This document shows, in pieces, positions 1 through 64,000 of a DNA stretch of 64,000 bases. The notes below the pieces were generated by a model. That model did no database searches and was not told where the DNA came from. It saw only the letters and a program-made list of their open reading frames with translations. The stretch is taken from the sequence record OP870144.1. One strand, 5' to 3'. Made by a program: the position numbers and the translations under genes. Within the stretch, counting starts at the first letter, position 1; each line of letters begins with the position of its first letter. The stretch comes from Escherichia phage vB_Eco_F25.

Positions 1-162
1 TTTTCCTTATTAGGCCGCAAGGGCCTTCATAGTTTTAGCGATTTGGGAAACTTCATCATCACTTAAAGAGTTGCGATAACCGATGAAGTCGGAAACAATA
101 CGGAATTTCTTGGTAAACTCAGCAACCATTTTATCACTATTTTTTGAAGCATTACGTGATAA
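1..162 (-). repeat. Direct repeat copy A: duplicated 3' end of rIIA (identical to 319-480)
   Basis: 162/162 nt identical to 319-480; minus strand encodes the rIIA C-terminus (...[33 protein letters not shown]) plus TAA TAA; left boundary may extend beyond the window. Confidence 0.9.
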
Positions 163-316
163 GTTTAGCTTCTTCAGCATTTTTCAAAACACGACGAATT
201 GTGTCAACCGATACACCTTGCCAATCAGCCAATTCCTGTTGGGTGTAATTACCACTTGAATACAATTTAACAATTTCAGCTTGTTCGTTTTTGGTCAGGC
301 ATTTAATATTGTACAT
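152..316 (-). pseudogene. rIIB: rIIB 5' fragment (start codon + first ~51 codons), truncated at the duplication junction
   Basis: ATG at 314-316 preceded by GGAAAATT; translation [51 protein letters not shown] matches the T4 rIIB N-terminus, then runs out of frame into repeat copy A and stops at 152-154. Confidence 0.6.
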
Positions 317-318
317 AA

Positions 319-480
319 TTTTCCTTATTAGGCCGCAAGGGCCTTCATAGTTTTAGCGATTTGGGAAACTTCATCATCACTTAAAGAGTTGCGATAACCG
401 ATGAAGTCGGAAACAATACGGAATTTCTTGGTAAACTCAGCAACCATTTTATCACTATTTTTTGAAGCATTACGTGATAA
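319..480 (-). repeat. Direct repeat copy B (3' end of intact rIIA)
   Basis: Exact copy of 1-162. Confidence 0.9.
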
Positions 481-2505
481 TTCATCAAAGAGATTAGTTA
501 CCGTCCAGATGTCATGACCGATGGTATCTTTTCCACCATTAAAATATACACCGCGTAATGAACTAACCATATTACCAAGTCGTGTATATTCTTCAGAAAC
601 TTCATCTGTACTAAAGTACTTCATCATAAAATCTAGTTCAGGATACTTGATAATTTTATCAATATATCGTTGAGCTGAACTTGAATAACCTACATACTTA
701 TCATAATCTACATCATCAAAAGCATCTATATATAAATCACGCAAAGCTTCAAAAATACATTGGCACTGACCGAGTTCTTTTACCTTTTTCTGTAAAAGCG
801 GACGAATAACATAAAATTCATTAATGCCAATAAGATTAGCCATACGAATCAAAATATTCGTAGATGGATGACAAAGCGATGTAGTACCATCCATAGAGAA
901 AATATCAGAACGATGCATGTATGCTACATAACCAGTAATTTCATCTGCTTCTGATGTGAGCGTAAACAATTCCTCTTTTTCCCAGCGACCGTCTTTAATT
1001 TCAAACTTAAATGCAGTGGCAGCTTTAGGGCGAGGAGCTGTACTTTTTACTGCCTTTGGAATATAACTTTTAACTAAAGCTTCAATTTCTGATAAATAAT
1101 GAATGTTAACTTCATCACTTTCAAACATTGCCATAATATCAGGAAGCAAATCAATCTGTGATTCTACTTCCGGATTAATAAACAGAAGACGCTCATTGTG
1201 ATGAATATTTAAGGTGTTATTAAATTCGCTATCATCTAATGCACGCGCTAATCCACGGACAATATTAACACGATTTTTAATATTATCAATAACAATATTA
1301 ATTTTTGTCGTATTAATACCAAACAGACGATAACTTGATGCAACGGCTGAAGTTTCATGACTTTGTTTAATGCGTTTCAGTCGAGGGTCAAGATTTACTT
1401 CATACACAACCCCTGCATTGCATAACTTACTGTCAGGTTCAAACATGCTCTGCATCTTCTTATATGACAGATTTTTAGTCGTGAATTTGACCGAATTACT
1501 AATCATATAATCTCGAGCAGAATATCCCATCTTCATCAATTCACGGTATGTATGACGAGGAGATGTAGATTCTTTAAATCGTTTTACATCTTCATTAAAT
1601 GCCTTCTCACTGAGCTCTTTAACACGCTCAATAATATTTTTACGAGTACGATCATCTAGTGAAAGAGCCTCACGCGATGGAGCAATATCAAGTGAACCCA
1701 TTGGAAACTTAATATAATTCACTTCATTGCGAATGCTTAACCAGTTACGGTCTCTAATAACGCCATCAATAGGATAAACAATACCACCATAGATAGCATA
1801 TAATCCACCACGATCTGGCCAGTATCTTTCTGGATTTACGCCGTAATAGTCATCAAAATCCGGAAAATAATCAATTTCGCGGTCAAGACCATTAATGATA
1901 GCCAAATCTTTGAATGGTCGCATGATATAAGAAACTTCATAAGCAAAGTTTCTAAAGTCTTTTTCTTCAACTGGAACTACGATTTCAATACCAGTTTTAT
2001 CGTTTGGACCCATTTCTTTTACGAATGTAGGTTTAATCTGCGGACCGTCACCATCCATATAAGCTACATAACCACGAATTTCGCCTTTATGATATGAAGT
2101 AATACTAAATGTATCAGTATAACTAAACGGAGATTTAGAACCTAAACCAAATCCACCAATGAAATCGTTAGATTCAGCCTTAGATGAACTAAAGTATGAA
2201 TTATACAACCCAGGAGAATTATCATCACCCTGAATATCAAAATCGCTCATACCTGGACCAAAATCTCGGCAAACAAATCGCGGATCTAATCGTCCTGGAA
2301 CTTGAATGATAAATTTTTCAGGATTTCCATTAAGAGCATGGGCATCAATCATGTTGGTAATCAATTCACGAACCACTGCGCGAATCTTGTTTGTATACAA
2401 ATCAGATGACAGAATTTTAAATACTTTAGGAGACGCTGTGATGCTAAATGCTTTTGATTTAGAACCATTACCAAGAATAGTTTCTTTTTCAGTGGTGATA
2501 ATCAT
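328..2505 (-). CDS. rIIA: rIIA membrane-associated protein (GHKL/Bergerat-type ATPase domain)
   Basis: 725 aa; N-terminus [16 protein letters not shown] and [12 protein letters not shown]-binding motif; same length as T4 rIIA; tandem TAA TAA stops. Confidence 0.93.
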
Positions 2506-2515
2506 AATTTCCTCA

Positions 2516-2719
2516 TTAATTCATATTGCGTTTAATAACTTCAGCAACTTCTAGTAGTTCATCTTTAGTTGCGGTGTCGGATTGAATTTTATCTCTAATA
2601 TTCTTAAAGCGGTTTTTAAACTCTTCGGCTTCTCCCATATCGAAAAAGCGTTGAATGATTCTATATTCTCGATGAACTGCTTTATCAAAAAGTTCTAAAT
2701 TTACTTTATATGATTTCAT
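2516..2719 (-). CDS. rIIA.1: rIIA.1-like small protein
   Basis: 67-aa ORF between rIIA and gene 39, ATG start, conserved position. Confidence 0.55.
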
Positions 2720-2744
2720 TTCAATATCCTCATTTGCCCAATTA

Positions 2745-2774
2745 ATTATACCACATCCTTGTGGTAAAGTAAAC
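2745..2774 (-). promoter_or_regulatory. T4-type early promoter (-35 GTTTAC, 18-nt spacer, -10 TATAAT)
   Basis: Minus strand GTTTAC(2774-2769)...TATAAT(2750-2745); overlaps the gene 39 stop; drives rIIA.1/rIIA. Confidence 0.6.
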
Positions 2775-4591
2775 TACTGGCTCATCCATTCTTTACGAAG
2801 GTCAGCATTATCTCCCATGAGCATTTCAAAAAGCTCTTTCCAATTCTCAGGAAGTTTAACAACATCATAAACTGGGTTTTGAATCATCTCACGATATTCA
2901 GATTTTTCCAAAGAGCCAAGTCCTTTAATATAACGGATGCTATGTTTAGGTAGAGCATCTTTGGCACTCTCATATTCAGCGACTGTATAAAACCATTCTT
3001 GTTTTTTACCGACCTGAGCGATGATTACAGGAGTTTTGACAAAGCGAATTCTTCCTTGTTCAAACAATTCTGGCCAATTACTAAAAAATCCGAGCAGAGA
3101 AGGATAAATGCTTCCTAGACCATCGTGGTCAGCATCAGTCATAATTGCAATATTATGATAATTCAAGTTTTCAGCTTTTTCACCAAGAACCAATCCAGTG
3201 ATTGCGCAAATATCAAACAGTTCTTTGTTTTTAAGCATATCAGCATATGACATACCCCAACTGTTGAGAACTTTACCACGCAATGGATAACCACCATGAA
3301 GTTCTTTATCACGAACATCAATAAGATATCCGATAGCAGAATCACCCTCAGTCAAGAAAAGAGTAGTATCAGCATCTTTACCACAAAGATTCGCTTTAAT
3401 ATGTTTATGAACCTTGGCTTTAGAAGCCTTTTTAGCTGCTTTAGTTTCAGCTGCTTTTTCTGCTGCCAATTTACGAGCCAAGGCAGCTTCAATAATTGGC
3501 ATTAAAATTGCTTCATTATTTAAAATAGCACGTGAAATCTTTTTAGCATCAAGCTGAATATGACTACGGATTTCACCAAATGGAGAAGTCAGACGCTCTT
3601 TAGTCTGAGAATCAAATCGCATGTTTTTCATATCACGAACAAACATAACGATAGTCAAACATTCTTTAACACGTGCTTTAGTTACATCAATTTTGAATTT
3701 ACGTTTGATTTGTGGAATAAGGTCTTCACAAATATCATCCATAACACAATCAATATGATGGCCACCATTCTTGGTATGAATGTTATTGACGTATGTTAAT
3801 TGACGAAAACCATCCGGTGAACGACCAACCGCAATAGAACAATTTTCTTGTTCTTGAACGATAGCATGTTCATCATATTGACGTGCATATTTCTTAAAAT
3901 TACCCTGAACCTTTTTACCATTAAAGGTAAATTGAATATCAGGATAAACTACCGCAAGTGTCTGGAGACGATCCAGCGTAATGTCAAGATAAACTTGAGA
4001 TAACTCATTAGTTTCAAATGACATAAAATCGGGAATGAAAGTAACGCGAGTTCCTTTCCATTTTCCAGGAATATCTTCCCATGATTTATTTTCCATGCCG
4101 TTTGAACAACGAACTACAATATTATTTTGACCGTCGCCAGTTTCACCGACAAACATCACAGAAAAAATGTTAGTTAAACTAGAACCAACACCATTCATAC
4201 CGCCAGTGACGCGTTCTTTATCATCACCAAAGTTACCGCCTGCTTTTGGAATAGTCCATGCAGCAACTGGGCCAGGAATTTCTTCACCGGTAGGTGTTTT
4301 AACCATCGCTTGTGGAATACCACGACCGTTATCTTCAACTGTTACTTGATTGTTTTTGATAGTAACATTAATTTTATTTGCGAATTTAAACTTAGTACGA
4401 ATACCTTCATCTACTGAGTTATCGATAATTTCATCAATAAGCTTAACAAGACCAGGTACATACTGAACACTTTCCCATTTACCAAACAGAAAGCGCTCAT
4501 GCATTTCATTAGCAGAAGAGCCAATATACATGCCGCTACGCTTTTTGATATGTTCAATATCGCTCAGAATTTTAATTTCATTCTTAATCAT
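2774..4591 (-). CDS. 39: DNA topoisomerase II large subunit, single 605-aa form (T4 gp39 plus gp60 equivalent)
   Basis: ATG at 4589-4591 (ORF-track start is GTG one codon upstream); MIKNEIKILSDIEHIKKRSGMYIGS GyrB-like ATPase N-terminus; no gene 60 split or mobA insertion. Confidence 0.9.
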   Translation of the reverse strand: MIKNEIKILSDIEHIKKRSGMYIGSSANEMHERFLFGKWESVQYVPGLVKLIDEIIDNSVDEGIRTKFKFANKINVTIKNNQVTVEDNGRGIPQAMVKTPTGEEIPGPVAAWTIPKAGGNFGDDKERVTGGMNGVGSSLTNIFSVMFVGETGDGQNNIVVRCSNGMENKSWEDIPGKWKGTRVTFIPDFMSFETNELSQVYLDITLDRLQTLAVVYPDIQFTFNGKKVQGNFKKYARQYDEHAIVQEQENCSIAVGRSPDGFRQLTYVNNIHTKNGGHHIDCVMDDICEDLIPQIKRKFKIDVTKARVKECLTIVMFVRDMKNMRFDSQTKERLTSPFGEIRSHIQLDAKKISRAILNNEAILMPIIEAALARKLAAEKAAETKAAKKASKAKVHKHIKANLCGKDADTTLFLTEGDSAIGYLIDVRDKELHGGYPLRGKVLNSWGMSYADMLKNKELFDICAITGLVLGEKAENLNYHNIAIMTDADHDGLGSIYPSLLGFFSNWPELFEQGRIRFVKTPVIIAQVGKKQEWFYTVAEYESAKDALPKHSIRYIKGLGSLEKSEYREMIQNPVYDVVKLPENWKELFEMLMGDNADLRKEWMSQ

Positions 4592-4643
4592 CACTTATCC
4601 TCGTTTGGTTTCGGGAATATTATACTCCAGTAATCATAAAGCT

Positions 4644-4661
4644 AAAGGCCCGAAGGCCTTT
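4644..4661 (-). terminator. UUCG-tetraloop hairpin (AAAGGCC-UUCG-GGCCUUU) downstream of lipoprotein gene
   Basis: Inverted repeat aaaggcc cgaa ggccttt read on the minus strand. Confidence 0.5.
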
Positions 4662-4921
4662 TATTTAAAACGAATAGTCGAATCCTTGAAGAAAAGACCA
4701 GAACATACTGTTCCTTCTACTTTCTGCCCGGTAGGTCCAATAGCACGAAATCCAGTATGCTGGAAATCATTTTCAGAGCAACCGAACCAATTATATCCAG
4801 TGATTTCAATATTAGTAAAACCACTTGAAGACAAAACTTTGGTTGCATTATCAGCATCAGTACATCCTACTAAAGATACTGCTAATACTAATGCTGCGAT
4901 AGAACGATTAACATATTTCAT
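4661..4921 (-). CDS. Putative lipoprotein
   Basis: ATG at 4919-4921; signal peptide with lipobox MKYVNRSIAALVLAVSLVGC. Confidence 0.6.
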   Translation of the reverse strand: MKYVNRSIAALVLAVSLVGCTDADNATKVLSSSGFTNIEITGYNWFGCSENDFQHTGFRAIGPTGQKVEGTVCSGLFFKDSTIRFK

Positions 4922-4925
4922 AATT

Positions 4926-5297
4926 TCACTCAAATTTAATGGCTTGAAGGAGACTAATAATTCTCAAGCGACTTCTTTCATCTTTAACTGTAAAAGAAAG
5001 AGGGTCACCAGATTTCATAGTGATAGTGCATTCAAAATCAAAATCTTCTGTAACTTCTTCGAAGAAGTCAAATTCTTCATCATAAATTAGAACATTACTC
5101 TGAAAACTATGAAGAATTTTTCCATCATTTCCAGATGCTGTACTAATCATTGTAACATTATGGCCTTTCATATCTTCAACGATAAATTCGCTTGTAGATA
5201 TTACAGTATTAATAGAACTATTCCTATAAATAGAAGAAAGTAGATATTTCTTTTCTTCACCTTCGCGAACACGATATTTCTTACCGATTTTAAACAT
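4926..5297 (-). CDS. Hypothetical protein
   Basis: ORF with ATG at 5295-5297 (track start at 5303 is GTG). Confidence 0.45.
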   Translation of the reverse strand: MFKIGKKYRVREGEEKKYLLSSIYRNSSINTVISTSEFIVEDMKGHNVTMISTASGNDGKILHSFQSNVLIYDEEFDFFEEVTEDFDFECTITMKSGDPLSFTVKDERSRLRIISLLQAIKFE

Positions 5298-5299
5298 AA

Positions 5300-5476
5300 T
5301 CACCCTTTAAGTAAGTCGTAAAATCCACCATTCACATGCTTAGGAGCAGAAGGCCGACGAGTAGACAAACGATGACATTTAGGGCAAACATCATTTTCTC
5401 GTTCAGAAATCTTTTTAATTTTTTCATATTCATGCCCACAATCTTCGGATTGGCATTTATAATCATACATTGGCAT
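5300..5476 (-). CDS. FmdB-family zinc-ribbon protein (58 aa), below the ORF-track size cut-off
   Basis: Translated by hand: MPMYDYKCQSEDCGHEYEKIKKISERENDVCPKCHRLSTRRPSAPKHVNGGFYDLLKG; CxxC...CxxC zinc ribbon. Confidence 0.6.
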   Translation of the reverse strand: MPMYDYKCQSEDCGHEYEKIKKISERENDVCPKCHRLSTRRPSAPKHVNGGFYDLLKG

Positions 5477-5478
5477 AA

Positions 5479-5898
5479 TTATTCCTTAAAATGTGCTTTC
5501 AACATCTGATACAAAGACCATGCATGTTCATTATTTTCAATAGTAACTTTCATTACCGGGAATTCTGTGAAATCTTCTATTTGTTCTTGCTCTTCCTGCT
5601 CTTGTTCTTCAGCAGCCTGATATGGATTTTCAACTTCATCAAAGAACCCAGCTTCACTTTTTGAAAGCCAAATAAAGTCTTCATCCAAAACATCTTTATC
5701 AGGAGATAGTACTAAATTTCCAGTAGATGACAAAATTTTAATAGGACGCCCAAGAGCGTCCACATCTAAAATTTTAAAAGGATACATACCTAAACGGCGC
5801 GCATAAATTCCGTTATTAATATGGTCTTTAATGAAATTTTCTTGAGCTTGTTTATTTTTAAATTGATACCATTTATTAACTTCAAATCTAATAGCCAT
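5479..5898 (-). CDS. Hypothetical protein with acidic [10 protein letters not shown] tract
   Basis: 139-aa ORF, ATG start, tightly packed. Confidence 0.5.
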
Positions 5899-6113
5899 TA
5901 ATAAATTTCCTTCCAGTAAGTTGTGCCATCTTCAGTAATTTCACGAAATACACCGTAAATTGGTTGTTTATCACCAACCTTTTCATACACATAAACCGAA
6001 GTCAAGTGGGTAAACTTAATGGTGTGTTCCTTTTGAACTACTACCAAATCTGGATCGAATAATACATCTTCAAATTCGTCATTAGTGCAGTTCTGAACAA
6101 TTTTACGTTTCAT
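5898..6113 (-). CDS. Hypothetical protein
   Basis: 71-aa ORF, ATG start overlapping upstream stop. Confidence 0.45.
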
Positions 6114-6126
6114 TACAATTTCCTCA

Positions 6127-6396
6127 TTAATTGAACAGTGGAGCGATGCGTTTCAGAAGAGTAGCAGCACCTTTGGCAAATTTTACATCATGAAAAACAG
6201 TTTCTTCTTCCGTTACAACACGAACTTTAATGTTTTCACAATCCCAATTTTTACGAACAATCTTCAAAAGCTGCAGTAAATCTTTACATTCAGCAATATC
6301 GATAACACATCCACGAGAATCTTCCATTATCGCACGATAACCGTAAGCCATACCATAATCGTTGAAAAATTGCTCGATGATAATTAAGTTTTCCAT
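6127..6396 (-). CDS. Hypothetical protein
   Basis: ATG at 6394-6396 with GGAG Shine-Dalgarno (track start is TTG). Confidence 0.5.
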   Translation of the reverse strand: MENLIIIEQFFNDYGMAYGYRAIMEDSRGCVIDIAECKDLLQLLKIVRKNWDCENIKVRVVTEEETVFHDVKFAKGAATLLKRIAPLFN

Positions 6397-6493
6397 TTTA
6401 TTCTCCAAGTTGTTTTCTGTATCAGTAGTTGATATTGATATAGTACCATAATCAACTACTGATGTATATAGTTTTATGAAAAAATTTTAAACT

Positions 6494-6991
6494 TTATGCA
6501 CAGCGAGCTTTGCTATAGTGTTTAATCCAGCTTTCAGGAATGACTTTGTATGTTCCTAAAAATACCGCGTTGTACAACTTAACGCCATCTTCTACCCATT
6601 GATCGGTAATGTATGCACACATAGCACGAGTACGATGTTTTTGAACAACCCCTTCCTCATCTTCGGTAAATTCGAATTCATAAGGAGCAATGAACTTAAT
6701 AGCCTGACCGAGTTTCCACTTAAAGTCTACACCTACATGCGAAGTATCAATCGTTTCAATTCCTTTAGCAGGAACAGCTTTCAAAAACGCAGATTCAAGA
6801 AATTTCGCACGAACATAGCCAAACTGAGGTTTAGACTTTCCATCTTTAGGAATGATACGCACTTTTACTTCAGAATCTTCATCTTTAACACCGTGTTTAA
6901 GCTGAATGCTTACAATTTCAACCAATTTTCCTGCTGCTTTAGAACGGGATTTATCAGATACACGAGCAATTTCACCAATATTAATAATCAT
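6494..6991 (-). CDS. motB: MotB-like protein
   Basis: 165 aa in the T4 motB position (T4 MotB is about 162 aa); C-terminal ITDQWVEDGVKLYNAVF motif shared with the next gene. Confidence 0.5.
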   Translation of the reverse strand: MIINIGEIARVSDKSRSKAAGKLVEIVSIQLKHGVKDEDSEVKVRIIPKDGKSKPQFGYVRAKFLESAFLKAVPAKGIETIDTSHVGVDFKWKLGQAIKFIAPYEFEFTEDEEGVVQKHRTRAMCAYITDQWVEDGVKLYNAVFLGTYKVIPESWIKHYSKARCA

Positions 6992-7035
6992 AGTTATCTC
7001 TCACTTGTTAAAAAGATTTTATACTCCGCGGGACC

Positions 7036-7065
7036 ATTATACTCTGGTCCCAAGAGTTTGTAAAC
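7036..7065 (-). promoter_or_regulatory. T4-type early promoter
   Basis: GTTTAC(7065-7060), 18-nt spacer, TATAAT(7041-7036) on the minus strand. Confidence 0.55.
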
Positions 7066-7067
7066 TA

Positions 7068-7610
7068 TTAATTTAAAATAGCTACCACCGCACTACGAGG
7101 TACTACACTAAAATCACCTGCATGAACAACGTTCAGAAGTTCAACACCATCTTCAATCCACTGGTCTGTTACCCAACCACAGACCGAAATAAATGGAGTC
7201 TTGATAGCTACCGCACGAGTTAGAAGGTCGGTAGGGTCTTGTTCTTCAACTTCTTGGAACAGGATGAACTCTGCTTCATAAACCAGGATTTTCTCTATTT
7301 TGTTATTGTCTAAACGACGACCGTGGACAATATAAGATTTAGTAAACCATTTACTTTTTTCAAAGTCTTCAACGGTAAATTCGCCTTCGCCAAAAACATC
7401 AGTCAAAGTTTTATGGCCGGAAATCAAGGCATTAGTTTTAATTTCAGGTTCAACCAGTTTGTAGGTTTTGCCGATTTCAATAGCAGTAGTCATAGTAGGT
7501 TCCTTAATTTCCAGTGGTTCAACAGGGCATACATAAGTGCTTACAACATCAAAATCAATCAGTTTAGCTACCGGATTTGGTGTGTATTCAGGATTATAAT
7601 TAAATTTCAT
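7068..7610 (-). CDS. MotB-like paralog
   Basis: 180 aa; C-terminal VTDQWIEDGVELLNVVHAGDFSVVP resembles the C-terminus of the 6494-6991 product. Confidence 0.5.
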   Translation of the reverse strand: MKFNYNPEYTPNPVAKLIDFDVVSTYVCPVEPLEIKEPTMTTAIEIGKTYKLVEPEIKTNALISGHKTLTDVFGEGEFTVEDFEKSKWFTKSYIVHGRRLDNNKIEKILVYEAEFILFQEVEEQDPTDLLTRAVAIKTPFISVCGWVTDQWIEDGVELLNVVHAGDFSVVPRSAVVAILN

Positions 7611-7612
7611 AT

Positions 7613-8113
7613 TTATCTCATTTCAATAAAATCTACGAGTTCAGCATGCGATTTGCGGAACATTACTTGGTGCCCGCCAATGATAACTTCATCTTCAGGA
7701 ACTTCGTATACAGCGAGATAAAATCCTTTAGAAGATAATTCTTCCCGCTCTTCTCGTGTGAACCATCTCATCATATCATATTCACTAGCGAAAGCAAAAT
7801 GATAAAGAGCTATAAACCATCCTGGAATATGATATTCTACTCCAACATAATCTTTCTTGAACTTAGTATTAATTACTATATTAGCGTTTTTAACTAATAA
7901 TTTATCTTCGTGTGGTAAAGGAATTCTTTTATTATTATCGCTATGGTGCATAAAATTAGGTCTGTCATAACCTACGTGTAATAGCCACTCTTCGCTCCAT
8001 GAATCTATTATACTCCTGTACGGCGTTATTTGAACACAAAGATTTCGACGTATTGTTATAGCATCTTCATAATCAAGAATACTAAACGATGATTCAACAC
8101 GATAAATTTTCAT
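7613..8113 (-). CDS. Hypothetical protein
   Basis: ATG at 8111-8113 (MKIYRVESSF...); the track start at 8152 lies inside the promoter. Confidence 0.5.
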   Translation of the reverse strand: MKIYRVESSFSILDYEDAITIRRNLCVQITPYRSIIDSWSEEWLLHVGYDRPNFMHHSDNNKRIPLPHEDKLLVKNANIVINTKFKKDYVGVEYHIPGWFIALYHFAFASEYDMMRWFTREEREELSSKGFYLAVYEVPEDEVIIGGHQVMFRKSHAELVDFIEMR

Positions 8114-8140
8114 TTTATTATCCTCAGTAGCTATGGTGTT

Positions 8141-8170
8141 ATAATACCACAACTAACCGAGGAAGTAAAC
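8141..8170 (-). promoter_or_regulatory. T4-type early promoter (-10 TATTAT)
   Basis: GTTTAC(8170-8165), 18-nt spacer, TATTAT(8146-8141). Confidence 0.5.
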
Positions 8171-8176
8171 AACTTT

Positions 8177-8860
8177 TTATCGTTTTGTTGGAAGAGACAG
8201 AGGATCGCACTCTTCCTCTGATGGAGCATCTTCAAGACCCATAGCATATCGCAAAGCATACTTCATCATCAGGATGTCTTTCGCACAGTCATGAATAGAA
8301 TCATGTGCAACGAATCCATCTAAAGTTCCCTTTGGAAGAGGACACGTGGTCATATCACGAACAAGGAGAAGTGCTTCAATTCTAGTACGAATATCACGCT
8401 GATTCCAGAATTTACATGGTTCTAACTTAAATGTGTCAAGTTCATTCTCAGATACGCCATTAAGACGTTGAATATCGCGAATGAGATCGACTAAAATTGG
8501 AAAATCAAACGACATTCCACGGCACCAGCCTTGAGATTTCCAAGGATCGATGTTATGTGCATTGATGTAATCATTAAATTTTACAATACCATCGATAGTG
8601 CTTACATCTTCATCTGACGGTGCAATATTTTTTCGAGCTTCAGGAGACTGATTTTTCCACCATTCGATAGTGCTTTTAGTAAAAAGACGATGTCCTTTTT
8701 GGCTTTTTAAATCAAATTTGATTTTAATGCCGCGTGAAACTAATTCATCAAACGTTTCAACTACTTCTGGATTAGGGTCAAAGGCAATAACAGCCAAATC
8801 AATAACAGCTGCCTTTTCACCGCTTCCCATTGTTTCAAAATCTATAATAAAATCAAACAT
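8177..8860 (-). CDS. dexA: Exonuclease A (DnaQ-like 3'-5' exonuclease)
   Basis: 227 aa, same as T4 DexA; DFETMG exonuclease motif near the N-terminus. Confidence 0.88.
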   Translation of the reverse strand: MFDFIIDFETMGSGEKAAVIDLAVIAFDPNPEVVETFDELVSRGIKIKFDLKSQKGHRLFTKSTIEWWKNQSPEARKNIAPSDEDVSTIDGIVKFNDYINAHNIDPWKSQGWCRGMSFDFPILVDLIRDIQRLNGVSENELDTFKLEPCKFWNQRDIRTRIEALLLVRDMTTCPLPKGTLDGFVAHDSIHDCAKDILMMKYALRYAMGLEDAPSEEECDPLSLPTKR

Positions 8861-9102
8861 TAAATTTTCCTCGCTAAATCACGAATTTGACCTACAGTAT
8901 AATCTTGGATATAAACTTTATTAATGGGCTCATCAATAAATTTTGCCATAGATTCAATATCTTTTTGTATCTCTTCAAGACTGTATACTATCTTTGAAGC
9001 TTTTTCGCGAATAGTAACATTATCCGGTCCTGGATTTTCCTCAATGACAGCTTTAACATTTGCCATAAGAGATTTAAACTGGTGTAAACTTAATTCAATC
9101 AT
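8860..9102 (-). CDS. Hypothetical protein (dexA.1 position)
   Basis: ORF with ATG at 9100-9102 (track start at 9135 is GTG). Confidence 0.4.
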   Translation of the reverse strand: MIELSLHQFKSLMANVKAVIEENPGPDNVTIREKASKIVYSLEEIQKDIESMAKFIDEPINKVYIQDYTVGQIRDLARKI

Positions 9103-9355
9103 TAATAACCGCCTTATAAAGATGGCTAATTTCACCTAAAATGTAATCACTGATTGTAACAGTTTTCACTTCACCACAAAAGAATTCTAACGCAGTCAAA
9201 TCTCGTTCAATTTCTTCTAGTTGAAGCATTAACTTTCCTGATTCAATTTTTACATTTCTGCGATTTTTACTATAAGCTATTTCATATATTTCGCTCACTT
9301 TATCTTGAAGTAGATAAAACTGGTCTTTAGTTATTTCCACGAATATCTTCCTCAA
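9095..9355 (-). CDS. Hypothetical protein (start uncertain)
   Basis: 86-aa ORF; TTG at 9355 or GTG at 9340 with upstream GAGGA. Confidence 0.4.
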   Translation of the reverse strand: MRKIFVEITKDQFYLLQDKVSEIYEIAYSKNRRNVKIESGKLMLQLEEIERDLTALEFFCGEVKTVTISDYILGEISHLYKAVIND

Positions 9356-9361
9356 ATTTAA

Positions 9362-10681
9362 TCATACATAAAACACATCATAACGACCACGTGTTACACC
9401 AACATAAAGAAGCTGCTGAGCTAGTTCAGCATCTGCATAATGAATGCAAGGTGTATAAATGAAAGCACGATCTACAGACATGCCCTGAGCTTTATGGAAT
9501 GTTGATGCAGGAAGTGCTTTCACTTTACTAAACTGTGATTTAGCATCCCAAAAATCACTCCACGGAGCTTTTCCGCCTTTATTCCAATTTTTATAAGTTT
9601 CTGCCGTTTTACCTAAAAATAAGTTAAACTTATACAGCTCTTCATCAGATGAAATTATTTTAATCTTTTCACGATAATATTCATCATCGCCGTAAGTTTC
9701 TACTGTTAAATCCCAATGACGAATTAGATATTCTCCAGAAACACCACGAGCTTTAACAAATGTTGATGTATACTCTGCTTCTATAATACGAACTAATTGT
9801 CCATTATTAAAAATAATTTCTGACACAGGCTTTCCATCAATTTTATATGTTTTAATTAATGGTTCCTGCATTACAATAATTTCACCAACGATAAAATCTT
9901 TATCAGTTTCAAAAATCTTTTTGCGAATAATGCTATTTAACTTGTCAACAGATTTATTTGTAAATGCCATTACGCGATTTTCAAACAAATCATCTAGTGA
10001 TTTAACGATTGAAAAATAATTTACCATAAAATCGCGTAAAGCGGTATCACCGGTAAATCCATGTACTCCATGTCCGTCAACAATTTTATCATAAATCCAC
10101 TTACCGTTACGAACATCAGTAGCTACATCAATAATAGGAGCATTACTGCGTTTAACTTCAGTGAGTTCACACTGATAAAAATCTTTATGTGTAAAGAATG
10201 GACTGATATAAGCAGTATTTTCTCCTGGGTCAACAGGTCTAATTTGCTTATTATCACCTATTCCAATTATAGTACACCATGGCGGGATAGTTGAAAGCAG
10301 AATTTTAAATAGCTTTCTATCATACATTGACACTTCGTCACAGATTAATACTCTGCATTTAGCCAAATCCGGTACTTCTTTTTGCTCAAAAAGAACGTTT
10401 TCTTCGTATGTTACTGGGTTAATTTTAAGAATACTGTGAATAGTACTCGCTTCTTTCCCTGATAGTTTTGAAAGAATCTTTTTAGCTGCGTGTGTAGGAG
10501 CTGCTAAAATAATTCCAGTTTCGCCCGTAGATATTAAGGCTTCAATGATGAACTTAGTAAGAGTAGTCTTACCGGTACCAGCAGGTCCATTAATAGTTAC
10601 ATGATGTTTCTTTTCTTTGATAGCCCTCATAACGATGTTAAAGGCATTTTTCTGGCCTTCTGTCAAATCATCAAATGTCAT
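9362..10681 (-). CDS. dda: Dda DNA helicase (SF1)
   Basis: 439 aa; MTFDDLTEGQKNAFNIV N-terminus and GPAGTGKTT Walker A; matches T4 Dda. Confidence 0.95.
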   Translation of the reverse strand: MTFDDLTEGQKNAFNIVMRAIKEKKHHVTINGPAGTGKTTLTKFIIEALISTGETGIILAAPTHAAKKILSKLSGKEASTIHSILKINPVTYEENVLFEQKEVPDLAKCRVLICDEVSMYDRKLFKILLSTIPPWCTIIGIGDNKQIRPVDPGENTAYISPFFTHKDFYQCELTEVKRSNAPIIDVATDVRNGKWIYDKIVDGHGVHGFTGDTALRDFMVNYFSIVKSLDDLFENRVMAFTNKSVDKLNSIIRKKIFETDKDFIVGEIIVMQEPLIKTYKIDGKPVSEIIFNNGQLVRIIEAEYTSTFVKARGVSGEYLIRHWDLTVETYGDDEYYREKIKIISSDEELYKFNLFLGKTAETYKNWNKGGKAPWSDFWDAKSQFSKVKALPASTFHKAQGMSVDRAFIYTPCIHYADAELAQQLLYVGVTRGRYDVFYV

Positions 10682-10989
10682 CGTAAATTCCCTGCAATTG
10701 GTATACTAACAATACGCCCAGTATCTAAAATTCGCCGATATAATCTTTGTGTGTCTACATCAGGCTTAACGTGTTTAACTTCTATTTTATTAAACCAAAA
10801 CTTACGTGGAGTCTCAACTAATCTCGGAATTCCCATACCTAAAGCTAGTTGATACTGCTCTTTAAGAGTTGTAAATACTTTATCAGCAATCTCCCTTTCA
10901 AAAAATACAGCAGGGCGATGTTCATCAAGAGGAACAGGCACCGCAAATCCATCTTTATCTCTATACACTATCGCGTATACATAAAACAT
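10678..10989 (-). CDS. Hypothetical protein (dda.1 position)
   Basis: 103-aa ORF overlapping the dda start. Confidence 0.5.
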   Translation of the reverse strand: MFYVYAIVYRDKDGFAVPVPLDEHRPAVFFEREIADKVFTTLKEQYQLALGMGIPRLVETPRKFWFNKIEVKHVKPDVDTQRLYRRILDTGRIVSIPIAGNLR

Positions 10990-10990
10990 A

Positions 10991-11737
10991 TTATCCTCGG
11001 ATAAGTTTAAAAATTGAACAATTTAGCGGGTATCCTCTTTTCAGTTTAAATTTATCAATAAAAGACAAGTTTTGATACCGCTCTACACCTTGAATAATTT
11101 TATCACACATATCATATTGCATTTCTGCTTCTGACAACTTTTTCACAGTTTTCCAATCCGAGCCTTTAAGAAGAACGTTCAATTTAACAACTTCAGCGCC
11201 TTCTGCTATACGAGAACCATCAATACGAGCTTTAAGTGCTATAATCGTTAGCTTAACGTCAGAAGTTTGTTTTGATTTAGAAAGCTGAGAAATGTGCTCA
11301 ATTCGGTTTTCACGTTTTTTCTGTATAGCTTTAATTTGATTATAAGTCTTTTTGATTTTAGCCCATTTCTTTTCATCTAAATTTAGTTTATGAACTTTTT
11401 TCGCAGATGAACGACCAATTCGCAAAGCAAATAAATCACGCTTTTCAATCAGCTCTTCTAAAGTATAATCAGAACGAAATGTATTATACTTTTTCTTTAC
11501 TGCAATAACATTCCCTTTAATGTATCCAACGTTATTATCAAAACGTTCTAACGATAATTTCTCTCCTTCAATATGATTATCAAAAGGTTCTCCTGAGTAA
11601 GCGCAAACTTTCTGATCTAAAATGTTCTTAATGTAATTGAAGTCTAAGTTAAAATCTTTAGAACGTCTTTTAGCTGATGCCTGAGTGTGCTCTAAACGAC
11701 GTGTAATTTTACGAATTTGATTTTTAGACAGTTTCAT
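10991..11737 (-). CDS. srd: Srd-like protein with a degenerate HNH-like segment
   Basis: 248 aa in the T4 srd position; CAYSGEPFDNHIEGEKL...NVGYIKGNVIAV resembles an HNH motif lacking conserved Cys/His. Confidence 0.4.
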   Translation of the reverse strand: MKLSKNQIRKITRRLEHTQASAKRRSKDFNLDFNYIKNILDQKVCAYSGEPFDNHIEGEKLSLERFDNNVGYIKGNVIAVKKKYNTFRSDYTLEELIEKRDLFALRIGRSSAKKVHKLNLDEKKWAKIKKTYNQIKAIQKKRENRIEHISQLSKSKQTSDVKLTIIALKARIDGSRIAEGAEVVKLNVLLKGSDWKTVKKLSEAEMQYDMCDKIIQGVERYQNLSFIDKFKLKRGYPLNCSIFKLIRG

Positions 11738-11852
11738 ATTTTTCTCACGGACGGTTAACTACTTATACTATATCATTTTTACTTCAGCTTGTAAACAACT
11801 TTATGAAAAATGCTTTAAAACTTTCATGGTATAATGAATCTAAGTCCTTCCA

Positions 11853-12455
11853 TTATAGATTAAATCCTTCAAAATCAAGAGTATAGATAGTGTATGTTGA
11901 ATACTTTTTATACTCATATCTATCCGCAATTCTAAATACACTTCCAGCTGGTATCATTACTTCTTGTTCATCTGAAACTAATTCCATATTACGATAGCGA
12001 TGGCTATCCGGAAACTTAAAACTTGGACTGTATTCTTTACAGCGTAGAGCTTTTATAGCATACTCCTGGAAATTAAATACCATAGGAGCTTTGAATTCAA
12101 AAATAACTTGTGTGTTGTATTCTAATCCAGAAGCAAAATGTAGAGCTATATTTTTATCATATGAAGCTGATACTACTTTATCAAATGTAATAATATCAAT
12201 TCCTTGATTTAACACTTGCTTAGTCTCAACTGGAACACCTCTCCAAAGAGGTTTATCGTTTGGTTCCAAACGAGATTTGATTATTTCATTTAACCAAGAG
12301 TGGTCGTCTGGCTTATTAGTAATACAATGAATTAAAAGTTCAATTTCGGATAAATTAAATCCTTCAGAAAGTAATTCTTCACGAATAGAAGCACGCACCG
12401 ATGCATCCATTGATTTGATTTTAAAATCTTTTAATTGCATTGCTGAATATTTCAT
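11853..12455 (-). CDS. modA: ADP-ribosyltransferase ModA
   Basis: 200 aa (same as T4 ModA); order srd-modA-modB; paralogous to the next gene. Confidence 0.75.
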   Translation of the reverse strand: MKYSAMQLKDFKIKSMDASVRASIREELLSEGFNLSEIELLIHCITNKPDDHSWLNEIIKSRLEPNDKPLWRGVPVETKQVLNQGIDIITFDKVVSASYDKNIALHFASGLEYNTQVIFEFKAPMVFNFQEYAIKALRCKEYSPSFKFPDSHRYRNMELVSDEQEVMIPAGSVFRIADRYEYKKYSTYTIYTLDFEGFNL

Positions 12456-13087
12456 TCAACTACCTCAATATCATACACTTTAAATGTTCCAAATGAATCG
12501 TGTAATTTTTCTTTTGAAATAGAAGTTATTTTATACTTTCCAATTGGAATCATCCATTCTTGTTCACGCACAATCATCATTAAGTTATCAGTACGTTCTG
12601 AATCTAATCCATCAGTATCTTCATATGTATACTTAAACTCAGTATTAGGAGAAGAAAGTATAATATCGCTGATATGGTCAGAGTAATTAAAAGCTTTATC
12701 AGTTTTTAAGCGAAGTACTATTTCAGTGAAATATTCAGCATAAGAAAAAGAACACGCTGTATGCAAACTAGTAGTAAATGAATCTACTCTGTTCGTTGAA
12801 AACACTTCTCCAACTTGTAAATCTTTAATGAGTTCTTTTGTCGATTTTGATATACCACGATATAGCTGATAAGGCGATTTAGTTAAATGCTTTTTAATGA
12901 TTTTATTCAACTGCCGATGAAGAGCTTCATTCTTTTTGGCTTCCATACATTGCCAAAGAACTGACTGTTCAAAGTCAGTAAATTTTTCACAGACCTTTTT
13001 ATACATATCATATTGAAAATCAACACTTTCAGCTTTTATAGATAACTGTTCAACATCTGCAAGATTAATAATCATGATAGCCTCCAT
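12452..13087 (-). CDS. modB: ADP-ribosyltransferase ModB
   Basis: 211 aa, overlapping the modA start; T4 ModB is about 207 aa. Confidence 0.7.
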   Translation of the reverse strand: MEAIMIINLADVEQLSIKAESVDFQYDMYKKVCEKFTDFEQSVLWQCMEAKKNEALHRQLNKIIKKHLTKSPYQLYRGISKSTKELIKDLQVGEVFSTNRVDSFTTSLHTACSFSYAEYFTEIVLRLKTDKAFNYSDHISDIILSSPNTEFKYTYEDTDGLDSERTDNLMMIVREQEWMIPIGKYKITSISKEKLHDSFGTFKVYDIEVVE

Positions 13088-13101
13088 ATACTTCAGAAGC
13101 T

Positions 13102-13131
13102 ATCATATCATTGTTAGGAAGGAAAGTAAAC
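13102..13131 (-). promoter_or_regulatory. T4-type early promoter (-10 TATGAT)
   Basis: GTTTAC(13131-13126), 18-nt spacer, TATGAT(13107-13102). Confidence 0.45.
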
Positions 13132-13142
13132 AACTTTTTGAA

Positions 13143-13325
13143 TTATTTTGCCCAGGGAGCCCAGGGCGGAGGGTCAAGATGGTATGAAGCTAGTTCTTCT
13201 AGAAGAGCATCTGGGGCTTCAATTCCATAATTCTGTAATACTATACGGTATTCTTTCTTATAATCACTAGAATCATTCTGGATATTCGTAGAATGATTAT
13301 CTTCTAACATCTCAAATAAATCCAT
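13143..13325 (-). CDS. Hypothetical small protein
   Basis: 60-aa ORF. Confidence 0.35.
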   Translation of the reverse strand: MDLFEMLEDNHSTNIQNDSSDYKKEYRIVLQNYGIEAPDALLEELASYHLDPPPWAPWAK

Positions 13326-13333
13326 ATTAATTC

Positions 13334-13804
13334 CTAGCGATAAAAACCAAAATAACGATTAGTTTCAATAATCTTTCTTTCTTCTTCGGACATTCTCCAG
13401 CGTAGTCCAACATCAAAATGAGCCCAGACCATCTTAACAAATGCATTTATGTCTTTAATATCTTCAATAATGAATGTTTTACTTTTAGAAGGTTGACTCG
13501 CTAATTTAACGTTATCATCTTCAAACAGGTCAAAAAGACCATATTCATGAGCTCTTTTATATCCTTTAATAGTTAAAGCTTCAGAAGAAGAAAATGGTGA
13601 ATCAGTATTCTGCAAAATATCTTCAGTATGCTTTATAATTAGGATAACATTTTCTGGGTATTTTCTTTCTTTTATATCTTTAATTAAAATATCCGGATTT
13701 TCTGCTAAAGGAATAATTAATGAGCACTTTTTATCAAGTGTATTTACTGATTTACCTTCGTTAGACATAAATTCTATTGAATAATGTTTTGCTACTTCAA
13801 TCAT
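13334..13804 (-). CDS. Hypothetical protein
   Basis: 156-aa ORF. Confidence 0.5.
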
Positions 13805-13957
13805 ATGATTTCCTCTTGCCTACTAATGGACCGTCAGGAATTTTGTTTTCCTGGATATATTTCTCATTTTCTTCCATCATTTTACTGCCAATTTTAAGAA
13901 GCAAATCCAATGCTTCATTTGCTTTAGCCTTGGCCTCTTCTAACGTCATATCTCTGT

Positions 13958-14161
13958 TCATGATTTATCCCCATAGATGTCTCTCATCAATTTAAGAGCT
14001 GAGCGTTCTAATTTCTTTTCTTTCTCGGCACTAATCATTGATTTCATCCATTCTTCTGATTCGTTCTGCATTTCTTTATTTGCCTGTTCAACCCAACCGT
14101 CATCAATGTACATTGAGTTTGGTCTACTGAACCATTCAAACATTTTCTTCAGAACTTTCAT
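13958..14161 (-). CDS. Hypothetical protein
   Basis: 67-aa ORF. Confidence 0.4.
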
Positions 14162-14654
14162 TTGTTTTACCTAAAACAACAGTAGGAGCATCGTCAAATT
14201 CATGAATTTTTAGCAAATTTGGATGTAAACTATTCCATACAGAAGAAATAAAATATGATAAAGCATCTTCACCTGCAATTATAAATTTATTTCCTTTATC
14301 TATTTTCCAACTATATAGTGAATCGTACGAATAAAAAGATAAAGGCTTATCATTATATTGTTCTGCGCTAACATTAATGTATTCGGATTTAGTAAATGCT
14401 TCAATTGCTCTAAACGGAATATTTGGTACAGTTTCAATAATACCAATCTTTTTAAGTTTTATTTCAGCATCTTCTGGAACTGGCATTGAAACGAAATTTT
14501 CTACGAGATACATTGGGTCACAATAACCCTTATCAATCATTACTGCTACGGTAATTGGAACGTCTTTAGCAAACGCCATGCTATCGCTATTAATATACAT
14601 TTCAAACAAAATCGCTTCCATAATTTTCCTCAATCGCAAGATGTAGATGAACAA
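14136..14654 (-). CDS. Hypothetical protein
   Basis: 172-aa ORF. Confidence 0.5.
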
Positions 14655-14971
14655 CTAGAATCACAAGAACTTCCACATGAATCGCCCGTCCATACATGAA
14701 CAAGAACATTAGTGTCATATGAATCAGAATTAGACTGTGTATTCTGTGTATTAGATGATGTAGTAGGTGTTGACCAGCGCCAAGGATTTTTATAATATTC
14801 CTGGGCTTCTTCATAAGTCATAGTAACTGCTTCTACTGTTCCATCTCCCATATAAACATATTCAACTACAGTTAAAGGAAGGTAGTCATTTGAAATAGGA
14901 ACTACACCTTCTCCGGGAGTTGTAGAGAAAAAATCCGTAAAGAAATTTTTAAACCAATTAAAGATAAACAT
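14630..14971 (-). CDS. Hypothetical protein with Cys/Ser-rich C-terminal tail
   Basis: 113-aa ORF; tail [15 protein letters not shown]; overlaps neighbour. Confidence 0.35.
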
Positions 14972-15177
14972 TACAAAAAGCCTCTCTTGAATTCAACTTG
15001 CTTCTCGCCATAATCATATCGAATCTCTGCATTAAATTCGACAGAACCATCTGCGTACATCATAAATGAATGCACAACAACTTCTGTAGACCATGGCTGT
15101 AGTTCATATTTCTTCATTACATGTCGTGAAATGATAATATCTAAATCTTCATTTGGTTTAATCCAGCGATTTAACAT
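14971..15177 (-). CDS. Hypothetical protein
   Basis: 68-aa ORF downstream of an early promoter. Confidence 0.4.
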   Translation of the reverse strand: MLNRWIKPNEDLDIIISRHVMKKYELQPWSTEVVVHSFMMYADGSVEFNAEIRYDYGEKQVEFKRGFL

Positions 15178-15203
15178 AGTGCTCTCCTCTATAAGATAAT
15201 TCT

Positions 15204-15233
15204 ATTATACCATACTCATTTTGGAAAGTAAAC
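15204..15233 (-). promoter_or_regulatory. T4-type early promoter
   Basis: GTTTAC(15233-15228), 18-nt spacer, TATAAT(15209-15204). Confidence 0.55.
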
Positions 15234-15243
15234 TGTTTAAATG

Positions 15244-15269
15244 AAAAAAGGACTCCCGAAGGAGTCCTT
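15244..15269 (-). terminator. Rho-independent terminator after soc (UUCG tetraloop + U-run)
   Basis: Minus-strand RNA AAGGACUCC-UUCG-GGAGUCCUU followed by UUUUUU. Confidence 0.7.
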
Positions 15270-15274
15270 GAATT

Positions 15275-15520
15275 TTAACCGCCAGTTACTTTCCACAAAT
15301 CTTCGTTTGCAGCAATCCATTCAGTATGTTGATTTTCTTCATATACAGTAGTATATGCTGCTTTTTCTGAAGGGAATGTCTGGTAATGAGCGCCAGAAAT
15401 TTTGTGAACGTCAGAATAAAGAGGGAAAGCTACAGAAATTTCCTTTCCTTCAATTTTCTTATTTCCATCTAATTTCTGCTCAAACGTTTTGATATTAACA
15501 TAACCGCGAGTACTAGCCAT
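15275..15520 (-). CDS. soc: Small outer capsid protein Soc
   Basis: 81 aa; MASTRGYVNIKTFEQKLDGNKKIEGKEISVAFPLYSDVHKISGAHYQTFPSEKAAY near-identical to T4 Soc. Confidence 0.95.
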   Translation of the reverse strand: MASTRGYVNIKTFEQKLDGNKKIEGKEISVAFPLYSDVHKISGAHYQTFPSEKAAYTTVYEENQHTEWIAANEDLWKVTGG

Positions 15521-15550
15521 GTAATTCTCCTTTTATTTAAATTACATGAT

Positions 15551-15558
15551 TATTTATA
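15551..15558 (-). promoter_or_regulatory. T4 late promoter TATAAATA upstream of soc
   Basis: Minus-strand TATAAATA about 30 nt upstream of the soc ATG (15518-15520). Confidence 0.6.
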
Positions 15559-15602
15559 ATAATTCTCGCGGCTTTTAAGTCGTCGTTTAAATAAACGAGC
15601 TA

Positions 15603-16121
15603 TTAATAACCTCGGTCTTGACGAGCGAAGTTTTCAGCATTTTTCAGATAATAAAGTTTAAAGATTTCTTCAGCCGTAAGACCAAGACCTTGGAACATGT
15701 TCAGAACGAAATGAAGAATATCAATCATTTCGAATTTAATTTCCAACTGGTCTTGTGGAGACAAATCAGTAATCAGAGTTTCACGACGTTCACCATGTTG
15801 AGCTTTCCAAGGCTTCCATACAGCAGATGCATCTTTTTCGCCATTGCTCATACCGCCAAGAGATGTCAGAAGTTCACGGAATTCATCGTCAATATAATCT
15901 TTCTGATTACGTAGCCAATCAACAACTTCACCAGCAGTAGCCAAATCATCAGGATGACGGTTATATTCAGGTTTATCTTTAGCTAAACGAACTTGCAGAG
16001 ATTTTTGCATATCAAGCATAACTTGCAGCGGGTCTTTTTCATCACCGAGAATATCCCAGTATTCATTTTGAGCTTTATCAGCGCCTTCGATCAATTGTGA
16101 ACATTCATTAAAGTATGCCAT
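15603..16121 (-). CDS. 56: dCTP pyrophosphatase (dCTPase/dUTPase)
   Basis: ATG at 16119-16121 (MAYFNECSQLIEG...) with AAAGGAAA Shine-Dalgarno; about 172 aa like T4 gp56; track ORF extends upstream from a non-ATG codon. Confidence 0.88.
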   Translation of the reverse strand: MAYFNECSQLIEGADKAQNEYWDILGDEKDPLQVMLDMQKSLQVRLAKDKPEYNRHPDDLATAGEVVDWLRNQKDYIDDEFRELLTSLGGMSNGEKDASAVWKPWKAQHGERRETLITDLSPQDQLEIKFEMIDILHFVLNMFQGLGLTAEEIFKLYYLKNAENFARQDRGY

Positions 16122-16192
16122 TATTTTTCCTTTCAATTCATGGATTAGTAGATTAATTATACAATAAATATATAAAGCAATAAGGAGGACAT

Positions 16193-16393
16193 ATGGTACA
16201 AAAATTAATGGCACTTGTTAATGCCATCAAAGGTAATAAAAAACGTATAGCTTTTACTATTTCTGCTATGATAGGAATTTTACTTTGGAATTTTGTTTTA
16301 TCACCAGTTGCTATTGCTCATGGCGTTAGTATTCCAGTAATTACTCTTGATACATTCGTGGATTTAGCATTTGCTTTAGTTGGGTTAATTTAA
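16193..16393 (+). CDS. Putative small membrane protein, plus strand
   Basis: 66-aa ORF exactly filling the gene 56-gene 61 gap; AGGAGG 4 nt before ATG; two hydrophobic segments. Confidence 0.4.
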   Translation: MVQKLMALVNAIKGNKKRIAFTISAMIGILLWNFVLSPVAIAHGVSIPVITLDTFVDLAFALVGLI

Positions 16394-17418
16394 ATCTTAG
16401 CATATTTAGATAGCCGCATTTTAGCCATCAACCCTTGGGCAATATTATTTTTCATATATTCCATAATTTGTTCAGGGGTTGCACCTTCCTTTCTAATCAT
16501 ATCATTAACATCTTTTGATTTCCAGGGAGATTTGTCCCAAAACATAACCCTTTCTCCTGCATCAACTAATTTAGTCATTCGTTTAATAGTGTCAGGGTGA
16601 CGAGGTTCATTATCTAAAACCCATACACGTCTATCTTTAAATGGAACAATTTCTAGGTCTAATTGACCGCCTGTAATAGCTATACCATTTTCAATAAAAA
16701 GCGAATCTATAGGTCCTTCTAGAACATATACATCGCCATCTTTAACCCGTTCAACACCATAAATTTTTGTTGCCTCAGGATAAGCTTTGATGGTGATATA
16801 TTTTTGGGGAGCATCTTTCTTTAATGCACGTCCCTGAAAAGACTCAGCTTTTCCATTAGCATTATAAATTGGAATAACAAGACGAGGCTCAGGTATTTCC
16901 TTTTTATATGTTCCTGGTGCTATACTATTAACTAATTTAGGCCATTCAGTTGTAAACCAAAGATATTTCCATTTATCCTTTGGAATACAACGAGCTTTTA
17001 CGTATTTTATAATTGGATGGTCTTCCGCCAGTTTATCTAATCTAATGCATGACGGAAGAGATTTAATTATTTTCTTCTCAGGTTGTTTAGGAAGTTCTTT
17101 AGGTTTTTCTACTGGACGACTTTTACCTTTTTCTTTTCTTATTTCAAAGATATACTCACGATATAAATCAGGTTCAAACTCCTTTAAATATATTCCGATT
17201 GGTGCATGATAGTTACAGTTATAACAATGAATATTTCCTTCATTATTATCACCATAATACCATCCACGGGCTTTATTTTGGTCGGTTTTTGAATCTCCAC
17301 AAACAGGACATCTAAACCGTAATTTAAAAGTTGAACTATTATTTACTTGTGCGAATTTAGGTAAATGAGCTAGCGCACGATATGCAAACTCATTATCAAT
17401 CCAAGGTATTGATGACAT
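16390..17418 (-). CDS. 61: DNA primase
   Basis: 342 aa (same as T4 gp61); zinc ribbon CPVCGDSK...CYNC and TOPRIM region. Confidence 0.95.
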   Translation of the reverse strand: MSSIPWIDNEFAYRALAHLPKFAQVNNSSTFKLRFRCPVCGDSKTDQNKARGWYYGDNNEGNIHCYNCNYHAPIGIYLKEFEPDLYREYIFEIRKEKGKSRPVEKPKELPKQPEKKIIKSLPSCIRLDKLAEDHPIIKYVKARCIPKDKWKYLWFTTEWPKLVNSIAPGTYKKEIPEPRLVIPIYNANGKAESFQGRALKKDAPQKYITIKAYPEATKIYGVERVKDGDVYVLEGPIDSLFIENGIAITGGQLDLEIVPFKDRRVWVLDNEPRHPDTIKRMTKLVDAGERVMFWDKSPWKSKDVNDMIRKEGATPEQIMEYMKNNIAQGLMAKMRLSKYAKI

Positions 17419-17420
17419 TT

Positions 17421-17585
17421 TTACTCTTCTTTTTCTTTAGATTCCTCTTTTTTCTTTTTAGGAATCTGTTCAGGACCTTTATTTACTACAGCGCCTGACG
17501 TTGTTCCAGTAGAGATATTTTCAGGATTACCACCTGAATCTCCAGCTACCATATCTTCTTTAATAAATTCTTTATATGTTTTCAT
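17421..17585 (-). CDS. 61.1: 61.1-like small protein (54 aa)
   Basis: Hand-translated MKTYKEFIKEDMVAGDSGGNPENISTGTTSGAVVNKGPEQIPKKKEESKEKEE; stop 3 nt before the gene 61 ATG; below ORF-track cut-off. Confidence 0.5.
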   Translation of the reverse strand: MKTYKEFIKEDMVAGDSGGNPENISTGTTSGAVVNKGPEQIPKKKKEESKEKEE

Positions 17586-17586
17586 A

Positions 17587-18213
17587 TTAACCTCTATTCA
17601 TAAAAGCATTAAAAATTTGGTCATCAATAGAAACTTTTACTTTAAACTGTTTTTCCGATGGTAATTCATATCCGCATATTACAATTTTGTGATCAATATC
17701 AAAATACACAGAAGCAATATGATTAATGATGTTTTCAGTAAAGTCTAAATCAACATCAATATCTTTTTGACCACAACCCAAAGGATAAATAATGCGAGTA
17801 ATTCGATTATCTTTAACAAAGATTCCACCAATATACTCTGTGCTGCGTTTAAAGTCTACGCGCCGCCGAAATGAAAAATATTCAGGCTCTTTATGAGCTC
17901 GGCTCATAGGACACAACGAGTAACTAGAGTAAGAGATGTCAAATCCTACGCCTTCGATATGAGCCAAAGTGTCACGATTAAACCAATTATAATCGTACGC
18001 CAAGTCCATTAGATTATAATATGTAAAAGGCACCGGATTAACATCACTAGTCACAAGCACGTAATTAGCAACTGCTATAATTTCATTATTTTTAACAAAT
18101 ACAAATCTTGATTGATGCGAATGACCTGGACCTGCGTTTTCACGATTAATGATATAACACTGGGCACCTTTATATTTGTACGTGTCTTTGCACTTGTGCA
18201 TTTGATAAAGCAT
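17587..18213 (-). CDS. 61.2: 61.2-like protein (position of anti-DarT factor AdfA in RB69)
   Basis: 208 aa in the 61.1-61.2-sp order; identity by synteny and size only. Confidence 0.45.
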   Translation of the reverse strand: MLYQMHKCKDTYKYKGAQCYIINRENAGPGHSHQSRFVFVKNNEIIAVANYVLVTSDVNPVPFTYYNLMDLAYDYNWFNRDTLAHIEGVGFDISYSSYSLCPMSRAHKEPEYFSFRRRVDFKRSTEYIGGIFVKDNRITRIIYPLGCGQKDIDVDLDFTENIINHIASVYFDIDHKIVICGYELPSEKQFKVKVSIDDQIFNAFMNRG

Positions 18214-18506
18214 TATTCACCTACCACTTCAGCGATGATATTTTTATTATTGAAGTTTTTATCGCAATACAGAACATAATTATACTGCATTACACCACCA
18301 GACTTAAGCTGTTTTTGTACTTTAGCTTTCATTTCAGGGCGATCACGCTCAACGATATTCATAATATCTGCTTCAATCTGAGTTTCAACCTCAGTCTGAT
18401 CTGCAGTCATAGACCATTCGCACAAATCTTTATCATAACCTGCCATAGCAGGCTGAGCAGCGCAAGAAGCTAAAGCAAAAATTGCAGCAAAAACAAATTT
18501 TTTCAT
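18213..18506 (-). CDS. sp: Spackle periplasmic protein
   Basis: 97 aa; MKKFVFAAIFALASCAAQPAMAGYDKDLCEWSMTADQTEVETQIEADIMNIV near-identical to T4 Sp. Confidence 0.92.
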   Translation of the reverse strand: MKKFVFAAIFALASCAAQPAMAGYDKDLCEWSMTADQTEVETQIEADIMNIVERDRPEMKAKVQKQLKSGGVMQYNYVLYCDKNFNNKNIIAEVVGE

Positions 18507-18563
18507 GATAATCTCCTCAGTAGTTTATGTTTATATAGTATCTCAATTTCTAACAAAAGTAAA

Positions 18564-18818
18564 CTATTTTATTTCCTCAAGTTCGTTAATCAATAAAAGT
18601 TCTCTGACGCTAAAAACAAAGAAAAATGTGTTCCCATCAACCAGAGCATGACCGCTAATAGAACACCCTCTGCGGAATTTAGAAACTTCACAATCTAGAA
18701 CTGTAAAGGGTTTTAATCCTATGACTTTAGCTGTGCGTCTATTCAGTTCACAACCACTTGCGAATTTTTCCAAATCTTCTTCTGATTTAAACTGATATTC
18801 TCTATTAACTAGCATCAT
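18564..18818 (-). CDS. Hypothetical protein
   Basis: 84-aa ORF. Confidence 0.45.
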   Translation of the reverse strand: MMLVNREYQFKSEEDLEKFASGCELNRRTAKVIGLKPFTVLDCEVSKFRRGCSISGHALVDGNTFFFVFSVRELLLINELEEIK

Positions 18819-18881
18819 TTTCTTTTCTCCGCGATTAGCTGATAGAATTACTATAACACAACTCTATCAGCTTGTAAACTA

Positions 18882-19169
18882 CTATTTTACTAGCATCAAT
18901 AACTGTTTCTCTAACTTGACTATTTTACGAAAGTATCTTTTGCATTGGCGAATCTGTCGCTTCGTAGGGCGCACAGCAAACTTAATAAATTCCACTCGAC
19001 CAAATGGAGGACTTTCTTCTGCTGGAATATCTAACACCAATTCCCACGTATCTGCAATAAGTGCTTTGAATTGAGTATTTTTCCTGACGTTATACGGAGT
19101 AGGTTTAAATAAAACCGTATGCATATTACCCTCGCCAATCAGATTCAAAAACTTTTTTATCATTAACAA
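18882..19169 (-). CDS. Hypothetical protein
   Basis: 95-aa ORF. Confidence 0.45.
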   Translation of the reverse strand: MLMIKKFLNLIGEGNMHTVLFKPTPYNVRKNTQFKALIADTWELVLDIPAEESPPFGRVEFIKFAVRPTKRQIRQCKRYFRKIVKLEKQLLMLVK

Positions 19170-19317
19170 ATGCTTTAACTAAAGCTTTATTAACTTCAGC
19201 AAGTTGTGAAGTGACCCATAGAATTTGATCTTTATCAGACACATCCATAGTGATTTCTTTGGTAAACATATTACCATTTTCAAACCAGCCAATAAAAACA
19301 ATCTTTGCTAATTCCAT
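19126..19317 (-). CDS. dmd: Dmd (inhibitor of RnlA/LsoA toxins)
   Basis: 63 aa; MELAKIVFIGWFENGNMFTKEITM...AEVNKALVKAF resembles T4 Dmd; lies immediately upstream of gene 41. Confidence 0.7.
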   Translation of the reverse strand: MELAKIVFIGWFENGNMFTKEITMDVSDKDQILWVTSQLAEVNKALVKAFVNDKKVFESDWRG

Positions 19318-19376
19318 AATAATTTCCCCAATTTAACCAACAAGACTACTATACCATAGTCTTGTCAGATTGTAAA

Positions 19377-20804
19377 CTAAAATTTTAATTCGTTTGCTAA
19401 AGCATCTAACTGGGCTCGAGTAGATTCATTTCTTTGATAGCGATTCTGCTCAGCTTGTATCTGTTGCGAACCTGCTACTTCGTTAACTTCAGTTGGAGTA
19501 GAATCTTGTTCAATTTCTACCCATTTCTGATTTCCTTTTTGAACACCCATCAAAAACTTATTCCATTTATTCTTATCACCATATCGTGATTTGATTTGCT
19601 TAATGAGTTGTTGTTCAGCAGCTGCTAACTCCTCGGTTTCAATGACCGCAAGCATAAAATCGGCTGTTGCTGGAAGACCGGCAGATTCTGCAATATCGCT
19701 CATGTTAACATCAGAAGAATCCCAAGCTTGCTTACCAACCTGTGCTGCAGTCCAAAGAACAGTTTCGGTTTCAACAGCCAGAGCACGCAATTCCTCTGCG
19801 ATAGCTTTAACAGTTGTGTAACTATTTTCTGAGTAAACTCTGATGCGGCAAGATTTACAAATACCTAGATAGTCGACAATAATGATCGTTGGAACAAAAT
19901 TCTTCTTGAGCTTCAATTCGTTTAAAAGCGATCGAAATGTATTAGCGTCTGCTCCACCAGTAGGATACTGTTTAACGATTAAACGGCCGAGAGTAGATTT
20001 CTCACGCCATTTTTCCATTTTTCCTTTATATTCAGCGTAAGAAATATGCCCATCATCAATGTCATCAAGAGAAACATCGAGCATATTAGCGTCAATACGT
20101 TTAGCACAGACTTCTTCTGCCATTTCCATGGAAATGTAAAGAACATTATGTCCGAGCTGCAAATAATCTGCTGCCAATGAACACAGACCTAATGACTTAC
20201 CAACGTTAACACCAGCCATTAAAACGTTCAGTGTTCCAGTTTCAGCTCCGCCTTTAGTAATTTTATTTAGAATTTTGAGTCTAAATGGAACCTTACGAGC
20301 TTTATTCATATAAGATAGCCAACGTGCTTCGTAGTCATCCATCCAATCATGGCCAACGTAGCTATCAAATGAAATTGATAATGCTTGGCGCATGATGTCA
20401 GGAATAGCACCTACATCTGGCATTTTCTTATTTCGTTTTTCTGGAGGAAGCTCAGCATTGGTTTGAATTTCAATTATTTTAGATGTGGCGTTAAACATCG
20501 CCCTTTGCTGAACATATTTTTCTGTTTCTTTTACTAACCAGCTATGGTCTTCCGGAGAATCGGTTAGTTTTGAAATAAGTGTTTTTACACCAGAATATTC
20601 TGTTTCAGTAAATGAACTATTTTCTAATGCAACATTTAACGCATTAATAGATGGAACGCTATGGTACTCATTAACATGAGATTTAATTAATTTGAATGTA
20701 TTTTTAGCTGGACCACTTTCAAAATATTCTGAATCCATATATGGCCAAACTTTTGAAAAATAAGCTTGATCAAATATGAGATGAGAAAGAATAATTTCTA
20801 CCAC
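19377..20804 (-). CDS. 41: Replicative DNA helicase (DnaB-like)
   Basis: 475 aa, same as T4 gp41; MVEIILSHLIFDQAYFSKVWPYMDSEYF N-terminus. Confidence 0.95.
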   Translation of the reverse strand: MVEIILSHLIFDQAYFSKVWPYMDSEYFESGPAKNTFKLIKSHVNEYHSVPSINALNVALENSSFTETEYSGVKTLISKLTDSPEDHSWLVKETEKYVQQRAMFNATSKIIEIQTNAELPPEKRNKKMPDVGAIPDIMRQALSISFDSYVGHDWMDDYEARWLSYMNKARKVPFRLKILNKITKGGAETGTLNVLMAGVNVGKSLGLCSLAADYLQLGHNVLYISMEMAEEVCAKRIDANMLDVSLDDIDDGHISYAEYKGKMEKWREKSTLGRLIVKQYPTGGADANTFRSLLNELKLKKNFVPTIIIVDYLGICKSCRIRVYSENSYTTVKAIAEELRALAVETETVLWTAAQVGKQAWDSSDVNMSDIAESAGLPATADFMLAVIETEELAAAEQQLIKQIKSRYGDKNKWNKFLMGVQKGNQKWVEIEQDSTPTEVNEVAGSQQIQAEQNRYQRNESTRAQLDALANELKF

Positions 20805-20813
20805 ACTTACTCC

Positions 20814-21170
20814 TTAAAAGAATTTAAATTTTTTCTTTGACCTTTTATTAAATGCATCTTGTAGTTGCATTGTAATACATTTTTCTACATGAGGAGCTAA
20901 CTCAGCTTTTCTTTCTTGGTCAAGAACAGCAAAGTCCATTACGACTTTTCCATCAACCCAATCTAATTTTGTCACATACACAATGTGTGTAGAACCATCT
21001 TCTAGTTTAATGATAATCTCCTGGATAACATTTTCCATGGCAGATTTAATTATCTTAAGAGATTCATTAAAAAGACGTTCTTTTCTTTCTTCTTCCCCCT
21101 CCGAAGAGGGGGATTCGTCGATAATTTCTAAATCTAAATCATCTTTATTCATTAAATTCTTCCATATCAC
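20814..21170 (-). CDS. 40: gp40-like head assembly protein
   Basis: 118 aa between 41 and uvsX as in T4. Confidence 0.55.
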   Translation of the reverse strand: MIWKNLMNKDDLDLEIIDESPSSEGEEERKERLFNESLKIIKSAMENVIQEIIIKLEDGSTHIVYVTKLDWVDGKVVMDFAVLDQERKAELAPHVEKCITMQLQDAFNKRSKKKFKFF

Positions 21171-22326
21171 TTAACTGATCTAGGTCAGTTTCTAAATCAG
21201 CTGCTGATTTACTTTTACTTTCTGGAGATTTAAATTTTTCAACCTTTGAGTTAATTAATTCATCAACTTCGGCTTCAACAATTTCATTACTATCAATAGC
21301 ACCTAATTGATAAGCGCGTTTAATAGCATCTCGGAATGGTTGATGCTTAAATAAAGGACCCCAGAATGTAGTGCAGTTGGTATCTTTTGCACGCCAAGAT
21401 TTTTCTTCGCGAATCATCTCGCCTGTTTCTTCGTCAAGAAATTCACGAGCATACCAGCCATTTTTAGGTTTTACTACAAATCCTAATTCAAGAGCCATAT
21501 CTAACAATCCAGAATAAGGATCGATACCACCGTCAAATTTAACATCAATAAAGAATTTACTTTTTTCTTTAACGGTACGAGATTTTTCTACATTTAGAAC
21601 AAATTGATACCCCTGAAGATCAGAACCATCTTTAATCTGGCGCTTACCGATAATGAATACAGTATCAGCCGAATACATTACGCCTGTACCACCTGTCATC
21701 ACGGTTTTACTAAACATTTCAATTGTTTCAATTGTATGGTTAACCGCAACGCATGGAATATTTTTAATACTAAAATAAGGAGTAACAATACGGAATAATG
21801 ACTTCAGCGATTTAGCACGAGTCATATCTGCCACAGATTTTTCATTCAAGGCATCTTCCGTTTCTTTCTTAGAAGCCATATTACCGATTGAGTCGATGAA
21901 TACAATAACCTTTTCACCACGCTCAATAGCTTCAAGCTGATTCACCATATCAATTTTCAGTTGTTCAACTGACTGAATTGGTGTATGAATTACTCGTTCC
22001 GGGTCAACTCCCATGGATCGCAAATAAGCTGGAGTGATACCAAATTCGCTATCATAAAATAGACAAACTGCATCAGGATATTTGTTCAAATACGCCGCAA
22101 CCATAGTCAAAGACATATTTGATTTAAAGTGTTTAGAAGGACCTGCAAAAATGGTTAAACCAGACTGCATACCACCATCAATCGCACCGGAAATAGCAAT
22201 ATTAAGCATTGGGATTTTTGTACGGATTACATCCTTTTCATTAAAGAATTTAGATGTAGTCAGTTCAGCAGTCATTTTAGAAGTGGAAGCTTTAATCAAA
22301 CGGGATTTTAAATCTGCAATAGACAT
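21145..22326 (-). CDS. uvsX: UvsX recombinase (RecA-like)
   Basis: 393 aa; conserved position and length. Confidence 0.93.
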   Translation of the reverse strand: MSIADLKSRLIKASTSKMTAELTTSKFFNEKDVIRTKIPMLNIAISGAIDGGMQSGLTIFAGPSKHFKSNMSLTMVAAYLNKYPDAVCLFYDSEFGITPAYLRSMGVDPERVIHTPIQSVEQLKIDMVNQLEAIERGEKVIVFIDSIGNMASKKETEDALNEKSVADMTRAKSLKSLFRIVTPYFSIKNIPCVAVNHTIETIEMFSKTVMTGGTGVMYSADTVFIIGKRQIKDGSDLQGYQFVLNVEKSRTVKEKSKFFIDVKFDGGIDPYSGLLDMALELGFVVKPKNGWYAREFLDEETGEMIREEKSWRAKDTNCTTFWGPLFKHQPFRDAIKRAYQLGAIDSNEIVEAEVDELINSKVEKFKSPESKSKSAADLETDLDQLSDMEEFNE

Positions 22327-22403
22327 TCATTTTTTCCATAGGCATCATTATATTTTCCTCACCGGTTAAAGATAGAGTAATTATAACACAATAAATTTAG
22401 GCA

Positions 22404-23252
22404 TTAATCAACTACTATTGGATGAATAGCATTAAACTTATGAAACGCTTCTGATTTTTCTTTGCGCGAAACACACATGCGAAGAACCTTTAATGGCTCA
22501 TCTTCTTCACCCAACGATTTTCTCTTTTCAATATTCGATGTTTTCCAACGAGCTTGCTCTGGAAATTCTCTATTGATTTGCTCAAGCGCTCTATTATGTT
22601 TAGAATTGCTACGAATTGAACTACATCCACCGGGGGCTTGTGCTTTTCCGGATACAACCAGATATTTGAACAAGGCCAAATGCGGATAACCTTGATTAAT
22701 TAAATTGAGAAATGCATACATATCTTCGCATAAATCAATTTTTCCATACCCAATTTGTTCTGTTGTAAGTTTTCCAAGGTCATACCATGTATTCGTGAAT
22801 CCATATGAATTTTCACGATAATTACCCCAAGATGAAGTAATTTTAAAAATAGGTAGACGAGCATGGCCATGATAATACCCGCAATCCATGGCATCTTCAA
22901 CGTATTGAATCAATTCATAGAACTGTTCACGAGTTAATTGATTAATTTTATCTACGCAGCGACGATCATCTTTCTTTCGCATTGAACTCATACGAATAGT
23001 AGTATCATCATCGATCATCCAAATTCGTTGACCTGCATACATATCAGTAATTGCTTTACGAGTTCCAGCAATTCCATTTACATCATCGGGAATAACTACA
23101 ATTTTAGCTCTAGACCCGTAAGCGTCATAATAAGCTTTTTCTTCGTGTTCACGTACTACAATATGAGGTTCATAATCAGTCGGAAACATATCAAGGGCAG
23201 AAACTGCCCCTACGCGTTGATAGCTTGGAATTACGAATTGAATCATTTCCAC
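22404..23252 (-). CDS. DXD-motif glycosyltransferase in the beta-gt slot (candidate beta-glucosyl-HMC alpha-glucosyltransferase of T2/T6 type)
   Basis: 282 aa; WMIDDD motif; occupies the uvsX-42 interval but is unlike T4 beta-gt (351 aa). Confidence 0.55.
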   Translation of the reverse strand: MEMIQFVIPSYQRVGAVSALDMFPTDYEPHIVVREHEEKAYYDAYGSRAKIVVIPDDVNGIAGTRKAITDMYAGQRIWMIDDDTTIRMSSMRKKDDRRCVDKINQLTREQFYELIQYVEDAMDCGYYHGHARLPIFKITSSWGNYRENSYGFTNTWYDLGKLTTEQIGYGKIDLCEDMYAFLNLINQGYPHLALFKYLVVSGKAQAPGGCSSIRSNSKHNRALEQINREFPEQARWKTSNIEKRKSLGEEDEPLKVLRMCVSRKEKSEAFHKFNAIHPIVVD

Positions 23253-23983
23253 TCACCGTTATAATCTTTTTTCGCAATATGAGTTTCGCCAGTTTTCCAC
23301 CAATGGTCAACCAAATAAAAATGACGAGAATACACATGAAGGCTTCCAACATTCCATATAATGGAACCTGCTTTATACTGACGAGTTGAATCACCTGCAT
23401 TCAAATCAGATACTAATTTATCTAGTACGTATTTTTGCCATGCATAATCATTACGGAATCCAAAGACCACGTCATTTGAACGCATGCTTACTACTGCATT
23501 GACTTTCTTATCACGAATCAGGTACTGTACTGTATTCGTACACATGAAATCTGACATACCATCTTTGTTGTAGTCAAACTGCATGGATGGACGAGTATAA
23601 ATCATGATACCGCGGCGAGAATCAGGATTTTGACCAAGTTCAGCTAAACACATATCATACTGGGCATAGTTATCTTCTGACCAGATAGCCCAACCATAAT
23701 TCGAGTTAATTTCACCTTTAGAAGATGCTACCTGTTGCCAAATCTTTGGCGTTTCGCCTGGAATATCTTTAACAAACAAACTTTTAGATTTATACCATTC
23801 AAGTTCACGTTGAATGTATTCATCATTAAGAGCACCAAAAATAAAAGGTTCATCTGCTACAAATGATGCGCCAATAATTTCAATAGTTTTAACACCAGTT
23901 TTATCAACTACGAAATCTTTTTCCTTTAATGCAATTCCCAAATGAAGACGGGTTTCTTCAACTGTCATAGAGTCATTAATCAT
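23243..23983 (-). CDS. 42: dCMP hydroxymethylase
   Basis: 246 aa (same as T4 gp42); thymidylate-synthase-like; MINDSMTVEETRLHLG N-terminus. Confidence 0.93.
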   Translation of the reverse strand: MINDSMTVEETRLHLGIALKEKDFVVDKTGVKTIEIIGASFVADEPFIFGALNDEYIQRELEWYKSKSLFVKDIPGETPKIWQQVASSKGEINSNYGWAIWSEDNYAQYDMCLAELGQNPDSRRGIMIYTRPSMQFDYNKDGMSDFMCTNTVQYLIRDKKVNAVVSMRSNDVVFGFRNDYAWQKYVLDKLVSDLNAGDSTRQYKAGSIIWNVGSLHVYSRHFYLVDHWWKTGETHIAKKDYNGEWK

Positions 23984-23990
23984 TTAAACC

Positions 23991-24140
23991 TCAATTGATA
24001 CATTCATATTTAACTTGTAACAGTAATAAGCTCCAGCCTAAAATAATAGTTGGAATCATACAAGGAACTGCTACGCTATAGTATATACTTATTATAATCA
24101 TCAAGATTAAAAGCAATACTGCTAAAATTTTGCTTTTCAT
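23991..24140 (-). CDS. imm.1-like small membrane protein (49 aa)
   Basis: Hand-translated hydrophobic ORF; ATG overlaps imm stop (ATGA); below ORF-track cut-off. Confidence 0.45.
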   Translation of the reverse strand: MKSKILAVLLLILMIIISIYYSVAVPCMIPTIILGWSLLLLQVKYECIN

Positions 24141-24388
24141 TCCTTCTCTCTGATGATAATTACTTGATTTTGCTGTACAGATTTTTTAGTTTCACCCGCA
24201 ATTGACCAAATAAATGTAATAAACCAACCAATGATTGACCAGTTAAACAGTAAAGATGTGAAAAAGATTCCTACTGTCGATTTTGACCCACGCATCAAGG
24301 CGATGAACCACGGAAGCATGTATATAATAATAGCCAACACACCTGAAACTAAAACCATAAAAATTGAACCTGCTACTAAAGTTTCCAT
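24137..24388 (-). CDS. imm: Immunity protein Imm (superinfection exclusion)
   Basis: 83-aa membrane protein immediately upstream of gene 42, as in T4. Confidence 0.85.
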   Translation of the reverse strand: METLVAGSIFMVLVSGVLAIIIYMLPWFIALMRGSKSTVGIFFTSLLFNWSIIGWFITFIWSIAGETKKSVQQNQVIIIREKE

Positions 24389-24395
24389 GTTTTCC

Positions 24396-24776
24396 TCACT
24401 TAGTCAAATTTTTTACACATGAATTATAAGAATTCACTACATACTCCATCGGAGCATTTTTACCAGTACGCCATTGGTAATTATTAGCCCAATTAGCCCA
24501 AATTTCGGCGCAGTAGTTTTCAATTTTTTCTTCGCGTGTAATTACATCAGAATTACGATATGCTTGAGCAGATTCATCTGGACGAATAGCTTCGTCAAAA
24601 TTCGCCTGCATTTGTTCTACTGTTTGCTTTGGAGCTTCTTTATAACACTTGACATTAGGATTATAAAATTTGCTTGAACAGTTTACAATTTTTCCTACAT
24701 CAGATTGATTTACTACCGGTCCTTGAGCTACACAACCAGTAAGACCCAATGCAATAACCAAAATAGCGATTTTCAT
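24396..24776 (-). CDS. Putative lipoprotein
   Basis: ATG at 24774-24776 with GGAG Shine-Dalgarno; MKIAILVIALGLTGC lipobox; track ORF extends upstream. Confidence 0.6.
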   Translation of the reverse strand: MKIAILVIALGLTGCVAQGPVVNQSDVGKIVNCSSKFYNPNVKCYKEAPKQTVEQMQANFDEAIRPDESAQAYRNSDVITREEKIENYCAEIWANWANNYQWRTGKNAPMEYVVNSYNSCVKNLTK

Positions 24777-24810
24777 TTCATTCTCCAAATCCGCATCAGT
24801 TGATAGTTGT

Positions 24811-24840
24811 ATAGTACCACGGAAGAACAGAGATGTAAAC
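24811..24840 (-). promoter_or_regulatory. T4-type early promoter (-10 TACTAT)
   Basis: GTTTAC(24840-24835), 18-nt spacer, TACTAT(24816-24811). Confidence 0.5.
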
Positions 24841-24923
24841 AGTTTTGTGAAAAAACTTTTAATGAATTCCAGAGGTCCAGAATCATCTATTTTTCCTAAG
24901 TATAGATTTATATTACTTGTATG

Positions 24924-24944
24924 AAAAAGGGACCCGGAGGTCCC
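24924..24944 (-). terminator. Terminator hairpin after gene 43
   Basis: Minus-strand GGGACC-UCCG-GGUCCC followed by UUUUU. Confidence 0.65.
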
Positions 24945-24957
24945 TAGATTTATTCTA

Positions 24958-27654
24958 TCAGCCAAACAGGAAGTCTAACGAAGCTTTTTCTTCATAGTCC
25001 ATACCCGCCGATTCACACATACCCGCAAGCGGTTTAACAAACGATTTTTGGAACAAAGTTGAGTAGTCAATCCAAGACAGTACATCAGAACGAATTTCTT
25101 TTGGAAGTTCCGTACCCGATGGCCAAGCAATACACTTGTCACCAAATGGATTTCCCTCACGTAATGGAAGAACCATTACTTTATTTCCATCCAAAATTGG
25201 AGCTACACCTAAACCGCTAACAGCTCGACGATAAGTTAGCACCCCACGAATGTGGAACGGGCATTTAAATCCTGGCCAACCTTTATCGTCATATTTCGCT
25301 ATATCGTTTGCGGTTTTTACTTCAGCAATAACTTTATAGTCAAGTTGACGATATTCTTTCTCAAAGTTCTTATAGTATTCTTGGACAGACTCTTCGCCTT
25401 CCTGAAGAATGCGACGAATACTTTCTTCGAGAGCTTCTTGTACTGCTTTTGGTGTTGAACTCTGCTGAGTTTCCATACCCATGATTTTTAGATGTGGTTC
25501 AGCAAATCGCTTATCTTCCATATCATAAACGTTTAGAGCATAACGTTTTTTCGCTTTCCAAAATCCACCAACACCCTTTGAACCAAGCGGAGGACAAGAA
25601 ATAGCTTCACGGTCCATATGCATCAGATGCTCGCGGTTATTCATATAATCACATAACTCACGATATGCAACATCAATCATAGGTTCCATCTTTTTCTTAC
25701 CGAACTGATTCATGAATTCAACTAAATCATTTTGTTCTTTAAAGCGGTCAAGACCTACTTTTTCAATTACTTTATCTACACAAACATATACCGAATCAGT
25801 ATCACCTGCTGCGATGAAATCTTCACCATCAGTTCCACATACTTTATTCAGATATTCATTAATTTTACGAGCAATCCACTGAATACCAACTTGACCAAAA
25901 ATTGTGATAGCAGTAGCATTTCGCAAATCATAATAGCGGAAATGAATATTGCCAAGAGCACCATAAAGACTGTTAATAAGAATTTTACGGTTCAGCTGAT
26001 TTGTGTTAGCAAGTGTAGCTGCTTTTTCACATTCTTCGATCAGACTATTAAGAACAGATTCGGTGTAATTCGATAATTCATTTAAGAAATCATCATTGAA
26101 CTTAACATATCGTTCAACTTCTGGTTTAGTTGAACAAGACCCTGCACCTTTCATAATAATCTTTTTAATAGCTTCGGCATTCATTTCTTCAGCGAACATT
26201 TTCTTTTTCCAATCTTTACGCTGGAAAAATACTTTAGCGATTTCCTTTGGAATGATACCTTCTTGATGCTTATCATACATCCATCCATTCGGAGAACATG
26301 AATACTCATCACTTGGCTTAGGAGCTGTTCCTGCGATATATTCATGAATTGGATGAACTTTGAACTGTCCGCGAATAGTCTCAGGACTAATGTTAACCTG
26401 ACGAATAATACTTGGATACAGAGACGTCAAGTCAAAACTCATAATGTATCGACGGGCAATCGCTTTAGGTTCAAACACAAATGCACCTGGAAAACTTTGT
26501 TTAACGTGCGAACCTTGTTGAGGAATAACCTTATGTTCACCTTTCAATGAGTTAAAAATAATAGCATCCCAAGTTTTAATAGGACTCATTACACCAGAAA
26601 AAGGCATTTTAGCATAATAAGACATACTTAAAACTAGATCGATAAACCCACGAATTTTATCAATTGCTTGAACTGATTCTACGTCAATAATATTATAACT
26701 AATGTATCGTTGATGATTAGTCTCACGAAGTTTATTAATAGGACCATCATATGGTAATTTACCTTTTTTGGTTTCATGTTGAGCAACTGATTCCAAAGAG
26801 AATGATGGCAAATTAGTAAATGCGAATTTCTTGTACAAATCTAAATAATCAAGAATAGATACGCCATCAATAGAATAAATTTCTTTGCTACCGTACATAT
26901 TTTGAATTAGTTTAGATTTTACTCGACTGATTGGAGAGAAGCGTTTCATACTACGTTCACCGAGAACCATTTTAACACGATTCATGATATACGGAACGTC
27001 AAATCCCTCAATATTCCAACCGGTAAAAATAGCAGGTCGTTTCTGTTCCCAGAGATTAATATATTCCATGAGCATATCACGCTCATTATCAAATGGCATA
27101 TAAATTACTCGGTCAAGAATTTCTTGAGGAACTTCATCACCACCTTCACAGTCAAGCTTAGCAGCTAACTTTGCATCCCATTTTGATACTGAACCGTACA
27201 TTGAATTCAACAAATCAAAGACGTAAAAACGGTCGTCAATTGAATCATAATGAGTGATAGCATCAATTTCATATTCTGCTTTCATTGGGTCAGGAAATTT
27301 ATCGCCAGTAACCTCAATGTCACAGTTAGCTACACGAACAAATTTTCGGTCATAAACAATTTCTGAACCATATGTATCACTGATATAAGCGAGTTTAAAA
27401 TCGTTCATACCGAGAGCTTCGAGACCGATGTCTTCCATTCGTTTCATCCAATCTCGGGCATCTTTCATTGATGGAAATTTTTGAGGAGCGCAGTTTTTAC
27501 CGTAAATGTCTTTGTATTTTGATTCTTCCTTACAATGTCTAAACATAGTCGGAAGATATTCTACTTCACGAGTACGTTCCTTTCCATTTTCATCAATATA
27601 ACGTTCAACAATATTATTTCCGACTGTTTCGATAGAGATATAAAATTCTTTCAT
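24958..27654 (-). CDS. 43: DNA polymerase (family B)
   Basis: 898 aa, same as T4 gp43; MKEFYISIETVGNNIVERYIDENGKERTREVEY N-terminus. Confidence 0.97.
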   Translation of the reverse strand: MKEFYISIETVGNNIVERYIDENGKERTREVEYLPTMFRHCKEESKYKDIYGKNCAPQKFPSMKDARDWMKRMEDIGLEALGMNDFKLAYISDTYGSEIVYDRKFVRVANCDIEVTGDKFPDPMKAEYEIDAITHYDSIDDRFYVFDLLNSMYGSVSKWDAKLAAKLDCEGGDEVPQEILDRVIYMPFDNERDMLMEYINLWEQKRPAIFTGWNIEGFDVPYIMNRVKMVLGERSMKRFSPISRVKSKLIQNMYGSKEIYSIDGVSILDYLDLYKKFAFTNLPSFSLESVAQHETKKGKLPYDGPINKLRETNHQRYISYNIIDVESVQAIDKIRGFIDLVLSMSYYAKMPFSGVMSPIKTWDAIIFNSLKGEHKVIPQQGSHVKQSFPGAFVFEPKAIARRYIMSFDLTSLYPSIIRQVNISPETIRGQFKVHPIHEYIAGTAPKPSDEYSCSPNGWMYDKHQEGIIPKEIAKVFFQRKDWKKKMFAEEMNAEAIKKIIMKGAGSCSTKPEVERYVKFNDDFLNELSNYTESVLNSLIEECEKAATLANTNQLNRKILINSLYGALGNIHFRYYDLRNATAITIFGQVGIQWIARKINEYLNKVCGTDGEDFIAAGDTDSVYVCVDKVIEKVGLDRFKEQNDLVEFMNQFGKKKMEPMIDVAYRELCDYMNNREHLMHMDREAISCPPLGSKGVGGFWKAKKRYALNVYDMEDKRFAEPHLKIMGMETQQSSTPKAVQEALEESIRRILQEGEESVQEYYKNFEKEYRQLDYKVIAEVKTANDIAKYDDKGWPGFKCPFHIRGVLTYRRAVSGLGVAPILDGNKVMVLPLREGNPFGDKCIAWPSGTELPKEIRSDVLSWIDYSTLFQKSFVKPLAGMCESAGMDYEEKASLDFLFG

Positions 27655-27712
27655 AGATATTCCTTAGTTTATAGCCCGAGTTATTAGGCTCTTGATATAT
27701 TATACTCCAAAT

Positions 27713-27730
27713 AAGGGGCCGAAGCCCCCT
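27713..27730 (-). terminator. UUCG-tetraloop hairpin downstream of regA
   Basis: AAGGGGC-UUCG-GCCCCUU on the minus strand. Confidence 0.5.
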
Positions 27731-27733
27731 TGC

Positions 27734-28102
27734 TTAATTACCAATCGTATATTTAGGAACGAGTTTCCATTCATGTTTTTGCTTAAAAGAAATAACTCGG
27801 AAGTTATTAGTTAAATCTTTCATAAAAGTTCTTTGACCAGGAACGATTTCAATCAGTCCCCAATCTTCTAACAGCCATGCAATCGAATCACGACGAACTT
27901 CATCTTCTTCTGTCATTTCAACCTGGCGACCATCCATACGAAGCATTTCTTTAAAATGAACGATATAGTATAGTCCTTTTTTCTGGAGAATATGACAGGA
28001 TTGATACAGAACTTTATCTTTATTATTAGCAATTCCCATACGAGTCAGAGTTTCTTTAACTTTCAGAAAATCTTCAGGTTTTTTAAGAGTAATTTCAATC
28101 AT
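27734..28102 (-). CDS. regA: Translational repressor RegA
   Basis: 122 aa, same as T4 RegA; position between 62 and 43. Confidence 0.9.
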   Translation of the reverse strand: MIEITLKKPEDFLKVKETLTRMGIANNKDKVLYQSCHILQKKGLYYIVHFKEMLRMDGRQVEMTEEDEVRRDSIAWLLEDWGLIEIVPGQRTFMKDLTNNFRVISFKQKHEWKLVPKYTIGN

Positions 28103-28103
28103 T

Positions 28104-28667
28104 TTACCATTCCAATGCTAGTTTTTTGAGTTGTTTCTGTTCTTTTACGTTCTTAGTCACTTCTTTCAAAAAATCATCCGTGACTAAACCTTTTAGTTCC
28201 TTTAATACTAAAGGAAGTTTTCCATTTTTAGTAAGAATTGATTTATAGTTAATTGCATCATTTGTATTAACTTGATACCGCTTAGCAAGTAACTTAATAA
28301 TCAATACTTCAGTAGAATCTTCGACCAGTTTTGCCCATTTACCATATCTTTTACCACGAGGAACAGCAGCCATCAGATAATTAAAATGGGCTTCATCGCT
28401 TAAACCTGATCCAATTAAATTCATAGCATATACAGCTGGCATGCACTCCGGAAATTGTGATAATGCATTCTCAACCATGTATTTTGAATAATCTTTTTGA
28501 GCAATAGAGCATTTAGTTTTATTATTGATAGCCCCAATTATTTCAAAAAATTCATTTTCAGCTTTTTCTTTAAAAGAATCAGCAGCAGATTGGACAGCTG
28601 TCCAATCTTTTGAATACCAAGCAACTTGATGCTCGTTTAATTGAATATCATCTTCAAATAAGCTCAT
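28104..28667 (-). CDS. 62: Clamp loader small subunit
   Basis: 187 aa, same as T4 gp62. Confidence 0.9.
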
Positions 28668-28668
28668 A

Positions 28669-29643
28669 TCACTTCCACTGCATTTCGCATGCCAATTGAA
28701 TGAAAAGATATGCTAAATGTAACTCAGTATTAGCCGCAATTCCATGATACTGATTATTTTCACCAACAATTTCATACATACGAATAATACTTTGCGGAGT
28801 TACACGTGAATAAATTTCTTCGGCAAGTTTACCTACGAACCACGAATAATCAGCTGCATATTTTGGTGCTAAAGCTCTGAGCTGTTTAACATCTTTATTT
28901 TTGAGAGATTCAAGAACATCATCAATAGCACCACGATCGTTAGTAACCAGTGATAAAATACCAGCATCCAAAACACATTTAGATGAATAACTATCGAGCT
29001 CGCCAATAGTTTTACGAAAATCAGGAAAATTCTTTTTAACCAAAGCTGCTACAACTTTCATATCAGCTATAGCAATTCCTTCACGCTTGCAGATTTCAGT
29101 CAATCGACGAATCATCTGCTTCATCATTTCAATTTTATCTTCATCGGTTGGTTGACCGAACGTAATAACTCGGCAGCGTGACTGAAGCGGTTTAATAATA
29201 CCATCAATATTGTTAGCAGTAATAATAATACTACAGTTTGAACTATAAGCTTCCATAAAGGAACGAAGATGTCGCTGAGACTCTGCTAACCCTGAACGGT
29301 CAAATTCATCAATGACGATTACTTTTTGACGACCATCAAATGAAGCTGCACTAGCAAAATTGGTCAAAGGACCGCGAACGAAATCAATTTTACAATCTGA
29401 CCCATTCACAAACATCATATCAGCATTTACGTCATGACACAATGCTTTTGCTACGGTTGTTTTACCTGTTCCTGGAGAAGGAGAATGAAGAATAATATGT
29501 GGAATCTTACCTTTACTTGTAATAGATTTAAAGGTTTCTTTATCAAAGGCGGGAAGAATACATTCATCGATAGTAGATGGACGATATTTCTGTTCAAGAA
29601 TGTGTTCTTTTTCATTTACAGTAATCATAATTTCCTCATTCAA
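28669..29643 (-). CDS. 44: Clamp loader ATPase subunit (AAA+)
   Basis: 324 aa; [10 protein letters not shown] Walker A. Confidence 0.93.
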
Positions 29644-29660
29644 GTTTTAGTGTAAATTAT

Positions 29661-29678
29661 AAAGGGCCGAAGCCCTTT
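29661..29678 (-). terminator. UUCG-tetraloop hairpin between genes 45 and 44
   Basis: AAAGGGC-UUCG-GCCCUUU; the 22-mer at 29660-29681 is identical to 34370-34391. Confidence 0.5.
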
Positions 29679-29679
29679 A

Positions 29680-30366
29680 TTAAAAATCGTGAGTAGAATC
29701 AGCTTCAAGAGCTACTACATAATTCGCATGTTCACCTTCAAATTTAGCAGCACCTTGTTTACCTTTTGCCCAGAGCAGAAGTTTATAATTTCCTGGTTGC
29801 ATTTTCATATTTGCCATATTGATAATGAAATTAAATGTATTTTCACCATCATAATCACCAAGAGTCAAAGAATATTTAACACGGGTCAAAGCAGAATCTT
29901 CTACTTTATTAAAACCGTTAATTACGATTTTACCTTCTTTTACTGTGATAGCAATTGTATCAATCTGCAGACCGCGAGATACACGCAACAGCTGTTGAAG
30001 GTCTTCAGCTTTAATTTCAGTAACAACAGATGCTACTGGGAATGGAATTGGTTTATTAGGAGCAACTACTGTACTCGGATCGGCTGCTGGCCAAAAAATT
30101 GTTGAACGGGCATCAGCAATTTTAATATTACCATCTTCTGACTGGGAAATTTCTGCATCATCATTAACGAGAGACAGAATACCGAGAAAACCGTTCAAAT
30201 CGTAAATTGCTACATCAAAATCAATAGTGTCAGAAATATTTGCTTCCGCATAAGTTGTACCATTAACCGCGCGAGTCATAATAAATTGACCGGATTTAAG
30301 CATAATACCAGAGTTAATAGTAGCGAAATTTTTAAGCAGAGCAGTAGTATCTTTAGACAGTTTCAT
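29680..30366 (-). CDS. 45: Sliding clamp
   Basis: 228 aa, same as T4 gp45. Confidence 0.9.
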   Translation of the reverse strand: MKLSKDTTALLKNFATINSGIMLKSGQFIMTRAVNGTTYAEANISDTIDFDVAIYDLNGFLGILSLVNDDAEISQSEDGNIKIADARSTIFWPAADPSTVVAPNKPIPFPVASVVTEIKAEDLQQLLRVSRGLQIDTIAITVKEGKIVINGFNKVEDSALTRVKYSLTLGDYDGENTFNFIINMANMKMQPGNYKLLLWAKGKQGAAKFEGEHANYVVALEADSTHDF

Positions 30367-30421
30367 GTAATTTCCTTCAATTCAAATGAGATTTAATTTT
30401 ATAACTAATTTAATAAAGCAA

Positions 30422-30811
30422 TTAACGATTAAAATCAGCAGCAATTGTTTCCGCAACAATTTGAGCAGCAACAATTAGACGTTCATCTGCATTACCGCAA
30501 TAATCATCTTCAAGGCGTTCACCACATGAAGTCATAATAAATTTAGCACCAGCATTTAGAGATTCTGTCGTATGTTTGCGCATTAGTTCAATCCATTTAT
30601 CACTCACTTCACGATCGATAGCTTCATAATACGCATGACGAGCAGGTGCAGATTTAATTTTGTTCTGAATAACTTCCATTGCGTTATTAGAAAGAGACAA
30701 AACCCATGCTCGACGAATTTTATTTTGGTTTTGCGGATTTGATTCAGAACGCACGTGTTTTGGCTGAATATCTTTTACATCAACAGTATAATTCACAGTA
30801 ATTTTAGTCAT
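30422..30811 (-). CDS. rpbA: RNA polymerase-binding protein RpbA
   Basis: 129 aa, same as T4 RpbA; order 45-rpbA-45.2-46. Confidence 0.8.
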
Positions 30812-30820
30812 AATACACCT

Positions 30821-31009
30821 TTAGTCATAATAATCAGTAACAGTCCAAGCTTCATTTCTGTTGGACATTATTTTCGTATATTCTGCTTTAAATGCATTCT
30901 TAAGCATAGATTCAGTAACTATATGCTCTTCATTAGAAAAATTATTTCTCAGAATATATCGTTTTATTTCAGGAATAGTTAATAGATGCTGTCCAGTTGA
31001 ATATTCCAT
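30821..31009 (-). CDS. 45.2: 45.2-like small protein
   Basis: 62 aa, same as T4 45.2. Confidence 0.5.
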   Translation of the reverse strand: MEYSTGQHLLTIPEIKRYILRNNFSNEEHIVTESMLKNAFKAEYTKIMSNRNEAWTVTDYYD

Positions 31010-31064
31010 GTTTTTCCTCCATAGAGATTATACTCTAATAAATTAAAGCATAATCTCTTATAAA

Positions 31065-32747
31065 TTAAACCATTACAGTAAATCGACCAACTTTCTTCAT
31101 TTGAAGATGCTGACCATATGCTTGTGGGTCATGGTCTCTATGTGAAATAACAAAAACATTAGTATTTTTTAAACTATCTAAAATAGTTGAAATAGCTTTT
31201 ACGCCTTCAACATCAGTTGCTGAATCAAAAACTTCATCAAGAATTAGTGTGTTTATTTTAACACCTGAAACTTTTTCAGCAATATCACGCCAAGTAAATA
31301 AAAGAGCAATATCAATTCGTGCTTTTTCACCTTGGCTAAATGAAGCATAACTAAAATCTTCACGACCACGGGATTTAATTGTCTCATTAAATTCTTCATC
31401 TAATGTAAACACATAATCCGCTTCCATTATTTTAAGATAATGGTTAATCTGCTTATTAAATAATGGAATGTACTTTTTAATAATAGCACCTTTAATACCA
31501 GAATCTTTGAGCATATCAGTCAAAATTCCTCTATGGTATTTTTCCATTACTAAATTAGTTTTTGTCTTAACAATTTTATCAAGTTCTTCTTGAAGCAGTG
31601 CTATTTCATCAGCGTGGTCAATAAACTCGGATGATGCTTTTTCTATAGCCGCTTTAACTTTTTTAGCTTTATCTACCGTCGTGATTAGAGATTGCTTTTT
31701 ATTGCGAATATCATTTGCCAACGTCTGCTGGGTTTTAATATTATCTCGGTATTCATCAACAAGAACTTTTAAATTATCACGGTGTGTTGAAAGCTGTTCA
31801 AACGAATGCGTGCATTCAGAAACTTTATCTTTAATTTTAGAAACAACTTTATCACCGGAACTTAATTGTGACAAACAGGTTGGACATAATCCACCTTCGT
31901 GATACATATTAATGACTTTATTATACGAGTCAATTTTTGATTTAATCAAAACTGCTTCTTGACCGATTTTATTAAATGCATCAGTCGGGTCTTCATCTAA
32001 AACAATATTAACTAATCTTTCATTAGCTTCTTCTATTTCCGATTTTAGCGTTCTAGCTTCCTTTGCCAAATCGTCATACATATTCTGTAGACGAGTAAGG
32101 TTGTCACCAGACAATTTTTTCTGTCGTTCAACATTATCGTTATATATTTTAATTTGTTGGATAATACTATCTTTTTTAACATCAAGCACTTGGTTTTGTG
32201 AATTTAATTCACGTATTAGTGCTTTATTAAGCTTATCCATTTCAGCTAATGTTCCTACCTCGAGCAGGTCTTCGACGAGTTTTCTTCTTGCAGGAGTGGA
32301 TAGGCCCATGAAAGGGGTATATCCAGCCGTGCCGAGTACGACGATCTGTTTGAAACTGGCGTATGACATTCCGATAAGCTGTTCAAATTCTGCTTGGAAA
32401 TCTTTACTGCTGGCAGATTCATTAAGACGTGTACCGTTAACGGTGATTTCGAAAACATTTGGTTTTTGTCCTCTTTTGATATAGTACTTTTTCTCATCAT
32501 ATTCCATCCACAGTTCAACTAAAAGCTCTTTCTTATTTGTGCTGTTTATTAATTGGCCTTTCTTTACATCACGAAATGGCTTGCCAAAAAGCCCAAATGT
32601 GATGGCTTCTAACATAGTAGACTTACCACCACCATTTCGTCCAGTAATAAGAGTTTTTTGAACCTTATCTAATTGAATGTCAATAGGATTTCCACCTACT
32701 GACATTATATTTTGATATCTAACTCGGTTTAGTTTAAAATTCTTCAC
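31065..32747 (-). CDS. 46: Recombination nuclease subunit (Rad50/SbcC-like)
   Basis: 560 aa; GGKSTMLEA Walker A; coiled-coil middle with CPTC zinc hook; C-terminal LILDEVFDSA. Confidence 0.92.
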   Translation of the reverse strand: MKNFKLNRVRYQNIMSVGGNPIDIQLDKVQKTLITGRNGGGKSTMLEAITFGLFGKPFRDVKKGQLINSTNKKELLVELWMEYDEKKYYIKRGQKPNVFEITVNGTRLNESASSKDFQAEFEQLIGMSYASFKQIVVLGTAGYTPFMGLSTPARRKLVEDLLEVGTLAEMDKLNKALIRELNSQNQVLDVKKDSIIQQIKIYNDNVERQKKLSGDNLTRLQNMYDDLAKEARTLKSEIEEANERLVNIVLDEDPTDAFNKIGQEAVLIKSKIDSYNKVINMYHEGGLCPTCLSQLSSGDKVVSKIKDKVSECTHSFEQLSTHRDNLKVLVDEYRDNIKTQQTLANDIRNKKQSLITTVDKAKKVKAAIEKASSEFIDHADEIALLQEELDKIVKTKTNLVMEKYHRGILTDMLKDSGIKGAIIKKYIPLFNKQINHYLKIMEADYVFTLDEEFNETIKSRGREDFSYASFSQGEKARIDIALLFTWRDIAEKVSGVKINTLILDEVFDSATDVEGVKAISTILDSLKNTNVFVISHRDHDPQAYGQHLQMKKVGRFTVMV

Positions 32748-33007
32748 AAAAGATTCCTTTTAATGTATCTTTTAGACCATTCTATCATATCATCATAATC
32801 TAAAAAGTATTCATCAAATTCAGCCATGCAAACAACACCTTGTGCTGCTTTTGATGTGATATAAATTATTCCAACATATCTAGAATCTTCTTCGGTGTAA
32901 TCAATATTTGCTATGAATTCATCGTTAATGTCAAATGTCGAAAACTTCACAGTATGCATCCTTAATACAAGATACAGCCATATCTTGTAATGATTTAGGT
33001 GTGTCAT
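32744..33007 (-). CDS. Hypothetical protein (46.1 position)
   Basis: 87-aa ORF. Confidence 0.4.
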   Translation of the reverse strand: MTHLNHYKIWLYLVLRMHTVKFSTFDINDEFIANIDYTEEDSRYVGIIYITSKAAQGVVCMAEFDEYFLDYDDMIEWSKRYIKRNLL

Positions 33008-33194
33008 TATCTAAAATGTTGAAGTTAAAAGATACAGCCCAGTCAGTGCAGACCGTGACCTTTTTAATACAATTATCTTCAACCTCTAACAGTTCAAACC
33101 AATATTCAATAATTTCTTTATGCCCAATATCATCTTTTACTTCACATTCAAAATGCTGACTCATCATAACATTTTTAAATTCATCAAAAGTCAT
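32931..33194 (-). CDS. Hypothetical protein (46.2 position)
   Basis: 87-aa ORF. Confidence 0.4.
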   Translation of the reverse strand: MTFDEFKNVMMSQHFECEVKDDIGHKEIIEYWFELLEVEDNCIKKVTVCTDWAVSFNFNILDNDTPKSLQDMAVSCIKDAYCEVFDI

Positions 33195-34210
33195 TGTGTT
33201 GCCTCTACATATAACTGATTTGCATATTGAATAAGTGCTTCACGGTCAGAATCAGTGATGTCTGGAATTGCATTAATGTATTCTTCCATCAATGTCTGAA
33301 GAGATTGAACTTCAACTTCTTCGCTATCATCTGACTCAACAGAGTTATCAATCTTTGACACAACTCGTAATGAATGCACAACTTTTTCTAGTTCAGATTC
33401 GAACTTCGTTAGATTTTTGTCTACCTCAGTTACTATAACACGTACTGACAGATTTGTAAAATCTTTATAGTCAATTTTTCCCTTAAATGGATATTGAATT
33501 CGACGATGCCAGGTAGTGTTGTTTGGAATAAATTCCATTCGTTCTGTTTCTGTATCAAACATCCAGAACCCGCGAGGGTCATTCTCGTCACCTGCAGTTA
33601 GTGTCCATGGTGTCCCAATATATTTGACGTTAGCAGCCTCAGAGATAGTATGGAAGTGACCAGACCACACTTCTTTATAAGTCTTAAGGAAATCAGGTTC
33701 AAGACCGTGAGATTTCATTCCTTTATAAAAATAAAATCCATTCAGTTCCCAGTGACCAACACAAAAGGAAGCAGATGAAGTTTTAATATGTTCAAGAATT
33801 TCACCGGTATTTTCTTCACACATCCAAGGAATTAAATCAATCAAACATCCGTCAAAATCTACTGTAGTAGGCTTATCATATACTTTAACATTAGGATATT
33901 TAGCCAAAAGCTCAGTAGAAGCATTTGGAGTTAAAGTATTTTTAAAGTGCATATCATGGTTTCCTACAACAGTATGTAGGGTAATACCAGCATCATCAAG
34001 CATTTGAACTATTTCACGTGCGAACTCCATAGTTTTATGCGTGATTGCTTTTCGCACATCAAAAATATCACCGTATTGAATCCATGTAGTAATTCCATTT
34101 TTCTTAGAATATTCTATCGCCTGCTTAATTCCATCCAGCTGGATTGATTGAACCCACTCATCATCGGCTTTAACGCCTAAATGCCAATCACCTAAATTTA
34201 AAATTTTCAT
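33191..34210 (-). CDS. 47: Recombination nuclease subunit (Mre11/SbcD-like)
   Basis: 339 aa; MKILNLGDWHLG phosphoesterase motif. Confidence 0.92.
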   Translation of the reverse strand: MKILNLGDWHLGVKADDEWVQSIQLDGIKQAIEYSKKNGITTWIQYGDIFDVRKAITHKTMEFAREIVQMLDDAGITLHTVVGNHDMHFKNTLTPNASTELLAKYPNVKVYDKPTTVDFDGCLIDLIPWMCEENTGEILEHIKTSSASFCVGHWELNGFYFYKGMKSHGLEPDFLKTYKEVWSGHFHTISEAANVKYIGTPWTLTAGDENDPRGFWMFDTETERMEFIPNNTTWHRRIQYPFKGKIDYKDFTNLSVRVIVTEVDKNLTKFESELEKVVHSLRVVSKIDNSVESDDSEEVEVQSLQTLMEEYINAIPDITDSDREALIQYANQLYVEATQ

Positions 34211-34370
34211 ATATCAAGAACCGTCATTGAAATGCAAAATAAAATTATTGAAATAAATCCATCTGGAGTGCTAAAGAACCCAATCCAACATGCTCTAGTG
34301 AATAGATAAAATGCGAGAAAAAGTATCACATATCCAAGAAATATCATTATATCAAACTCCGTATAAAGCT

Positions 34371-34388
34371 AAAGGGCCGAAGCCCTTT
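34371..34388 (-). terminator. UUCG-tetraloop hairpin overlapping the alpha-gt stop codon
   Basis: AAAGGGC-UUCG-GCCCUUU; identical to the hairpin at 29661-29678. Confidence 0.5.
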
Positions 34389-35589
34389 ATTTTGTAATAA
34401 TGTCAAACTGCTCTTTAAAGCAGAAGCTTGAATCTTGATGCTGATACAAAAATTCATAAGCTTTTTCGCGTTCACGGTCATAAAGAGCTCGGTCAGATGA
34501 CAGTTCTTTAATACGTTCAAATGTTGATTCCATGTCATTTTCATCAAACCAAACGATACCGCTATCGTGCGAAATTAATGGAGTATTATCAACACGGAAT
34601 TTTAAATTTTCGCCAGTAGATTTCCAAAATACTGGAATTGTTCCACATGCACCAAGCTCGAGATGAGTATATTCTAAAGAACGCTGTAGATATTTTTTAT
34701 CTAATTTACTCAGCTGATAACCAAATCCGGATTTACTCATGCGTTCAAGCATTTCGCTATTTACATAACGGTCGAGAATTTGCGTCGGCAAATTAGGAGC
34801 AATTTTAATTTGGTCTACTTGATGAAGACGATAATACTCGTATGGAATTCCTTTTTCTTTAATAGGAATGAACGCTGGAGAACGTTCCAGACCTTCCATA
34901 ATAGTACTTAGTCCTGCAGGTTTAAGATGTTTTTCGTGAAAATCAAACATCTGATAAAAGCCTTTCCATGTAGTAGTACGACCAATCCAACGGTTGATAT
35001 TCATGTTAATTTCAGAAACATCTTTCCAGTAAGTTGATCGAACCTTCGCAATATCCATAGGAGGCTGAAAGTTATATACAGTCGGTGCTTCTTCAATATC
35101 ATCAAACAGTGAAACAGTTTCTGGATACCATTCTTTCATTAAAACTTTATTAAAATCGCCATTATCAGAATGGCTAAAAATAACATCAGCTCGACGAACA
35201 GTTTCTTCTAATCCCAAATTTCGACGCAAAGAAAGAGAAGAATGGTCATGCTGATAAACTACAACACGAACCGAAGGTTTAATGTTATCAATAATTTTTT
35301 TATAGTTATTAATCGTGTCTTCTTCAACTGAAGTAGCAGGAACTGAATTGATAACTAGAATATCACAATCATTTACCAACTTAAGTGTTTTATCGTATTC
35401 TTTTGCCAATAAAACCGGAATTGAAAATGATTTATAATCATGCGCGCAATTACGAGTAAATGATTTATCTTTAGCATAAACCAAAGTTACTTCATGACCA
35501 TTTTTAATAAACCAATCACGCTGCTCAAGAGAAAATTTAGTTACACCGCAACCTTCAAGACCTCGAGCCATAAAAATGCATACTTTCAT
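34387..35589 (-). CDS. a-gt: DNA alpha-glucosyltransferase
   Basis: 400 aa, same as T4 alpha-gt; position after gene 47. Confidence 0.88.
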   Translation of the reverse strand: MKVCIFMARGLEGCGVTKFSLEQRDWFIKNGHEVTLVYAKDKSFTRNCAHDYKSFSIPVLLAKEYDKTLKLVNDCDILVINSVPATSVEEDTINNYKKIIDNIKPSVRVVVYQHDHSSLSLRRNLGLEETVRRADVIFSHSDNGDFNKVLMKEWYPETVSLFDDIEEAPTVYNFQPPMDIAKVRSTYWKDVSEINMNINRWIGRTTTWKGFYQMFDFHEKHLKPAGLSTIMEGLERSPAFIPIKEKGIPYEYYRLHQVDQIKIAPNLPTQILDRYVNSEMLERMSKSGFGYQLSKLDKKYLQRSLEYTHLELGACGTIPVFWKSTGENLKFRVDNTPLISHDSGIVWFDENDMESTFERIKELSSDRALYDREREKAYEFLYQHQDSSFCFKEQFDIITK

Positions 35590-35655
35590 TTAATATCCTC
35601 ATTGTTTTGGTTTATTTTACCAAAAATTTATAAAGCAATATAGGAGCCGAGGCTC

Positions 35656-35829
35656 CTATCCGCATAATACGCCATACAGAGGCTCATTAGAGCTTCTAAA
35701 TTTTATGCGCTTATATGTTATAGTTCCTTCTGCTTTAGCTTTATCATGAGACTCTTTAAAGTGTCTCATCATTTCTACTTTAGAGGAACGAATTTTATTA
35801 TAATCTATTTCAGAAGTCTGGGTGTTCAT
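35656..35829 (-). CDS. Hypothetical small protein (57 aa)
   Basis: Hand-found ORF; ATG 3 nt after the upstream TGA; below ORF-track cut-off. Confidence 0.35.
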   Translation of the reverse strand: MNTQTSEIDYNKIRSSKVEMMRHFKESHDKAKAEGTITYKRIKFRSSNEPLYGVLCG

Positions 35830-35832
35830 CTT

Positions 35833-36036
35833 TCACAGTTGCCACCATTTTTTGACTTGATAAGAATCAACCCACACTTTCATATTAGGGTCTGCTCTTA
35901 CAATAGGAGGATTAACTTCTTTAATTGAACTATCATGGTATTCTTTTTCAGAAATTTTCACACAAAGATGACCGTTCAAAGATTCAGTAAATCCTGCATT
36001 AATTTTAAGACGCTTGAATTTTACGTGTGTAAGCAT
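35833..36036 (-). CDS. Hypothetical protein
   Basis: ATG at 36034-36036 (track start is TTG). Confidence 0.4.
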   Translation of the reverse strand: MLTHVKFKRLKINAGFTESLNGHLCVKISEKEYHDSSIKEVNPPIVRADPNMKVWVDSYQVKKWWQL

Positions 36037-36322
36037 CAATCATATCCTCAATCTGCGATCTAGTAGTCTTCCAAAGAATACTAATGAGTTCATCATTATA
36101 TGGCTGTTTTAGAATATCCCGACTTTTCTTGATAGCATATTCGTATTGAGCAAAATTATTGTTTTCAGCTGCAATTTGAGCGTGTTTATAAAGACGGTTC
36201 AGTTCGCGTTTGTTTTTAGACAATAACTTATTTGCTTTTCTTTCTGCTTCAAGACGGTTCTTTTCTTCAATAGAAGAAATAAGCTTTTCCACTTCATCAT
36301 TAATTTCGGGTTTATCAGTCAT
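36005..36322 (-). CDS. Hypothetical protein
   Basis: 105-aa ORF. Confidence 0.45.
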   Translation of the reverse strand: MTDKPEINDEVEKLISSIEEKNRLEAERKANKLLSKNKRELNRLYKHAQIAAENNNFAQYEYAIKKSRDILKQPYNDELISILWKTTRSQIEDMIDAYTRKIQAS

Positions 36323-36323
36323 A

Positions 36324-36542
36324 TTATTTCTCTAATATAAAATAAAAATCATCATCTGTTAAATGATACCGATAGTTTAATTCTACACCATTAGATTTAA
36401 AAGCGGTATCATACGGATTTTCTGGATCAATATCAATGTCAAGAGCTAAAACTTCCCTGAGATACATTTTAAGTAAATAGGGAATAGCTTCAACTTCAGG
36501 TATTTCTTCCAAGAATCCGGAGAGGTTAATCGTTAGCCTCAT
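36324..36542 (-). CDS. Hypothetical protein
   Basis: 72-aa ORF. Confidence 0.4.
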
Positions 36543-37083
36543 ATAAAAAATCCAAACTAGGAGAATCGTCTACAACACTTTTCTTTTCAGCCCCCGGTGT
36601 TCTATAGGTTGATTCTTCGTAATGCGTCATTTTATCGTAGATGTCTTGAATAAAAGTTTCATCTACTAACGCAACCATATCGTCGTCACGACTGTCATAG
36701 ACATTGTGAACGAAGTAACTATATTTCTTTGCAACTTCCTTACGTTCTTTTTTAATACGTTGGACGAATGCATTAAAACAAGCTTGAGTTATATATGCAT
36801 GTGGGTTTTTATATTTCGTTTCATCAAAATTATGAAGTCCCTTAATAGAAGCTTCTATACCATCTGCAATCATTTCTTGTTTCCAAGACTGGGTGTATCC
36901 TGAAAAGTTGAAACGTTTAGATAAGCCTTCTGCAATAAGCATAATGGCTAATCCGATAGTATCATTCTGACGAACTACTTTATTTGGGTCTTTATTATTT
37001 GCTAATTCTGTTTTCCAATCAATAATAGCTTGTAAAAGCTCTTTATTGTTTACGTAATTATATTTAGGCTTAGTTTCTGACAT
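36526..37083 (-). CDS. 55: Late-transcription sigma factor gp55
   Basis: ATG at 37081-37083; [33 protein letters not shown] matches T4 gp55; about 185 aa. Confidence 0.92.
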
Positions 37084-37161
37084 TTTCACCTCTTAGCTCA
37101 ATTCATAGATCTATTATATCATAATATTTGAAGATCTATCTTAAAGCATAGAGGATATCAG

Positions 37162-37431
37162 TTATCTAAGTAAGCAGTATGCTTGGAATACTTTCTCCAT
37201 CATCTTTTTAAATTCATGAATATCTATATAATGACTAGTTAAATCAGCATGATATAAAAAGTCTAAAAACTTTTCATGTGTGCTAACATATTCGCTTTCA
37301 TTTAATTCAGAAACATGGCTTTCCCAATATCCAACACCAGTCTTATTTGGGAAAAATGAAATTTTCATATATTGGTCAACATAGAAAATTCCATAATTTT
37401 CAATAGTAATAGAAATATTAATAAATTTCAT
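37162..37431 (-). CDS. Hypothetical protein
   Basis: 89-aa ORF. Confidence 0.45.
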   Translation of the reverse strand: MKFINISITIENYGIFYVDQYMKISFFPNKTGVGYWESHVSELNESEYVSTHEKFLDFLYHADLTSHYIDIHEFKKMMEKVFQAYCLLR

Positions 37432-37643
37432 GCATTCATCAACTTAGCCGCTTCAAGAGCTGCATCTAGTGAATCAAATTGATCGACATATTCAATCAAT
37501 TCGCCGTAATTAGCATATAACCACCATTGGCTAAATTCATACTCAAGGATAAATCCATTTCCTTCAATTTGAGTTAAACCAATGCCATTTGTATTTACTT
37601 CATATCCGGCAAGACGCAAATCATTGATAAGAGATTCATTCAT
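37428..37643 (-). CDS. Hypothetical protein
   Basis: 71-aa ORF. Confidence 0.45.
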   Translation of the reverse strand: MNESLINDLRLAGYEVNTNGIGLTQIEGNGFILEYEFSQWWLYANYGELIEYVDQFDSLDAALEAAKLMNA

Positions 37644-37645
37644 AA

Positions 37646-37972
37646 TTATACCTTAGTAATTTTCAGATCAGCAAATTTTTTCTTGCGTTGATTTTTCATA
37701 CGACGAATAGTTTTATCAGAAATTTCATGCTTTTGATAAGCTTTAGATTCTACACCAAAAGCTTTAACATCAAATTCTGACAAGATATATTGAACCAACA
37801 ATTCACGAATAGTATTTCGTCCAATTTTCTGATCATTCTGTTTCATCATCTGATGAAGCTCTTTTTCCCATTTATCCAAAATTTGAGGAGTTACAATATC
37901 GCCTTTTTCTAGCAGAGAAACTACTTTATCATATGCATAAGAATTGATGGCGTTTTTAATTTGAATAGTCAT
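37646..37972 (-). CDS. Hypothetical protein
   Basis: 108-aa ORF. Confidence 0.5.
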   Translation of the reverse strand: MTIQIKNAINSYAYDKVVSLLEKGDIVTPQILDKWEKELHQMMKQNDQKIGRNTIRELLVQYILSEFDVKAFGVESKAYQKHEISDKTIRRMKNQRKKKFADLKITKV

Positions 37973-38005
37973 ACATTATCCTCAATTGCGTTAAAATTTT
38001 ATTAT

Positions 38006-38027
38006 CCAAAAAAGGGCCGAAGCCCTT
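38006..38027 (-). terminator. Rho-independent terminator (UUCG tetraloop + U-run)
   Basis: Minus-strand AAGGGC-UUCG-GCCCUU followed by UUUUUU. Confidence 0.6.
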
Positions 38028-38226
38028 AGCTAAACTGTTTGGCGCCCTTCCAGCCTTCGTACATCATTGCGGCTGATATTAATATTGCTCCTGCGCATTT
38101 TGAATATTTGTGATTCCAAAACCAGTTCAGAAAAACTTCGTCATCAATACCTTGGGCTATCATATTTTCAAAGAACTGACGACGAGCTTCGGCAATTCGT
38201 TGCGATAATTTAGATTCAGGATTCAT
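38026..38226 (-). CDS. Hypothetical protein
   Basis: 66-aa ORF. Confidence 0.45.
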   Translation of the reverse strand: MNPESKLSQRIAEARRQFFENMIAQGIDDEVFLNWFWNHKYSKCAGAILISAAMMYEGWKGAKQFS

Positions 38227-38442
38227 TTAAATTTTCCAGTTACCATTTTCATCAATGAATTTAATCCAGTCATTTACTGACCACTTGGTCGTATCGCCTT
38301 TTGGAGCAACATTTAAAGTGTATAATCCTTGTTTAAAAAGCATTCGTTTGATATTCATATTTTCCTCAGCTGTAACGATAGCACTCGTTTGATTTGCGCT
38401 TAGCAACTCGTTGAGAAGTATTGTAATCAAAATCATCGTCAA
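38227..38442 (-). CDS. Hypothetical protein
   Basis: 71-aa ORF. Confidence 0.4.
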   Translation of the reverse strand: MTMILITILLNELLSANQTSAIVTAEENMNIKRMLFKQGLYTLNVAPKGDTTKWSVNDWIKFIDENGNWKI

Positions 38443-38659
38443 TGTAAACTGATTTTTTCAACTTTCTTACTTCACTACGTAATTGACGATTTAGCTCATC
38501 TTTAACTTCTGAATCAATGCCTTTCATTCTACGCCATTTATCAGAGCGAAAAATGTTTTCAACCATATCTTTATGACTTACACCATCAGGAGCTTTACGC
38601 TTTCCGAAATAGTCATAATCACGCACTTTTAAATCTTTACGACGATACGTTTTACCCAT
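38366..38659 (-). CDS. Hypothetical basic protein (start uncertain)
   Basis: ORF with internal ATG at 38657-38659 (MGKTYRRKDLKVRDYDYFGKRK...); track start is GTG at 38704. Confidence 0.4.
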   Translation of the reverse strand: MGKTYRRKDLKVRDYDYFGKRKAPDGVSHKDMVENIFRSDKWRRMKGIDSEVKDELNRQLRSEVRKLKKSVYIDDDFDYNTSQRVAKRKSNECYRYS

Positions 38660-38834
38660 GGAGTTTAATTTCCTTAGCAACTGAACTAAATACAGCACGA
38701 TCACAAATCATCTGTTTATGTAACTTAAGTATAAGATAATAAACTTCAAAACCGTTTACATAAGTAACACGAACAACATTACCATTAATAAAATAATATT
38801 GTCCCTTTTTAATTTCTTTATCAACCACAACCAT
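38652..38834 (-). CDS. Hypothetical protein
   Basis: 60-aa ORF downstream of an early promoter. Confidence 0.4.
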   Translation of the reverse strand: MVVVDKEIKKGQYYFINGNVVRVTYVNGFEVYYLILKLHKQMICDRAVFSSVAKEIKLHG

Positions 38835-38864
38835 ATCAAATCCTCAAAGGCAATTCATATGTTA

Positions 38865-38894
38865 ATAATACCACAGTTTGAACTTCTTGTAAAC
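38865..38894 (-). promoter_or_regulatory. T4-type early promoter (-10 TATTAT)
   Basis: GTTTAC(38894-38889), 18-nt spacer, TATTAT(38870-38865). Confidence 0.5.
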
Positions 38895-38974
38895 AACTTT
38901 GTGAAAATTATTTTAGGGAATGATAAGAAGTGAATGATAGTTAGAATGGTAATATACAGAATGTGAGAAAGAAA

Positions 38975-38987
38975 GGCCCAAAGGGCC
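38975..38987 (-). terminator. GC-rich hairpin downstream of nrdH-like gene
   Basis: ggccc aaa gggcc inverted repeat followed by a T-rich stretch on the minus strand. Confidence 0.4.
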
Positions 38988-38991
38988 CGTC

Positions 38992-39315
38992 TTAGTCTTC
39001 TATGATATCTCTATCATATCCAAGTGAAATGAGAGTTTCTTTGAAGTGTTTAATGTTCTTTTGTCTAGAATCATTAATGAAAATGACTGGATAACGAATG
39101 TTAAGAGATGTGAATCCAGCGCGTTTAGCAAGAGATACAATCAGTGGACGATCATACTCAATCTTGCCATTATTTGTAAGAACTTTATAGAAAGTAAAAG
39201 GAGCATTGAGCTCCTTTAGAAGTTTTGTAACTGATTGACATCCAGGACAACGACCTACTTCTTCGGGGATGCCATAGATTTCAATCTTATTCTTTAAGTT
39301 CGAGTTTTGTTCCAC
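38992..39315 (-). CDS. nrdH: NrdH-like glutaredoxin (start codon uncertain, possibly GTG at 39313-39315)
   Basis: CPGCQ redox motif in ...KIEIYGIPEEVGRCPGCQSVTKLLKEL...; no in-frame ATG near the domain start; AAGGA lies 10 nt upstream of the GTG. Confidence 0.55.
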   Translation of the reverse strand: MEQNSNLKNKIEIYGIPEEVGRCPGCQSVTKLLKELNAPFTFYKVLTNNGKIEYDRPLIVSLAKRAGFTSLNIRYPVIFINDSRQKNIKHFKETLISLGYDRDIIED

Positions 39316-39598
39316 GAGAAATAATTCCTTGATAAGCCCAGTATGGCGGGTTAACAGAATCATCGCCAGAATTTTCTTCAGGAAAATAAACCTGGATAAC
39401 GAAGCCGGATTCATCAAAGGTGAAATAAGTAGTAGGCAGTTCACCTAACAAATCGGCACGAGCGTTGATTTCTTCGAGGTCTTGTTCACGTCCAGCCCAG
39501 AAGCTTGGGTTCAGACTACATTCATAGAAATAATAGTCATTACCGAACATATCAAAACCATTCCAACTCTCTACTACATACCGCTCAAAACTAATCAT
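39287..39598 (-). CDS. Hypothetical protein
   Basis: 103-aa ORF. Confidence 0.45.
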   Translation of the reverse strand: MISFERYVVESWNGFDMFGNDYYFYECSLNPSFWAGREQDLEEINARADLLGELPTTYFTFDESGFVIQVYFPEENSGDDSVNPPYWAYQGIISRGTKLELKE

Positions 39599-39600
39599 AA

Positions 39601-39816
39601 TTAAGCCTTTTTATCAAGAACAGCATTCAGCTTGTTAGTAATTTTATCCAGACGCACATTGAACTCACTAGAAGATAAGCCCTTTTCTGGAGAAATTAAA
39701 CTAATAACGAAAAATACAACAATAAAAGGAATAAGGAAAATAGCTCCAACTGCCATAAACAAAAAGAATGTTACGGTTGTAAGAAAATCAGCTAAACCTT
39801 TACGAAATTTATACAT
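39601..39816 (-). CDS. Hypothetical membrane protein
   Basis: 71 aa; hydrophobic segment FLFMAVGAIFLIPFIVVFFVISLI. Confidence 0.45.
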   Translation of the reverse strand: MYKFRKGLADFLTTVTFFLFMAVGAIFLIPFIVVFFVISLISPEKGLSSSEFNVRLDKITNKLNAVLDKKA

Positions 39817-39931
39817 ATTTTACCCTTAATTGATTAACCAAGCATTGATAAGCACTAAACTATACTGTGAATAAAATTCTGGACCAAAATGAAAAATCAT
39901 ATCATTTATAGTATCCATAATGTAATTCAAT

Positions 39932-40402
39932 TTAATCATGTGTCCACACCCCATCGGTATTTGACCAAAGTCGCTGATTATCTGATCCTCGCCACAGCTT
40001 TTTAGTCGGAAGATTTTTCTCATACTTCCCATCAATAATAACATCAACATATTTAAGCATTTCTAGTTGTTTAATATCTTCAAACTTATATCCTGTCCAC
40101 AACCAAATGCTTTTATTGGGATAAAGATTTTTAATAGTTTGAACCACAGAGTGAATCACGTCTCTGTTATCAGGATAAAGAGGGTCTCCTCCAGTTATAG
40201 TTAATCCTTCTATATAATCATTATTCAAACATTCAATTAATTGTTCTAATGTTTCACCAGTGAATGGAATACCATTTCTAGCATTCCATGTTGATTTATT
40301 ATAACACCCTTCGCATTTATGCAAACATCCAGTAACGAAAAGAACTGTCCTGCATCCAGGACCATTAACAAAGCAGCACGGGTATATTCTGTCATAATTC
40401 AT
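39932..40402 (-). CDS. nrdG: Anaerobic ribonucleotide reductase activating protein (radical SAM)
   Basis: 156 aa, same as T4 NrdG; MNYDRIYPCCFVNGPGCRTVLFVTGCLHKCEGC. Confidence 0.9.
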   Translation of the reverse strand: MNYDRIYPCCFVNGPGCRTVLFVTGCLHKCEGCYNKSTWNARNGIPFTGETLEQLIECLNNDYIEGLTITGGDPLYPDNRDVIHSVVQTIKNLYPNKSIWLWTGYKFEDIKQLEMLKYVDVIIDGKYEKNLPTKKLWRGSDNQRLWSNTDGVWTHD

Positions 40403-41231
40403 TTATATATTTCCAATTATAGCCTTCAACACTTTTACGTTCGCCATTTAAACATTTTAAAATATTTCCTTTGCTAGAAATATTAAAATATTTTGCTGCG
40501 TCTGGTATATAATTAAATGTTTTTAAAAGAACACCATCTTTATATGCGCCAAATAAATTAAGAGTATATTTTTCTCGAAGACGCTGATGTTTCCTTTTCA
40601 TAACCTCAGGATTTGCATACGCCAACTTCAATGAATTTCTGTGTTTTTCTTTTACTTCAGGTTTTTGCATTGCTAACTTAGTTAGCCTGGAAATTTTATT
40701 TCTAACTTCGTCAGTTTTCATTGCATTTGACAAATTTAATAAAGTTTTATTTCTAACTTCAGGTTTTTGCATTGCTAACTTAGTTAGTTCTCTATGTCTT
40801 TTTCTAAAATCGTCATCCTTCCATATATTTTTCGATAATTTTGACATAGAGCGGTGAAATAATTCCTTTTCACTGGAATACAATTTAAAAATTTCATCCA
40901 ATTCATCCGCATTAAATCTATCGGTATTCAAGTTTATCATTCTATGAAAGGCATAACACATTTTACTATTGCTTGTTTTAGCTAAATAGTAATGAGCTAA
41001 CGCATGGTCATAATATGACAAATTAACAATATTCCATTTATCTGTTTTATATTCAGGAAATATAGATTTGGGAAGCACGTGATGTGCTTCCGTTTTTCCT
41101 TTTATTTTAGGATTATTATAATTTTTTGTTATCAAATCAACATATGACAATAGTAAATCATTATTTTCTTCAAATATTAAAGCTAATTTATCATTCACAA
41201 AATCGCAAGGATAAAATCTATCATAATTCAT
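40392..41231 (-). CDS. HNH homing endonuclease (free-standing) between nrdD and nrdG
   Basis: 279 aa; HNH motif EAHHVLPKSIF...YYDHALAHYYLAK; repeated LTKLAMQKPEV(R/K)NK modules; first 13 codons mimic the nrdG start. Confidence 0.8.
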   Translation of the reverse strand: MNYDRFYPCDFVNDKLALIFEENNDLLLSYVDLITKNYNNPKIKGKTEAHHVLPKSIFPEYKTDKWNIVNLSYYDHALAHYYLAKTSNSKMCYAFHRMINLNTDRFNADELDEIFKLYSSEKELFHRSMSKLSKNIWKDDDFRKRHRELTKLAMQKPEVRNKTLLNLSNAMKTDEVRNKISRLTKLAMQKPEVKEKHRNSLKLAYANPEVMKRKHQRLREKYTLNLFGAYKDGVLLKTFNYIPDAAKYFNISSKGNILKCLNGERKSVEGYNWKYINEL

Positions 41232-43045
41232 TGGTGTTTAACCCTATGCATGATTTCTTTATTTTTGCCGAGATTAAATCCGCGTTCGTTCGGATTCCCC
41301 AAATAACCGCAAGTTCTTCTTATTGTGTTCATCTTTTTAGGATCAGTTTCTCCACAGATAGAACAAACAAATCCGTTTTCAGTAGGAGTCATTTCATGAG
41401 TACTTCCGCATGTAAAACATTTATCTACTGGCATATTAACACCAAAATAATCTAAATGTTGTGCAGCATAATCCCATACGGCCTCAAGACCCTTTAAGTT
41501 ATTTTTCATATCAGGAAGTTCAACATAAGAAATGTGACCACCTGTCGCAATGAAATGATATGGCGCTTCACGAGAAATCTTTTCAAACGGAGTAACATTT
41601 TCTTCTACTGAAACGTGGAAACTGTTAGTGTACCAGCCTTTATCGGTAACATCTTTTACACTTCCATATTTTTCGGTATCGAGTTTACAGAAGCGATAAC
41701 AAAGGTTTTCAGCAGGAGTAGAATACAAGCTAAAAGCAAATCCGGTTCTTTCAGTCCACTGCTTAAGATGAGCATTCATTTTAGTTAAAATTTCTTGTCC
41801 AATGTCACGACCGACAAGAATATTCAATTCATGAATACCAATGTATCCTAAAGACACTGAACTTCTACCGTTTTTAAATAACTCAATTATGTCGTCATCA
41901 GGTTTAAGACGAACCCCGAATGCACCTTCTTGGTAAAGAATAGGAGCAACAGTCGCTTTAACTCCTTTTAAGGAACTAATTCTACACATCAATGCTTCAA
42001 AACATAAATCCATTCGTTCATTGAATAATTCAACAAATTTCTGTTCATTGAACTGTGTTCCAATATAAGAATCTAACGCAATGCGAGGAAGATTTAGTGT
42101 TACAACGCCAAGATTATTACGTCCATCAAGAATTTCATTACCAGTCGAATCTTTCCATACACTCAAGAAACTGCGGCAACCCATTGGAGAAACAGGAATA
42201 GATGAGCCGGTGATAGCTTTATTGTTCTTAGCTGAAATAATATCAGGATACATTCTTTTGCTTGCGCACTCTAGAGCAAGCTGTTTAATATCATAGTTCG
42301 GATCGTCTTTATAAAGATTAACACCTTCTTCAACAAACATAACAAGCTTAGGGAAAATAGGAGTTATCCCATCACGACCAAGACCGTTAATACGATTTTT
42401 CAGAATTGCTTTCTGAATCATTCGTTCAGTCCAGTCAGTTCCCGTACCAAATGTAATTGTTACAAAAGGCGTTTGTCCGTTTGAACTAAAGAGAGTATTT
42501 ACTTCATATTCATAAGCTTGGAATGCATCGTATACATCTTTTTCTGTTTTAGATTGAGCATAATTCAACGCATCAGCGATTTGCCATTTTTCTGCATCCT
42601 CAATATGTTTTGCATAGGTGCGTTTAACATAAGGAGAAAGTACTTTATCTACATTAGCAAAAGTCGTTCCGCCGTATTGATGGGAAGCAACCTGTGCAGT
42701 AATTTGTGCCATAATTGCAGTAGCAACTCCAATTGATTTAGGAGTTTCAATCTGTGCATTACCAAGCTTAAATCCGTTCTCAAGCATTCCTTTTAAATCT
42801 ACTAAACAACAATTAGTAAATGGAAGAGCAGGGGAATAATCAATATCGTGGAAATGAATAATTCCGCTTTCATGCGCTTTCATAATAAAAGACGGGACCA
42901 TATTTTTGGCAATGTGTTTAGACACAATACCAGCCATAAGGTCCCGTTGAGTTGGAAAAACACGAGAATCTTTATTAGCATTCTCGTTTAAAAGGTCTTT
43001 ATTAGTTTTATGAATCAATCCTTCAATTTCTTTTTCAATTGTCAT
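41228..43045 (-). CDS. nrdD: Anaerobic ribonucleoside-triphosphate reductase (glycyl radical enzyme), uninterrupted
   Basis: 605 aa; C-terminal glycyl radical motif RRTCGYLG and CxxC pairs; no intron-like interruption. Confidence 0.93.
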   Translation of the reverse strand: MTIEKEIEGLIHKTNKDLLNENANKDSRVFPTQRDLMAGIVSKHIAKNMVPSFIMKAHESGIIHFHDIDYSPALPFTNCCLVDLKGMLENGFKLGNAQIETPKSIGVATAIMAQITAQVASHQYGGTTFANVDKVLSPYVKRTYAKHIEDAEKWQIADALNYAQSKTEKDVYDAFQAYEYEVNTLFSSNGQTPFVTITFGTGTDWTERMIQKAILKNRINGLGRDGITPIFPKLVMFVEEGVNLYKDDPNYDIKQLALECASKRMYPDIISAKNNKAITGSSIPVSPMGCRSFLSVWKDSTGNEILDGRNNLGVVTLNLPRIALDSYIGTQFNEQKFVELFNERMDLCFEALMCRISSLKGVKATVAPILYQEGAFGVRLKPDDDIIELFKNGRSSVSLGYIGIHELNILVGRDIGQEILTKMNAHLKQWTERTGFAFSLYSTPAENLCYRFCKLDTEKYGSVKDVTDKGWYTNSFHVSVEENVTPFEKISREAPYHFIATGGHISYVELPDMKNNLKGLEAVWDYAAQHLDYFGVNMPVDKCFTCGSTHEMTPTENGFVCSICGETDPKKMNTIRRTCGYLGNPNERGFNLGKNKEIMHRVKHQ

Positions 43046-43515
43046 TTTAAACTCTTTCTAAGCTGCTTCTTAAATGAAGCTATTAACTGTGTTTTGGTGT
43101 CAGATTCATTATATTCAAATCCTCTTTGAAGCATCTCAGCCATCATTTCCTCTTTTCCTAAACGAGAAAATTCCTTTGATTTATCTCCAACAAAGTTAGG
43201 GTGAATATTATTTTGGGTGTAATCGGATTTTAAGTAAGTAAGTAAATTTTCTAACCATTCAAGATAATCAACCCCTTGTCCCTTTAAGCCAGAACGATTA
43301 AATTTATGTTTCATTTGACCTTCTGCGGCATTGCAGAGATTACAAAGCAATCCACGCACCTTTCCTGCTTTTGGTCCATTTAATTCATGGTCATGGTCGA
43401 GGTGATTAGCTTGAACATCAGGATTTAGTTCTCGTTGGCAAATTAAGCATTTACCGTTTTGTGCATCATAAAATTTCTGTTTTTCTTCTTTATATAATTT
43501 GCCAGTCAATAACAT
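43042..43515 (-). CDS. 49: Endonuclease VII (Holliday junction resolvase)
   Basis: 157 aa, same as T4 gp49; CLICQRELNPD...LCNLCN zinc-binding motifs. Confidence 0.9.
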   Translation of the reverse strand: MLLTGKLYKEEKQKFYDAQNGKCLICQRELNPDVQANHLDHDHELNGPKAGKVRGLLCNLCNAAEGQMKHKFNRSGLKGQGVDYLEWLENLLTYLKSDYTQNNIHPNFVGDKSKEFSRLGKEEMMAEMLQRGFEYNESDTKTQLIASFKKQLRKSLK

Positions 43516-43556
43516 AATAAACCCTTACCTTAAATAGATAAGGGTATTTATTATTT

Positions 43557-43733
43557 TCAAGTATTGTAAAACATTCGATGCAATCGTTTATACTGTCGAA
43601 TCATCTTTTTAGTAGGACGAGAATAGATTCCTACGCAAGTAGTCATATGAGGGTCCGTAGAATGTCCTTTAATAAAAAGTTTCCAAACCTTACCGCCATT
43701 TAACTTTTCAGTATAAACCAATTCGGTTTTCAT
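43557..43733 (-). CDS. Hypothetical small protein (58 aa)
   Basis: Hand-translated ORF; ATG overlaps the upstream stop (TAATG); below ORF-track cut-off. Confidence 0.35.
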   Translation of the reverse strand: MKTELVYTEKLNGGKVWKLFIKGHSTDPHMTTCVGIYSRPTKKMIRQYKRLHRMFYNT

Positions 43734-44197
43734 TAAAATGCCCTGTCAGAAAAAGAATTTTGAGTTTCAAGCCATTCAATGTACTCTGCGGCAGCTTGCA
43801 TCAGGTTACCTTCATAGCCATCGTTATTTTCTTGTGCAGCTAATTTAGCTAATGCGTATGAAATACGTTCACCTTGAAAATCGGCTTTAGGCTTCTGAAC
43901 AACTTGATTAGTTCGCTCTACAACTTCTTCAATTTCGCCATTTTCGACTGATTCAGTATTCCACAAACACCAATACGTAATTGGCTTATCATAGATGTTA
44001 ATAATCTTTCCGTCGGAAAGTTCAATTTCAATAATTCCAGTATCAGGCTCTATATCATCTTCACATTCTTTTGCAAGTTCACGAACTTTAAAGACAGCAC
44101 CTGCACTAAGTTCCGGCCAGTAATTACACAGTCCTGTATCAGCACGATTAATTCTAAACCACTTATCTACTGTAATCATGTCCCATCTCCATATCAA
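43733..44197 (-). CDS. Hypothetical protein (T4 pin position)
   Basis: 154-aa ORF upstream of gene 49. Confidence 0.45.
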   Translation of the reverse strand: MIWRWDMITVDKWFRINRADTGLCNYWPELSAGAVFKVRELAKECEDDIEPDTGIIEIELSDGKIINIYDKPITYWCLWNTESVENGEIEEVVERTNQVVQKPKADFQGERISYALAKLAAQENNDGYEGNLMQAAAEYIEWLETQNSFSDRAF

Positions 44198-44301
44198 TTA
44201 AGTCATTTATCGTTGGTTCATTATATACTGTTTCTTCATCAGTGTAAACCGGTTCTTCCAGCTCTGGCTCTACAGTTTCCCATCTAGCCGCCCACCAGGG
44301 T

Positions 44302-44496
44302 TTAACCCCGAAGCTTATTAAGTTCTTCATAATCAATCCAGGATTCTAATCCTGATGGCAAATCAGATTCAATTTCCCAAAGAAGCTCTTCAATTTTCTG
44401 AAGACGATCTAGTTCTTCAGCTGGAATAGTAACCATTGATGGAGTTCTTGATACACTAATATCGTAAATCATATTTACCCCAGTTTGACCATGCAA
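44302..44496 (-). CDS. Hypothetical protein
   Basis: 64-aa ORF; an overlapping alternative small ORF starts at 44328-44330. Confidence 0.3.
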   Translation of the reverse strand: MHGQTGVNMIYDISVSRTPSMVTIPAEELDRLQKIEELLWEIESDLPSGLESWIDYEELNKLRG

Positions 44497-44690
44497 TCAC
44501 CGTATTTCCACTTAGAAATAGACTTTTCACCATTAGAATAATAAACTTCGAGTTTAGCACGGTTATTTTTAATTTGAATAACCTTTGCTGTCATCAAAGT
44601 TCCATACCCATAGTAAACTGCAACTTCATCACCTACATATACCGCGCTTCCACGATAATCATGGATATAATCAGTTCCTTCGAGCATCAT
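44475..44690 (-). CDS. Hypothetical protein
   Basis: 71-aa ORF. Confidence 0.4.
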   Translation of the reverse strand: MMLEGTDYIHDYRGSAVYVGDEVAVYYGYGTLMTAKVIQIKNNRAKLEVYYSNGEKSISKWKYGDCMVKLG

Positions 44691-44950
44691 TTAAAGTATT
44701 CCCGCAATTGGTCAAATCCACCAATATGACTTCCATCAGGAGCAAATACCTGAGGCATTGTCAAGCCGATTTGAGTATCACGACCTAGTTTCGTCAGAAG
44801 CTCAGCGATTTTCTCATCATCAAAAACACCTTTTTCCGGCATAATGTTGATAAATTCAAATGGCTGTTTCTTCACGGTCAAAAGACGTTTTGCATTATCG
44901 CAATACACGCATTTATGGATGTTGCTATCATAACCATATACTTTAAACAT
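44687..44950 (-). CDS. nrdC: Thioredoxin/glutaredoxin NrdC
   Basis: 87 aa, same as T4 NrdC; VYCDNAK redox motif. Confidence 0.8.
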   Translation of the reverse strand: MFKVYGYDSNIHKCVYCDNAKRLLTVKKQPFEFINIMPEKGVFDDEKIAELLTKLGRDTQIGLTMPQVFAPDGSHIGGFDQLREYFK

Positions 44951-44951
44951 A

Positions 44952-45209
44952 TTATTCCTTAATTCCTAGTACTCGTTTAAAAGTCTCGTCGTAATCAAGA
45001 CTTTGGCCCGTTTGTTCTTTATGTTTGTATATAATATCACTTACTTCTGATAGCATATTTTTATATGAACGAGTTAAAGCTGATTTAAGCACGCTGTATC
45101 TATCAGGAAATTTACCATGTTCATTATAATAAGCTATTGCTAATTCACGGACTGCCTTTTCAGCAGTCTCCATATATTCTTTACGCTTTGTCATTTTCTT
45201 CTCGGTCAA
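44952..45209 (-). CDS. Hypothetical protein
   Basis: 85-aa ORF. Confidence 0.45.
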
Positions 45210-45495
45210 ATCGGTGTTTACAATGGCGACATTTATAACGAAGATTATTAGTCTGCCAATGGACTAATTGCACCTGTTCAGTTCCACACTCAGGGCAATT
45301 AGGAACGTTTTTAGAAGCCCTTTCGCGACGTTCAACCATGACCATTACAGAATCCCAATTAATAGGGCTGCTATAATCATCACAACCGTGAATCTTTCCA
45401 CGCATTTCCAGATCGTCTTCTTCACCAGCCATAATAATTTTAATTAGACTAGAATTACTTGAAGCTGCAATGTCTTCTAATAGACGCTTTTTCAT
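45181..45495 (-). CDS. Hypothetical zinc-ribbon protein
   Basis: 104 aa; CPECG...CRHC motif. Confidence 0.45.
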
Positions 45496-46421
45496 TTCAA
45501 TACCTCAATAGCATTACGTAAACCATTTGCTTTTGCATTAAGAGCTTTTAACAATTTGGTGTGTTCTGCAATTTGGGCTTCAACTTCAATCAAACGAGCA
45601 TTGAGATATTCACGTTCTTCGCTCAAGTTATCAACCTTTTCTACTTTAGGTTCTTTTACAACTGGCTTATACGTATTAGGGTTCTTCAGTTTAATTAGAA
45701 TGCGTGAACTGTATAACATTGAACCATTATCTTCGGTTTCATCATACATTTCCACTACATCCATGATTTTTAACATCATGCGGAGTTTATAAGACAACGA
45801 ACGAATAGTTTTATTGTGCTTATTAATTTCTCTAGCTGTCATGGTGCCGAGATTACGTGAGTAATAATAAGGAACCTGGATATTAATTAATACTGATGAA
45901 CCTCCTGGCTTGTGTGTTACTTCATCAGCAATAACCCAGTCCTTAACATGAACTGTATTTGTACGGTCATCGCCCGCGGTAAATAGTTTGCGAGCATGCT
46001 TAAAAAGCATATTCACTTGGTCATTGAATTGACAAGCAAATTTATCAGCAAATTTAGTTTCAGGAATGGTAGATAACCAATCAGCCAAGTGGGTCTTTTT
46101 AACATCGTTAACAATAGTAAATTCAACCAAATCGGTTATAGATGTCGCAGTTTTAATGAATCTCGGCTTCATAAAGTTTTTAATGTTATCACTAGCTACA
46201 GTAGAAGATAACATACGAGAACGTTTAAACCATTCAAGCAAATTGCCTAACGAATGAGAATAAGCGTTTTGAGTATCTTTACAGATATGATTTTCCTGGC
46301 CAACATATTGAAGGAAATCACGAAGAATATTATTGATTACTGCTCTGTGTCCGATCTGATAATTACGGTGTTTAGTAATAAGACTATCAAAATAATCAAT
46401 ATAATGTTTACGAGTTTTCAT
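45492..46421 (-). CDS. Hypothetical protein with C-terminal coiled coil
   Basis: 309 aa; starts MKTRKHY; heptad-like C-terminus [33 protein letters not shown]. Confidence 0.5.
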   Translation of the reverse strand: MKTRKHYIDYFDSLITKHRNYQIGHRAVINNILRDFLQYVGQENHICKDTQNAYSHSLGNLLEWFKRSRMLSSTVASDNIKNFMKPRFIKTATSITDLVEFTIVNDVKKTHLADWLSTIPETKFADKFACQFNDQVNMLFKHARKLFTAGDDRTNTVHVKDWVIADEVTHKPGGSSVLINIQVPYYYSRNLGTMTAREINKHNKTIRSLSYKLRMMLKIMDVVEMYDETEDNGSMLYSSRILIKLKNPNTYKPVVKEPKVEKVDNLSEEREYLNARLIEVEAQIAEHTKLLKALNAKANGLRNAIEVLK

Positions 46422-46473
46422 GTTCTTCTCACTTGGTTAATGATTTATACTCCGAGCCATCCTTGGCTTTAAA

Positions 46474-47475
46474 TTACTTAATTAACTGTAAAGCTTGTTC
46501 AAGACGATCCAGGCGATTAGCAGATTCTTCCCAAATCCTTTTAGCCTGCTCATATTCTTTCTGCGCTTTATTAGAAATTTCTAGAGCTTCTTTATAAGCT
46601 TTTTCTAATGCAATAACTTCTGGACGAATTTCTACCGATTCAGGCGAATCGTCAAGACATTCCATTAGTTCCTCAAGGGTAGTTTCTTCTTTAGGAGTAT
46701 TCACAATTTCATCACATTTTTGTTGATAAATTTCTTTATCAGTAGGCGAATATGCACATTTCACTTCACGAAGACTAATTACAATTTTATATCCTTCCCA
46801 GCCGCACATATTCTTAAAAGGATATGTATGAATATTTTCTACTGTTTCCATACAAAGTAATGCGGTCTCTAATTGACGAGTTATAGTGCTAGCAATTGAG
46901 AAAAATTTATTAATGTTCTTTTGATTAGCTTCTGGTGTAAAAAATTCATAATTCACAAAAATAGCTACTTTATTTTTATCAAGTTCATATTCTTTTATGA
47001 TAATCATATCAGAAGCCAAAGGATGAATTTGACGATAATCGCCATAACATAATTTAGAAGCTGATTTTAGAATTTGTCCTCTGAAAAGTCTGAAATTACT
47101 AATCCAACGACGAGTAAAAATATTCTCAGGGTCTTCTTTGACATTAAGATGATAAGAATTAACATCACCGAACCAATTATATCCTACTACATCTTTGGTT
47201 CGTTTAATTTCTTTCCCAAAATTACCAAGAATATCCCGATTAACCAAATATGAAAGAAGACGAGACTCTTTAAAGGTTTTCTTGATAACATCTTTATCTA
47301 CACGGCTAGAAATTTTACGAATTTCATGAATAAATTTAGCAGAAGAAACAATACCTGCATCAACACTATTGAGCCACTGATTGATAATAGAAAGAACGCT
47401 ATTTTGGCCAAACATCGGTATAGCTTTATCATCAATAACGCTATTGAATGATTTGATATATTCGTTGCGAGTCAT
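46474..47475 (-). CDS. Hypothetical protein with C-terminal coiled coil
   Basis: ATG at 47473-47475 (MTRNEYIK...), downstream of the early promoter; C-terminus EYEQAKRIWEESANRLDRLEQALQLIK. Confidence 0.5.
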   Translation of the reverse strand: MTRNEYIKSFNSVIDDKAIPMFGQNSVLSIINQWLNSVDAGIVSSAKFIHEIRKISSRVDKDVIKKTFKESRLLSYLVNRDILGNFGKEIKRTKDVVGYNWFGDVNSYHLNVKEDPENIFTRRWISNFRLFRGQILKSASKLCYGDYRQIHPLASDMIIIKEYELDKNKVAIFVNYEFFTPEANQKNINKFFSIASTITRQLETALLCMETVENIHTYPFKNMCGWEGYKIVISLREVKCAYSPTDKEIYQQKCDEIVNTPKEETTLEELMECLDDSPESVEIRPEVIALEKAYKEALEISNKAQKEYEQAKRIWEESANRLDRLEQALQLIK

Positions 47476-47503
47476 AATAATCTCCTCAGTAGAAAGTAAG
47501 AAC

Positions 47504-47533
47504 ATTATACCACATCCTTGTGGCAAAGTAAAC
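47504..47533 (-). promoter_or_regulatory. T4-type early promoter, near-identical to 2745-2774
   Basis: GTTTAC(47533-47528), 18-nt spacer, TATAAT(47509-47504); about 31-bp core shared with the rIIA.1 promoter. Confidence 0.6.
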
Positions 47534-48537
47534 TAATTTAGTGCATTTAATGCATTGTTCAGTTTAGAACGTTGCTTTGTCAGATTTTGAACCCTTGACT
47601 GAGCTTGTTCTAACACCTTTTCAGCTTCTAGCATTTCATTGGTTGCTTTAACTAATTCATCATCTACTGCCTTGATAGACTTCTCAATAGCCTCGGCATG
47701 CCATTTTTCGACAGGTTTAAAATTTGAATTTTCAGTAGGAAGAAAACTCACTTTATTAAGTTTACATGCATCTATATTGCTTGAGCTATACATCCAAAAT
47801 TTAGAATCGTTTGATGAGTAGTTATCTTGCACTTCCTGCTTTTTCTCTTGCGGGACTTCGTCCTTTCTCAAAAAATCGTATTTAAATGAAACGATCATAT
47901 CAAGTTCATATGTTGTTGTGTCTAATTTAAATCGCTCAAAACGAGGTAAAATCTTAGACTGAACAGCGGAAACAACATCCATATACTTAAATGCTTCTGT
48001 CAACTGCGATTTAAGGCATTCGCAAATTGAAAGAGAATTTTTTGTATTAGGTTTAAAGCTAATTCGTGCAGTTCTGTTATTTTCTTTTAATGGTCTTACT
48101 TCCATCTGAAGAGTATAACCATCAAATTTCAGGTTCTTTAAGTTAATGTCAGAACCTTTTAATCGACTAGCCGTCGACAAAATTTGCTTTAATTGTTTAC
48201 GGAATAGAGCAATAAATCTCCATTCAATACGATAATGATTTGGATTAAAAAATCCAGATGATAAATCAACCTTACTCTGACCAACGCCTTGAACAAATAG
48301 AGGATTTTTATAATCAATAGTTTTACAGAAATCGGTGAGCTGCTCACGAGCCGTCATTTGTGTAATATACCCCGCTTTACTAAAATGACGTAACCATTCA
48401 CTGCTATTCATATATTTAAAGTGAATATCACGATTAACTTTATCAGGGTCTAAATTATTTTGGCACAAAAATGTCATAACATCACGAGTATAACTGGCAT
48501 TACGAACCATATCTTCAATTTGAGAACGAGTTTTCAT
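47533..48537 (-). CDS. Hypothetical protein with C-terminal coiled coil
   Basis: 334 aa; starts MKTRSQIEDM; C-terminus LEAEKVLEQAQSRVQNLTKQRSKLNNALNALN. Confidence 0.5.
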   Translation of the reverse strand: MKTRSQIEDMVRNASYTRDVMTFLCQNNLDPDKVNRDIHFKYMNSSEWLRHFSKAGYITQMTAREQLTDFCKTIDYKNPLFVQGVGQSKVDLSSGFFNPNHYRIEWRFIALFRKQLKQILSTASRLKGSDINLKNLKFDGYTLQMEVRPLKENNRTARISFKPNTKNSLSICECLKSQLTEAFKYMDVVSAVQSKILPRFERFKLDTTTYELDMIVSFKYDFLRKDEVPQEKKQEVQDNYSSNDSKFWMYSSSNIDACKLNKVSFLPTENSNFKPVEKWHAEAIEKSIKAVDDELVKATNEMLEAEKVLEQAQSRVQNLTKQRSKLNNALNALN

Positions 48538-48545
48538 GGTGTTCC

Positions 48546-49460
48546 TTAAGATTTAAGTAAATCGACAATTTTAATTAACTTTTCACGCTCAGATTTAGCT
48601 TTACTACTCAGTCCAGATAGTCTGAAAATTTCATCATCATATTGTTGAATAGAAATATTTAGCTCTTCAATCTGTTTATTAAAATAATCAATTTGTTCAG
48701 AATGTTTTTCGTTACTACGAAATGGTACAGGTTTTGTAGGCAATTTAGTTGAACTGGATTCATCCGGGCGATAAATTAAAATGCAATTTGAACCAATCGG
48801 ACATTTAGCACCAGATGAATATTCTAATGTTCCGGCTTCTTTTAAAACTTCAAAAGCTAAACAGAGATGATGCCCCATATTAACATAATCTGTAGAGCGA
48901 GCTCTGATGTAATAATCATCGCCACGAATACTAAATTTAAAGCATTTAAGGTCTTCTGTATTATTAGTTTTAAAAATCATTTGTTTATCTAGACCTTTAG
49001 CCAATCGAGCACCTAATGCTAATAATCGTCGTTGATTTTCCCGCAAATCCGCAATCATTTGGTCGAATGATAATTTCGGCATTAGTCGGCCATAAAGGTC
49101 ATATCCTTTATTATAATTACGAAGGATTTCACTCGCGTTAATACGAGACAACGCTCCAATTTTATTAAGGGCTTTCATAATGCGATTAGATAAACTCATT
49201 CCAGACCCATTTGTTCGCTGTAAATGTTTTTCTAATCCAAACCCAATATCAACTTTAAATTTATCTAAAATTTCGGTGTGAACGTCTCTGTCAATAGCAT
49301 TCAAATCCAAAGTTGGGTTAAATCTATGAAAAAATTTATCTGGCTCTCCACGACGAAGTACAGTCCATTCATTCATCATTTTTTTATTAACTAAAGATTT
49401 AATTACTGCATTGACATTATTAATTGCTACTGACATATTTTCCTCACTCAATTTTACCAA
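48546..49460 (-). CDS. Hypothetical protein with C-terminal coiled coil
   Basis: 304 aa; C-terminus QIDYFNKQIEELNISIQQYDDEIFRLSGLSSKAKSEREKLIKIVDLLKS. Confidence 0.5.
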   Translation of the reverse strand: MVKLSEENMSVAINNVNAVIKSLVNKKMMNEWTVLRRGEPDKFFHRFNPTLDLNAIDRDVHTEILDKFKVDIGFGLEKHLQRTNGSGMSLSNRIMKALNKIGALSRINASEILRNYNKGYDLYGRLMPKLSFDQMIADLRENQRRLLALGARLAKGLDKQMIFKTNNTEDLKCFKFSIRGDDYYIRARSTDYVNMGHHLCLAFEVLKEAGTLEYSSGAKCPIGSNCILIYRPDESSSTKLPTKPVPFRSNEKHSEQIDYFNKQIEELNISIQQYDDEIFRLSGLSSKAKSEREKLIKIVDLLKS

Positions 49461-49845
49461 TTACGCGGAATAAGATTGAACAGACTATATAAGTACCACA
49501 TATAGATTGAACTAATGCCATTCCAAAGAACCAAACAATATTATCAAACCATGTCTGTTTTACGTCGAAAGGACGTAAACTTACAGTAATATTATCACCT
49601 TTTTCTATTGAAGAATACATCTCTGGGGAAATATATTCACTAAATCTATAACCGTCTTTTAGTTCATATACGGCAATAAATGATAAACTAGACCCTTTTC
49701 CTTGTGTTCCTGTAATGGTATTAACTACAGTAACATCATAATCTTTATAATGCATATAATCATTAATTGCGTAATAACCATATGCAACTACTACACATAA
49801 ACAACATATCAATAAATTCAATCTTTTAATTATCAACTGTTTCAT
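49444..49845 (-). CDS. Hypothetical membrane-anchored protein
   Basis: 133 aa; N-terminal hydrophobic LLICCLCVVVAYGYYAI. Confidence 0.45.
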   Translation of the reverse strand: MKQLIIKRLNLLICCLCVVVAYGYYAINDYMHYKDYDVTVVNTITGTQGKGSSLSFIAVYELKDGYRFSEYISPEMYSSIEKGDNITVSLRPFDVKQTWFDNIVWFFGMALVQSICGTYIVCSILFRVIGKIE

Positions 49846-49900
49846 AATAATCTCAATTAAAAGGGCTTAAAACCATTATACCATCCTTGGTATAAAGCGG

Positions 49901-50428
49901 TTATGCGAGTACCGTCTTTAACCGTTCTTCAAACTTCCGAAGAGTATTTTGGCGTTCAGCTCTTTGCTTTTTGTAAGTTTCAATACGCTCTGAAATGAGA
50001 GTGTATCGTTCATTTACTGATTCTTTCATAAAATCAGGAATTTCACGAGAAGCTTTAATCTCGTCAAATTTATCAATAACAGCTTGCTCTTCAGCAATTA
50101 AGTTATCATACATTAAAATATCTTTCTTGATGAACTCAATATCTTCTTGAGTTACACGAGATAATTTAGATGCTTTATCCTTTTTGTACTGTTCATTAGT
50201 ATCACGAGACCAGTGTAATGTACGATTTTTATTCGTATTCTTGTAAATTTCTACAATACCAATCTCATCAATAATAACGATCCAATTCCAACGGGATTTG
50301 TAAATTTGTCCTCCATCAACTGTGATTTCACCTCCGATTGAGATGTCATTAAAGAACTTGCTTTGTGCTTCTGATTTAAATTTACCATCGTTGTAATTTA
50401 CCAGGTTGAAAATATCTTTAGCGTTCAT
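49901..50428 (-). CDS. Hypothetical protein
   Basis: 175-aa ORF directly downstream of an early promoter. Confidence 0.5.
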   Translation of the reverse strand: MNAKDIFNLVNYNDGKFKSEAQSKFFNDISIGGEITVDGGQIYKSRWNWIVIIDEIGIVEIYKNTNKNRTLHWSRDTNEQYKKDKASKLSRVTQEDIEFIKKDILMYDNLIAEEQAVIDKFDEIKASREIPDFMKESVNERYTLISERIETYKKQRAERQNTLRKFEERLKTVLA

Positions 50429-50456
50429 TTTGTGTTCCTCCGTAGTTGATAGTTGT

Positions 50457-50486
50457 ATAGTACCACAGAGGAACAGTCTTGTAAAC
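50457..50486 (-). promoter_or_regulatory. T4-type early promoter (-10 TACTAT) with conserved leader ACAACTATCAAC
   Basis: GTTTAC(50486-50481), 18-nt spacer, TACTAT(50462-50457). Confidence 0.5.
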
Positions 50487-50488
50487 CA

Positions 50489-50803
50489 CTAAAAGAAACT
50501 TCTTTCACAATTTTTTCCACTGAACCATGCACTTACCGCTTTCTTAGTCTCAGGAGCAGTGTTATCCATAAACCATTCAAAGGCAGCCTTTTTATGATTC
50601 TGGAGGGCTTCTCGGGCTTTAATCTGCTCACGGTCTATTAACACTAACATATGAGCCTTTCTTGTCACCAGGGGCTTCTTATGATTCTTGGAGTATTCCC
50701 AGTCATTTGTCCAACGCATTGTCGTTGCGAACTGATGAACCGCGTCTTTAATTTTAGTTTCGTAAATTTCACGAGCCTTTGAGTATAACATCACTACCTC
50801 CAT
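50489..50803 (-). CDS. Hypothetical protein
   Basis: 104-aa ORF. Confidence 0.45.
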   Translation of the reverse strand: MEVVMLYSKAREIYETKIKDAVHQFATTMRWTNDWEYSKNHKKPLVTRKAHMLVLIDREQIKAREALQNHKKAAFEWFMDNTAPETKKAVSAWFSGKNCERSFF

Positions 50804-50873
50804 TTACCAGTTTAATTCTAGTCATCTTTTTGATGGCAGTCCATATAATCTATTTCTGAACTGCCTTTTTGTC

Positions 50874-51593
50874 TTAGGATTCTTCTAAATGTCTTTTCTG
50901 AAAAGTTGATACCATACTACGATACGGTTCATTTGGATATCCGTGTTTTATAGCTTCCTTTGTAAATTTTCTCCATCCGCATTTAGTTTCTTTCCAAAGC
51001 TCGAATAATTCATCTTCATACTGCCATATAGTTAAATGAGAACGCTTTGCAGCTTTAATTCCATTAATATGCTTTTCTTTTACTGCAGGATTGCTTAGTT
51101 TCTTTTTAATAATATTACTAACTTTTCTAACAAAAACCGGGTCCTTATATCGTTGCGAAGTTTTTATTGAAGTGTTTAATTTAGCTTCCGGCGTGGATGT
51201 GACCTCTTTCATCTTTTTCTTCATATGCTGTATATGATTAGGATTTTTCCATAAATTTATAGAATGCTTTTTGCATTTTATCCTAGTTTCATCTGCAACC
51301 TTTCCTCCTTCACCCCCGTATGACAGGTTAACACAGTTTTTTCCATATTTCAATTTACCTGCCATGATATATAATATTTCAGCTTGTACCATTTTATCAT
51401 AATTATCAAAAACTTCTAAAACCGTTTTTGATAATATGTGGTCATTTGACACTTTTACACGTTCTATATAATTTCCACTACCAACATACGAATCATTGAT
51501 GTTATTAGTTATATGTCGACCATAATAGTATTTCTTAATACCTGTCTTTAAATTTAATATTTCAGTTTTATAGATAGTAAAATATTTTTTCAT
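50874..51593 (-). CDS. GIY-YIG family homing endonuclease (Seg-like)
   Basis: 239 aa; N-terminal FTIYKTEILN...KYYYGRH GIY-YIG-type motif; C-terminal basic repeats SNPAVKEKH. Confidence 0.6.
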   Translation of the reverse strand: MKKYFTIYKTEILNLKTGIKKYYYGRHITNNINDSYVGSGNYIERVKVSNDHILSKTVLEVFDNYDKMVQAEILYIMAGKLKYGKNCVNLSYGGEGGKVADETRIKCKKHSINLWKNPNHIQHMKKKMKEVTSTPEAKLNTSIKTSQRYKDPVFVRKVSNIIKKKLSNPAVKEKHINGIKAAKRSHLTIWQYEDELFELWKETKCGWRKFTKEAIKHGYPNEPYRSMVSTFQKRHLEES

Positions 51594-52558
51594 TTTAATA
51601 ATACCGTTTCAGCAATTTCTTCCCAATGGTTTTTGTCGGTCATAATAAAGTCAGCAAGATAAAGAGCAGTACGCAGTGAAACATTACGTAAACGGTTAAC
51701 ATTGACTTTCATCCATGATAATGCTTTATAAGTTTCTTCATCAGAAAGACCGCGTTTTTGCATCATGTCAGTTGAAAGAATAACATCTTCAACCCTAACC
51801 ATAATTTCTTCATTAGTGTGAACACCCAAATCTAAATAAACTGAGCGGGACACTAATGCTTGTAAATGTGGAGCAAGTTTAGTACCACGGTCTAATTCGC
51901 GGTCAATATCAACGTTTGTGATAAAAACAATCGTTCCTTTAAATTCAAACTCACGCTCAATGCCTTTTTCTTCTAAGTAAGAAGATGCAGTGCTCCAGCA
52001 GACTTTACGGGTCTCTCCAGTGTCCAGAGCAGCTTTCAGAAGATTAAGAATGTCCATATCAGAGAAAACATCCACATCATCAATCAAAAGGACAGAATTC
52101 TCTTCACGATTATTCCAGAGCTGTTCATAAAGACCGATACCAGAGATTTTACCATTAATGCTTTTATACTCAATGTATCCAATATCATTTGCTTTATTTA
52201 AAGCTTTATCTAAAGAATACGTTTTACCAATACCTGCCGCACCAGAGATAATTAATGAACGAATGTTTCCGTTAATAATACCATTCGTCATCATTCCCAT
52301 AACATTAAATCTTTTATTAATGCGGGTTTTCATATCTTCATATGATTCTTTAACTTCTTCAACTTTTACACCATCATATGAAATGTCTGATTTGTAAACC
52401 CAAACACCGCGACGCTTACCGTCAATTTCAACAAAAACTTTACCATCTCCTTGTGCATCTACCGGAGCATTATCTGGGAACCACTCACCTAAGAGCTCAA
52501 AAGTTCCAGAGATTTCTTTACCGAAGTAGATACCCTTATTGATAGTTACAGTTTTCAT
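51590..52558 (-). CDS. P-loop ATPase (AAA-like) with N-terminal extension
   Basis: ATG at 52556-52558 with GGAG Shine-Dalgarno; Walker A GAAGIGKTYSL and Walker B VLLIDDVD. Confidence 0.6.
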   Translation of the reverse strand: MKTVTINKGIYFGKEISGTFELLGEWFPDNAPVDAQGDGKVFVEIDGKRRGVWVYKSDISYDGVKVEEVKESYEDMKTRINKRFNVMGMMTNGIINGNIRSLIISGAAGIGKTYSLDKALNKANDIGYIEYKSINGKISGIGLYEQLWNNREENSVLLIDDVDVFSDMDILNLLKAALDTGETRKVCWSTASSYLEEKGIEREFEFKGTIVFITNVDIDRELDRGTKLAPHLQALVSRSVYLDLGVHTNEEIMVRVEDVILSTDMMQKRGLSDEETYKALSWMKVNVNRLRNVSLRTALYLADFIMTDKNHWEEIAETVLLK

Positions 52559-52592
52559 TTTATTCTCCAAATCCGTATCAGTTGATAGTTGT

Positions 52593-52622
52593 ATAGTACC
52601 ATAAAGCTTTATGCTTGTAAAC
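52593..52622 (-). promoter_or_regulatory. T4-type early promoter (-10 TACTAT)
   Basis: GTTTAC(52622-52617), 18-nt spacer, TACTAT(52598-52593). Confidence 0.5.
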
Positions 52623-52645
52623 CGTTTTGTGAAAAATTTTTGAAA

Positions 52646-52670
52646 TAAAAAAGGGAGCCCGAAGGCTCCC
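52646..52670 (-). terminator. Rho-independent terminator (UUCG tetraloop + U-run)
   Basis: Minus-strand GGGAGCC-UUCG-GGCUCCC followed by UUUUUU. Confidence 0.65.
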
Positions 52671-52672
52671 TA

Positions 52673-53683
52673 TCATTTATAATAACTTTGGTGGTTTTCA
52701 AGATAAACCTTCTCAAGGAAGTCATCCCAGAAACCCATGTCTACTTTTTGCTGCATACCGTTCTTAGAAGCTTCAGTAGATGCTGCTTCTACTTGATCGA
52801 CCACATCTTCCAAAAACTCTTGAACCGTTTTAAATGGATGTTTACCCAACTTCACGTCGAGAATAAATGGAGCATCTTGAAGTGGATAGACTAAGTCACC
52901 AGTTTTGTAAATTTCCAATAGTTGGAGTCCACCACGACAAGCATGACTCAGAGCTTTCCAGTCAATGCCCTCATTCGCTTCAGCCTTACGAGCGCGTTCG
53001 CCGTATTCAGCATCAAGTTTATTCAAAGACTGCTTAAGCTCAATAAGAGAAAGCGTTGTTTGATATTTACGACCCAACACAGTGTAGAACGTTTGTGGGC
53101 CTGTTTTCTCATGATTATGAAATACCCATTCACAGAATTCATTCTCTGGAAGACGATGCTTAATATCTTCAACTTTAGTGCGACGCTGCTTAATAGAACC
53201 ATCTTCTTGGTAATCAACCCATTGCTCAGGGATTTGATTAACTACTTTCAATACATCACGTAATGCAGCCAAACGAGAACCCTTGACACCATATTTAGAG
53301 GCTTGTTTACGAACATACCCTAAATAGGATTTCATATTAGTTGTATAGAAACGAGATCGGTTGTCTTGAATAAACTTCCACACATCAGGCAAATCAGATT
53401 TAACCACTAGTTCAGGTGGAGTGTGAAGCATATCTAATGCTACAGTTTCACCATCTGCTGCTAATTTAAAGAAATACTTAAGACTGTATAGTTCATGGTC
53501 AATATCATCTTTAGTGTTTTTAGATGATGTGTTGTTAGTGTTTTTACTCATATGCTCTTTAACATTTCCGATAAGAATATCGCGAGCAGGAGGAACAAAG
53601 ATTTCTTTAAAATCTACATCAGATTCTGGGGTAGAAGTTCCATAAAGATGACTACCAAAATAAGACTTAACTACAGTTTTCAT
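52673..53683 (-). CDS. Polymerase-beta superfamily nucleotidyltransferase-like protein
   Basis: ATG at 53681-53683; N-terminal YFGSHLYGTSTPESDVDF (GS...D.D) and downstream DDIDHE; long helical C-terminal region. Confidence 0.55.
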   Translation of the reverse strand: MKTVVKSYFGSHLYGTSTPESDVDFKEIFVPPARDILIGNVKEHMSKNTNNTSSKNTKDDIDHELYSLKYFFKLAADGETVALDMLHTPPELVVKSDLPDVWKFIQDNRSRFYTTNMKSYLGYVRKQASKYGVKGSRLAALRDVLKVVNQIPEQWVDYQEDGSIKQRRTKVEDIKHRLPENEFCEWVFHNHEKTGPQTFYTVLGRKYQTTLSLIELKQSLNKLDAEYGERARKAEANEGIDWKALSHACRGGLQLLEIYKTGDLVYPLQDAPFILDVKLGKHPFKTVQEFLEDVVDQVEAASTEASKNGMQQKVDMGFWDDFLEKVYLENHQSYYK

Positions 53684-54446
53684 TATTAGACCTTTCATAA
53701 TCTTCATTAAATTGTACAATCAATCGATGATAATTAGATTTTGGATATCCTAATTTACTTATATAAGTTCCGAATGACCCACGTTTAGGTCTATTTAATT
53801 TAATCCATAACTTATAAAGTAAGTCATAGTCTTGCCAATGTTTACCAGTTCTTTGTCTAATTTTAGATGAATTTGATTGTTTCTTTTTAGTTTCAAAATT
53901 ATTCAAAGATTTTTTGACTGCAGCAGAGTGTTTTTCTTTAACTCCCGGTCGTTTAAAAGCAGCTTTCACCCCTTTAGATATTTTTTCTTTAACTTCCGGT
54001 TTGTTTTGTGCTTCTAACTGGGATTCTGAAATTTTAGCCCTTATTTCAGGAAGACTTAATGTTATCGAACGTTTTTCTCTGTATTCATTAGACTTCCACA
54101 TTTCTTTCATTGTATTAGAATGTATTTTTGAAAATTTTTCTCTAACTAACTGATATCCTCTTGAAGTTAATTTGAGATTTCTTCCTAAAGAATCTTCTCC
54201 AAAATTATAAAATGACCACCATGCATAAATTAATCCAGGCGAATTATAATGAATTTTAGCTAAAAGCCAATGGGCTATAAAATGCTCTCTAGCTGTTAAT
54301 AAAACTAGATTATCAGAATCATCATTACCACCAATACAAGATGGAATAATATGATGCTTTTCCGTATAAAAATTTAATTTAGATTTATCTAATTTTCTGA
54401 GTTTTCCTTTCTTAATTAAATTATTATATACTTTAGTATAATTCAT
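53667..54446 (-). CDS. HNH homing endonuclease (MobD-like)
   Basis: 259 aa; EKHHIIPSCIGGNDDSDNLVLLTAREHFIAHW HNH motif; C-terminal KPEVKEK/RPGVKEK repeats. Confidence 0.75.
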   Translation of the reverse strand: MNYTKVYNNLIKKGKLRKLDKSKLNFYTEKHHIIPSCIGGNDDSDNLVLLTAREHFIAHWLLAKIHYNSPGLIYAWWSFYNFGEDSLGRNLKLTSRGYQLVREKFSKIHSNTMKEMWKSNEYREKRSITLSLPEIRAKISESQLEAQNKPEVKEKISKGVKAAFKRPGVKEKHSAAVKKSLNNFETKKKQSNSSKIRQRTGKHWQDYDLLYKLWIKLNRPKRGSFGTYISKLGYPKSNYHRLIVQFNEDYERSNNENCS

Positions 54447-54520
54447 TGGTTCTTCGTCTCATTTAATTTTGCTTTGCATTTATAACACATGTCTGTTCCA
54501 CTTGAAATAAACATATTTCC

Positions 54521-55087
54521 TCACTTTGAAATCATAGTTGGAATGACAGAATCAAGATAAGTCTTTAGCGCAATAGCTTCGTCTTTTGTAAATGTAACAA
54601 TATGTGCTCGAAAATCGTCAATTTGGCGAATAGTTAAGACATCTCCTTCTTCATAACATTTTGATACATTTAAAACAGTTTCATCATTCTGATCGCACTG
54701 ATCGCAAGCGTTAGTAATAATAGCATTGCAATTTTTGAGCCATTTTAAACTATGTTTTCTTTCATTAGAATAATAAAAATATTTAATCTTAGCTATAAAA
54801 CTATCCCAATGGATAACTGATAAACACATTGACTCACTTTTAATATTAAATCCTGGGCATGAAGAATAAAAATGAATTTTGTGCTCATCATTGATGCTTA
54901 CTATTTTATCAGTATAAGGATATTCAATTTGGATTAAATGAACGATTTCACTAGGCGTAAAATATAGCATATCGTCTTCTTGCGTCAAACGATACATGTT
55001 ATTTACTTTTTCTATAGCCAATTCACCAAAAAGCGGACTAACTTCTAATACTAATCGTTTCATATTGATTCTCTTCGACTCACTCAC
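54521..55087 (-). CDS. Hypothetical protein
   Basis: 188-aa ORF; possible start at an internal Met. Confidence 0.45.
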   Translation of the reverse strand: MSESKRINMKRLVLEVSPLFGELAIEKVNNMYRLTQEDDMLYFTPSEIVHLIQIEYPYTDKIVSINDEHKIHFYSSCPGFNIKSESMCLSVIHWDSFIAKIKYFYYSNERKHSLKWLKNCNAIITNACDQCDQNDETVLNVSKCYEEGDVLTIRQIDDFRAHIVTFTKDEAIALKTYLDSVIPTMISK

Positions 55088-55254
55088 AATTACATACTCC
55101 TTTGAATAATATCAATAATGTTGTTCACCAGATTATAAGTAAACATTGGGTAATTATATTGAATCATCACATACACAATAAACAAAAATTTCATTCTCTT
55201 CTCCTTGGCAGTTGACAAGGTTATGGTATAGTAATCTTGTCAACTTGTAAACCA

Positions 55255-55428
55255 TTAAATGACGTTTTCAATAAAATTCTGAAGCTTTGTGTGAGCATCA
55301 ACCATGATTTTCATTTCTTCTTTGGCAAAAGCTGTGCCTCTTTCACGAGAAGAACATTCATAGTCAGAAACTGCATTAGCATATTCTTCAATTAGTTTCA
55401 TTAAAAACATCTGCTTTTCAGTTTTCAT
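55255..55428 (-). CDS. Hypothetical small protein (57 aa)
   Basis: Hand-translated MKTEKQMFLMKLIEEYANAVSDYECSSRERGTAFAKEEMKIMVDAHTKLQNFIENVI; below ORF-track cut-off. Confidence 0.35.
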   Translation of the reverse strand: MKTEKQMFLMKLIEEYANAVSDYECSSRERGTAFAKEEMKIMVDAHTKLQNFIENVI

Positions 55429-55612
55429 TATTCCACCTAATCATTTCAAGATATTGAACTAACTTAGCTTTAGATTTATCCAAATCTCTTTTAGCTGCTT
55501 CTATACCGTCGTATGAATATCCTTCACAATGCTCAACTGCTAATTGATATGAATCTATTTCAATATCACGTGCTAATTTAATGATTTTTTCAAACTGTTC
55601 GTGTGTTAACAT
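55418..55612 (-). CDS. Hypothetical protein
   Basis: 64-aa ORF. Confidence 0.45.
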   Translation of the reverse strand: MLTHEQFEKIIKLARDIEIDSYQLAVEHCEGYSYDGIEAAKRDLDKSKAKLVQYLEMIRWNNEN

Positions 55613-55614
55613 AA

Positions 55615-55854
55615 TTAAACTCTCGTATTATGATCGATAATTTCATCAAGAAACATATCTAACGCTTCTATAGCATTATCAACTTTAGCTTCAAAGTCTT
55701 TAATGCCTTTATTCGAAATACCCGATGAATACCAAGCAAAGTCAATCAGCTCTTCATCTGCTTTACGAATTGAAGCCACTAATTCCTTGATTTTATCTGC
55801 TTGCTCTATACTAATCATTATTCCACCACATATGACAGAGAGAATATTGCACAC
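55615..55854 (-). CDS. Hypothetical protein
   Basis: 79-aa ORF. Confidence 0.45.
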
Positions 55855-56006
55855 GCCATGTGAGTTGCAACTTCATCACACATATTATAACGTTTCTTAA
55901 GAAGTTCTACAAGTTCTTCACTAGTAACTTCATCCATGTCGACGAAAAAATCACCATTAATGATGACGTAGATATTTCCTTCTTGATTGAGTGCTTCAAT
56001 TTTCAT
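55818..56006 (-). CDS. Hypothetical protein
   Basis: ATG at 56004-56006 ([10 protein letters not shown]...); the track start lies inside the promoter. Confidence 0.4.
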
Positions 56007-56034
56007 GATGTTCTCCTCTTTATCCGATAGTTGT

Positions 56035-56064
56035 ATAGTATCACAGCTCAAATGGAAAGTAAAC
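56035..56064 (-). promoter_or_regulatory. T4-type early promoter (-10 TACTAT)
   Basis: GTTTAC(56064-56059), 18-nt spacer, TACTAT(56040-56035). Confidence 0.5.
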
Positions 56065-56074
56065 CGGTAAAATG

Positions 56075-56097
56075 AAAAAAGTCTCCCGAAGGAGACT
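56075..56097 (-). terminator. Rho-independent terminator (UUCG tetraloop + U-run)
   Basis: Minus-strand AGUCUCC-UUCG-GGAGACU followed by UUUUUU. Confidence 0.65.
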
Positions 56098-56101
56098 AAT
56101 G

Positions 56102-56488
56102 TTATTCGAGGGAAAGAAGATACTTACTCTGGTAAAACATCCCAGTAATATCATCTATCGTGCTTTGAATGGCTGGAGGCATTTCTTTATAAATGCTGTT
56201 AGATTGGTCTAGTATGCGATCAATCATTTTAATTGTGTCGGTAGGAAGTTTACTGGCATCTGGAATTGAAGGCGTGTATTTTCTACCAGAATACCCCAAA
56301 TATTGCTCACCAAATTTATCAATCAAATCTGGCAATTCGGAGAAAATAAAATCGTATGCTTTGTGTCTAGCATAACTTTTAGTTTCAAAATGTGCAGAAT
56401 GAAAATAAGCTTGTGCAGCCATTAATAAACCTAAGTATTCATCTGCCTTTGAAGGTTTTCCACTTTGTGAAAAGTCGCTGAATTTCAT
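56102..56488 (-). CDS. rI.-1: rI.-1-like protein
   Basis: 128 aa immediately downstream of rI. Confidence 0.55.
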
Positions 56489-56778
56489 TCAGTCTCCAAT
56501 TTAATGTTCATAATTCTAGCGTATGATTGTGCCATCTCCGCGCCTCGTTCTATACATTCAAAATCAGAAGAGCACGGGTCATTTTTATAGGTCGTTCTCA
56601 TAAAACTATAGAACTGTTCAGATGATTCTACGCTTTTATTTTCAAAAAGCATATAAACATGTCTAATACCAGATTCCATAAATTTATCAAAATGAGGATC
56701 GACATTCGCTTCAATTGGTAGAGATAAAGCAAATGACAATCCTAGCATGGCAAATAGTGCCGTTGCTTTTAAGGCCAT
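56485..56778 (-). CDS. rI: Lysis inhibition regulator rI (antiholin partner)
   Basis: 97 aa; MALKATALFAMLGLSFALS...NVDPHFDKFMESGIRHVYMLFENKSVESSEQFYSFMRTTYKNDPCSSDFECIERG matches T4 rI. Confidence 0.92.
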   Translation of the reverse strand: MALKATALFAMLGLSFALSLPIEANVDPHFDKFMESGIRHVYMLFENKSVESSEQFYSFMRTTYKNDPCSSDFECIERGAEMAQSYARIMNIKLETE

Positions 56779-56787
56779 AAAGGCCTC

Positions 56788-57003
56788 CTACCATTTTTGT
56801 CCTGTATTTACTTTATGCCGATGCACGGCCTTAACTTTATCAAGGTATTTTTCAAAATTTCGCAATCTAGTATAGTCTGCCGGAGATTGGTTGAGTGATA
56901 CTTCTCGACGCAAAGCTGAAATGATATTTCCAACTTCCCTACGAATTTCATCTAATTGAAGCACAGTAAGATTGCGAAGTTGCTTTTCAGTTAATTGTAG
57001 CAT
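56788..57003 (-). CDS. rI.1: rI.1-like protein
   Basis: 71-aa ORF between rI and tk. Confidence 0.5.
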
Positions 57004-57045
57004 ATATACCCCTTTAGTTAGATAAACCTATTTATAACTTTTGCA

Positions 57046-57627
57046 CTAACCAAGCTTTTTAGTTAATTCATTCCAATGTTTTCTACACAAAGAAACATAA
57101 ATTTCATCACCAATACAGATTTGATTACCTTCTTTAACTGGTGTTCCATCTTCCATTAATCGAGCTGTCATAATCGCTTTTTTGCCACAATGACAAACTG
57201 CCTTTAGTTCAATAAGTTTATCTGCAATCGCTAAAAGTTCTTTAGAACCTTCAAACAATTTTCCAGCGAAATCAGTCCTTAATCCATAAGCCATAACAGG
57301 AACATTATATGTATCAACAATTCGACTCAATTGATGCACTTGTTCAGTTTTTAAAAACTGGGCTTCATCTACAAATACGCAATGAATATCTTTTTGTGCT
57401 TCAGCCCATTTATAGAACTCGAAAATATCCATATCATCTGTAATAATATTCGCTTCCTGTTTAATTCCAATGCGAGAAACAACTTCACAGACAGAATCGC
57501 GAGTATCAATAGCAGGCTTAAGAACTAATACACTCATTCCACGTTCTTTATAATTATGTGCAGCAGTCAAAAGAGAAGCAGATTTTCCAGCATTCATTGC
57601 TGCATAAGTAAAAATTAAACTCGCCAT
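57046..57627 (-). CDS. tk: Thymidine kinase
   Basis: 193 aa, same as T4 Tk; P-loop AAMNAGKSASLL; zinc-binding CHCGKK. Confidence 0.92.
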   Translation of the reverse strand: MASLIFTYAAMNAGKSASLLTAAHNYKERGMSVLVLKPAIDTRDSVCEVVSRIGIKQEANIITDDMDIFEFYKWAEAQKDIHCVFVDEAQFLKTEQVHQLSRIVDTYNVPVMAYGLRTDFAGKLFEGSKELLAIADKLIELKAVCHCGKKAIMTARLMEDGTPVKEGNQICIGDEIYVSLCRKHWNELTKKLG

Positions 57628-57636
57628 ATCACCTTC

Positions 57637-57822
57637 TTAAAGCGTATTCACATAAGCTATTAATTCATTTTCTTTCTTATCAAACCGATCAGCAAATTCT
57701 TCCTGCTGTTCTGGAGATAGCGGGCCGTATTCATCATAAAAGGTGTTTGCTTCTATATGCTCATCTAGAAGTTCATGGATAAGCTCAAACAATTTATCTT
57801 TTTGTTCTTTACTCAGACTCAT
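57637..57822 (-). CDS. Hypothetical protein (tk.1 position)
   Basis: 61-aa acidic ORF. Confidence 0.45.
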   Translation of the reverse strand: MSLSKEQKDKLFELIHELLDEHIEANTFYDEYGPLSPEQQEEFADRFDKKENELIAYVNTL

Positions 57823-57992
57823 ATATTAATTTCCAGGAGTTTTAAAATAATTCGCTTTTGCTTAAATATTTCCATAGTTAAATGACCAGTATCTTTTTGA
57901 CCAATTCCAATGGCAAAACCTTTATTAACAGCGAGTTCAATTAAATTATCAAGCTCACGTAACACTTCGTATTGTAACTCAAAACTATTCAT
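57819..57992 (-). CDS. Hypothetical small protein (57 aa)
   Basis: Hand-translated ORF coupled to neighbours by overlapping ATGA at both ends; below ORF-track cut-off. Confidence 0.35.
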   Translation of the reverse strand: MNSFELQYEVLRELDNLIELAVNKGFAIGIGQKDTGHLTMEIFKQKRIILKLLEINI

Positions 57993-58216
57993 TTTGGTTT
58001 ACCTTCTTTAACGAAATCAGGATAAGGATAAAATCCTGAATAAAATCCTTCACCTTTATGATTGATGCATCCTTTATTAGAACAATAGCACCAATAATCG
58101 AAATCACAAGTCATTTCATCATTACATAAAGCAAAAACAACCGGCCACTTACACTTTTCACAATGGGCATTTTTAAGAATACTAGTTTGGCTCATAACCA
58201 TGTAACCTTTAAGCAA
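57989..58216 (-). CDS. Hypothetical Cys-rich protein
   Basis: 75 aa with many Cys/His (CEKCKW...CYCSNKGCINH). Confidence 0.45.
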   Translation of the reverse strand: MLKGYMVMSQTSILKNAHCEKCKWPVVFALCNDEMTCDFDYWCYCSNKGCINHKGEGFYSGFYPYPDFVKEGKPK

Positions 58217-58404
58217 TATTCTTCTACATGTTGTTTACGACCTTTCTTATCAATAAAGGTATATTCAACGAATGTTCCAATGTAGTCTTTATCTACATCA
58301 TGTGGACTATTAATTGGACATTTAGTACGGCAAATGCGTTCCCATTGACGAATAATTTCCACTTTATTTTTAGGGTCAAATGGATGCGGGTAATGTACTT
58401 TCAT
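58192..58404 (-). CDS. Hypothetical protein
   Basis: 70-aa ORF. Confidence 0.45.
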   Translation of the reverse strand: MKVHYPHPFDPKNKVEIIRQWERICRTKCPINSPHDVDKDYIGTFVEYTFIDKKGRKQHVEEYCLKVTWL

Positions 58405-58855
58405 AATCCACCACTATTAAATCAATATCAGGAGTAAACATGTCGATTAATTTAGAAACCTTATCCCAATCACCGCCAGCAATACCACAACCTATACGTG
58501 GAATGTAAATTACCGGTTTAAACAAAAGGGTTTCTGCCTGTAGATTTAATTCTATCATGCAGTTTACTAAAGCACCATAATCAAGATTAGGACCTGGTTC
58601 GTATTGCGTATACAAGTTATAACATATGCCAAAACCATTAGGTTTATGTTTAAAAACAATAGACATATCGCCTAATTTATCACGAGAACCGTACTCAGTT
58701 GTGGTCTTATCTATTTCTAAAATTTTGGGGTAGGCTCTTGCTAATTGACCCGCTACACCTGAACCCATAGTATGAAAACAGTTACACCCGTGCGCAATAA
58801 TATTACCTTCAAGAAAGAGGGCGACAATATCGCCCTTGATATATTTTACAATCAT
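58376..58855 (-). CDS. Macrodomain protein (TARG1/OARD1/DarG-like ADP-ribose hydrolase family)
   Basis: 159 aa; KGDIV...AHGCNCFHTMGSGVAGQLA and ...IPRIGCGIAGGDWDKV motifs match the TARG1-type macrodomain pattern. Confidence 0.65.
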   Translation of the reverse strand: MIVKYIKGDIVALFLEGNIIAHGCNCFHTMGSGVAGQLARAYPKILEIDKTTTEYGSRDKLGDMSIVFKHKPNGFGICYNLYTQYEPGPNLDYGALVNCMIELNLQAETLLFKPVIYIPRIGCGIAGGDWDKVSKLIDMFTPDIDLIVVDYESTLPASI

Positions 58856-59193
58856 CTAGTACTCAATCCTCGATTATAAGAATCTACCAAACGGTCAACC
58901 ATTGAATGACAAGCGGCTTTATCTTTCTCCTCCGCAACTGAACATTCTAAGGTATTCCACTTTTTAGCATATCGTTTTAACAATGTATCATTTTTGTATC
59001 TGCTTGATTTATCTCTTTCTCCGTCTTTATATGCATATATTAATTTCTGCGCAAATTCAGCTTGGCATGCTTTATTTTTCCCGCAATAATCCGCGGCAGT
59101 ACGGTTTACATACTCTCTAATTTCAGTATATGATGTATTTGCTAACGCAGAAAATGAAATTAATCCTATACATAAAACCAAAATTTTAGTCAT
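58852..59193 (-). CDS. Hypothetical secreted protein
   Basis: 113 aa; N-terminal signal peptide MTKILVLCIGLISFSALA; four Cys. Confidence 0.5.
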   Translation of the reverse strand: MTKILVLCIGLISFSALANTSYTEIREYVNRTAADYCGKNKACQAEFAQKLIYAYKDGERDKSSRYKNDTLLKRYAKKWNTLECSVAEEKDKAACHSMVDRLVDSYNRGLSTR

Positions 59194-59731
59194 TTACTAT
59201 TTCCAGTAGTTTATTATTTTTAAGGTAGTTAGCCTTTTCTAGGACTTCAGAAGCATATTTAGAACCTGCTTTAACATTCCATCCCGAATTATAAGAGGAT
59301 ATTGCCTTTCTTATATCACCCTTATGTATATTTAACCAATAAGAAAGTTCAATGTACGCCCAGGAAGCTGAATTGGACCGTTTATTCAACATTCTTTTTA
59401 TTTCAGCATCGGTCATATTATAACCAAGTTCCTTAACTCTTGCTCGCATTGTCGGCAAATAATTTTGGAACATTCCATAGGCATGATGCTTTGGTTTAGA
59501 TTTTAAATTAACTCCGGCAGAGCTTTCTTGCCATAAAATAGCAGCCATTATATGACCTAATCCGCTCTTGTGGATATTTTTGTGTGTTTTATATTTTCCA
59601 TCCTTAGAAAATTGTTCCCCGAATTGATACGCGTAACGCATGTTATCGAGTTGGACATTACTGAAAGTATGCTCGGAGCTATGTGCCATCATTGAAATGG
59701 CCAATAGACCAGCGAGTAGTGCTTTTCTCAT
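59186..59731 (-). CDS. Putative lytic transglycosylase-like periplasmic protein
   Basis: 181 aa; signal peptide MRKALLAGLLAISMMAHS; SLT-like WQESSAG segment. Confidence 0.5.
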   Translation of the reverse strand: MRKALLAGLLAISMMAHSSEHTFSNVQLDNMRYAYQFGEQFSKDGKYKTHKNIHKSGLGHIMAAILWQESSAGVNLKSKPKHHAYGMFQNYLPTMRARVKELGYNMTDAEIKRMLNKRSNSASWAYIELSYWLNIHKGDIRKAISSYNSGWNVKAGSKYASEVLEKANYLKNNKLLEIVND

Positions 59732-59738
59732 GCTTACC

Positions 59739-60200
59739 TCATTGAGTTTTAATTACTGCTTTAGAAGCCTTTCCCGGTAAACGACGACTGTTGATAATTG
59801 CCATCCTGCACTGAAGTGACGGGTCTTTGAACTTCTCGTTAGGTTTACAAACTGTAAATCCAAGCCAAAGATTTCCATCGGTGATTTCTAAACGCCCAGG
59901 ACGATATTCAACCCCATCAATAAAATCCTCATTAATGTCAGGACGCGGAGGCATACTTAGGAATTCATTAACTTCTAAAACATGGTCTTTTATTTTATGG
60001 AATAATTCAAAAACATATGTCTCATCAATCTCCCGTTGAATTGCACGATCAAGAAGATGTTGAGAATATTTTAGATGAAACGATGAGACCCCTGCTGCTT
60101 TTGATGCCTCACGAATCTCATTGTTAATTTGACGAAACTCCGACTCAAAGTGACGACGGAGCTTATTTCGACGGATAAAAACTTCTATGTTGATAGTCAT
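59739..60200 (-). CDS. regB: Endoribonuclease RegB
   Basis: 153 aa, same as T4 RegB; downstream of a consensus early promoter. Confidence 0.85.
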   Translation of the reverse strand: MTINIEVFIRRNKLRRHFESEFRQINNEIREASKAAGVSSFHLKYSQHLLDRAIQREIDETYVFELFHKIKDHVLEVNEFLSMPPRPDINEDFIDGVEYRPGRLEITDGNLWLGFTVCKPNEKFKDPSLQCRMAIINSRRLPGKASKAVIKTQ

Positions 60201-60227
60201 GTTATTCTCCTCTTAACTGATAGAAAA

Positions 60228-60257
60228 ATTATACCACAGTCAAGAGGAAAAGTAAAC
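60228..60257 (-). promoter_or_regulatory. T4-type early promoter (consensus TATAAT)
   Basis: GTTTAC(60257-60252), 18-nt spacer, TATAAT(60233-60228). Confidence 0.6.
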
Positions 60258-60259
60258 AG

Positions 60260-60580
60260 TTATTCTTTAAATCTAATCAATTTATTCATAGACTTTGTAA
60301 CTTCTGCACGAACCTCATGTAAGTTTTTAAGCTGTTCAAGACGCTGCTCATAGTAAGCAATTTCATCTTCTTCGAGACAGTCCTGTGAATCTTCTTTAAG
60401 ATAACGTGCATAGTCCTGGAAAGCGTTACGAACTACTTCCTGGAAATCATCAAGACTTTGAATTTTCTTAGGAGCAACAGATACACGACGAGGGGCAGTA
60501 TAATACTCATAACCAAACCCTGCGCTTAATTGAGCCATTAATATTTTTCCTCTGGTTGGAACACAGCACGACAAGCCCAC
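60260..60580 (-). CDS. Hypothetical protein
   Basis: 106-aa ORF. Confidence 0.45.
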
Positions 60581-60840
60581 ATACTGGCTTCTTTGAGTTT
60601 CGTTTTAGCAATAGTTAACTGATCGAGGCTTTCAGCATAATTCTTCGTGAATTCACAGTCTTCACAATTATCTAGTGCTTCCCAGAATTCATCATATAAA
60701 GCATCAAAGATAAGCCCTAAACGAACTTCAGCATCTTTAATAGCATTCACTTTACTGATTTTATCGTCAGTATGTGGCTTATAACCCTTAATATCTTCAA
60801 TCATATTTGACTTCCTCACCAGTACATAAATCATATTCAA
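60538..60840 (-). CDS. Hypothetical protein
   Basis: 100-aa ORF. Confidence 0.45.
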
Positions 60841-61018
60841 CTAAACGAATAGGTTCATGAATGCCATATCCTTGAACAGAAATTTCTGTCGTAGGATAAA
60901 TTCCACTAATATCACCCATGTTCCACGCTTCGTTAAATTGCTGTTCGCCTGAATTACTAAACCACTCGGCGAAAGCATTTAGCACATCTTCAGAACCTTC
61001 AATAATTATCTTTGCCAT
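60797..61018 (-). CDS. Hypothetical protein
   Basis: 73-aa ORF. Confidence 0.4.
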   Translation of the reverse strand: MAKIIIEGSEDVLNAFAEWFSNSGEQQFNEAWNMGDISGIYPTTEISVQGYGIHEPIRLVEYDLCTGEEVKYD

Positions 61019-61392
61019 TACAAACTCTCAGTAAAGGTACGAGCAATAACGTCGCGCTGCTGTTCCGGAGTCAGAGAGTTAAAGCGAACTGCATAACCGG
61101 ATACACGGATGGTCAACTGCGGATATTTTTCCGGATGCTTAACTGCATCTTCCAGAGTTTCACGACGCAGAACGTTAACGTTCAGGTGTTGACCACCCTC
61201 GATTTTAACTGTAGGTTGTGTTTCAATTTCAATTTCACGGGCATGCAAACCATAGAAAATTTCTGGGTCTACAAAAGAGTCCTCTTTAAAGGTTTTAGAG
61301 ACAATAATTCGTGCTTGAATACCGTCTTCAAAATAAATAGTACCTTTATGCGTGCCTTCAAGAATTTGATATGCTTTCATATAACCTCTCAA
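61018..61392 (-). CDS. grcA: Autonomous glycyl radical cofactor (GrcA/YfiD-like)
   Basis: 124 aa; C-terminus [61 protein letters not shown] with glycyl radical motif RVSGY. Confidence 0.8.
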
Positions 61393-61718
61393 TTAGAAAA
61401 TAAATTTATCCAAGATTGCTCTTTAATTAAAAATGGCTCAGAATCATATGCCATTAAACTTTGGGTGATTAGTCCTTTAAAAGGTCCATCAATAAATTCC
61501 ATGGTAAAATATGGAATTTTATTCATTAATCTTGCATTAGGAGCAGTGCACAAAACTCTGCATCCTTTGAATACGCCTTTTTGTAATTTGTATTGCTTAG
61601 GATAAAATTCGCTCAAGACATTGTTATTTGCCAAAATTTCAAAATGATTCACCAATTTATTTTTAATAGTTTTTGGCGAAAAATAAAGATATTCGAAAAG
61701 TTGCGTATCTGTCATCAT
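61389..61718 (-). CDS. Hypothetical protein (start likely at internal Met)
   Basis: ORF 61389..61769; probable ATG at 61716-61718 overlapping the upstream stop. Confidence 0.4.
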
Positions 61719-62287
61719 TGCATTCCAATTACGAAAAACTGTGGACGAGTAATACCACCAATGCAACATTTACTATTGCAGCAGTAATGTACAGTGTCAA
61801 TATGGACACTATAAATTTTATCCATATCGGGAGCTTTAACAGGCTCATCAATTATATACAAAATTCGCGAAAGCAATAAACCCCTGAACTTGCTTCCTTT
61901 ATTGCCAATAAAACTGCGCACAGAATCAGTAAATAAGCGGAATCGAATATCATCATTAGAATAACGCGAAAATTCTTTTTTAATGTGGCCCGCAGAAATT
62001 TTAGCGTAAGCTGAAGTATTAGAAAGAACAATAACTGTTCCGCCATCATACAGCCAATTAGCAGCGAAGTTAGTCACAGCAGTTGATTATTTACCGGATT
62101 GACGTCCACCATCTAGTCGAAGTGTGCAATACTGTTTGAGTAAGTCTTCAAATGGTGGGATATAATCGTTTTTACAAATTTCTTCTACTCTAGCATCAGA
62201 ATGGTGTGTAAAAGCATTCATCAGGGATAGATAAGGACCAGTTAAAAATGTTTTCATTTTGTTATCTCTAAATTTGGGCCATTCCAT
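61715..62287 (-). pseudogene. P-loop NTPase gene interrupted by an in-frame TAA inside the Walker A motif
   Basis: ORFs 62087..62287 and 61715..62077 are in the same frame; reads ...LRLDGGRQSGK-TAA-STAVTNFAANW...; putative Walker B LYIIDEP downstream. Confidence 0.5.
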
Positions 62288-62414
62288 GGCGCATGAATTG
62301 TCCGTTTCTGTATTTACCCATTACCGCACTTGGGCTCGACCTTATTACAGGTTGGCGGGAATCCCTCACAGAATCATGAGGTCCAGCTTGTTCCCATGTT
62401 ATTTGAATGTAAAT

Positions 62415-62432
62415 AGGCCTAAGTATAGGCCT
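62415..62432 (-). terminator. Possible hairpin downstream of ipIII
   Basis: aggcct aagtat aggcct inverted repeat. Confidence 0.3.
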
Positions 62433-62434
62433 TA

Positions 62435-63013
62435 TTAATTACCACGGGCTGCATTAGCAACGGCATAAGCGTACTGAACATTAGCGTCCTTAAACGTACC
62501 TTTAGAGGTATCTATTTCTGCCTTAAAGCCGCCTTTAGCCATAACATCGGCAAATTCTTTACGGAAAGCCATTGCATCAAGACCTTTCCATGATGATTTG
62601 TGCTTAGCGAATTCAAGACCAGCGTAGTTGACAGCCTTAGCTAATTTATTATCAATGACCCATTTACCGGCTTTAGGCACAAACTTCGGGCCTTTTTGTT
62701 TAGAGAACAGTTTTAAATTCCAGCGACGAAGATCACTGTCGGCTTTAACAAAAGCTGCGTCTAAGTTACTAGCAACAACATCTTCAATATGAGCAAATTT
62801 AAGTCCGTCAACTTCAATATTTAAATCGGTACGCCAGCGAAGTCCTTCCCAAGCGAAAGCTTTAAAATCGGAAGCTTTTGTAGCTAAGTATCGTTCAATA
62901 GGGGCTGTTTTAGGGTCAAAGCCGTTTCCACCACGATAGTTCCACTCGTCCTTATTAATGCCTTTTGCCTTTACTACAGAAGCTTCAGCAATAAATTCTT
63001 GATACGTTTTCAT
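62435..63013 (-). CDS. ipIII: Internal protein III
   Basis: 192 aa; N-terminal capsid-targeting sequence MKTYQEFIAEA; basic Lys/Ala-rich body. Confidence 0.8.
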   Translation of the reverse strand: MKTYQEFIAEASVVKAKGINKDEWNYRGGNGFDPKTAPIERYLATKASDFKAFAWEGLRWRTDLNIEVDGLKFAHIEDVVASNLDAAFVKADSDLRRWNLKLFSKQKGPKFVPKAGKWVIDNKLAKAVNYAGLEFAKHKSSWKGLDAMAFRKEFADVMAKGGFKAEIDTSKGTFKDANVQYAYAVANAARGN

Positions 63014-63043
63014 TTTTGTTTCCTTGTTTGTTTTGATAGAGTA

Positions 63044-63073
63044 ATTATATCATATTAATACTTAAGCGTAAAC
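63044..63073 (-). promoter_or_regulatory. T4-type early promoter (consensus TATAAT)
   Basis: GTTTAC(63073-63068), 18-nt spacer, TATAAT(63049-63044). Confidence 0.6.
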
Positions 63074-63076
63074 TGT

Positions 63077-63337
63077 TTAAGCTTTACCGCCAGAAATAAT
63101 TCCGAAGTTGTTAAAATCATATCCAATATCGTCAACATCTACTTTAGGGCTTGCTACAACATAAGCAATTTCACTACGTTTTGCATAGGTGTTTATTTCT
63201 CTACCATCGCCGCCTAGGAAAGAATACCCATTACGTTTTAATGAGACAAAATCTTCGGCATCACCAACGAAAGCTTTAACTTTAAATTTGGGGCCTTTGG
63301 CATCTGCTTCAGCGATAAATTCTTGATACATTTTCAT
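63077..63337 (-). CDS. ipII: Internal protein II
   Basis: 86 aa; N-terminal capsid-targeting sequence MKMYQEFIAEA shared with ipIII. Confidence 0.7.
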   Translation of the reverse strand: MKMYQEFIAEADAKGPKFKVKAFVGDAEDFVSLKRNGYSFLGGDGREINTYAKRSEIAYVVASPKVDVDDIGYDFNNFGIISGGKA

Positions 63338-63343
63338 TTTTCC

Positions 63344-63757
63344 TTAGTAAATTGATTTACCATAGTATTTGTACCAAGTAGGGCGTTGAGCAATTTTTTC
63401 ATCTAAGCGAGCTTGACTTATCGCAATGGACGCTTCGGACGGGACATAATTATTACGAAATTCGACAGGGATGTCGGAAATATCCTGGACAGTCGTGTCC
63501 TTGATTTTGAAACCACGTTTCAAGCATTCAGCGATTAGCTCGATTTGACGTAAACGTAAAAATTCGAGTTTGTCGTAAAAGAATGTTACGTGACCTGTGC
63601 CTAAGATAAATGTTGGAGAGATTTTAAAATCCTTTACACGTTTACCGTTTTGAACATGTTTACGGACTGCACCAAATACGCGTGGTAATTCACGATACTC
63701 AGCCATAAGATGTTGGTCGGTCAGTTCAGAAACAAGTGTTAAATTGATACGAGTCAT
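63344..63757 (-). CDS. denV: Endonuclease V (pyrimidine dimer DNA glycosylase)
   Basis: ATG at 63755-63757 with GGAGGAAATT Shine-Dalgarno; [35 protein letters not shown] matches T4 DenV; track ORF starts at an upstream TTG. Confidence 0.92.
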
Positions 63758-63784
63758 AATTTCCTCCAAGTAGTTGATGAATGT

Positions 63785-63814
63785 ATAGTATCAAAGTCCT
63801 TGGAGGAAGTAAAC
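63785..63814 (-). promoter_or_regulatory. T4-type early promoter (-10 TACTAT)
   Basis: GTTTAC(63814-63809), 18-nt spacer, TACTAT(63790-63785). Confidence 0.5.
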
Positions 63815-64000
63815 ACTATTTTTCTGAAGCGCCTGAAATATATTTTCAAGACGTTGTTTCATTAGCGAGCCGTTCTTAGCGATTTCTTCTGGTTTATCGC
63901 ACATACGCAACAAGGCTTCAAGCTTAACGATATCGCTGGTACGTTCAAATTTGCGAGTATCTATCTTACTAGCAAGTTCAGAAATACGTGCTAATAGACT
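63791..64000 (-). CDS. Hypothetical protein, 3' end only (5' end beyond window)
   Basis: Open frame from the window edge to TGA at 63791-63793; C-terminus ...KPEEIAKNGSLMKQRLENIFQALQKNSVYFLQGL. Confidence 0.4.
   Translation of the reverse strand, partial: SLLARISELASKIDTRKFERTSDIVKLEALLRMCDKPEEIAKNGSLMKQRLENIFQALQKNSVYFLQGL

Follow-up and report, generated by a model that had tools for sequence, protein, structure and literature searches.

A Tequatrovirus positional ortholog of T4 tk.4 (adfM) encodes a stand-alone macrodomain with glutamine at the position of the catalytic lysine

Results

Genomic context

The DNA analysed here, a 64-kb stretch that we call the window, belongs to a Tequatrovirus, and over the 3.3 kb surrounding its macrodomain gene it matches hundreds of T4-like phages at about 98% identity. 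The genes and gene overlaps concerned are as follows.

58376..58855, minus strand: tk.4 / adfM ortholog, single-domain macrodomain protein of 159 aa (ORF list and translation)
58852..58855, minus strand: ATGA in which the vs stop and tk.4 start codons overlap, translational coupling (ORF coordinates and sequence)
58376..58404, minus strand: 29-nt overlap of the 3' end of tk.4 with the start of tk.3 (ORF list; annotated likewise in Bas39)
11853..13087, minus strand: modA and modB, phage ADP-ribosyltransferases, 97% and 96% identical to T4 ModA and ModB
17587..18213, minus strand: 61.2 / adfA ortholog, a separate anti-DarT1 factor, 94.7% identical to T4 gp61.2

The ORF list and the translation agreed with the first-pass annotation of this DNA, which had placed a 159-aa product at 58376..58855 and quoted the strings KGDIV...AHGCNCFHTMGSGVAGQLA and IPRIGCGIAGGDWDKV, both of which are present. 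Comparison with the T4 record revealed that the gene occupies the T4 tk.4 slot, the order tk.3-tk.4-vs-vs.1-regB being shared, and that the 60 nt upstream of tk.4 are identical in T4. In the window, regB-vs.1-vs-tk.4-tk.3 form one co-directional, closely packed string of early genes. The window protein and T4 Tk.4 align without gaps along 155 aa at 58% identity (E=5e-70), and the gene is the positional ortholog of T4 tk.4 (adfM). A family profile search found exactly one macrodomain in the 64-kb window; no darT lies beside the gene, whose neighbours are tk.3 and vs. The promoter scan of 56.4-62.5 kb gave no signal (22 promoter-like sites vs 24.5 expected), and the only notable consensus-like promoter in that interval was the site upstream of regB at 60256-60228. 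The candidate terminator at 58817-58837 is an inverted repeat within codons 7-13 of tk.4 that is identical in T4.

The first-pass annotation had also described the macrodomain gene as lying alongside ModA/ModB and a gene at the 61.2 position. The presence of these genes held up, both through the identities to T4 (modA/modB ORFs at 11853-12455 and 12452-13087) and through the match of the 17587..18213 product to Pfam AdfA PF23813 (E=2e-133), but their proximity did not: they lie 40-46 kb from the macrodomain gene, so that "alongside" means merely in one window. ModA/ModB and AdfA thus lie far off, and there is no evidence that they are functionally linked to tk.4.

Structural classification

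The profile search that the first-pass annotation had proposed gave a significant match of the window protein to Pfam Macro PF01661 (33.1 bits, the gathering cut-off being 22; E=6e-8; positions 2-117 of the 118 in the profile), and PHROG 335 was matched with E=2e-71. The AlphaFold2 model, for which a 63-sequence alignment served as input, had a mean pLDDT of 93.4 and a pTM of 0.88, and the protein has the three-layer alpha/beta/alpha fold with two Gly-rich ADP-ribose-binding loops. The nearest structures were BT1257, DarG, Poa1p and TARG1, with a clear gap before other macrodomain classes. The values in the comparison with solved structures were as follows.

BT1257: 18.3
M. tuberculosis DarG: 17.7
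Yeast Poa1p: 17.2
T. africanus DarTG: 16.9
Human TARG1: 16.8

The best sequence matches among solved structures were BT1257 (2e-10) and SCO6735 (9e-8), followed by M. tuberculosis (Mtb) DarG (1e-5) and TARG1 (9e-3). The neighbours of the window protein therefore lie in the TARG1/DarG/Poa1p ("ALC1-like") class and not in the MacroD, viral or PARG classes. The window gene encodes a bona fide macrodomain, and its earlier description as TARG1/DarG-type was borne out by the PF01661 match together with the nearest structures.

DarG was the sole PADLOC match and the top NCBIfam match of the window protein, although the NCBIfam DarG equivalog scored 27.8 bits vs a 250-bit cut-off, and the NCBIfam models of the YmdB-type O-acetyl-ADP-ribose deacetylase were insignificant, so the gene was filed neither as DarG nor as YmdB. 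Homologues of tk.4 were found by tblastn in 2774 phage records; they are labelled "phosphatase" in PHROG 335 and "phosphatase", "Poa1p-like" or "O-acetyl-ADP-ribose deacetylase" in GenBank. The A1pp/macro domain of tk.4 was noticed already in 2006 (PMC1524935).

Active-site residues

Reference sequences for TARG1, SCO6735 and the DarG proteins of Mtb and T. aquaticus were recovered from PDB alignments, and residues were mapped by MAFFT and HMMER alignments with the window and T4 proteins. One SCO6735 alignment was made with a chimeric query, in which the C-terminal 30 residues were SCO6735's own in order to force display of the chain; the SCO6735 mapping of residues 1-112 came from the phage sequence alone and was reproduced by MAFFT. 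The SCO6735 structure 5E3B was absent from the top 50 Foldseek matches, and the SCO6735 residue mapping therefore rests on sequence alignments. The active-site features are as follows.

58751..58792, minus strand: first ADP-ribose-binding loop, codons 22-35 (HGCNCFHTMGSGVA), with His22 and Asn25 (alignments)
58604..58606, minus strand: codon 84 (CAA, Gln), aligned with the catalytic Lys of TARG1 (K84) and DarG (K80) (MAFFT and HMMER)
58466..58501, minus strand: phosphate-binding loop, codons 119-130 (PRIGCGIAGGDW) (alignments)

Among 63 family members, H22, G23, N25, C26, G33 and A35 of the first loop are invariant, as are P119, G122, G124 and W130 of the phosphate-binding loop, where conservation of A126, G127 and G128 is 90% or higher. 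In SCO6735 the counterparts of H22 and N25 are His24 and Asn27, the importance of the latter having been described (PMC9411070), and N25 aligns also with DarG Asn22; Gly124 aligns with SCO6735 Gly128. Gln84 aligns with Lys84 of TARG1, with Lys80 of both the Mtb and the T. aquaticus DarG and with Lys78 of the PhiKZ type, and Ala126 sits at the position of TARG1 Asp125 (GCGIA vs GCGLD in TARG1). Taken literally, the search for residues equivalent to TARG1 Lys84/Asp125 that the first-pass annotation had suggested thus fails, the alignments placing Gln84 and Ala126 there. H22, N25, Q84, G122 and G124 are invariant across the 63 homologues, down to 39% identity, and H22, N25, Q84 and G124 of the window protein map onto H24, N27, Q85 and G128 of SCO6735.

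Loss of the Lys and Asp does not imply an inactive enzyme, because SCO6735 shares the Gln, which is essential there, and yet cleaves dT-ADPr DNA. Indeed, SCO6735 has no catalytic lysine but removes thymidine-linked ADP-ribose from DNA, with a turnover that its authors called high compared to TARG1 and DarG; it guards cells from DarT, and Q85A/E abolishes dT-ADPr-DNA hydrolysis (PMC9411070). This activity has since been confirmed (PMC12879935). Judged from the alignments, the Tk.4 family would best be placed within the TARG1/DarG class as SCO6735-type (Gln) and not as DarG-type (Lys), and since it has the SCO6735-type Gln in place of the DarG/TARG1 Lys, its chemistry should be modelled on SCO6735. 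The basic DNA-binding residues K34/K89 of the SCO6735 type are not conserved in the window protein, and its low pI (5.1 vs 9.6) does not point to the electropositive cleft of that type.

Allelic divergence from T4

The body of the gene differs strongly from T4 tk.4, as seen in the sliding identity of the MAFFT alignment and in the per-gene protein identities.

58380..58726, minus strand: divergent allele cassette

Within this segment the DNA is 38-72% identical to T4; the figure is 82-90% for the first 130 nt of tk.4, 100% upstream of the start codon and 92-100% for the flanking vs and tk.3. Past the segment, tk.3 is again at 95-100%. At the protein level, residues 1-45 are 87% and residues 132-155 only 21% identical to T4 Tk.4. 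Protein identities to T4 of the surrounding genes were as follows.

Tk: 99.5%
Tk.3: 93%
Vs: 96.5%
Vs.1: 99.4%
RegB: 98.7%

Both alleles are common: at 90% identity or more, 318 phage records belonged to the window type and 224 to that of T4, with another 159 at 80-90% identity to T4. The phosphate loop of the window allele, GCGIAGG, is the family consensus, to which this allele is nearer than that of T4, and so there is no sign of loss of function in the window allele.

Genetics of T4 tk.4

T4 tk.4 was renamed adfM (anti-DarT factor Macrodomain) by Humolli et al. in a preprint of November 2025, because both transposon insertions in the gene and its clean deletion give DarTG2 sensitivity (10.1101/2025.11.20.689424). 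It was the single significant match of HIDEN-SEQ, a transposon library method, on a DarTG2 host, the clean knockout made T4 DarTG2-sensitive, and insertions were tolerated on E. coli K-12 and depleted specifically when DarTG2 was present (10.1101/2025.11.20.689424). Enzymatic removal of ADP-ribose from DNA by AdfM was proposed there, not shown, with the wording "seems likely" (10.1101/2025.11.20.689424). Previously, Johannesman et al. had found that T4 lacking both adfA (61.2) and adfN (30.3) remains DarTG2-resistant, from which they concluded that a further T-even factor exists (PMC11257639). These genetics match one of the two options of the first-pass annotation, namely that the gene reverses host DarT DNA ADP-ribosylation. 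In the literature on "AdfM" and "Tk.4" we found no biochemical characterisation of any Tk.4-family protein.

Phage Bas39 (FriedrichMiescher), which is near-identical to the window phage, carries, as bas39_0234, an allele 98% identical to that of the window, and is among the Tevenvirinae tested by Johannesman et al., a panel reported as "all DarTG2 resistant" (PMC11257639). T5 has been used as a DarTG2-sensitive phage (10.1101/2025.11.20.689424; PMC11257639), and no macrodomain was found when its complete genome was searched with the profile in six frames (best score 8 bits, E=0.12, vs 227 bits in the window). Bas39 resistance and T5 sensitivity are correlations with the presence of the gene.

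Discussion

We consider it likely that the window gene is an allele of T4 tk.4 (adfM), that is, a stand-alone early macrodomain that erases DarT2 ADP-ribose from DNA by SCO6735-like chemistry. Starting from the observed fold, class, positional orthology and conservation of active-site residues, we infer by analogy that the 58%-identical window allele would protect against DarTG2 and that hydrolysis would be its mode of action. Infection would set free the host DarT2 toxin, which would block replication by ADP-ribosylating the thymidines of TNTC motifs in single-stranded DNA of the phage; the phage macrodomain would then bind the ADP-ribose via its two glycine-rich loops and hydrolyse the thymidine N3-ribose bond, restoring replicable DNA. 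In place of a catalytic lysine, the invariant Gln84, held by Asn25, would position the substrate and an activated water, so that the reaction would most probably follow SCO6735 and not DarG or TARG1. Several features count against this reading: the SCO6735 DNA-binding lysines, the DarG/TARG1 Lys and the TARG1 Asp are all absent, the pI of 5.1 is unlike an obvious ssDNA-binding surface, and the catalytic His of Poa1p appears to be conserved as well in the window protein, which leaves some room for a small-molecule substrate.

Rather than hydrolysing ADP-ribosyl-DNA, the protein might act mainly by binding and blocking DarT2 as an antitoxin mimic, and the diversity of alleles would then mirror a fit to one DarT2 variant or another. 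In vitro, the catalytically dead Q85A mutant of SCO6735 continues to inhibit DarT, and more strongly than DarG K80A or TARG1 K84A (PMC9411070), AdfA and AdfB are thought to act through toxin binding, the flanks of tk.4 are near-identical to T4 whereas its body is strongly divergent, and the window protein is acidic like the described ssDNA-mimicking, DarT-binding C-terminal domain of DarG. However, the window protein has no equivalent of that domain, and H22, N25, Q84 and both Gly loops are invariant in very divergent homologues, including those of free-living bacteria, of which the one inspected has no DarT nearby, which argues for selection on catalysis or ligand binding; we regard action mainly through toxin binding as unlikely. 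A role in clearing NAD-derived metabolites, either as a Poa1p-like phosphatase acting on ADP-ribose-1''-phosphate or as a hydrolase of some other small ADP-ribose derivative (an O-acetyl-ADP-ribose deacetylase, for instance), is in our judgement improbable; from this reading stems the database label "phosphatase". It agrees with the PHROG 335 and GenBank labels, with the A1pp domain recognised in 2006 (PMC1524935) and with the alignment of window His22 with Poa1p His23 and of Thr29 with Ser30 (a chain-numbering offset of 3 being assumed); His23 and Ser30 are the residues mutated in deposited Poa1p structures. The labels, however, are domain-name transfers and not tests, and the Poa1p sequence match is limited to the N-terminal half (residues 3-79). 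To our knowledge, T4 RNA repair (Pnkp/Rnl1) yields no Appr>p or Appr1p, which also speaks against such an activity. Moreover, the sole known phenotype of the T4 family member is a DarTG2-specific conditional essentiality (10.1101/2025.11.20.689424).

The other option of the first-pass annotation was that the enzyme tempers the phage's own ADP-ribosylation, erasing or timing the marks of Alt, ModA and ModB, including ModB RNAylation. ModA and ModB are indeed encoded in the same genome, and ARTs and Macro domains often co-occur in phages (Aravind and colleagues), but the genes are 45 kb apart and not co-transcribed. Alt, ModA and ModB modify arginine, and ARH-type enzymes cleave that linkage; we know of no TARG1-class macrodomain that cleaves the arginine-ADP-ribose linkage. 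With no linkage and an unsuitable chemistry, this option found no support, self-regulation of ModA/ModB was rejected as the main reading, and an eraser of the phage's own marks appears to us highly improbable. In addition, T4 tk.4 insertions were tolerated on E. coli K-12 and depleted only with DarTG2 (10.1101/2025.11.20.689424). Quite improbable, too, is that the window allele reverses another nucleic-acid ADP-ribosylation (of RNA, or of another base) made by another host ART toxin, so that the DarTG2 phenotype of T4 is not transferable to it. Although 42% of its residues differ from T4 AdfM, with the C-terminal third at 21% identity, and although part of the recent literature describes several new RNA/DNA ADP-ribosylation linkages with dedicated erasers, the active-site residues of the two alleles are identical, the window allele is the nearer to the family consensus, and phages with the window allele stand within the DarTG2-resistant panel (PMC11257639).

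A more speculative and unlikely reading is that the tk.4/adfM locus is an allelic battleground at which at least three classes (the T4 type, the one 80-90% identical to T4, and the window class at 58%) are swapped as cassettes among T4-like genomes that otherwise differ little, and that the window allele and T4 AdfM differ in specificity. Each class might neutralise other DarT2 variants, or other nucleic-acid ADP-ribosylating toxins, and the differences could come from allele-specific toxin binding added to a lysine-less, SCO6735-like hydrolysis.

Returning to the gene itself, the finding is correct but already known, since the domain was noted in 2006, the function of the T4 ortholog was given in the preprint of November 2025, and the sequence is common in GenBank, where 271 phage records carry it at 95% identity or more. 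DarTG systems are widespread anti-phage toxin-antitoxin modules to which T-even phages devote at least three genes (adfA, adfN and adfM). Recognition of the gene as the adfM ortholog would explain the DarTG2 resistance of phages of the window's type, and is relevant to host-range prediction in phage therapy. What goes beyond the cited papers, and is of modest remaining interest, is the Gln-type (SCO6735) active site of the T4-type AdfM family, together with the cassette-like divergence at an anti-defence locus; the cited literature compares AdfM only with DarG. Given the Gln-type active site, Q84 and N25 are the residues to mutate in the T4-type AdfM family, and the strongly divergent alleles in near-identical genomes offer a natural panel for studying the specificity of ADP-ribosyl-DNA erasers.

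Comparison with known systems

T4 AdfM shares with the window protein the genomic slot, the length class (155 vs 159 aa), the single macrodomain, the residues H22, N25, Q84, G122 and G124, and N-terminal 45 residues that are 87% identical; the differences are the overall identity of 58% and the phosphate loop, GAGIGKG in T4 vs GCGIAGG in the window. The other T-even counter-defences against DarTG are AdfN (T4 gp30.3, NADAR), which follows the same logic of an orphan antitoxin-like eraser, and AdfA (gp61.2), but these have unrelated folds and act on DarTG1 (on guanosine-linked ADP-ribose, or by toxin binding) and not on DarTG2.

The name AdfM was also given to PhiKZ gp104 and its chimallivirus relatives (Cell Rep 2026), and gp104 removed ADP-ribose from DarT2-modified DNA in vitro (PMC13309987). 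Like the window protein, these are phage-encoded orphan macrodomains countering DarTG2, but they are DarG-like, with Asn23 and Lys78 (FPTKDNWR), and are imported into the phage nucleus. In BLASTP, the PhiKZ gp104 ortholog gave only 23 bits with the window protein. When the DarG macrodomain of T. aquaticus served as tblastn query, DarG-like macrodomains were found in 265 phage records, among them Goslar, phiEco32 and PhiKZ-like phages, and no Tequatrovirus appeared in the listed sample or in the organism tally of these 265 records. Membership of the window protein in the PhiKZ "AdfM" family was rejected, the PhiKZ type being Lys-type and the similarity marginal, and from their sequences the two "AdfM" groups appear to be separate macrodomain lineages converging on one defence system.

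DarG (Mtb 5M3I; T. aquaticus 5M31/5M3E) has in common with the window protein the conserved Asn and, going by the genetics of the T4 ortholog, probably the lesion acted on. Unlike the window protein, which has 159 aa and Gln at the corresponding position, DarG has the catalytic Lys80 and a C-terminal DarT-binding domain (about 330-360 aa in full length), and it is encoded beside darT. The matched parts of the DarG models were positions 2-142 of 338 (NCBIfam) and 3-144 of 329 (PADLOC). Human TARG1/OARD1 (4J5R/4J5S) ranked first in Foldseek (E=3e-10, TM 0.72-0.82). It has the PRIGCG loop in common with the window protein and is itself able to cleave dT-ADPr DNA (PMC9411070, PMC12879935); it is about 20-24% identical to the window protein and has the Lys84/Asp125 dyad, of which both members are absent in the phage protein (Gln84, Ala126).

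SCO6735 of Streptomyces coelicolor (PDB 5E3B) is a bacterial housekeeping or stress protein and no phage counter-defence, about 26% identical to the window protein. It is basic (pI 9.6), whereas the phage protein is acidic (pI 5.1); its K89, within a 5-residue insertion after the Gln, is absent from the phage protein, and its K34 corresponds to Ser32. Both proteins, however, are stand-alone macrodomains with no DarT partner, and the Pelagimonas homologue, the one bacterial Tk.4-family member inspected, is likewise stand-alone with no DarT beside it. Moreover, SCO6735 has Gln at the catalytic-Lys position (Q85 vs window Q84), keeps the His, Asn and Gly equivalents, and has a near-identical loop, PRIGCGLAGGTW vs PRIGCGIAGGDW in the window protein.

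Surroundings of tk.4

The distance from the start of the window to tk.4 was about 2.5 kb shorter than in T4 coordinates (window about 55000-57000 versus T4 56.4-59.7 kb), which was consistent with part of the T4 mobD-rI block being absent or replaced. The interval between tk and tk.3 (window 57637-58216) held a block of small genes unlike that of T4, and the DNA at 58100-58180 had just 22-38% identity with T4. The following ORFs were found in this block:

57637-57822, ORF adjoining tk, similar to T4 tk.2 and not to tk.1 (printed sequences compared by eye)
After the tk.2-like ORF, 57-aa ORF, PHROG 3452
After the tk.2-like ORF, 75-aa Cys-rich ORF, Pfam Phage_zn_bind (PF23895, E=3e-29)

On its other side tk.4 adjoins vs (window 58852-59193), the valyl-tRNA synthetase modifier gene, which had 96.5% identity with T4. 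In the HIDEN-SEQ study (10.1101/2025.11.20.689424), vs was reported to be the T4 gene with the strongest depletion in minimal medium, which gives this long-known gene a phenotype it did not have before.

Within tk.4 itself, codons 7-13 (window 58818-58836) carried a perfect 8-bp inverted repeat with the stem AGGGCGAT ATT GTCGCCCT..., which the terminator scan picked up on both strands. T4 has the identical repeat, and it falls within the portion of the gene that is near-identical across alleles; it could be due to chance or to mRNA structure.

Other ADP-ribosylation-related genes

The AdfA ortholog (61.2, window 17587-18213) was identical to T4 AdfA at residues about 150-189, a region including the His/Arg site (RB69 position 164) that was reported to decide DarT1 neutralisation; the match is at the level of the region, from a comparison with T4 AdfA. 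The modB product (window 12452-13087) was 211 aa versus 207 aa in T4, with 95.7% identity, and neither ModA nor ModB matched any model in the Pfam search at E<=0.01.

Other macrodomain proteins

Two proteins share the name AdfM, namely T4 Tk.4 (bioRxiv 2025) and PhiKZ gp104 (Cell Rep 2026). T4 Tk.4 is Gln-type whereas PhiKZ gp104 is Lys-type, and judged by sequence comparison (23 bits in BLASTP) the two are non-orthologous. The gp104 ortholog among the comparison sequences is:

L005 392-880, ortholog of PhiKZ gp104

A homologue from Pelagimonas phthalicica (comparison sequence L003, 5001-5459) was 40% identical to the tk.4 product. It was stand-alone and surrounded by housekeeping genes, with no adjacent DarT at this one bacterial locus inspected. 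In this it is like the stand-alone Streptomyces macrodomain SCO6735, and the analogy suggests that Gln-type macrodomains are in general orphan erasers.

Follow-up and report, generated by a model that had tools for sequence, protein, structure and literature searches.

A T4-type glycyl-radical cofactor gene in Escherichia phage vB_Eco_F25 as a mosaic of an old phage 5' half and a 3' tract probably replaced from host grcA

The gene described here belongs with two proteins known from earlier work, the autonomous glycyl-radical cofactor GrcA (YfiD) of E. coli and Y06I, the vs.6 product of bacteriophage T4, the latter a textbook 'spare part' since 2001. As recounted in a 2021 JBC article (PMC8683613), Knappe and co-workers (Wagner et al. 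2001) found both YfiD and Y06I to be radicalised by the activase of pyruvate formate-lyase (PFL) and each to form a complex with O2-cleaved PFL that restores its activity; in the same article YfiD and Y06I figure as the sole validated spare-part proteins. The structural element that such a spare part replaces is the C-terminal domain of the 760-residue PflB (approximately residues 697-759; PDB 1h16, 2pfl), and the phage protein corresponds to this detachable radical domain joined to a short N-terminal part. The two kinds of gene differ in their surroundings, E. coli grcA lying beside ung and the phage gene within a phage early-gene cluster.

At the DNA level a parallel is offered by the cyanophage psbA and psbD genes which, like vs.6, are auxiliary metabolic genes of T4-like phages consisting of a patchwork of phage-type and host-type sequence with shifts in GC content, a pattern attributed to homologous recombination with host genes. 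Intragenic recombination between host and phage in these genes was reportedly described by Zeidner et al. 2005 and Sullivan et al. 2006. The vs.6 case differs from that of psbA in several respects: the host is an enterobacterium and the phages are hydroxymethylcytosine (hmC)-containing T-evens that degrade host DNA, there is one sharply bounded host segment of 168 nt with zero to few synonymous differences from the current host, and conversion affects precisely the domain required to fit host enzymes.

The DNA analysed is a window of 64,000 nt from Escherichia phage vB_Eco_F25 (OP870144.1), to which all positions refer. Its open reading frame list holds a minus-strand ORF at 61018..61392 that would encode 124 amino acids if begun at a TTG codon, and an initial annotation made from the sequence had assigned it to a GrcA/YfiD-like protein. 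The ORF list, Pfam, TIGR04365 and the match to the E. coli GrcA structure 6owr all uphold this assignment, for a product that is likelier to have 120 residues than 124. The coding sequence, here grcA/vs.6, probably starts at the ATG at 61380 rather than at the TTG at 61392 and would then cover 61018..61380 (minus strand, 120 codons plus TAA), since a Shine-Dalgarno-like GAGAGG (61385..61390, minus strand) precedes this ATG by 4 nt and the resulting length equals that of the 363-nt T4 vs.6 CDS. The GAGAGG shares nucleotides with the TGA stop codon (61389-61391) of the upstream gene vs.7; the TTG sits upstream of it and is not the start annotated in T4. At the other end, the stop codon of grcA/vs.6 overlaps the ATG of the downstream gene vs.5 (TAATG; ORF 60797-61018). 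The order vs.7-vs.6-vs.5, upstream of regB in T4, recurs in the ORFs of the window and in Mosigvirus. A scan for promoters and terminators near the gene returned counts at chance level, and grcA/vs.6 appears to be read as one of the closely spaced, leftward genes of the vs cluster. The window is a Tequatrovirus genome. Over the 2.5 kb surrounding the gene it has 95-98% identity to hundreds of T4-like phages of Escherichia and Shigella, many of whose records label the gene 'autonomous glycyl radical cofactor GrcA' or 'pyruvate formate-lyase'.

Two further features of this region were recorded. The vs.1 orthologue (59186-59731, minus strand, 181 aa) has a signal-peptide-like N-terminal segment, MRKALLAGLLAISMMAHS, and a marginal match of vs.1 to SLT lytic transglycosylases has been noted in the literature (PMC1524935). 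At 62415-62432 a perfect 7-bp palindromic hairpin (AGGCCT-ATAC/TTAG-AGGCCT), with a terminator-like score on both strands, lies directly 3' of the stop codon of a 192-aa ORF (62435-63013) which, going by the annotations of its neighbours, is the gene of internal head protein IpIII.

The predicted protein is identical to T4 vs.6/Y06I (NP_049730) at 118 of 120 residues, the two substitutions being T54 for P54 and R73 for H73 of T4. By this identity and by gene position it is a member of the vs.6 (Y06I) orthologous group of Tevenvirinae, sharing with T4 vs.6 its length, its place between vs.7 and vs.5 and its mosaic structure, and differing from it at the DNA level by three extra synonymous changes in the tract described below. 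Pfam Gly_radical matches residues 60-101 (E=2.2e-18), and TIGR04365 (spare_glycyl) aligns residues 20-120 to positions 25-126 of its 126. The score against the latter profile, 154.6 bits, stays below the equivalog cutoff of 170 bits of a model built for bacterial GrcA because the N-terminal half is divergent; NCBI still names the phage proteins GrcA. The layout is that of the GrcA/YfiD family (TIGR04365, IPR011140), small stand-alone proteins of about 120-130 aa with a C-terminal glycyl-radical domain. Among solved structures E. coli GrcA/YfiD ranks first (6owr, E=4.6e-42), and this sequence match settles the predicted fold of the C-terminal domain; second comes PflB, matched at its C-terminus (residues 697-759, E=5e-26, about 80% identity over 63 residues). 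In the HMMER alignments to 6owr and 1h16/1cm5 the motif RVSG95Y corresponds column for column, making Gly95 (codon at 61096..61098, minus strand) the predicted glycyl-radical site, equivalent to G102 of GrcA and G734 of PflB. Taken together, these comparisons argue that the feature is an orthologue of T4 vs.6/Y06I and a GrcA/YfiD-type autonomous glycyl-radical cofactor, that is, a gene whose identity and function were already known.

A protein comparison with E. coli GrcA had been named in advance as the way to check the assignment, which was to fall if only weak, motif-level likeness appeared. BLASTP gave 74/100 identities over residues 22-120, far above chance, with all of the last 60 residues (E61-L120) identical, including the RVSGY loop. 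The C-terminal string quoted by the initial annotation is correct for these 60 residues; its first letter should read I60 (…VKIEGGQ…) instead of V. That the N-terminal half differs, as had also been stated, is borne out by about 14/40 identities (~35%) over residues 22-60 and by the failure of residues 1-21 to align. In length E. coli GrcA exceeds the phage protein by 7 residues, and the 5' half of the phage gene is AT-rich with phage codon usage.

From the 118/120 identity and the unchanged radical domain we infer that the window protein works as T4 Y06I does. Repair of host PFL, one of the two roles proposed in the initial annotation, is the function reported in vitro for the T4 orthologue (Wagner et al. 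2001, as cited in PMC8683613). Host PflA, a radical SAM enzyme, would generate the radical by removing a hydrogen from Gly95 of the RVSGY loop; the C-terminal domain carrying this radical would then dock on host PFL cleaved by O2 at Gly734, standing in for the lost C-terminal fragment, and the docked complex would again convert pyruvate and CoA into acetyl-CoA and formate. For the phage the benefit may lie in maintaining fermentative ATP and acetyl-CoA during microaerobic or O2-shift infection. A decoy role might also suit a protein that mimics a host domain exactly and whose divergent N-terminal half could in principle change regulation or partner binding; by copying the GrcA/PflB radical domain it would titrate PflA or block PflB and so redirect host metabolism. 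We regard this as very improbable, since in the published biochemistry of Y06I, as far as it is given in PMC8683613, PFL is reconstituted and not inhibited, and a co-occurring formate-dependent NrdD would be expected to suffer from PFL loss.

The other role put forward in the initial annotation, repair of the phage's own NrdD, started from the presence of nrdD and nrdG within 39932-43045, which Pfam confirms. The nrdD gene (41228..43045, minus strand; NRDD 4.8e-171, Gly_radical 1.4e-25) is a single uninterrupted 605-aa ORF for the anaerobic (class III) ribonucleotide reductase, a glycyl radical enzyme, and nrdG (39932..40402, minus strand; Fer4_12 1.4e-48, Radical_SAM 1.2e-7) encodes its radical-SAM activase. 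Between them lies a 279-aa ORF (40392-41231, minus strand) with a weak I-HmuI NUMOD-like match that falls short of the Pfam cutoff (E=2.4e-4); its product is probably a homing endonuclease of the free-standing kind. NrdD, too, is cleaved by O2 at its glycyl radical, and a spare part that replaced the cleaved C-terminal radical fragment and was activated by phage NrdG would agree with the co-occurrence of the three genes, as with the nucleotide-metabolism role guessed for vs.6 in an early comparative genomics paper (PMC1524935). Such a protein should resemble the NrdD radical domain at its C-terminus, a likeness that was not found: the best BLASTP hit between the GrcA-like protein and the NrdD of the window has E=4, no detectable similarity, as against E=5e-26 and about 80% identity to residues 697-759 of PflB and 60/60 identity to the end of E. 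coli GrcA. The T4 protein, moreover, is reported to work with PFL and PFL-AE (PMC8683613). This half of the proposal is thus left without sequence support, and we think it hardly credible. The preferred reading, repair of host PFL, leaves room for a functional link between grcA and nrdD of another kind, through the supply of formate. NrdD1 enzymes generally use formate. T4 NrdD and its E. coli counterpart have been assigned to the same subtype, NrdD1 (PMC4493059), and class III reductases can take formate directly as reductant (PMC5704485), so that restored PFL may keep available the reductant needed by the phage NrdD, as by other formate-dependent class III reductases.

The initial annotation had further suggested that the host-like C-terminus points to a relatively recent acquisition from an enterobacterial host, and that nucleotide identity and codon usage of the C-terminal half be compared with host grcA. 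This comparison divides the gene in two. Codons 1-60 (61201..61380, minus strand) are of phage type (GC 0.34, GC3 0.22) and find no host nucleotide match, their identity being 89% to Mosigvirus and 71% to Jiaodavirus. Codons 61-116, a tract of 168 nt (61033..61200, minus strand; GC 0.49, GC3 0.43), are 98% identical to E. coli grcA (165/168), and the three differences, at 61198, 61116 and 61045, are all synonymous. Against pflB and tdcE the tract DNA is only about 76-83% identical, except for a pflB-type patch in Klebsiella phage KP179. Pairwise alignment places an abrupt switch from phage to host sequence at codon 60/61, with only scattered identity upstream and no homology in the host flanks, and GC climbs from about 0.33 to 0.48-0.51 within the tract, a jump in sequence type and composition inside one gene like that of cyanophage psbA. 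The tract is defined without the final four codons. These are phage-specific throughout the phages examined and form, with the TAA, a tail at 61018..61032 (minus strand) ending in GAG AGT TTG TAA. Site by site, the AGC of the host reads AGT in the tail of all phages examined; the idea that the tail is kept as the ribosome-binding site of vs.5 was dropped, T4 itself having GAA, not GAG, there. With the tail included, the 3' 183 nt of the ORF are identical at 177/183 positions (96.7%) to grcA in 5,425 of 5,426 E. coli genomes, the 5' half remaining unmatched. When the whole 64-kb window was compared with the same 5,426 genomes by megablast, no match besides the grcA tract was obtained. A host-like tract of this kind could be the product of host contamination or chimeric assembly, of which no supporting sign was found; over 640 phage genomes sequenced independently of one another, T4 and T2 among them, show an in-frame mosaic with identical boundaries, as do IMG/VR contigs, and the probability of an artefact is accordingly negligible.

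Near-identity to the host might be sought in selection on the protein, and synonymous sites speak to this point. For 82 bacterial grcA genes and the phage homologues from GenBank and IMG/VR, Nei-Gojobori distances were calculated over the 168-nt tract. T4 and three other phages (L091, L092 and L095) show 0 synonymous differences in 42 sites from E. coli grcA (dS 0), with a single non-synonymous difference in T4; the window shows 3/42 (dS 0.075) and the Mosigvirus PhAPEC2 2/42 (dS 0.049). The hosts stand further apart, E. coli grcA differing synonymously from that of Citrobacter at 13/42 (dS 0.40), from that of K. pneumoniae at 17/43 (dS 0.57, unrounded 0.565) and from that of Salmonella at 25.5/43 (dS 1.2), and the T-even tract is nearer to E. 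coli grcA than is the grcA of any other genus. The Pseudotevenvirus SemperBestia and L101, with the same amino acids as E. coli (dN=0), differ at 26-27 of 42 synonymous sites (dS 1.35-1.5). As phages of other genera thus encode the same amino acids at saturated synonymous divergence, protein selection does not appear to explain the near-identity of the tract to host DNA. The records of the phage database have a bimodal distribution of identity to the E. coli tract, 391 of them having at least 99% (many 100%, e.g. T2 and ECML-134), 251 having 95-99%, only 2 having 90-95% and 107 having 80-90%.

Phages of Klebsiella carry the corresponding allele of their own host. The Jiaodavirus KP17 has an orthologous gene of the same position and length, with a recognisably shared N-terminus (MKAYQILEG…), whose nt 181-353 have 97.1% identity with the grcA of K. 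pneumoniae, 92% with that of K. aerogenes and 88.6% with that of E. coli; over the tract, KP17 and Nispero are 97.6% identical to K. pneumoniae grcA. In terms of dS, the KP17 tract lies at 0.10 from K. pneumoniae and 0.52 from E. coli, and the tracts of E. coli phages lie at 0-0.075 from E. coli and 0.52-0.74 from K. pneumoniae. The own-host allele is therefore found in the same segment in phages of different hosts, and 106 phage records have 95-99% identity to K. pneumoniae grcA, all of them Klebsiella phages among the matches listed. Since the tract is in host codon usage and the host alleles are apart by a normal orthologous distance, the direction of transfer is judged to be from host to phage. 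A tract of Salmonella type was also sought, and no phage exceeded 84% identity to S. enterica grcA, which gives no sign of a third host type there; in Enterobacter phage id4496 no host-converted tract was found, its best match being 81%.

Pairs of phages allow the two parts of the gene to be dated against each other, on small difference counts. T4 and the Mosigvirus-type L095 differ at 18/180 positions of the 5' half and at 1/168 of the tract (Fisher p=6e-5), and L092 and L095 at 19/180 and 0/168 (p=3e-6); in the two Jiaodavirus phages Nispero and KP179 it is the tract that differs more (12/168, against 2/180 in the 5' half; p=0.005). The tract of E. coli phages is, on these counts, younger than the phage lineages that carry it. 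In the Jiaodavirus set as a whole (L004, L170, L172 and KP179, L173) the 5' halves are 97-99% mutually identical and the tracts 92-99%, the opposite of the E. coli phages.

These data bear on the simplest history, in which the chimeric gene or its 3' half was taken up once and purifying selection on protein, codon usage or mRNA structure has kept it identical ever since. Very strong protein constraint on the C-terminal domain (dN about 0 in all lineages) would be in keeping with this, and so would the differences from the host, few, mostly private to single phages and star-like, as slow divergence from one ancestor might also leave them. Other phage genera, though, have reached dS values of 1.35-1.5 with identical amino acids, Klebsiella phages have the K. 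pneumoniae allele joined at the same boundaries to an orthologous phage 5' half, and tract divergence falls far below that of the 5' half between Tequatrovirus and Mosigvirus (the p values of 6e-5 to 3e-6 given above) and exceeds it within Jiaodavirus. A single acquisition followed by conservation is therefore largely refuted and in our estimation improbable.

The tract of KP179 is itself composite. Within its grcA gene (421-783 of L173), a patch at 694-732 is identical to K. pneumoniae pflB (L196) over 34-39 nt (tract positions about 93/98-131) and differs from K. pneumoniae grcA at 7/7 consecutive discriminating sites, which suggests that it came from the host paralogue pflB, or from a host grcA allele earlier converted by pflB. 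The patch accounts for the centre of the KP179 tract and not for its other five differences. Outside it, the best donor in a collection of plasmids and chromosomes reached 92%, equally for K. pneumoniae and K. aerogenes, and a metagenome search for the donor with 41-nt exact matches gave no match. With 24-nt matches, K. pneumoniae-type pflB genes were retrieved, together with one grcA-pflB chimeric contig. In this 3.9-kb contig (OIEZ01001054.1, L195; ~3520-3903, minus strand) the N-terminal part of a K. pneumoniae-type GrcA is fused in frame to a pflB-type 3' end (…NSLTKEQQQDVITRTFTQTM, then stop); the ORF either arose as a chimera when the assembly crossed the shared repeat or reflects a true gene conversion between grcA and pflB in a bacterium.

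Unrelated virulent phages of enterobacteria widely carry GrcA-like genes, with DNA-level matches in 1,477 GenBank phage records. Those of T5-like Epseptimavirus, Krischvirus, Pseudotevenvirus, Slopekvirus-type Klebsiella phages and jumbo Yersinia phages have the same architecture and the conserved core, but their 3' halves are 70-85% identical to any of the 82 host grcA genes, have lower GC3 and include no recent host tract. Outside Tequatrovirus, Mosigvirus and Jiaodavirus the near-identical host tract was absent (L007, L008 and L096-L158; T5-like, Krischvirus, Pseudotevenvirus and jumbo phages). Exact runs shared with the host gene measure 71-173 nt in E. coli-type phages and 44-104 nt in Jiaodavirus phages, against just 14-20 nt in phages without a host-like tract. 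Between Tequatrovirus phages and Klebsiella, or Jiaodavirus phages and E. coli, the exact runs reach only 23-38 nt, and under a homology threshold conversion after such a host switch would be expected to be rare.

The 5' half is phage-specific, its divergence between T4 and the phages of Klebsiella has reached saturation, and the position between vs.7 and vs.5 is constant across genera, so the gene as a whole would be old in phages and recent host origin would be limited to the 168-nt tract. Recent acquisition as first suggested holds, then, for the 3' tract and fails for the gene as a whole. A T4-like phage may have captured an ancestral full-length grcA long ago, after which the 5' half would have drifted toward phage composition and homologous recombination (gene conversion) would have rewritten the 168-nt tract from the grcA of the host then infected, in at least one event in the Tequatrovirus/Mosigvirus phages of E. 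coli and independently in the Jiaodavirus phages of Klebsiella, probably repeatedly, with the paralogue pflB supplying occasional patches. Conversion might be possible only where long exact matches with host DNA persist, which would explain the sharp and conserved tract boundaries. One point sits uneasily with conversion from the host: T-even phages break down host DNA, which contains cytosine, so that the template should be in limited supply. As for the number of events, the tract may also have been acquired once in E. coli phages and then passed by phage-phage recombination across Tequatrovirus and Mosigvirus, in which case 'recurrent' would shrink to 'at least two events'. All considered, we hold with good confidence that the window gene is a vs.6/Y06I orthologue repairing PFL, an old phage gene in which homologous recombination with host DNA has replaced the 3' tract at least twice. 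With less assurance, though still on balance, we favour the further view that ongoing host-templated conversion, from grcA and occasionally from pflB, keeps the T-even spare-part tract matched to the current host, lineages that fall under the homology threshold decaying to about 80%. In the literature searched we found no description of host-templated conversion between vs.6 and grcA; an earlier mention may exist.

The gene itself is not new, being T4 vs.6/Y06I, routinely annotated and labelled GrcA in hundreds of phage genomes; what is added here is the mosaic at the DNA level. The pattern suggests that hmC-modified, strictly virulent T-even phages recombine with the host chromosome often enough to hold a 168-nt tract at 99-100% identity to the species that they infect, and the vs.6/grcA tract offers a simple, testable system in which host-to-phage gene conversion may be measured. 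It also cautions that a 'host-like' segment in a phage auxiliary gene need not imply recent capture of the gene. Tracts of E. coli type and Klebsiella type separate cleanly in 751 tract-matching phage genomes, and the tract is a possible marker of the recent host of T4-like phages, both in isolates and in metagenomes. If conversion is indeed ongoing, the tract would be a natural record of the recent host species of a virulent phage, and a rare documented instance of a strictly lytic phage, one that degrades host DNA, recombining recurrently with its host by homology.

Follow-up and report, generated by a model that had tools for sequence, protein, structure and literature searches.

Why should a gene be interrupted by a stop codon in the middle of its nucleotide-binding motif when the same reading frame continues on the other side of the stop? 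This question is raised by a locus in a 64,000-nt stretch of the genome of Escherichia phage vB_Eco_F25 (hereafter F25; sequence record OP870144.1), the whole of which is referred to below as the window. Two ORFs, 62087..62287 (66 aa) and 61715..62077 (120 aa), lie in one minus-strand frame and are separated by a TAA at 62087-62089. This arrangement, described in a first-pass annotation of the DNA, was recovered when we re-read the sequence. The annotation had interpreted the pair as one ancestral P-loop NTPase gene that had become a nonsense pseudogene, contained a sequence error, or was expressed by stop-codon readthrough.

An inserted ochre codon in vs.8

The window belongs to a T4-like phage of the genus Tequatrovirus, and by megablast the region was matched in 881 phage records, mostly from this genus. 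On the minus strand, the gene order is denV (63344-63769), an ipII-like gene, ipIII (62435-63013), a terminator-like hairpin (62415-62432), a noncoding leader, and then the interrupted gene, which is a homologue of T4 vs.8. It is followed by a vs.7 homologue (61389..61718; phrog_2049 at 2.8e-54), the ATG of which (61718-61716) overlaps the vs.8 stop codon in the same layout as in T4, and by vs.6/GrcA (61018-61392). This synteny is conserved, with the leader before vs.8 and with vs.8 directly upstream of vs.7 and vs.6/GrcA. Searches for tRNAs and Rfam families around vs.8 were negative. At the opposite end of the window, positions 1-162 are an exact copy of positions 319-480; the 318-nt unit runs across the rIIA stop and takes in rIIB codons 1-52, and the repeat is either a true tandem duplication of rII or an assembly or circularisation overlap that was left untrimmed.

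Read on the minus strand, the interrupted frame is ...CTLRLDGGRQSGK-TAA-STAVTNFAANWLYDGG...LYIIDEP...VIGMQ-TGA, with the final stop at 61715-61717, and its continuous translation is ...CTLRLDGGRQSGK-stop-STAVTNFAANWLYDGGTVIVLSN...LYIIDEP...VIGMQ-stop. The whole vs.8 homologue occupies 61715..62257 (minus strand) and comprises 179 sense codons, the inserted TAA and the TGA stop, which corrects the initial estimate of ∼190 aa for the ancestral protein to 179 aa. Its N-terminal fragment, MKTFLTG...DGGRQSGK (62090..62257), has 56 codons, the last of which encodes the Walker A lysine, and the 56-aa product is an exact NCBI match to F25_0121 (WBF80000.1) of Escherichia phage vB_Eco_F25. The C-terminal remainder (61715..62086) extends from Ser57 to Gln179 and the TGA; its longest ORF, starting at GTG 62077-62075, encodes the 120-aa product, which is an exact match to F25_0120 (WBF79888.1) of the same phage. 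Both halves aligned end to end with one protein, T4 Vs.8 / phrog_1488, and aligned to an intact relative at 96% identity. The end-to-end alignment of both halves with a single conserved protein argues that the one-gene reading is not due to chance.

Alignment to relatives bore out the claim that the stop codon lies inside the Walker A motif (GGRQSGK-stop-ST, 62081..62110, minus strand) but altered the description of the lesion itself. In all of the relatives aligned (HEMP5, Shinka, W143, Lutter, T4, RB69 and EP32B), the sequence is GGTAAATCA(A/T)..., corresponding to G-K-S, whereas F25 has GGTAAATAATCA, corresponding to G-K-stop-S; the ochre codon at 62087-62089, which is followed by a T, is present in none of these relatives. 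The codons around the lesion are ggt aaa TAA tca act gct GTG (with the GTG at 62075-62077). F25 vs.8 contains three extra bases between Lys56 and Ser57 of DGGRQSGK-ST and retains both the Ser codon (TCA) and the next Thr codon. Where intact relatives without the extra AAT read GGTAAATCAACT, with a single AAT (ggtaAATca), F25 has the tandem repeat AAT-AAT (62086..62091, minus strand), and it is this 3-nt duplication that makes the TAA. The first-pass annotation had placed the stop at the position of the Ser/Thr of GxxxxGK[ST] and had derived it from a single C-to-A change of TCA. Neither detail survived the alignment: the stop has been added between K and S as a codon of its own, ST still follows it, and the lesion is an in-frame duplication of AAT that leaves the TCA in place.

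The nearest relative at this locus is HEMP5 (99.3% identity by megablast), which is close only locally; it was absent from the best matches for window positions 40000-64000, and the best matches for this right-hand 24 kb reached only ∼96%. With the 3 nt removed, F25 vs.8 (540 nt) is one synonymous base apart from the HEMP5 allele and encodes an identical protein, and no further decay was found, the 123 codons after the stop being equal at the protein level to those of the intact HEMP5 allele. This single synonymous difference from an otherwise identical intact allele indicates that the lesion is either very young or an error. In relatives the gene is intact and conserved, whereas F25 vs.8 as deposited stops prematurely in frame and is a nonsense pseudogene or null allele, in agreement with the earlier suggestion of a nonsense pseudogene or sequence error in a T-even-type phage. 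The proposal of one ancestral gene likewise stands, both halves corresponding to one conserved protein. Rather than two conserved genes sharing the same stop, which the first-pass annotation had named as the finding that would count against it, ∼1000 phage records contained a single-piece match to the whole gene.

The intact Vs.8 family and its leader

What protein does the intact gene encode? A tblastn search with the intact 179-aa Vs.8 matched 1009 phage records, with query coverage of at least 80% in 1007 of these and a single alignment piece in each of 60 records sampled evenly down the ranking; the number of pieces and the coverage expose frameshifts and deletions, not nonsense codons. 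The matches span the genera Tequatrovirus, Mosigvirus, Dhakavirus, Moonvirus, Karamvirus and Jiaodavirus (Straboviridae) and also include Klebsiella phage F48 (Marfavirus) and an Erwinia phage. An intact relative matched phrog_1488, a family without an assigned function, over profile positions 2-177 of 177 (E = 2.3e-79). Conservation down to 39% protein identity is seen for the start (M-x-x-[FL]-L-T), the Walker A motif and the Walker B motif (hhII[DE]EP). Walker A, DGGRQ[ST]GK[ST], was invariant among 16 cluster representatives and 8 genera-level homologues. The Walker B-like motif that had been noted downstream of the stop, read from the sequence as LYIIDEP at 61841..61861 (minus strand), is also genuine in the sense that hhII[DE]EP is kept in all homologues.

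The predicted fold of Vs.8 is a single RecA-like ATPase domain, an alpha/beta structure with a parallel sheet that resembles solved NTPases. Together with the invariance of both Walker motifs across genera, this prediction upholds the original assignment of the gene to the P-loop NTPases. Searches of Pfam, NCBIfam and PADLOC with Vs.8 gave generic P-loop or helicase matches only, all of them below cut-offs, and a sequence-profile search of the PDB gave nothing below E = 0.1. A search of the literature on vs.8 (with T4, vs.7 or regB) or on vB_Eco_F25 found no relevant work; the W143 record carries the note 'uncharacterized 25.0 kDa protein in regB-denV intergenic region'. On the basis of the conserved motifs, the phrog_1488 match and the sub-threshold library matches, we conclude that Vs.8 is a predicted stand-alone, single-domain ASCE/RecA-like P-loop ATPase of 179 aa.

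Two more specific assignments were considered and rejected. Vs.8 lacks the second RecA domain and helicase motifs III-VI of an SF2 helicase. A terminase large subunit was taken to require an ATPase domain plus a C-terminal RNase H-like nuclease, with Terminase_6N/6C scoring above threshold; Vs.8 has 179 aa compared with ∼400-600 aa, has no nuclease domain, and scored 12.9 bits against a Terminase_6N cut-off of 22. Some vs.8 homologues in GenBank are labelled 'DNA packaging protein', 'large terminase subunit' or 'endoribonuclease', and the terminase, DNA packaging and endoribonuclease labels are unsupported over-annotations.

The start M[KR]TFLT is found in all homologues, and the F25 start is ATG 62257-62255 (MKTFLTG...). 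The more distal ATG at 62287 is not the real start, since it falls within a conserved noncoding leader. This leader (62258..62400, minus strand; core ACCTGTAATAAGGTCGAGCCCAAGTGCGGTAA at 62321-62352, defined from alignments) is more intriguing than the vs.8 lesion. The stretch of ∼145 nt that separates ipIII from vs.8 is more than spacer: the core and flanking blocks are nearly invariant across genera, even where the Vs.8 protein is only 36-45% identical. By blastn, the leader was found in 1021 phage records, usually where no feature is annotated, and a 40-nt core occurs at 92-97% identity in the unrelated Vequintavirus phages V5 and isim and in the 45-kb phage Ivi, next to different neighbour genes. 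The leader matched no Rfam family and had no counterpart in 5,426 E. coli genomes. We also considered whether it might be a small ORF or, as in the T4 annotation, an N-terminal extension of Vs.8, but 1-nt indels and stops break every frame in other genera, and these frame-breaking changes exclude a coding role. Compensatory changes (CG to GC and GU) are seen in the helix that closes the core, and its covariation score was 0.239 compared with 0.073 in shuffles (0 of 500 as high), as calculated from 12 sequences that were the same ones from which the structure was drawn.

Rarity of the insertion and other vs.8 lesions

If the stop codon had a conserved role, it should recur in other phages. A 78-nt query centred on the insertion was compared with a phage collection that was searched without F25's own genome record. 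It matched 188 phage records, none of them at 100%, and the best match, at 96.2%, differed by exactly the 3-nt gap. In IMG/VR, where 8 vs.8 loci only were found, both the exact degenerate insertion pattern and the back-translated 'DGGRQSGK-stop' pattern gave 0 matches. The latter pattern also found nothing related in JGI metagenomes or GTDB genomes; its four JGI metagenome and two GTDB matches were all unrelated to vs.8 by tblastn and are attributed to chance. In a 15-billion-protein collection, the cluster that contains the F25 56-aa product has four members, of which only those from F25 and phage EP32a end at GGRQSGK, and a lookup of contigs encoding the F25 56-aa product returned none. The AAT insertion is private to F25 among the records examined.

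The second protein ending at GGRQSGK comes from the Mosigvirus vB_EcoM_EP32a, in which the corresponding codons are ggt aaa TAA att. Here the ochre codon is a real TCA to TAA substitution at Ser57, the codon adjoining the F25 insertion; it is private to EP32a, with TCA present in the relatives RB69 and EP32B. Like that of F25, the EP32a vs.8 is annotated as 56 aa plus 120 aa. The Walker A stops of F25 and EP32a are independent, having arisen in different genera and by different mutation types. Other lesions are distributed along the gene: Lutter has a frameshift around codon 115; T2 and SV76 have a frameshift near codon 33, with a 35-aa N-terminal ORF in SV76 and 109/110-aa ORFs that re-enter the frame near IGNKGSKF; metagenomic contigs (P0018 cluster) have a frameshift near codon 108; and deletions in two E. 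coli-associated assemblies (P0029 and P0030) have removed all or half of vs.8.

In total, we counted at least 7 independent vs.8 lesions. For at least 7 lesions over 179 codons, we estimate that a neighbour within one codon is expected ∼10-15% of the time, and the adjacency of the F25 and EP32a lesions is mildly notable but gives no strong argument for either a hot spot or selection. From the spread of independent lesions, which affect both natural and laboratory phages, we infer that vs.8 is dispensable for lytic growth and plaque formation, at least in laboratory conditions. A full-length match to vs.8 is nonetheless kept in >99% of records.

Explanations for the stop codon and comparison with known systems

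The explanation that we favor, and which we regard as likely although not assured, is that F25 carries a recent, strain-private null allele of the accessory ATPase gene vs.8 created by a 3-nt duplication, and that the stop marks neither a recoding site nor a conserved split gene. Replication slippage would be the simplest cause of the change from AAT to AATAAT. With TAA introduced between Lys56 and Ser57, translation should end after 56 residues, and the stop context is UAA-U; UAA followed by U is the most efficient terminator context in E. coli. A downstream product would need re-initiation at GTG 62077, which appears to lack a ribosome-binding site (no Shine-Dalgarno or AGGAGG-like sequence was visible by eye in the preceding 25 nt), and the 3′ part of the gene is therefore presumed not to be translated. 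Even if it were made, a re-initiated product without the P-loop could not be expected to bind or hydrolyse ATP. Because the 120-aa ORF lacks the P-loop Gly-Lys and the 56-aa product lacks the Ser/Thr and everything beyond it, the allele is predicted to be ATPase-null, provided that the sequence is right. That F25 tolerates the lesion would be explained by the dispensability of vs.8 in lytic growth. An effect on the next gene is conceivable, in that translational coupling of vs.7 could drop, since the vs.7 ATG overlaps the vs.8 stop (ATGA). A promoter-like sequence, TTGACA-17-AATAGT (61800-61772), lies within the 3′ end of vs.8 at a position matching a promoter annotated in Lutter.

Could the lesion instead be an error of sequencing or assembly, with GGTAAATCAACT as the true phage sequence and the extra AAT introduced by consensus calling in an A/T-rich stretch? 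The privacy of the lesion to one deposited genome, the pristine state of the remainder of vs.8, and the suspicious tandem repeat (318-nt unit) that the F25 genome carries where T4 coordinates conventionally begin are all consistent with this idea, but we think it rather unlikely, because a clean 3-nt insertion outside a homopolymer is an unusual type of error, because real vs.8 nulls exist (the nonsense mutation of EP32a and the frameshifts of T2 and Lutter), and because the reading frames of the other conserved genes in the 64-kb window show no clear break. The last point comes from a quality control in which 95 T4 minus-strand ORFs of at least 80 aa were compared with the window by tblastn. 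A clean single HSP was obtained for 77 of the 83 ORFs with matches, which argues that the assembly is not generally error-ridden. Of the six flagged ORFs, three were cross-hits to paralogues, one was a short duplicate of the 3′ end of rIIA, and the other two were vs.8 and nrdG. Judging from the 5′ over-extension of the query, nrdG probably begins downstream of the stop seen in its alignment and, with this taken as given, vs.8 is probably the sole gene in the window with a genuine internal stop. A different concern is that the EP32a stop at the adjoining codon could point beyond random decay. Inactivation might have been selected, for instance as escape from a host defence that senses Vs.8, or AAATCA in the P-loop might be mutable, with the 56-aa N-terminal peptide perhaps functional. 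Adjacent codons have been struck twice in different genera by different mutations (after codon 56 in F25 and at codon 57 in EP32a), each lesion is private to its own phage, and the conserved N-terminal 56 residues were left intact in both. We nevertheless consider this explanation improbable: the others among the at least 7 lesions lie elsewhere (near codons ∼33, ∼108 and ∼115, plus the two deletions), a chance neighbour is not a rare expectation by the estimate given above, and nearly all records retain the full-length match. The narrower form, in which P-loop inactivation is recurrent and selected, as in immunity escape, and the 56-residue domain is expressed alone, with F25 and EP32a as its two instances, seems to us somewhat more doubtful again.

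The remaining explanations keep the locus functional. Programmed recoding, in which the TAA would be read through or hopped as in T4 gene 60 so that a full-length ATPase is still made, has in its favor that the frame continues across the stop and that gene 60 bypassing is known in T4-like phages (it is annotated in the T4 record). However, the stop is missing from the nearest relative and from the other homologues examined, so that no conserved recoding signal is possible, and we regard recoding as very improbable. The readthrough option raised in the first-pass annotation falls on this absence and on the UAA-U context, and a readthrough product would be GK-X-ST, in which the extra P-loop residue should damage nucleotide binding. 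A hop like that of gene 60 would be without a landing site, because no AAA or AAG codon follows the P-site AAA (AAA-TAA-TCA-ACT-GCT, read directly), and a +1 shift at the lesion would encounter a TAA five codons later. That the 56-aa and 120-aa ORFs are two genuine genes, separately expressed and functional, we hold to be scarcely credible. Both ORFs were called by annotators in F25 and in EP32a, and the GTG lies 9 nt past the stop, where termination-reinitiation is conceivable; against this, the split is not conserved and has arisen too lately for selection to have acted on it; with the catalytic Lys of the P-loop on one side of the break and the Ser on the other, a complete nucleotide-binding site is found in neither piece; and the GTG is not preceded by a Shine-Dalgarno sequence.

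A recent null allele of vs.8, as we favor, carries little weight alone: it adds a further case in which a non-essential accessory gene of a phage has been knocked out in a single strain, and it may be a sequence error. For annotation, it means that F25_0120 and F25_0121, and likewise the EP32a pair, should be described as one disrupted vs.8. F25, EP32a, T2 and Lutter are also natural vs.8 mutants, and comparison with their intact sisters could show the role of an ATPase that is present in ∼1000 genomes.

The T4 orthologue of the interrupted gene is vs.8 (NP_049732.1, locus T4p119, hypothetical protein) of the regB-denV intergenic region. T4 Vs.8 was matched by tblastn at 91% identity over residues 31-219 with the same Walker A and B motifs, and the downstream order vs.7, vs.6/GrcA, vs.5, vs.4, vs.3, regB is common to T4 and F25. 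The two loci differ in that ipIII, not denV, lies upstream of vs.8 in F25, in that the F25 copy alone has a TAA after Lys56, and in that the T4 annotation has 40 residues more at the N-terminus than the F25 gene. The longer annotation is explained by a T4-specific 8-nt insertion that brings the noncoding leader in frame, and the start of vs.8 in the T4 reference is probably 40 codons too far upstream. The likeness of Vs.8 to terminase large subunits (the T4 gp17 N-terminal domain, phrog_2 and Terminase_6N) is limited to the P-loop region. Along with these ATPase domains, the RecA1 domains of SF2 helicases are among the nearest comparators. F25 vs.8 resembles T4 gene 60 in belonging to the same group of phages and in having a stop codon within a frame that otherwise runs on. 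In gene 60 the gap is 50 nt long and conserved, GGA serves as both the take-off and the landing codon, and the nascent peptide provides a signal, whereas F25 has a single private TAA, with neither a matching landing codon nor conservation. The vs.8 nulls of other phages resemble the F25 lesion in being sporadic, lineage-private losses in otherwise intact genomes, and differ from it in the type of mutation: F25 has a 3-nt duplication, EP32a a base substitution, and both T2 and Lutter have frameshifts.

Independent lesions in vs.8

In the Mosigvirus Escherichia phage vB_EcoM_EP32a (OR544954.1), vs.8 (3001-3540 of the extracted locus, L014) also carries an ochre codon, which adjoins the site of the 3-nt insertion found in the window. 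Here, however, Ser57 is changed from TCA to TAA, an event independent of that in vB_Eco_F25, and the gene is annotated as two ORFs of 56 and 120 aa. The Ser57 ochre codon is private to EP32a. The gene is frameshifted in T2, a classical laboratory phage, and in the related phage SV76 (proteins P0112 and P0021; also P0038), and a second frameshift was found in phage Lutter (1744-2280 of locus L003). Deletions were observed in two E. coli-associated assemblies, joining the vs.8 leader to vs.7 in one (P0029) and vs.8 to the end of vs.5 in the other (P0030).

A repeat at the rII junction

Positions 1-162 and 319-480 of the window are 100% identical copies within a tandem repeat (1-480), whose 318-nt unit runs from the final 50 codons of rIIA through the intergenic spacer into rIIB, taking in its first 52 codons. 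Because the repeat covers the rII junction, the rIIB copy adjacent to rIIA is cut to 54 aa. Either the junction has genuinely been duplicated in tandem, or the assembly contains an overlap left untrimmed at the point where T4 coordinates conventionally begin.

The vs.8 start and its genomic setting

The T4 reference CDS for vs.8 (NC_000866; 3754-4413 of locus L004; 219 aa) has 40 extra N-terminal residues. Comparison with window positions 62258-62369 revealed that this extension arises only because a T4-specific 8-nt insertion, GCTTATAG, brings the conserved noncoding leader into frame. Since every homologue other than that of T4 begins at M[KR]TFLT, we conclude that the start annotated in T4 is probably wrong.

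Gene order upstream of vs.8 varies, reading denV, ipII-like, ipIII, vs.8 in the window (62435-63769); e, ipIII, ipII, denV, vs.8 in T4; and denV, two hypothetical genes, ipIII, ipII, vs.8 in phage W143 (locus L002). The leader remains joined to vs.8 in all three orders.

A conserved noncoding leader

The leader (62258-62400, minus strand; core 62321-62352) was also present in comparison loci L012, L015 and L025-L032. Its core, ACCTGTAATAAGGTCGAGCCCAAGTGCGGTAA, and the flanking blocks are near-invariant among Straboviridae genera whose Vs.8 proteins are just 36-45% identical, and indels exclude a coding role. A search of E. coli genomes gave no match to the element, and Rfam holds no family for it. 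Approximately 1021 phage records contain the leader, most of them lacking any annotation there, and an Erwinia phage has two copies in tandem. The 40-nt core is found, at 92-97% identity, in the unrelated Vequintavirus phages V5 and isim, as well as in Ivi, a phage of 45 kb. Compensatory changes were observed in one helix closing the core, in a set of only 12 sequences. The leader may be a new RNA motif of phages or a site of protein binding.
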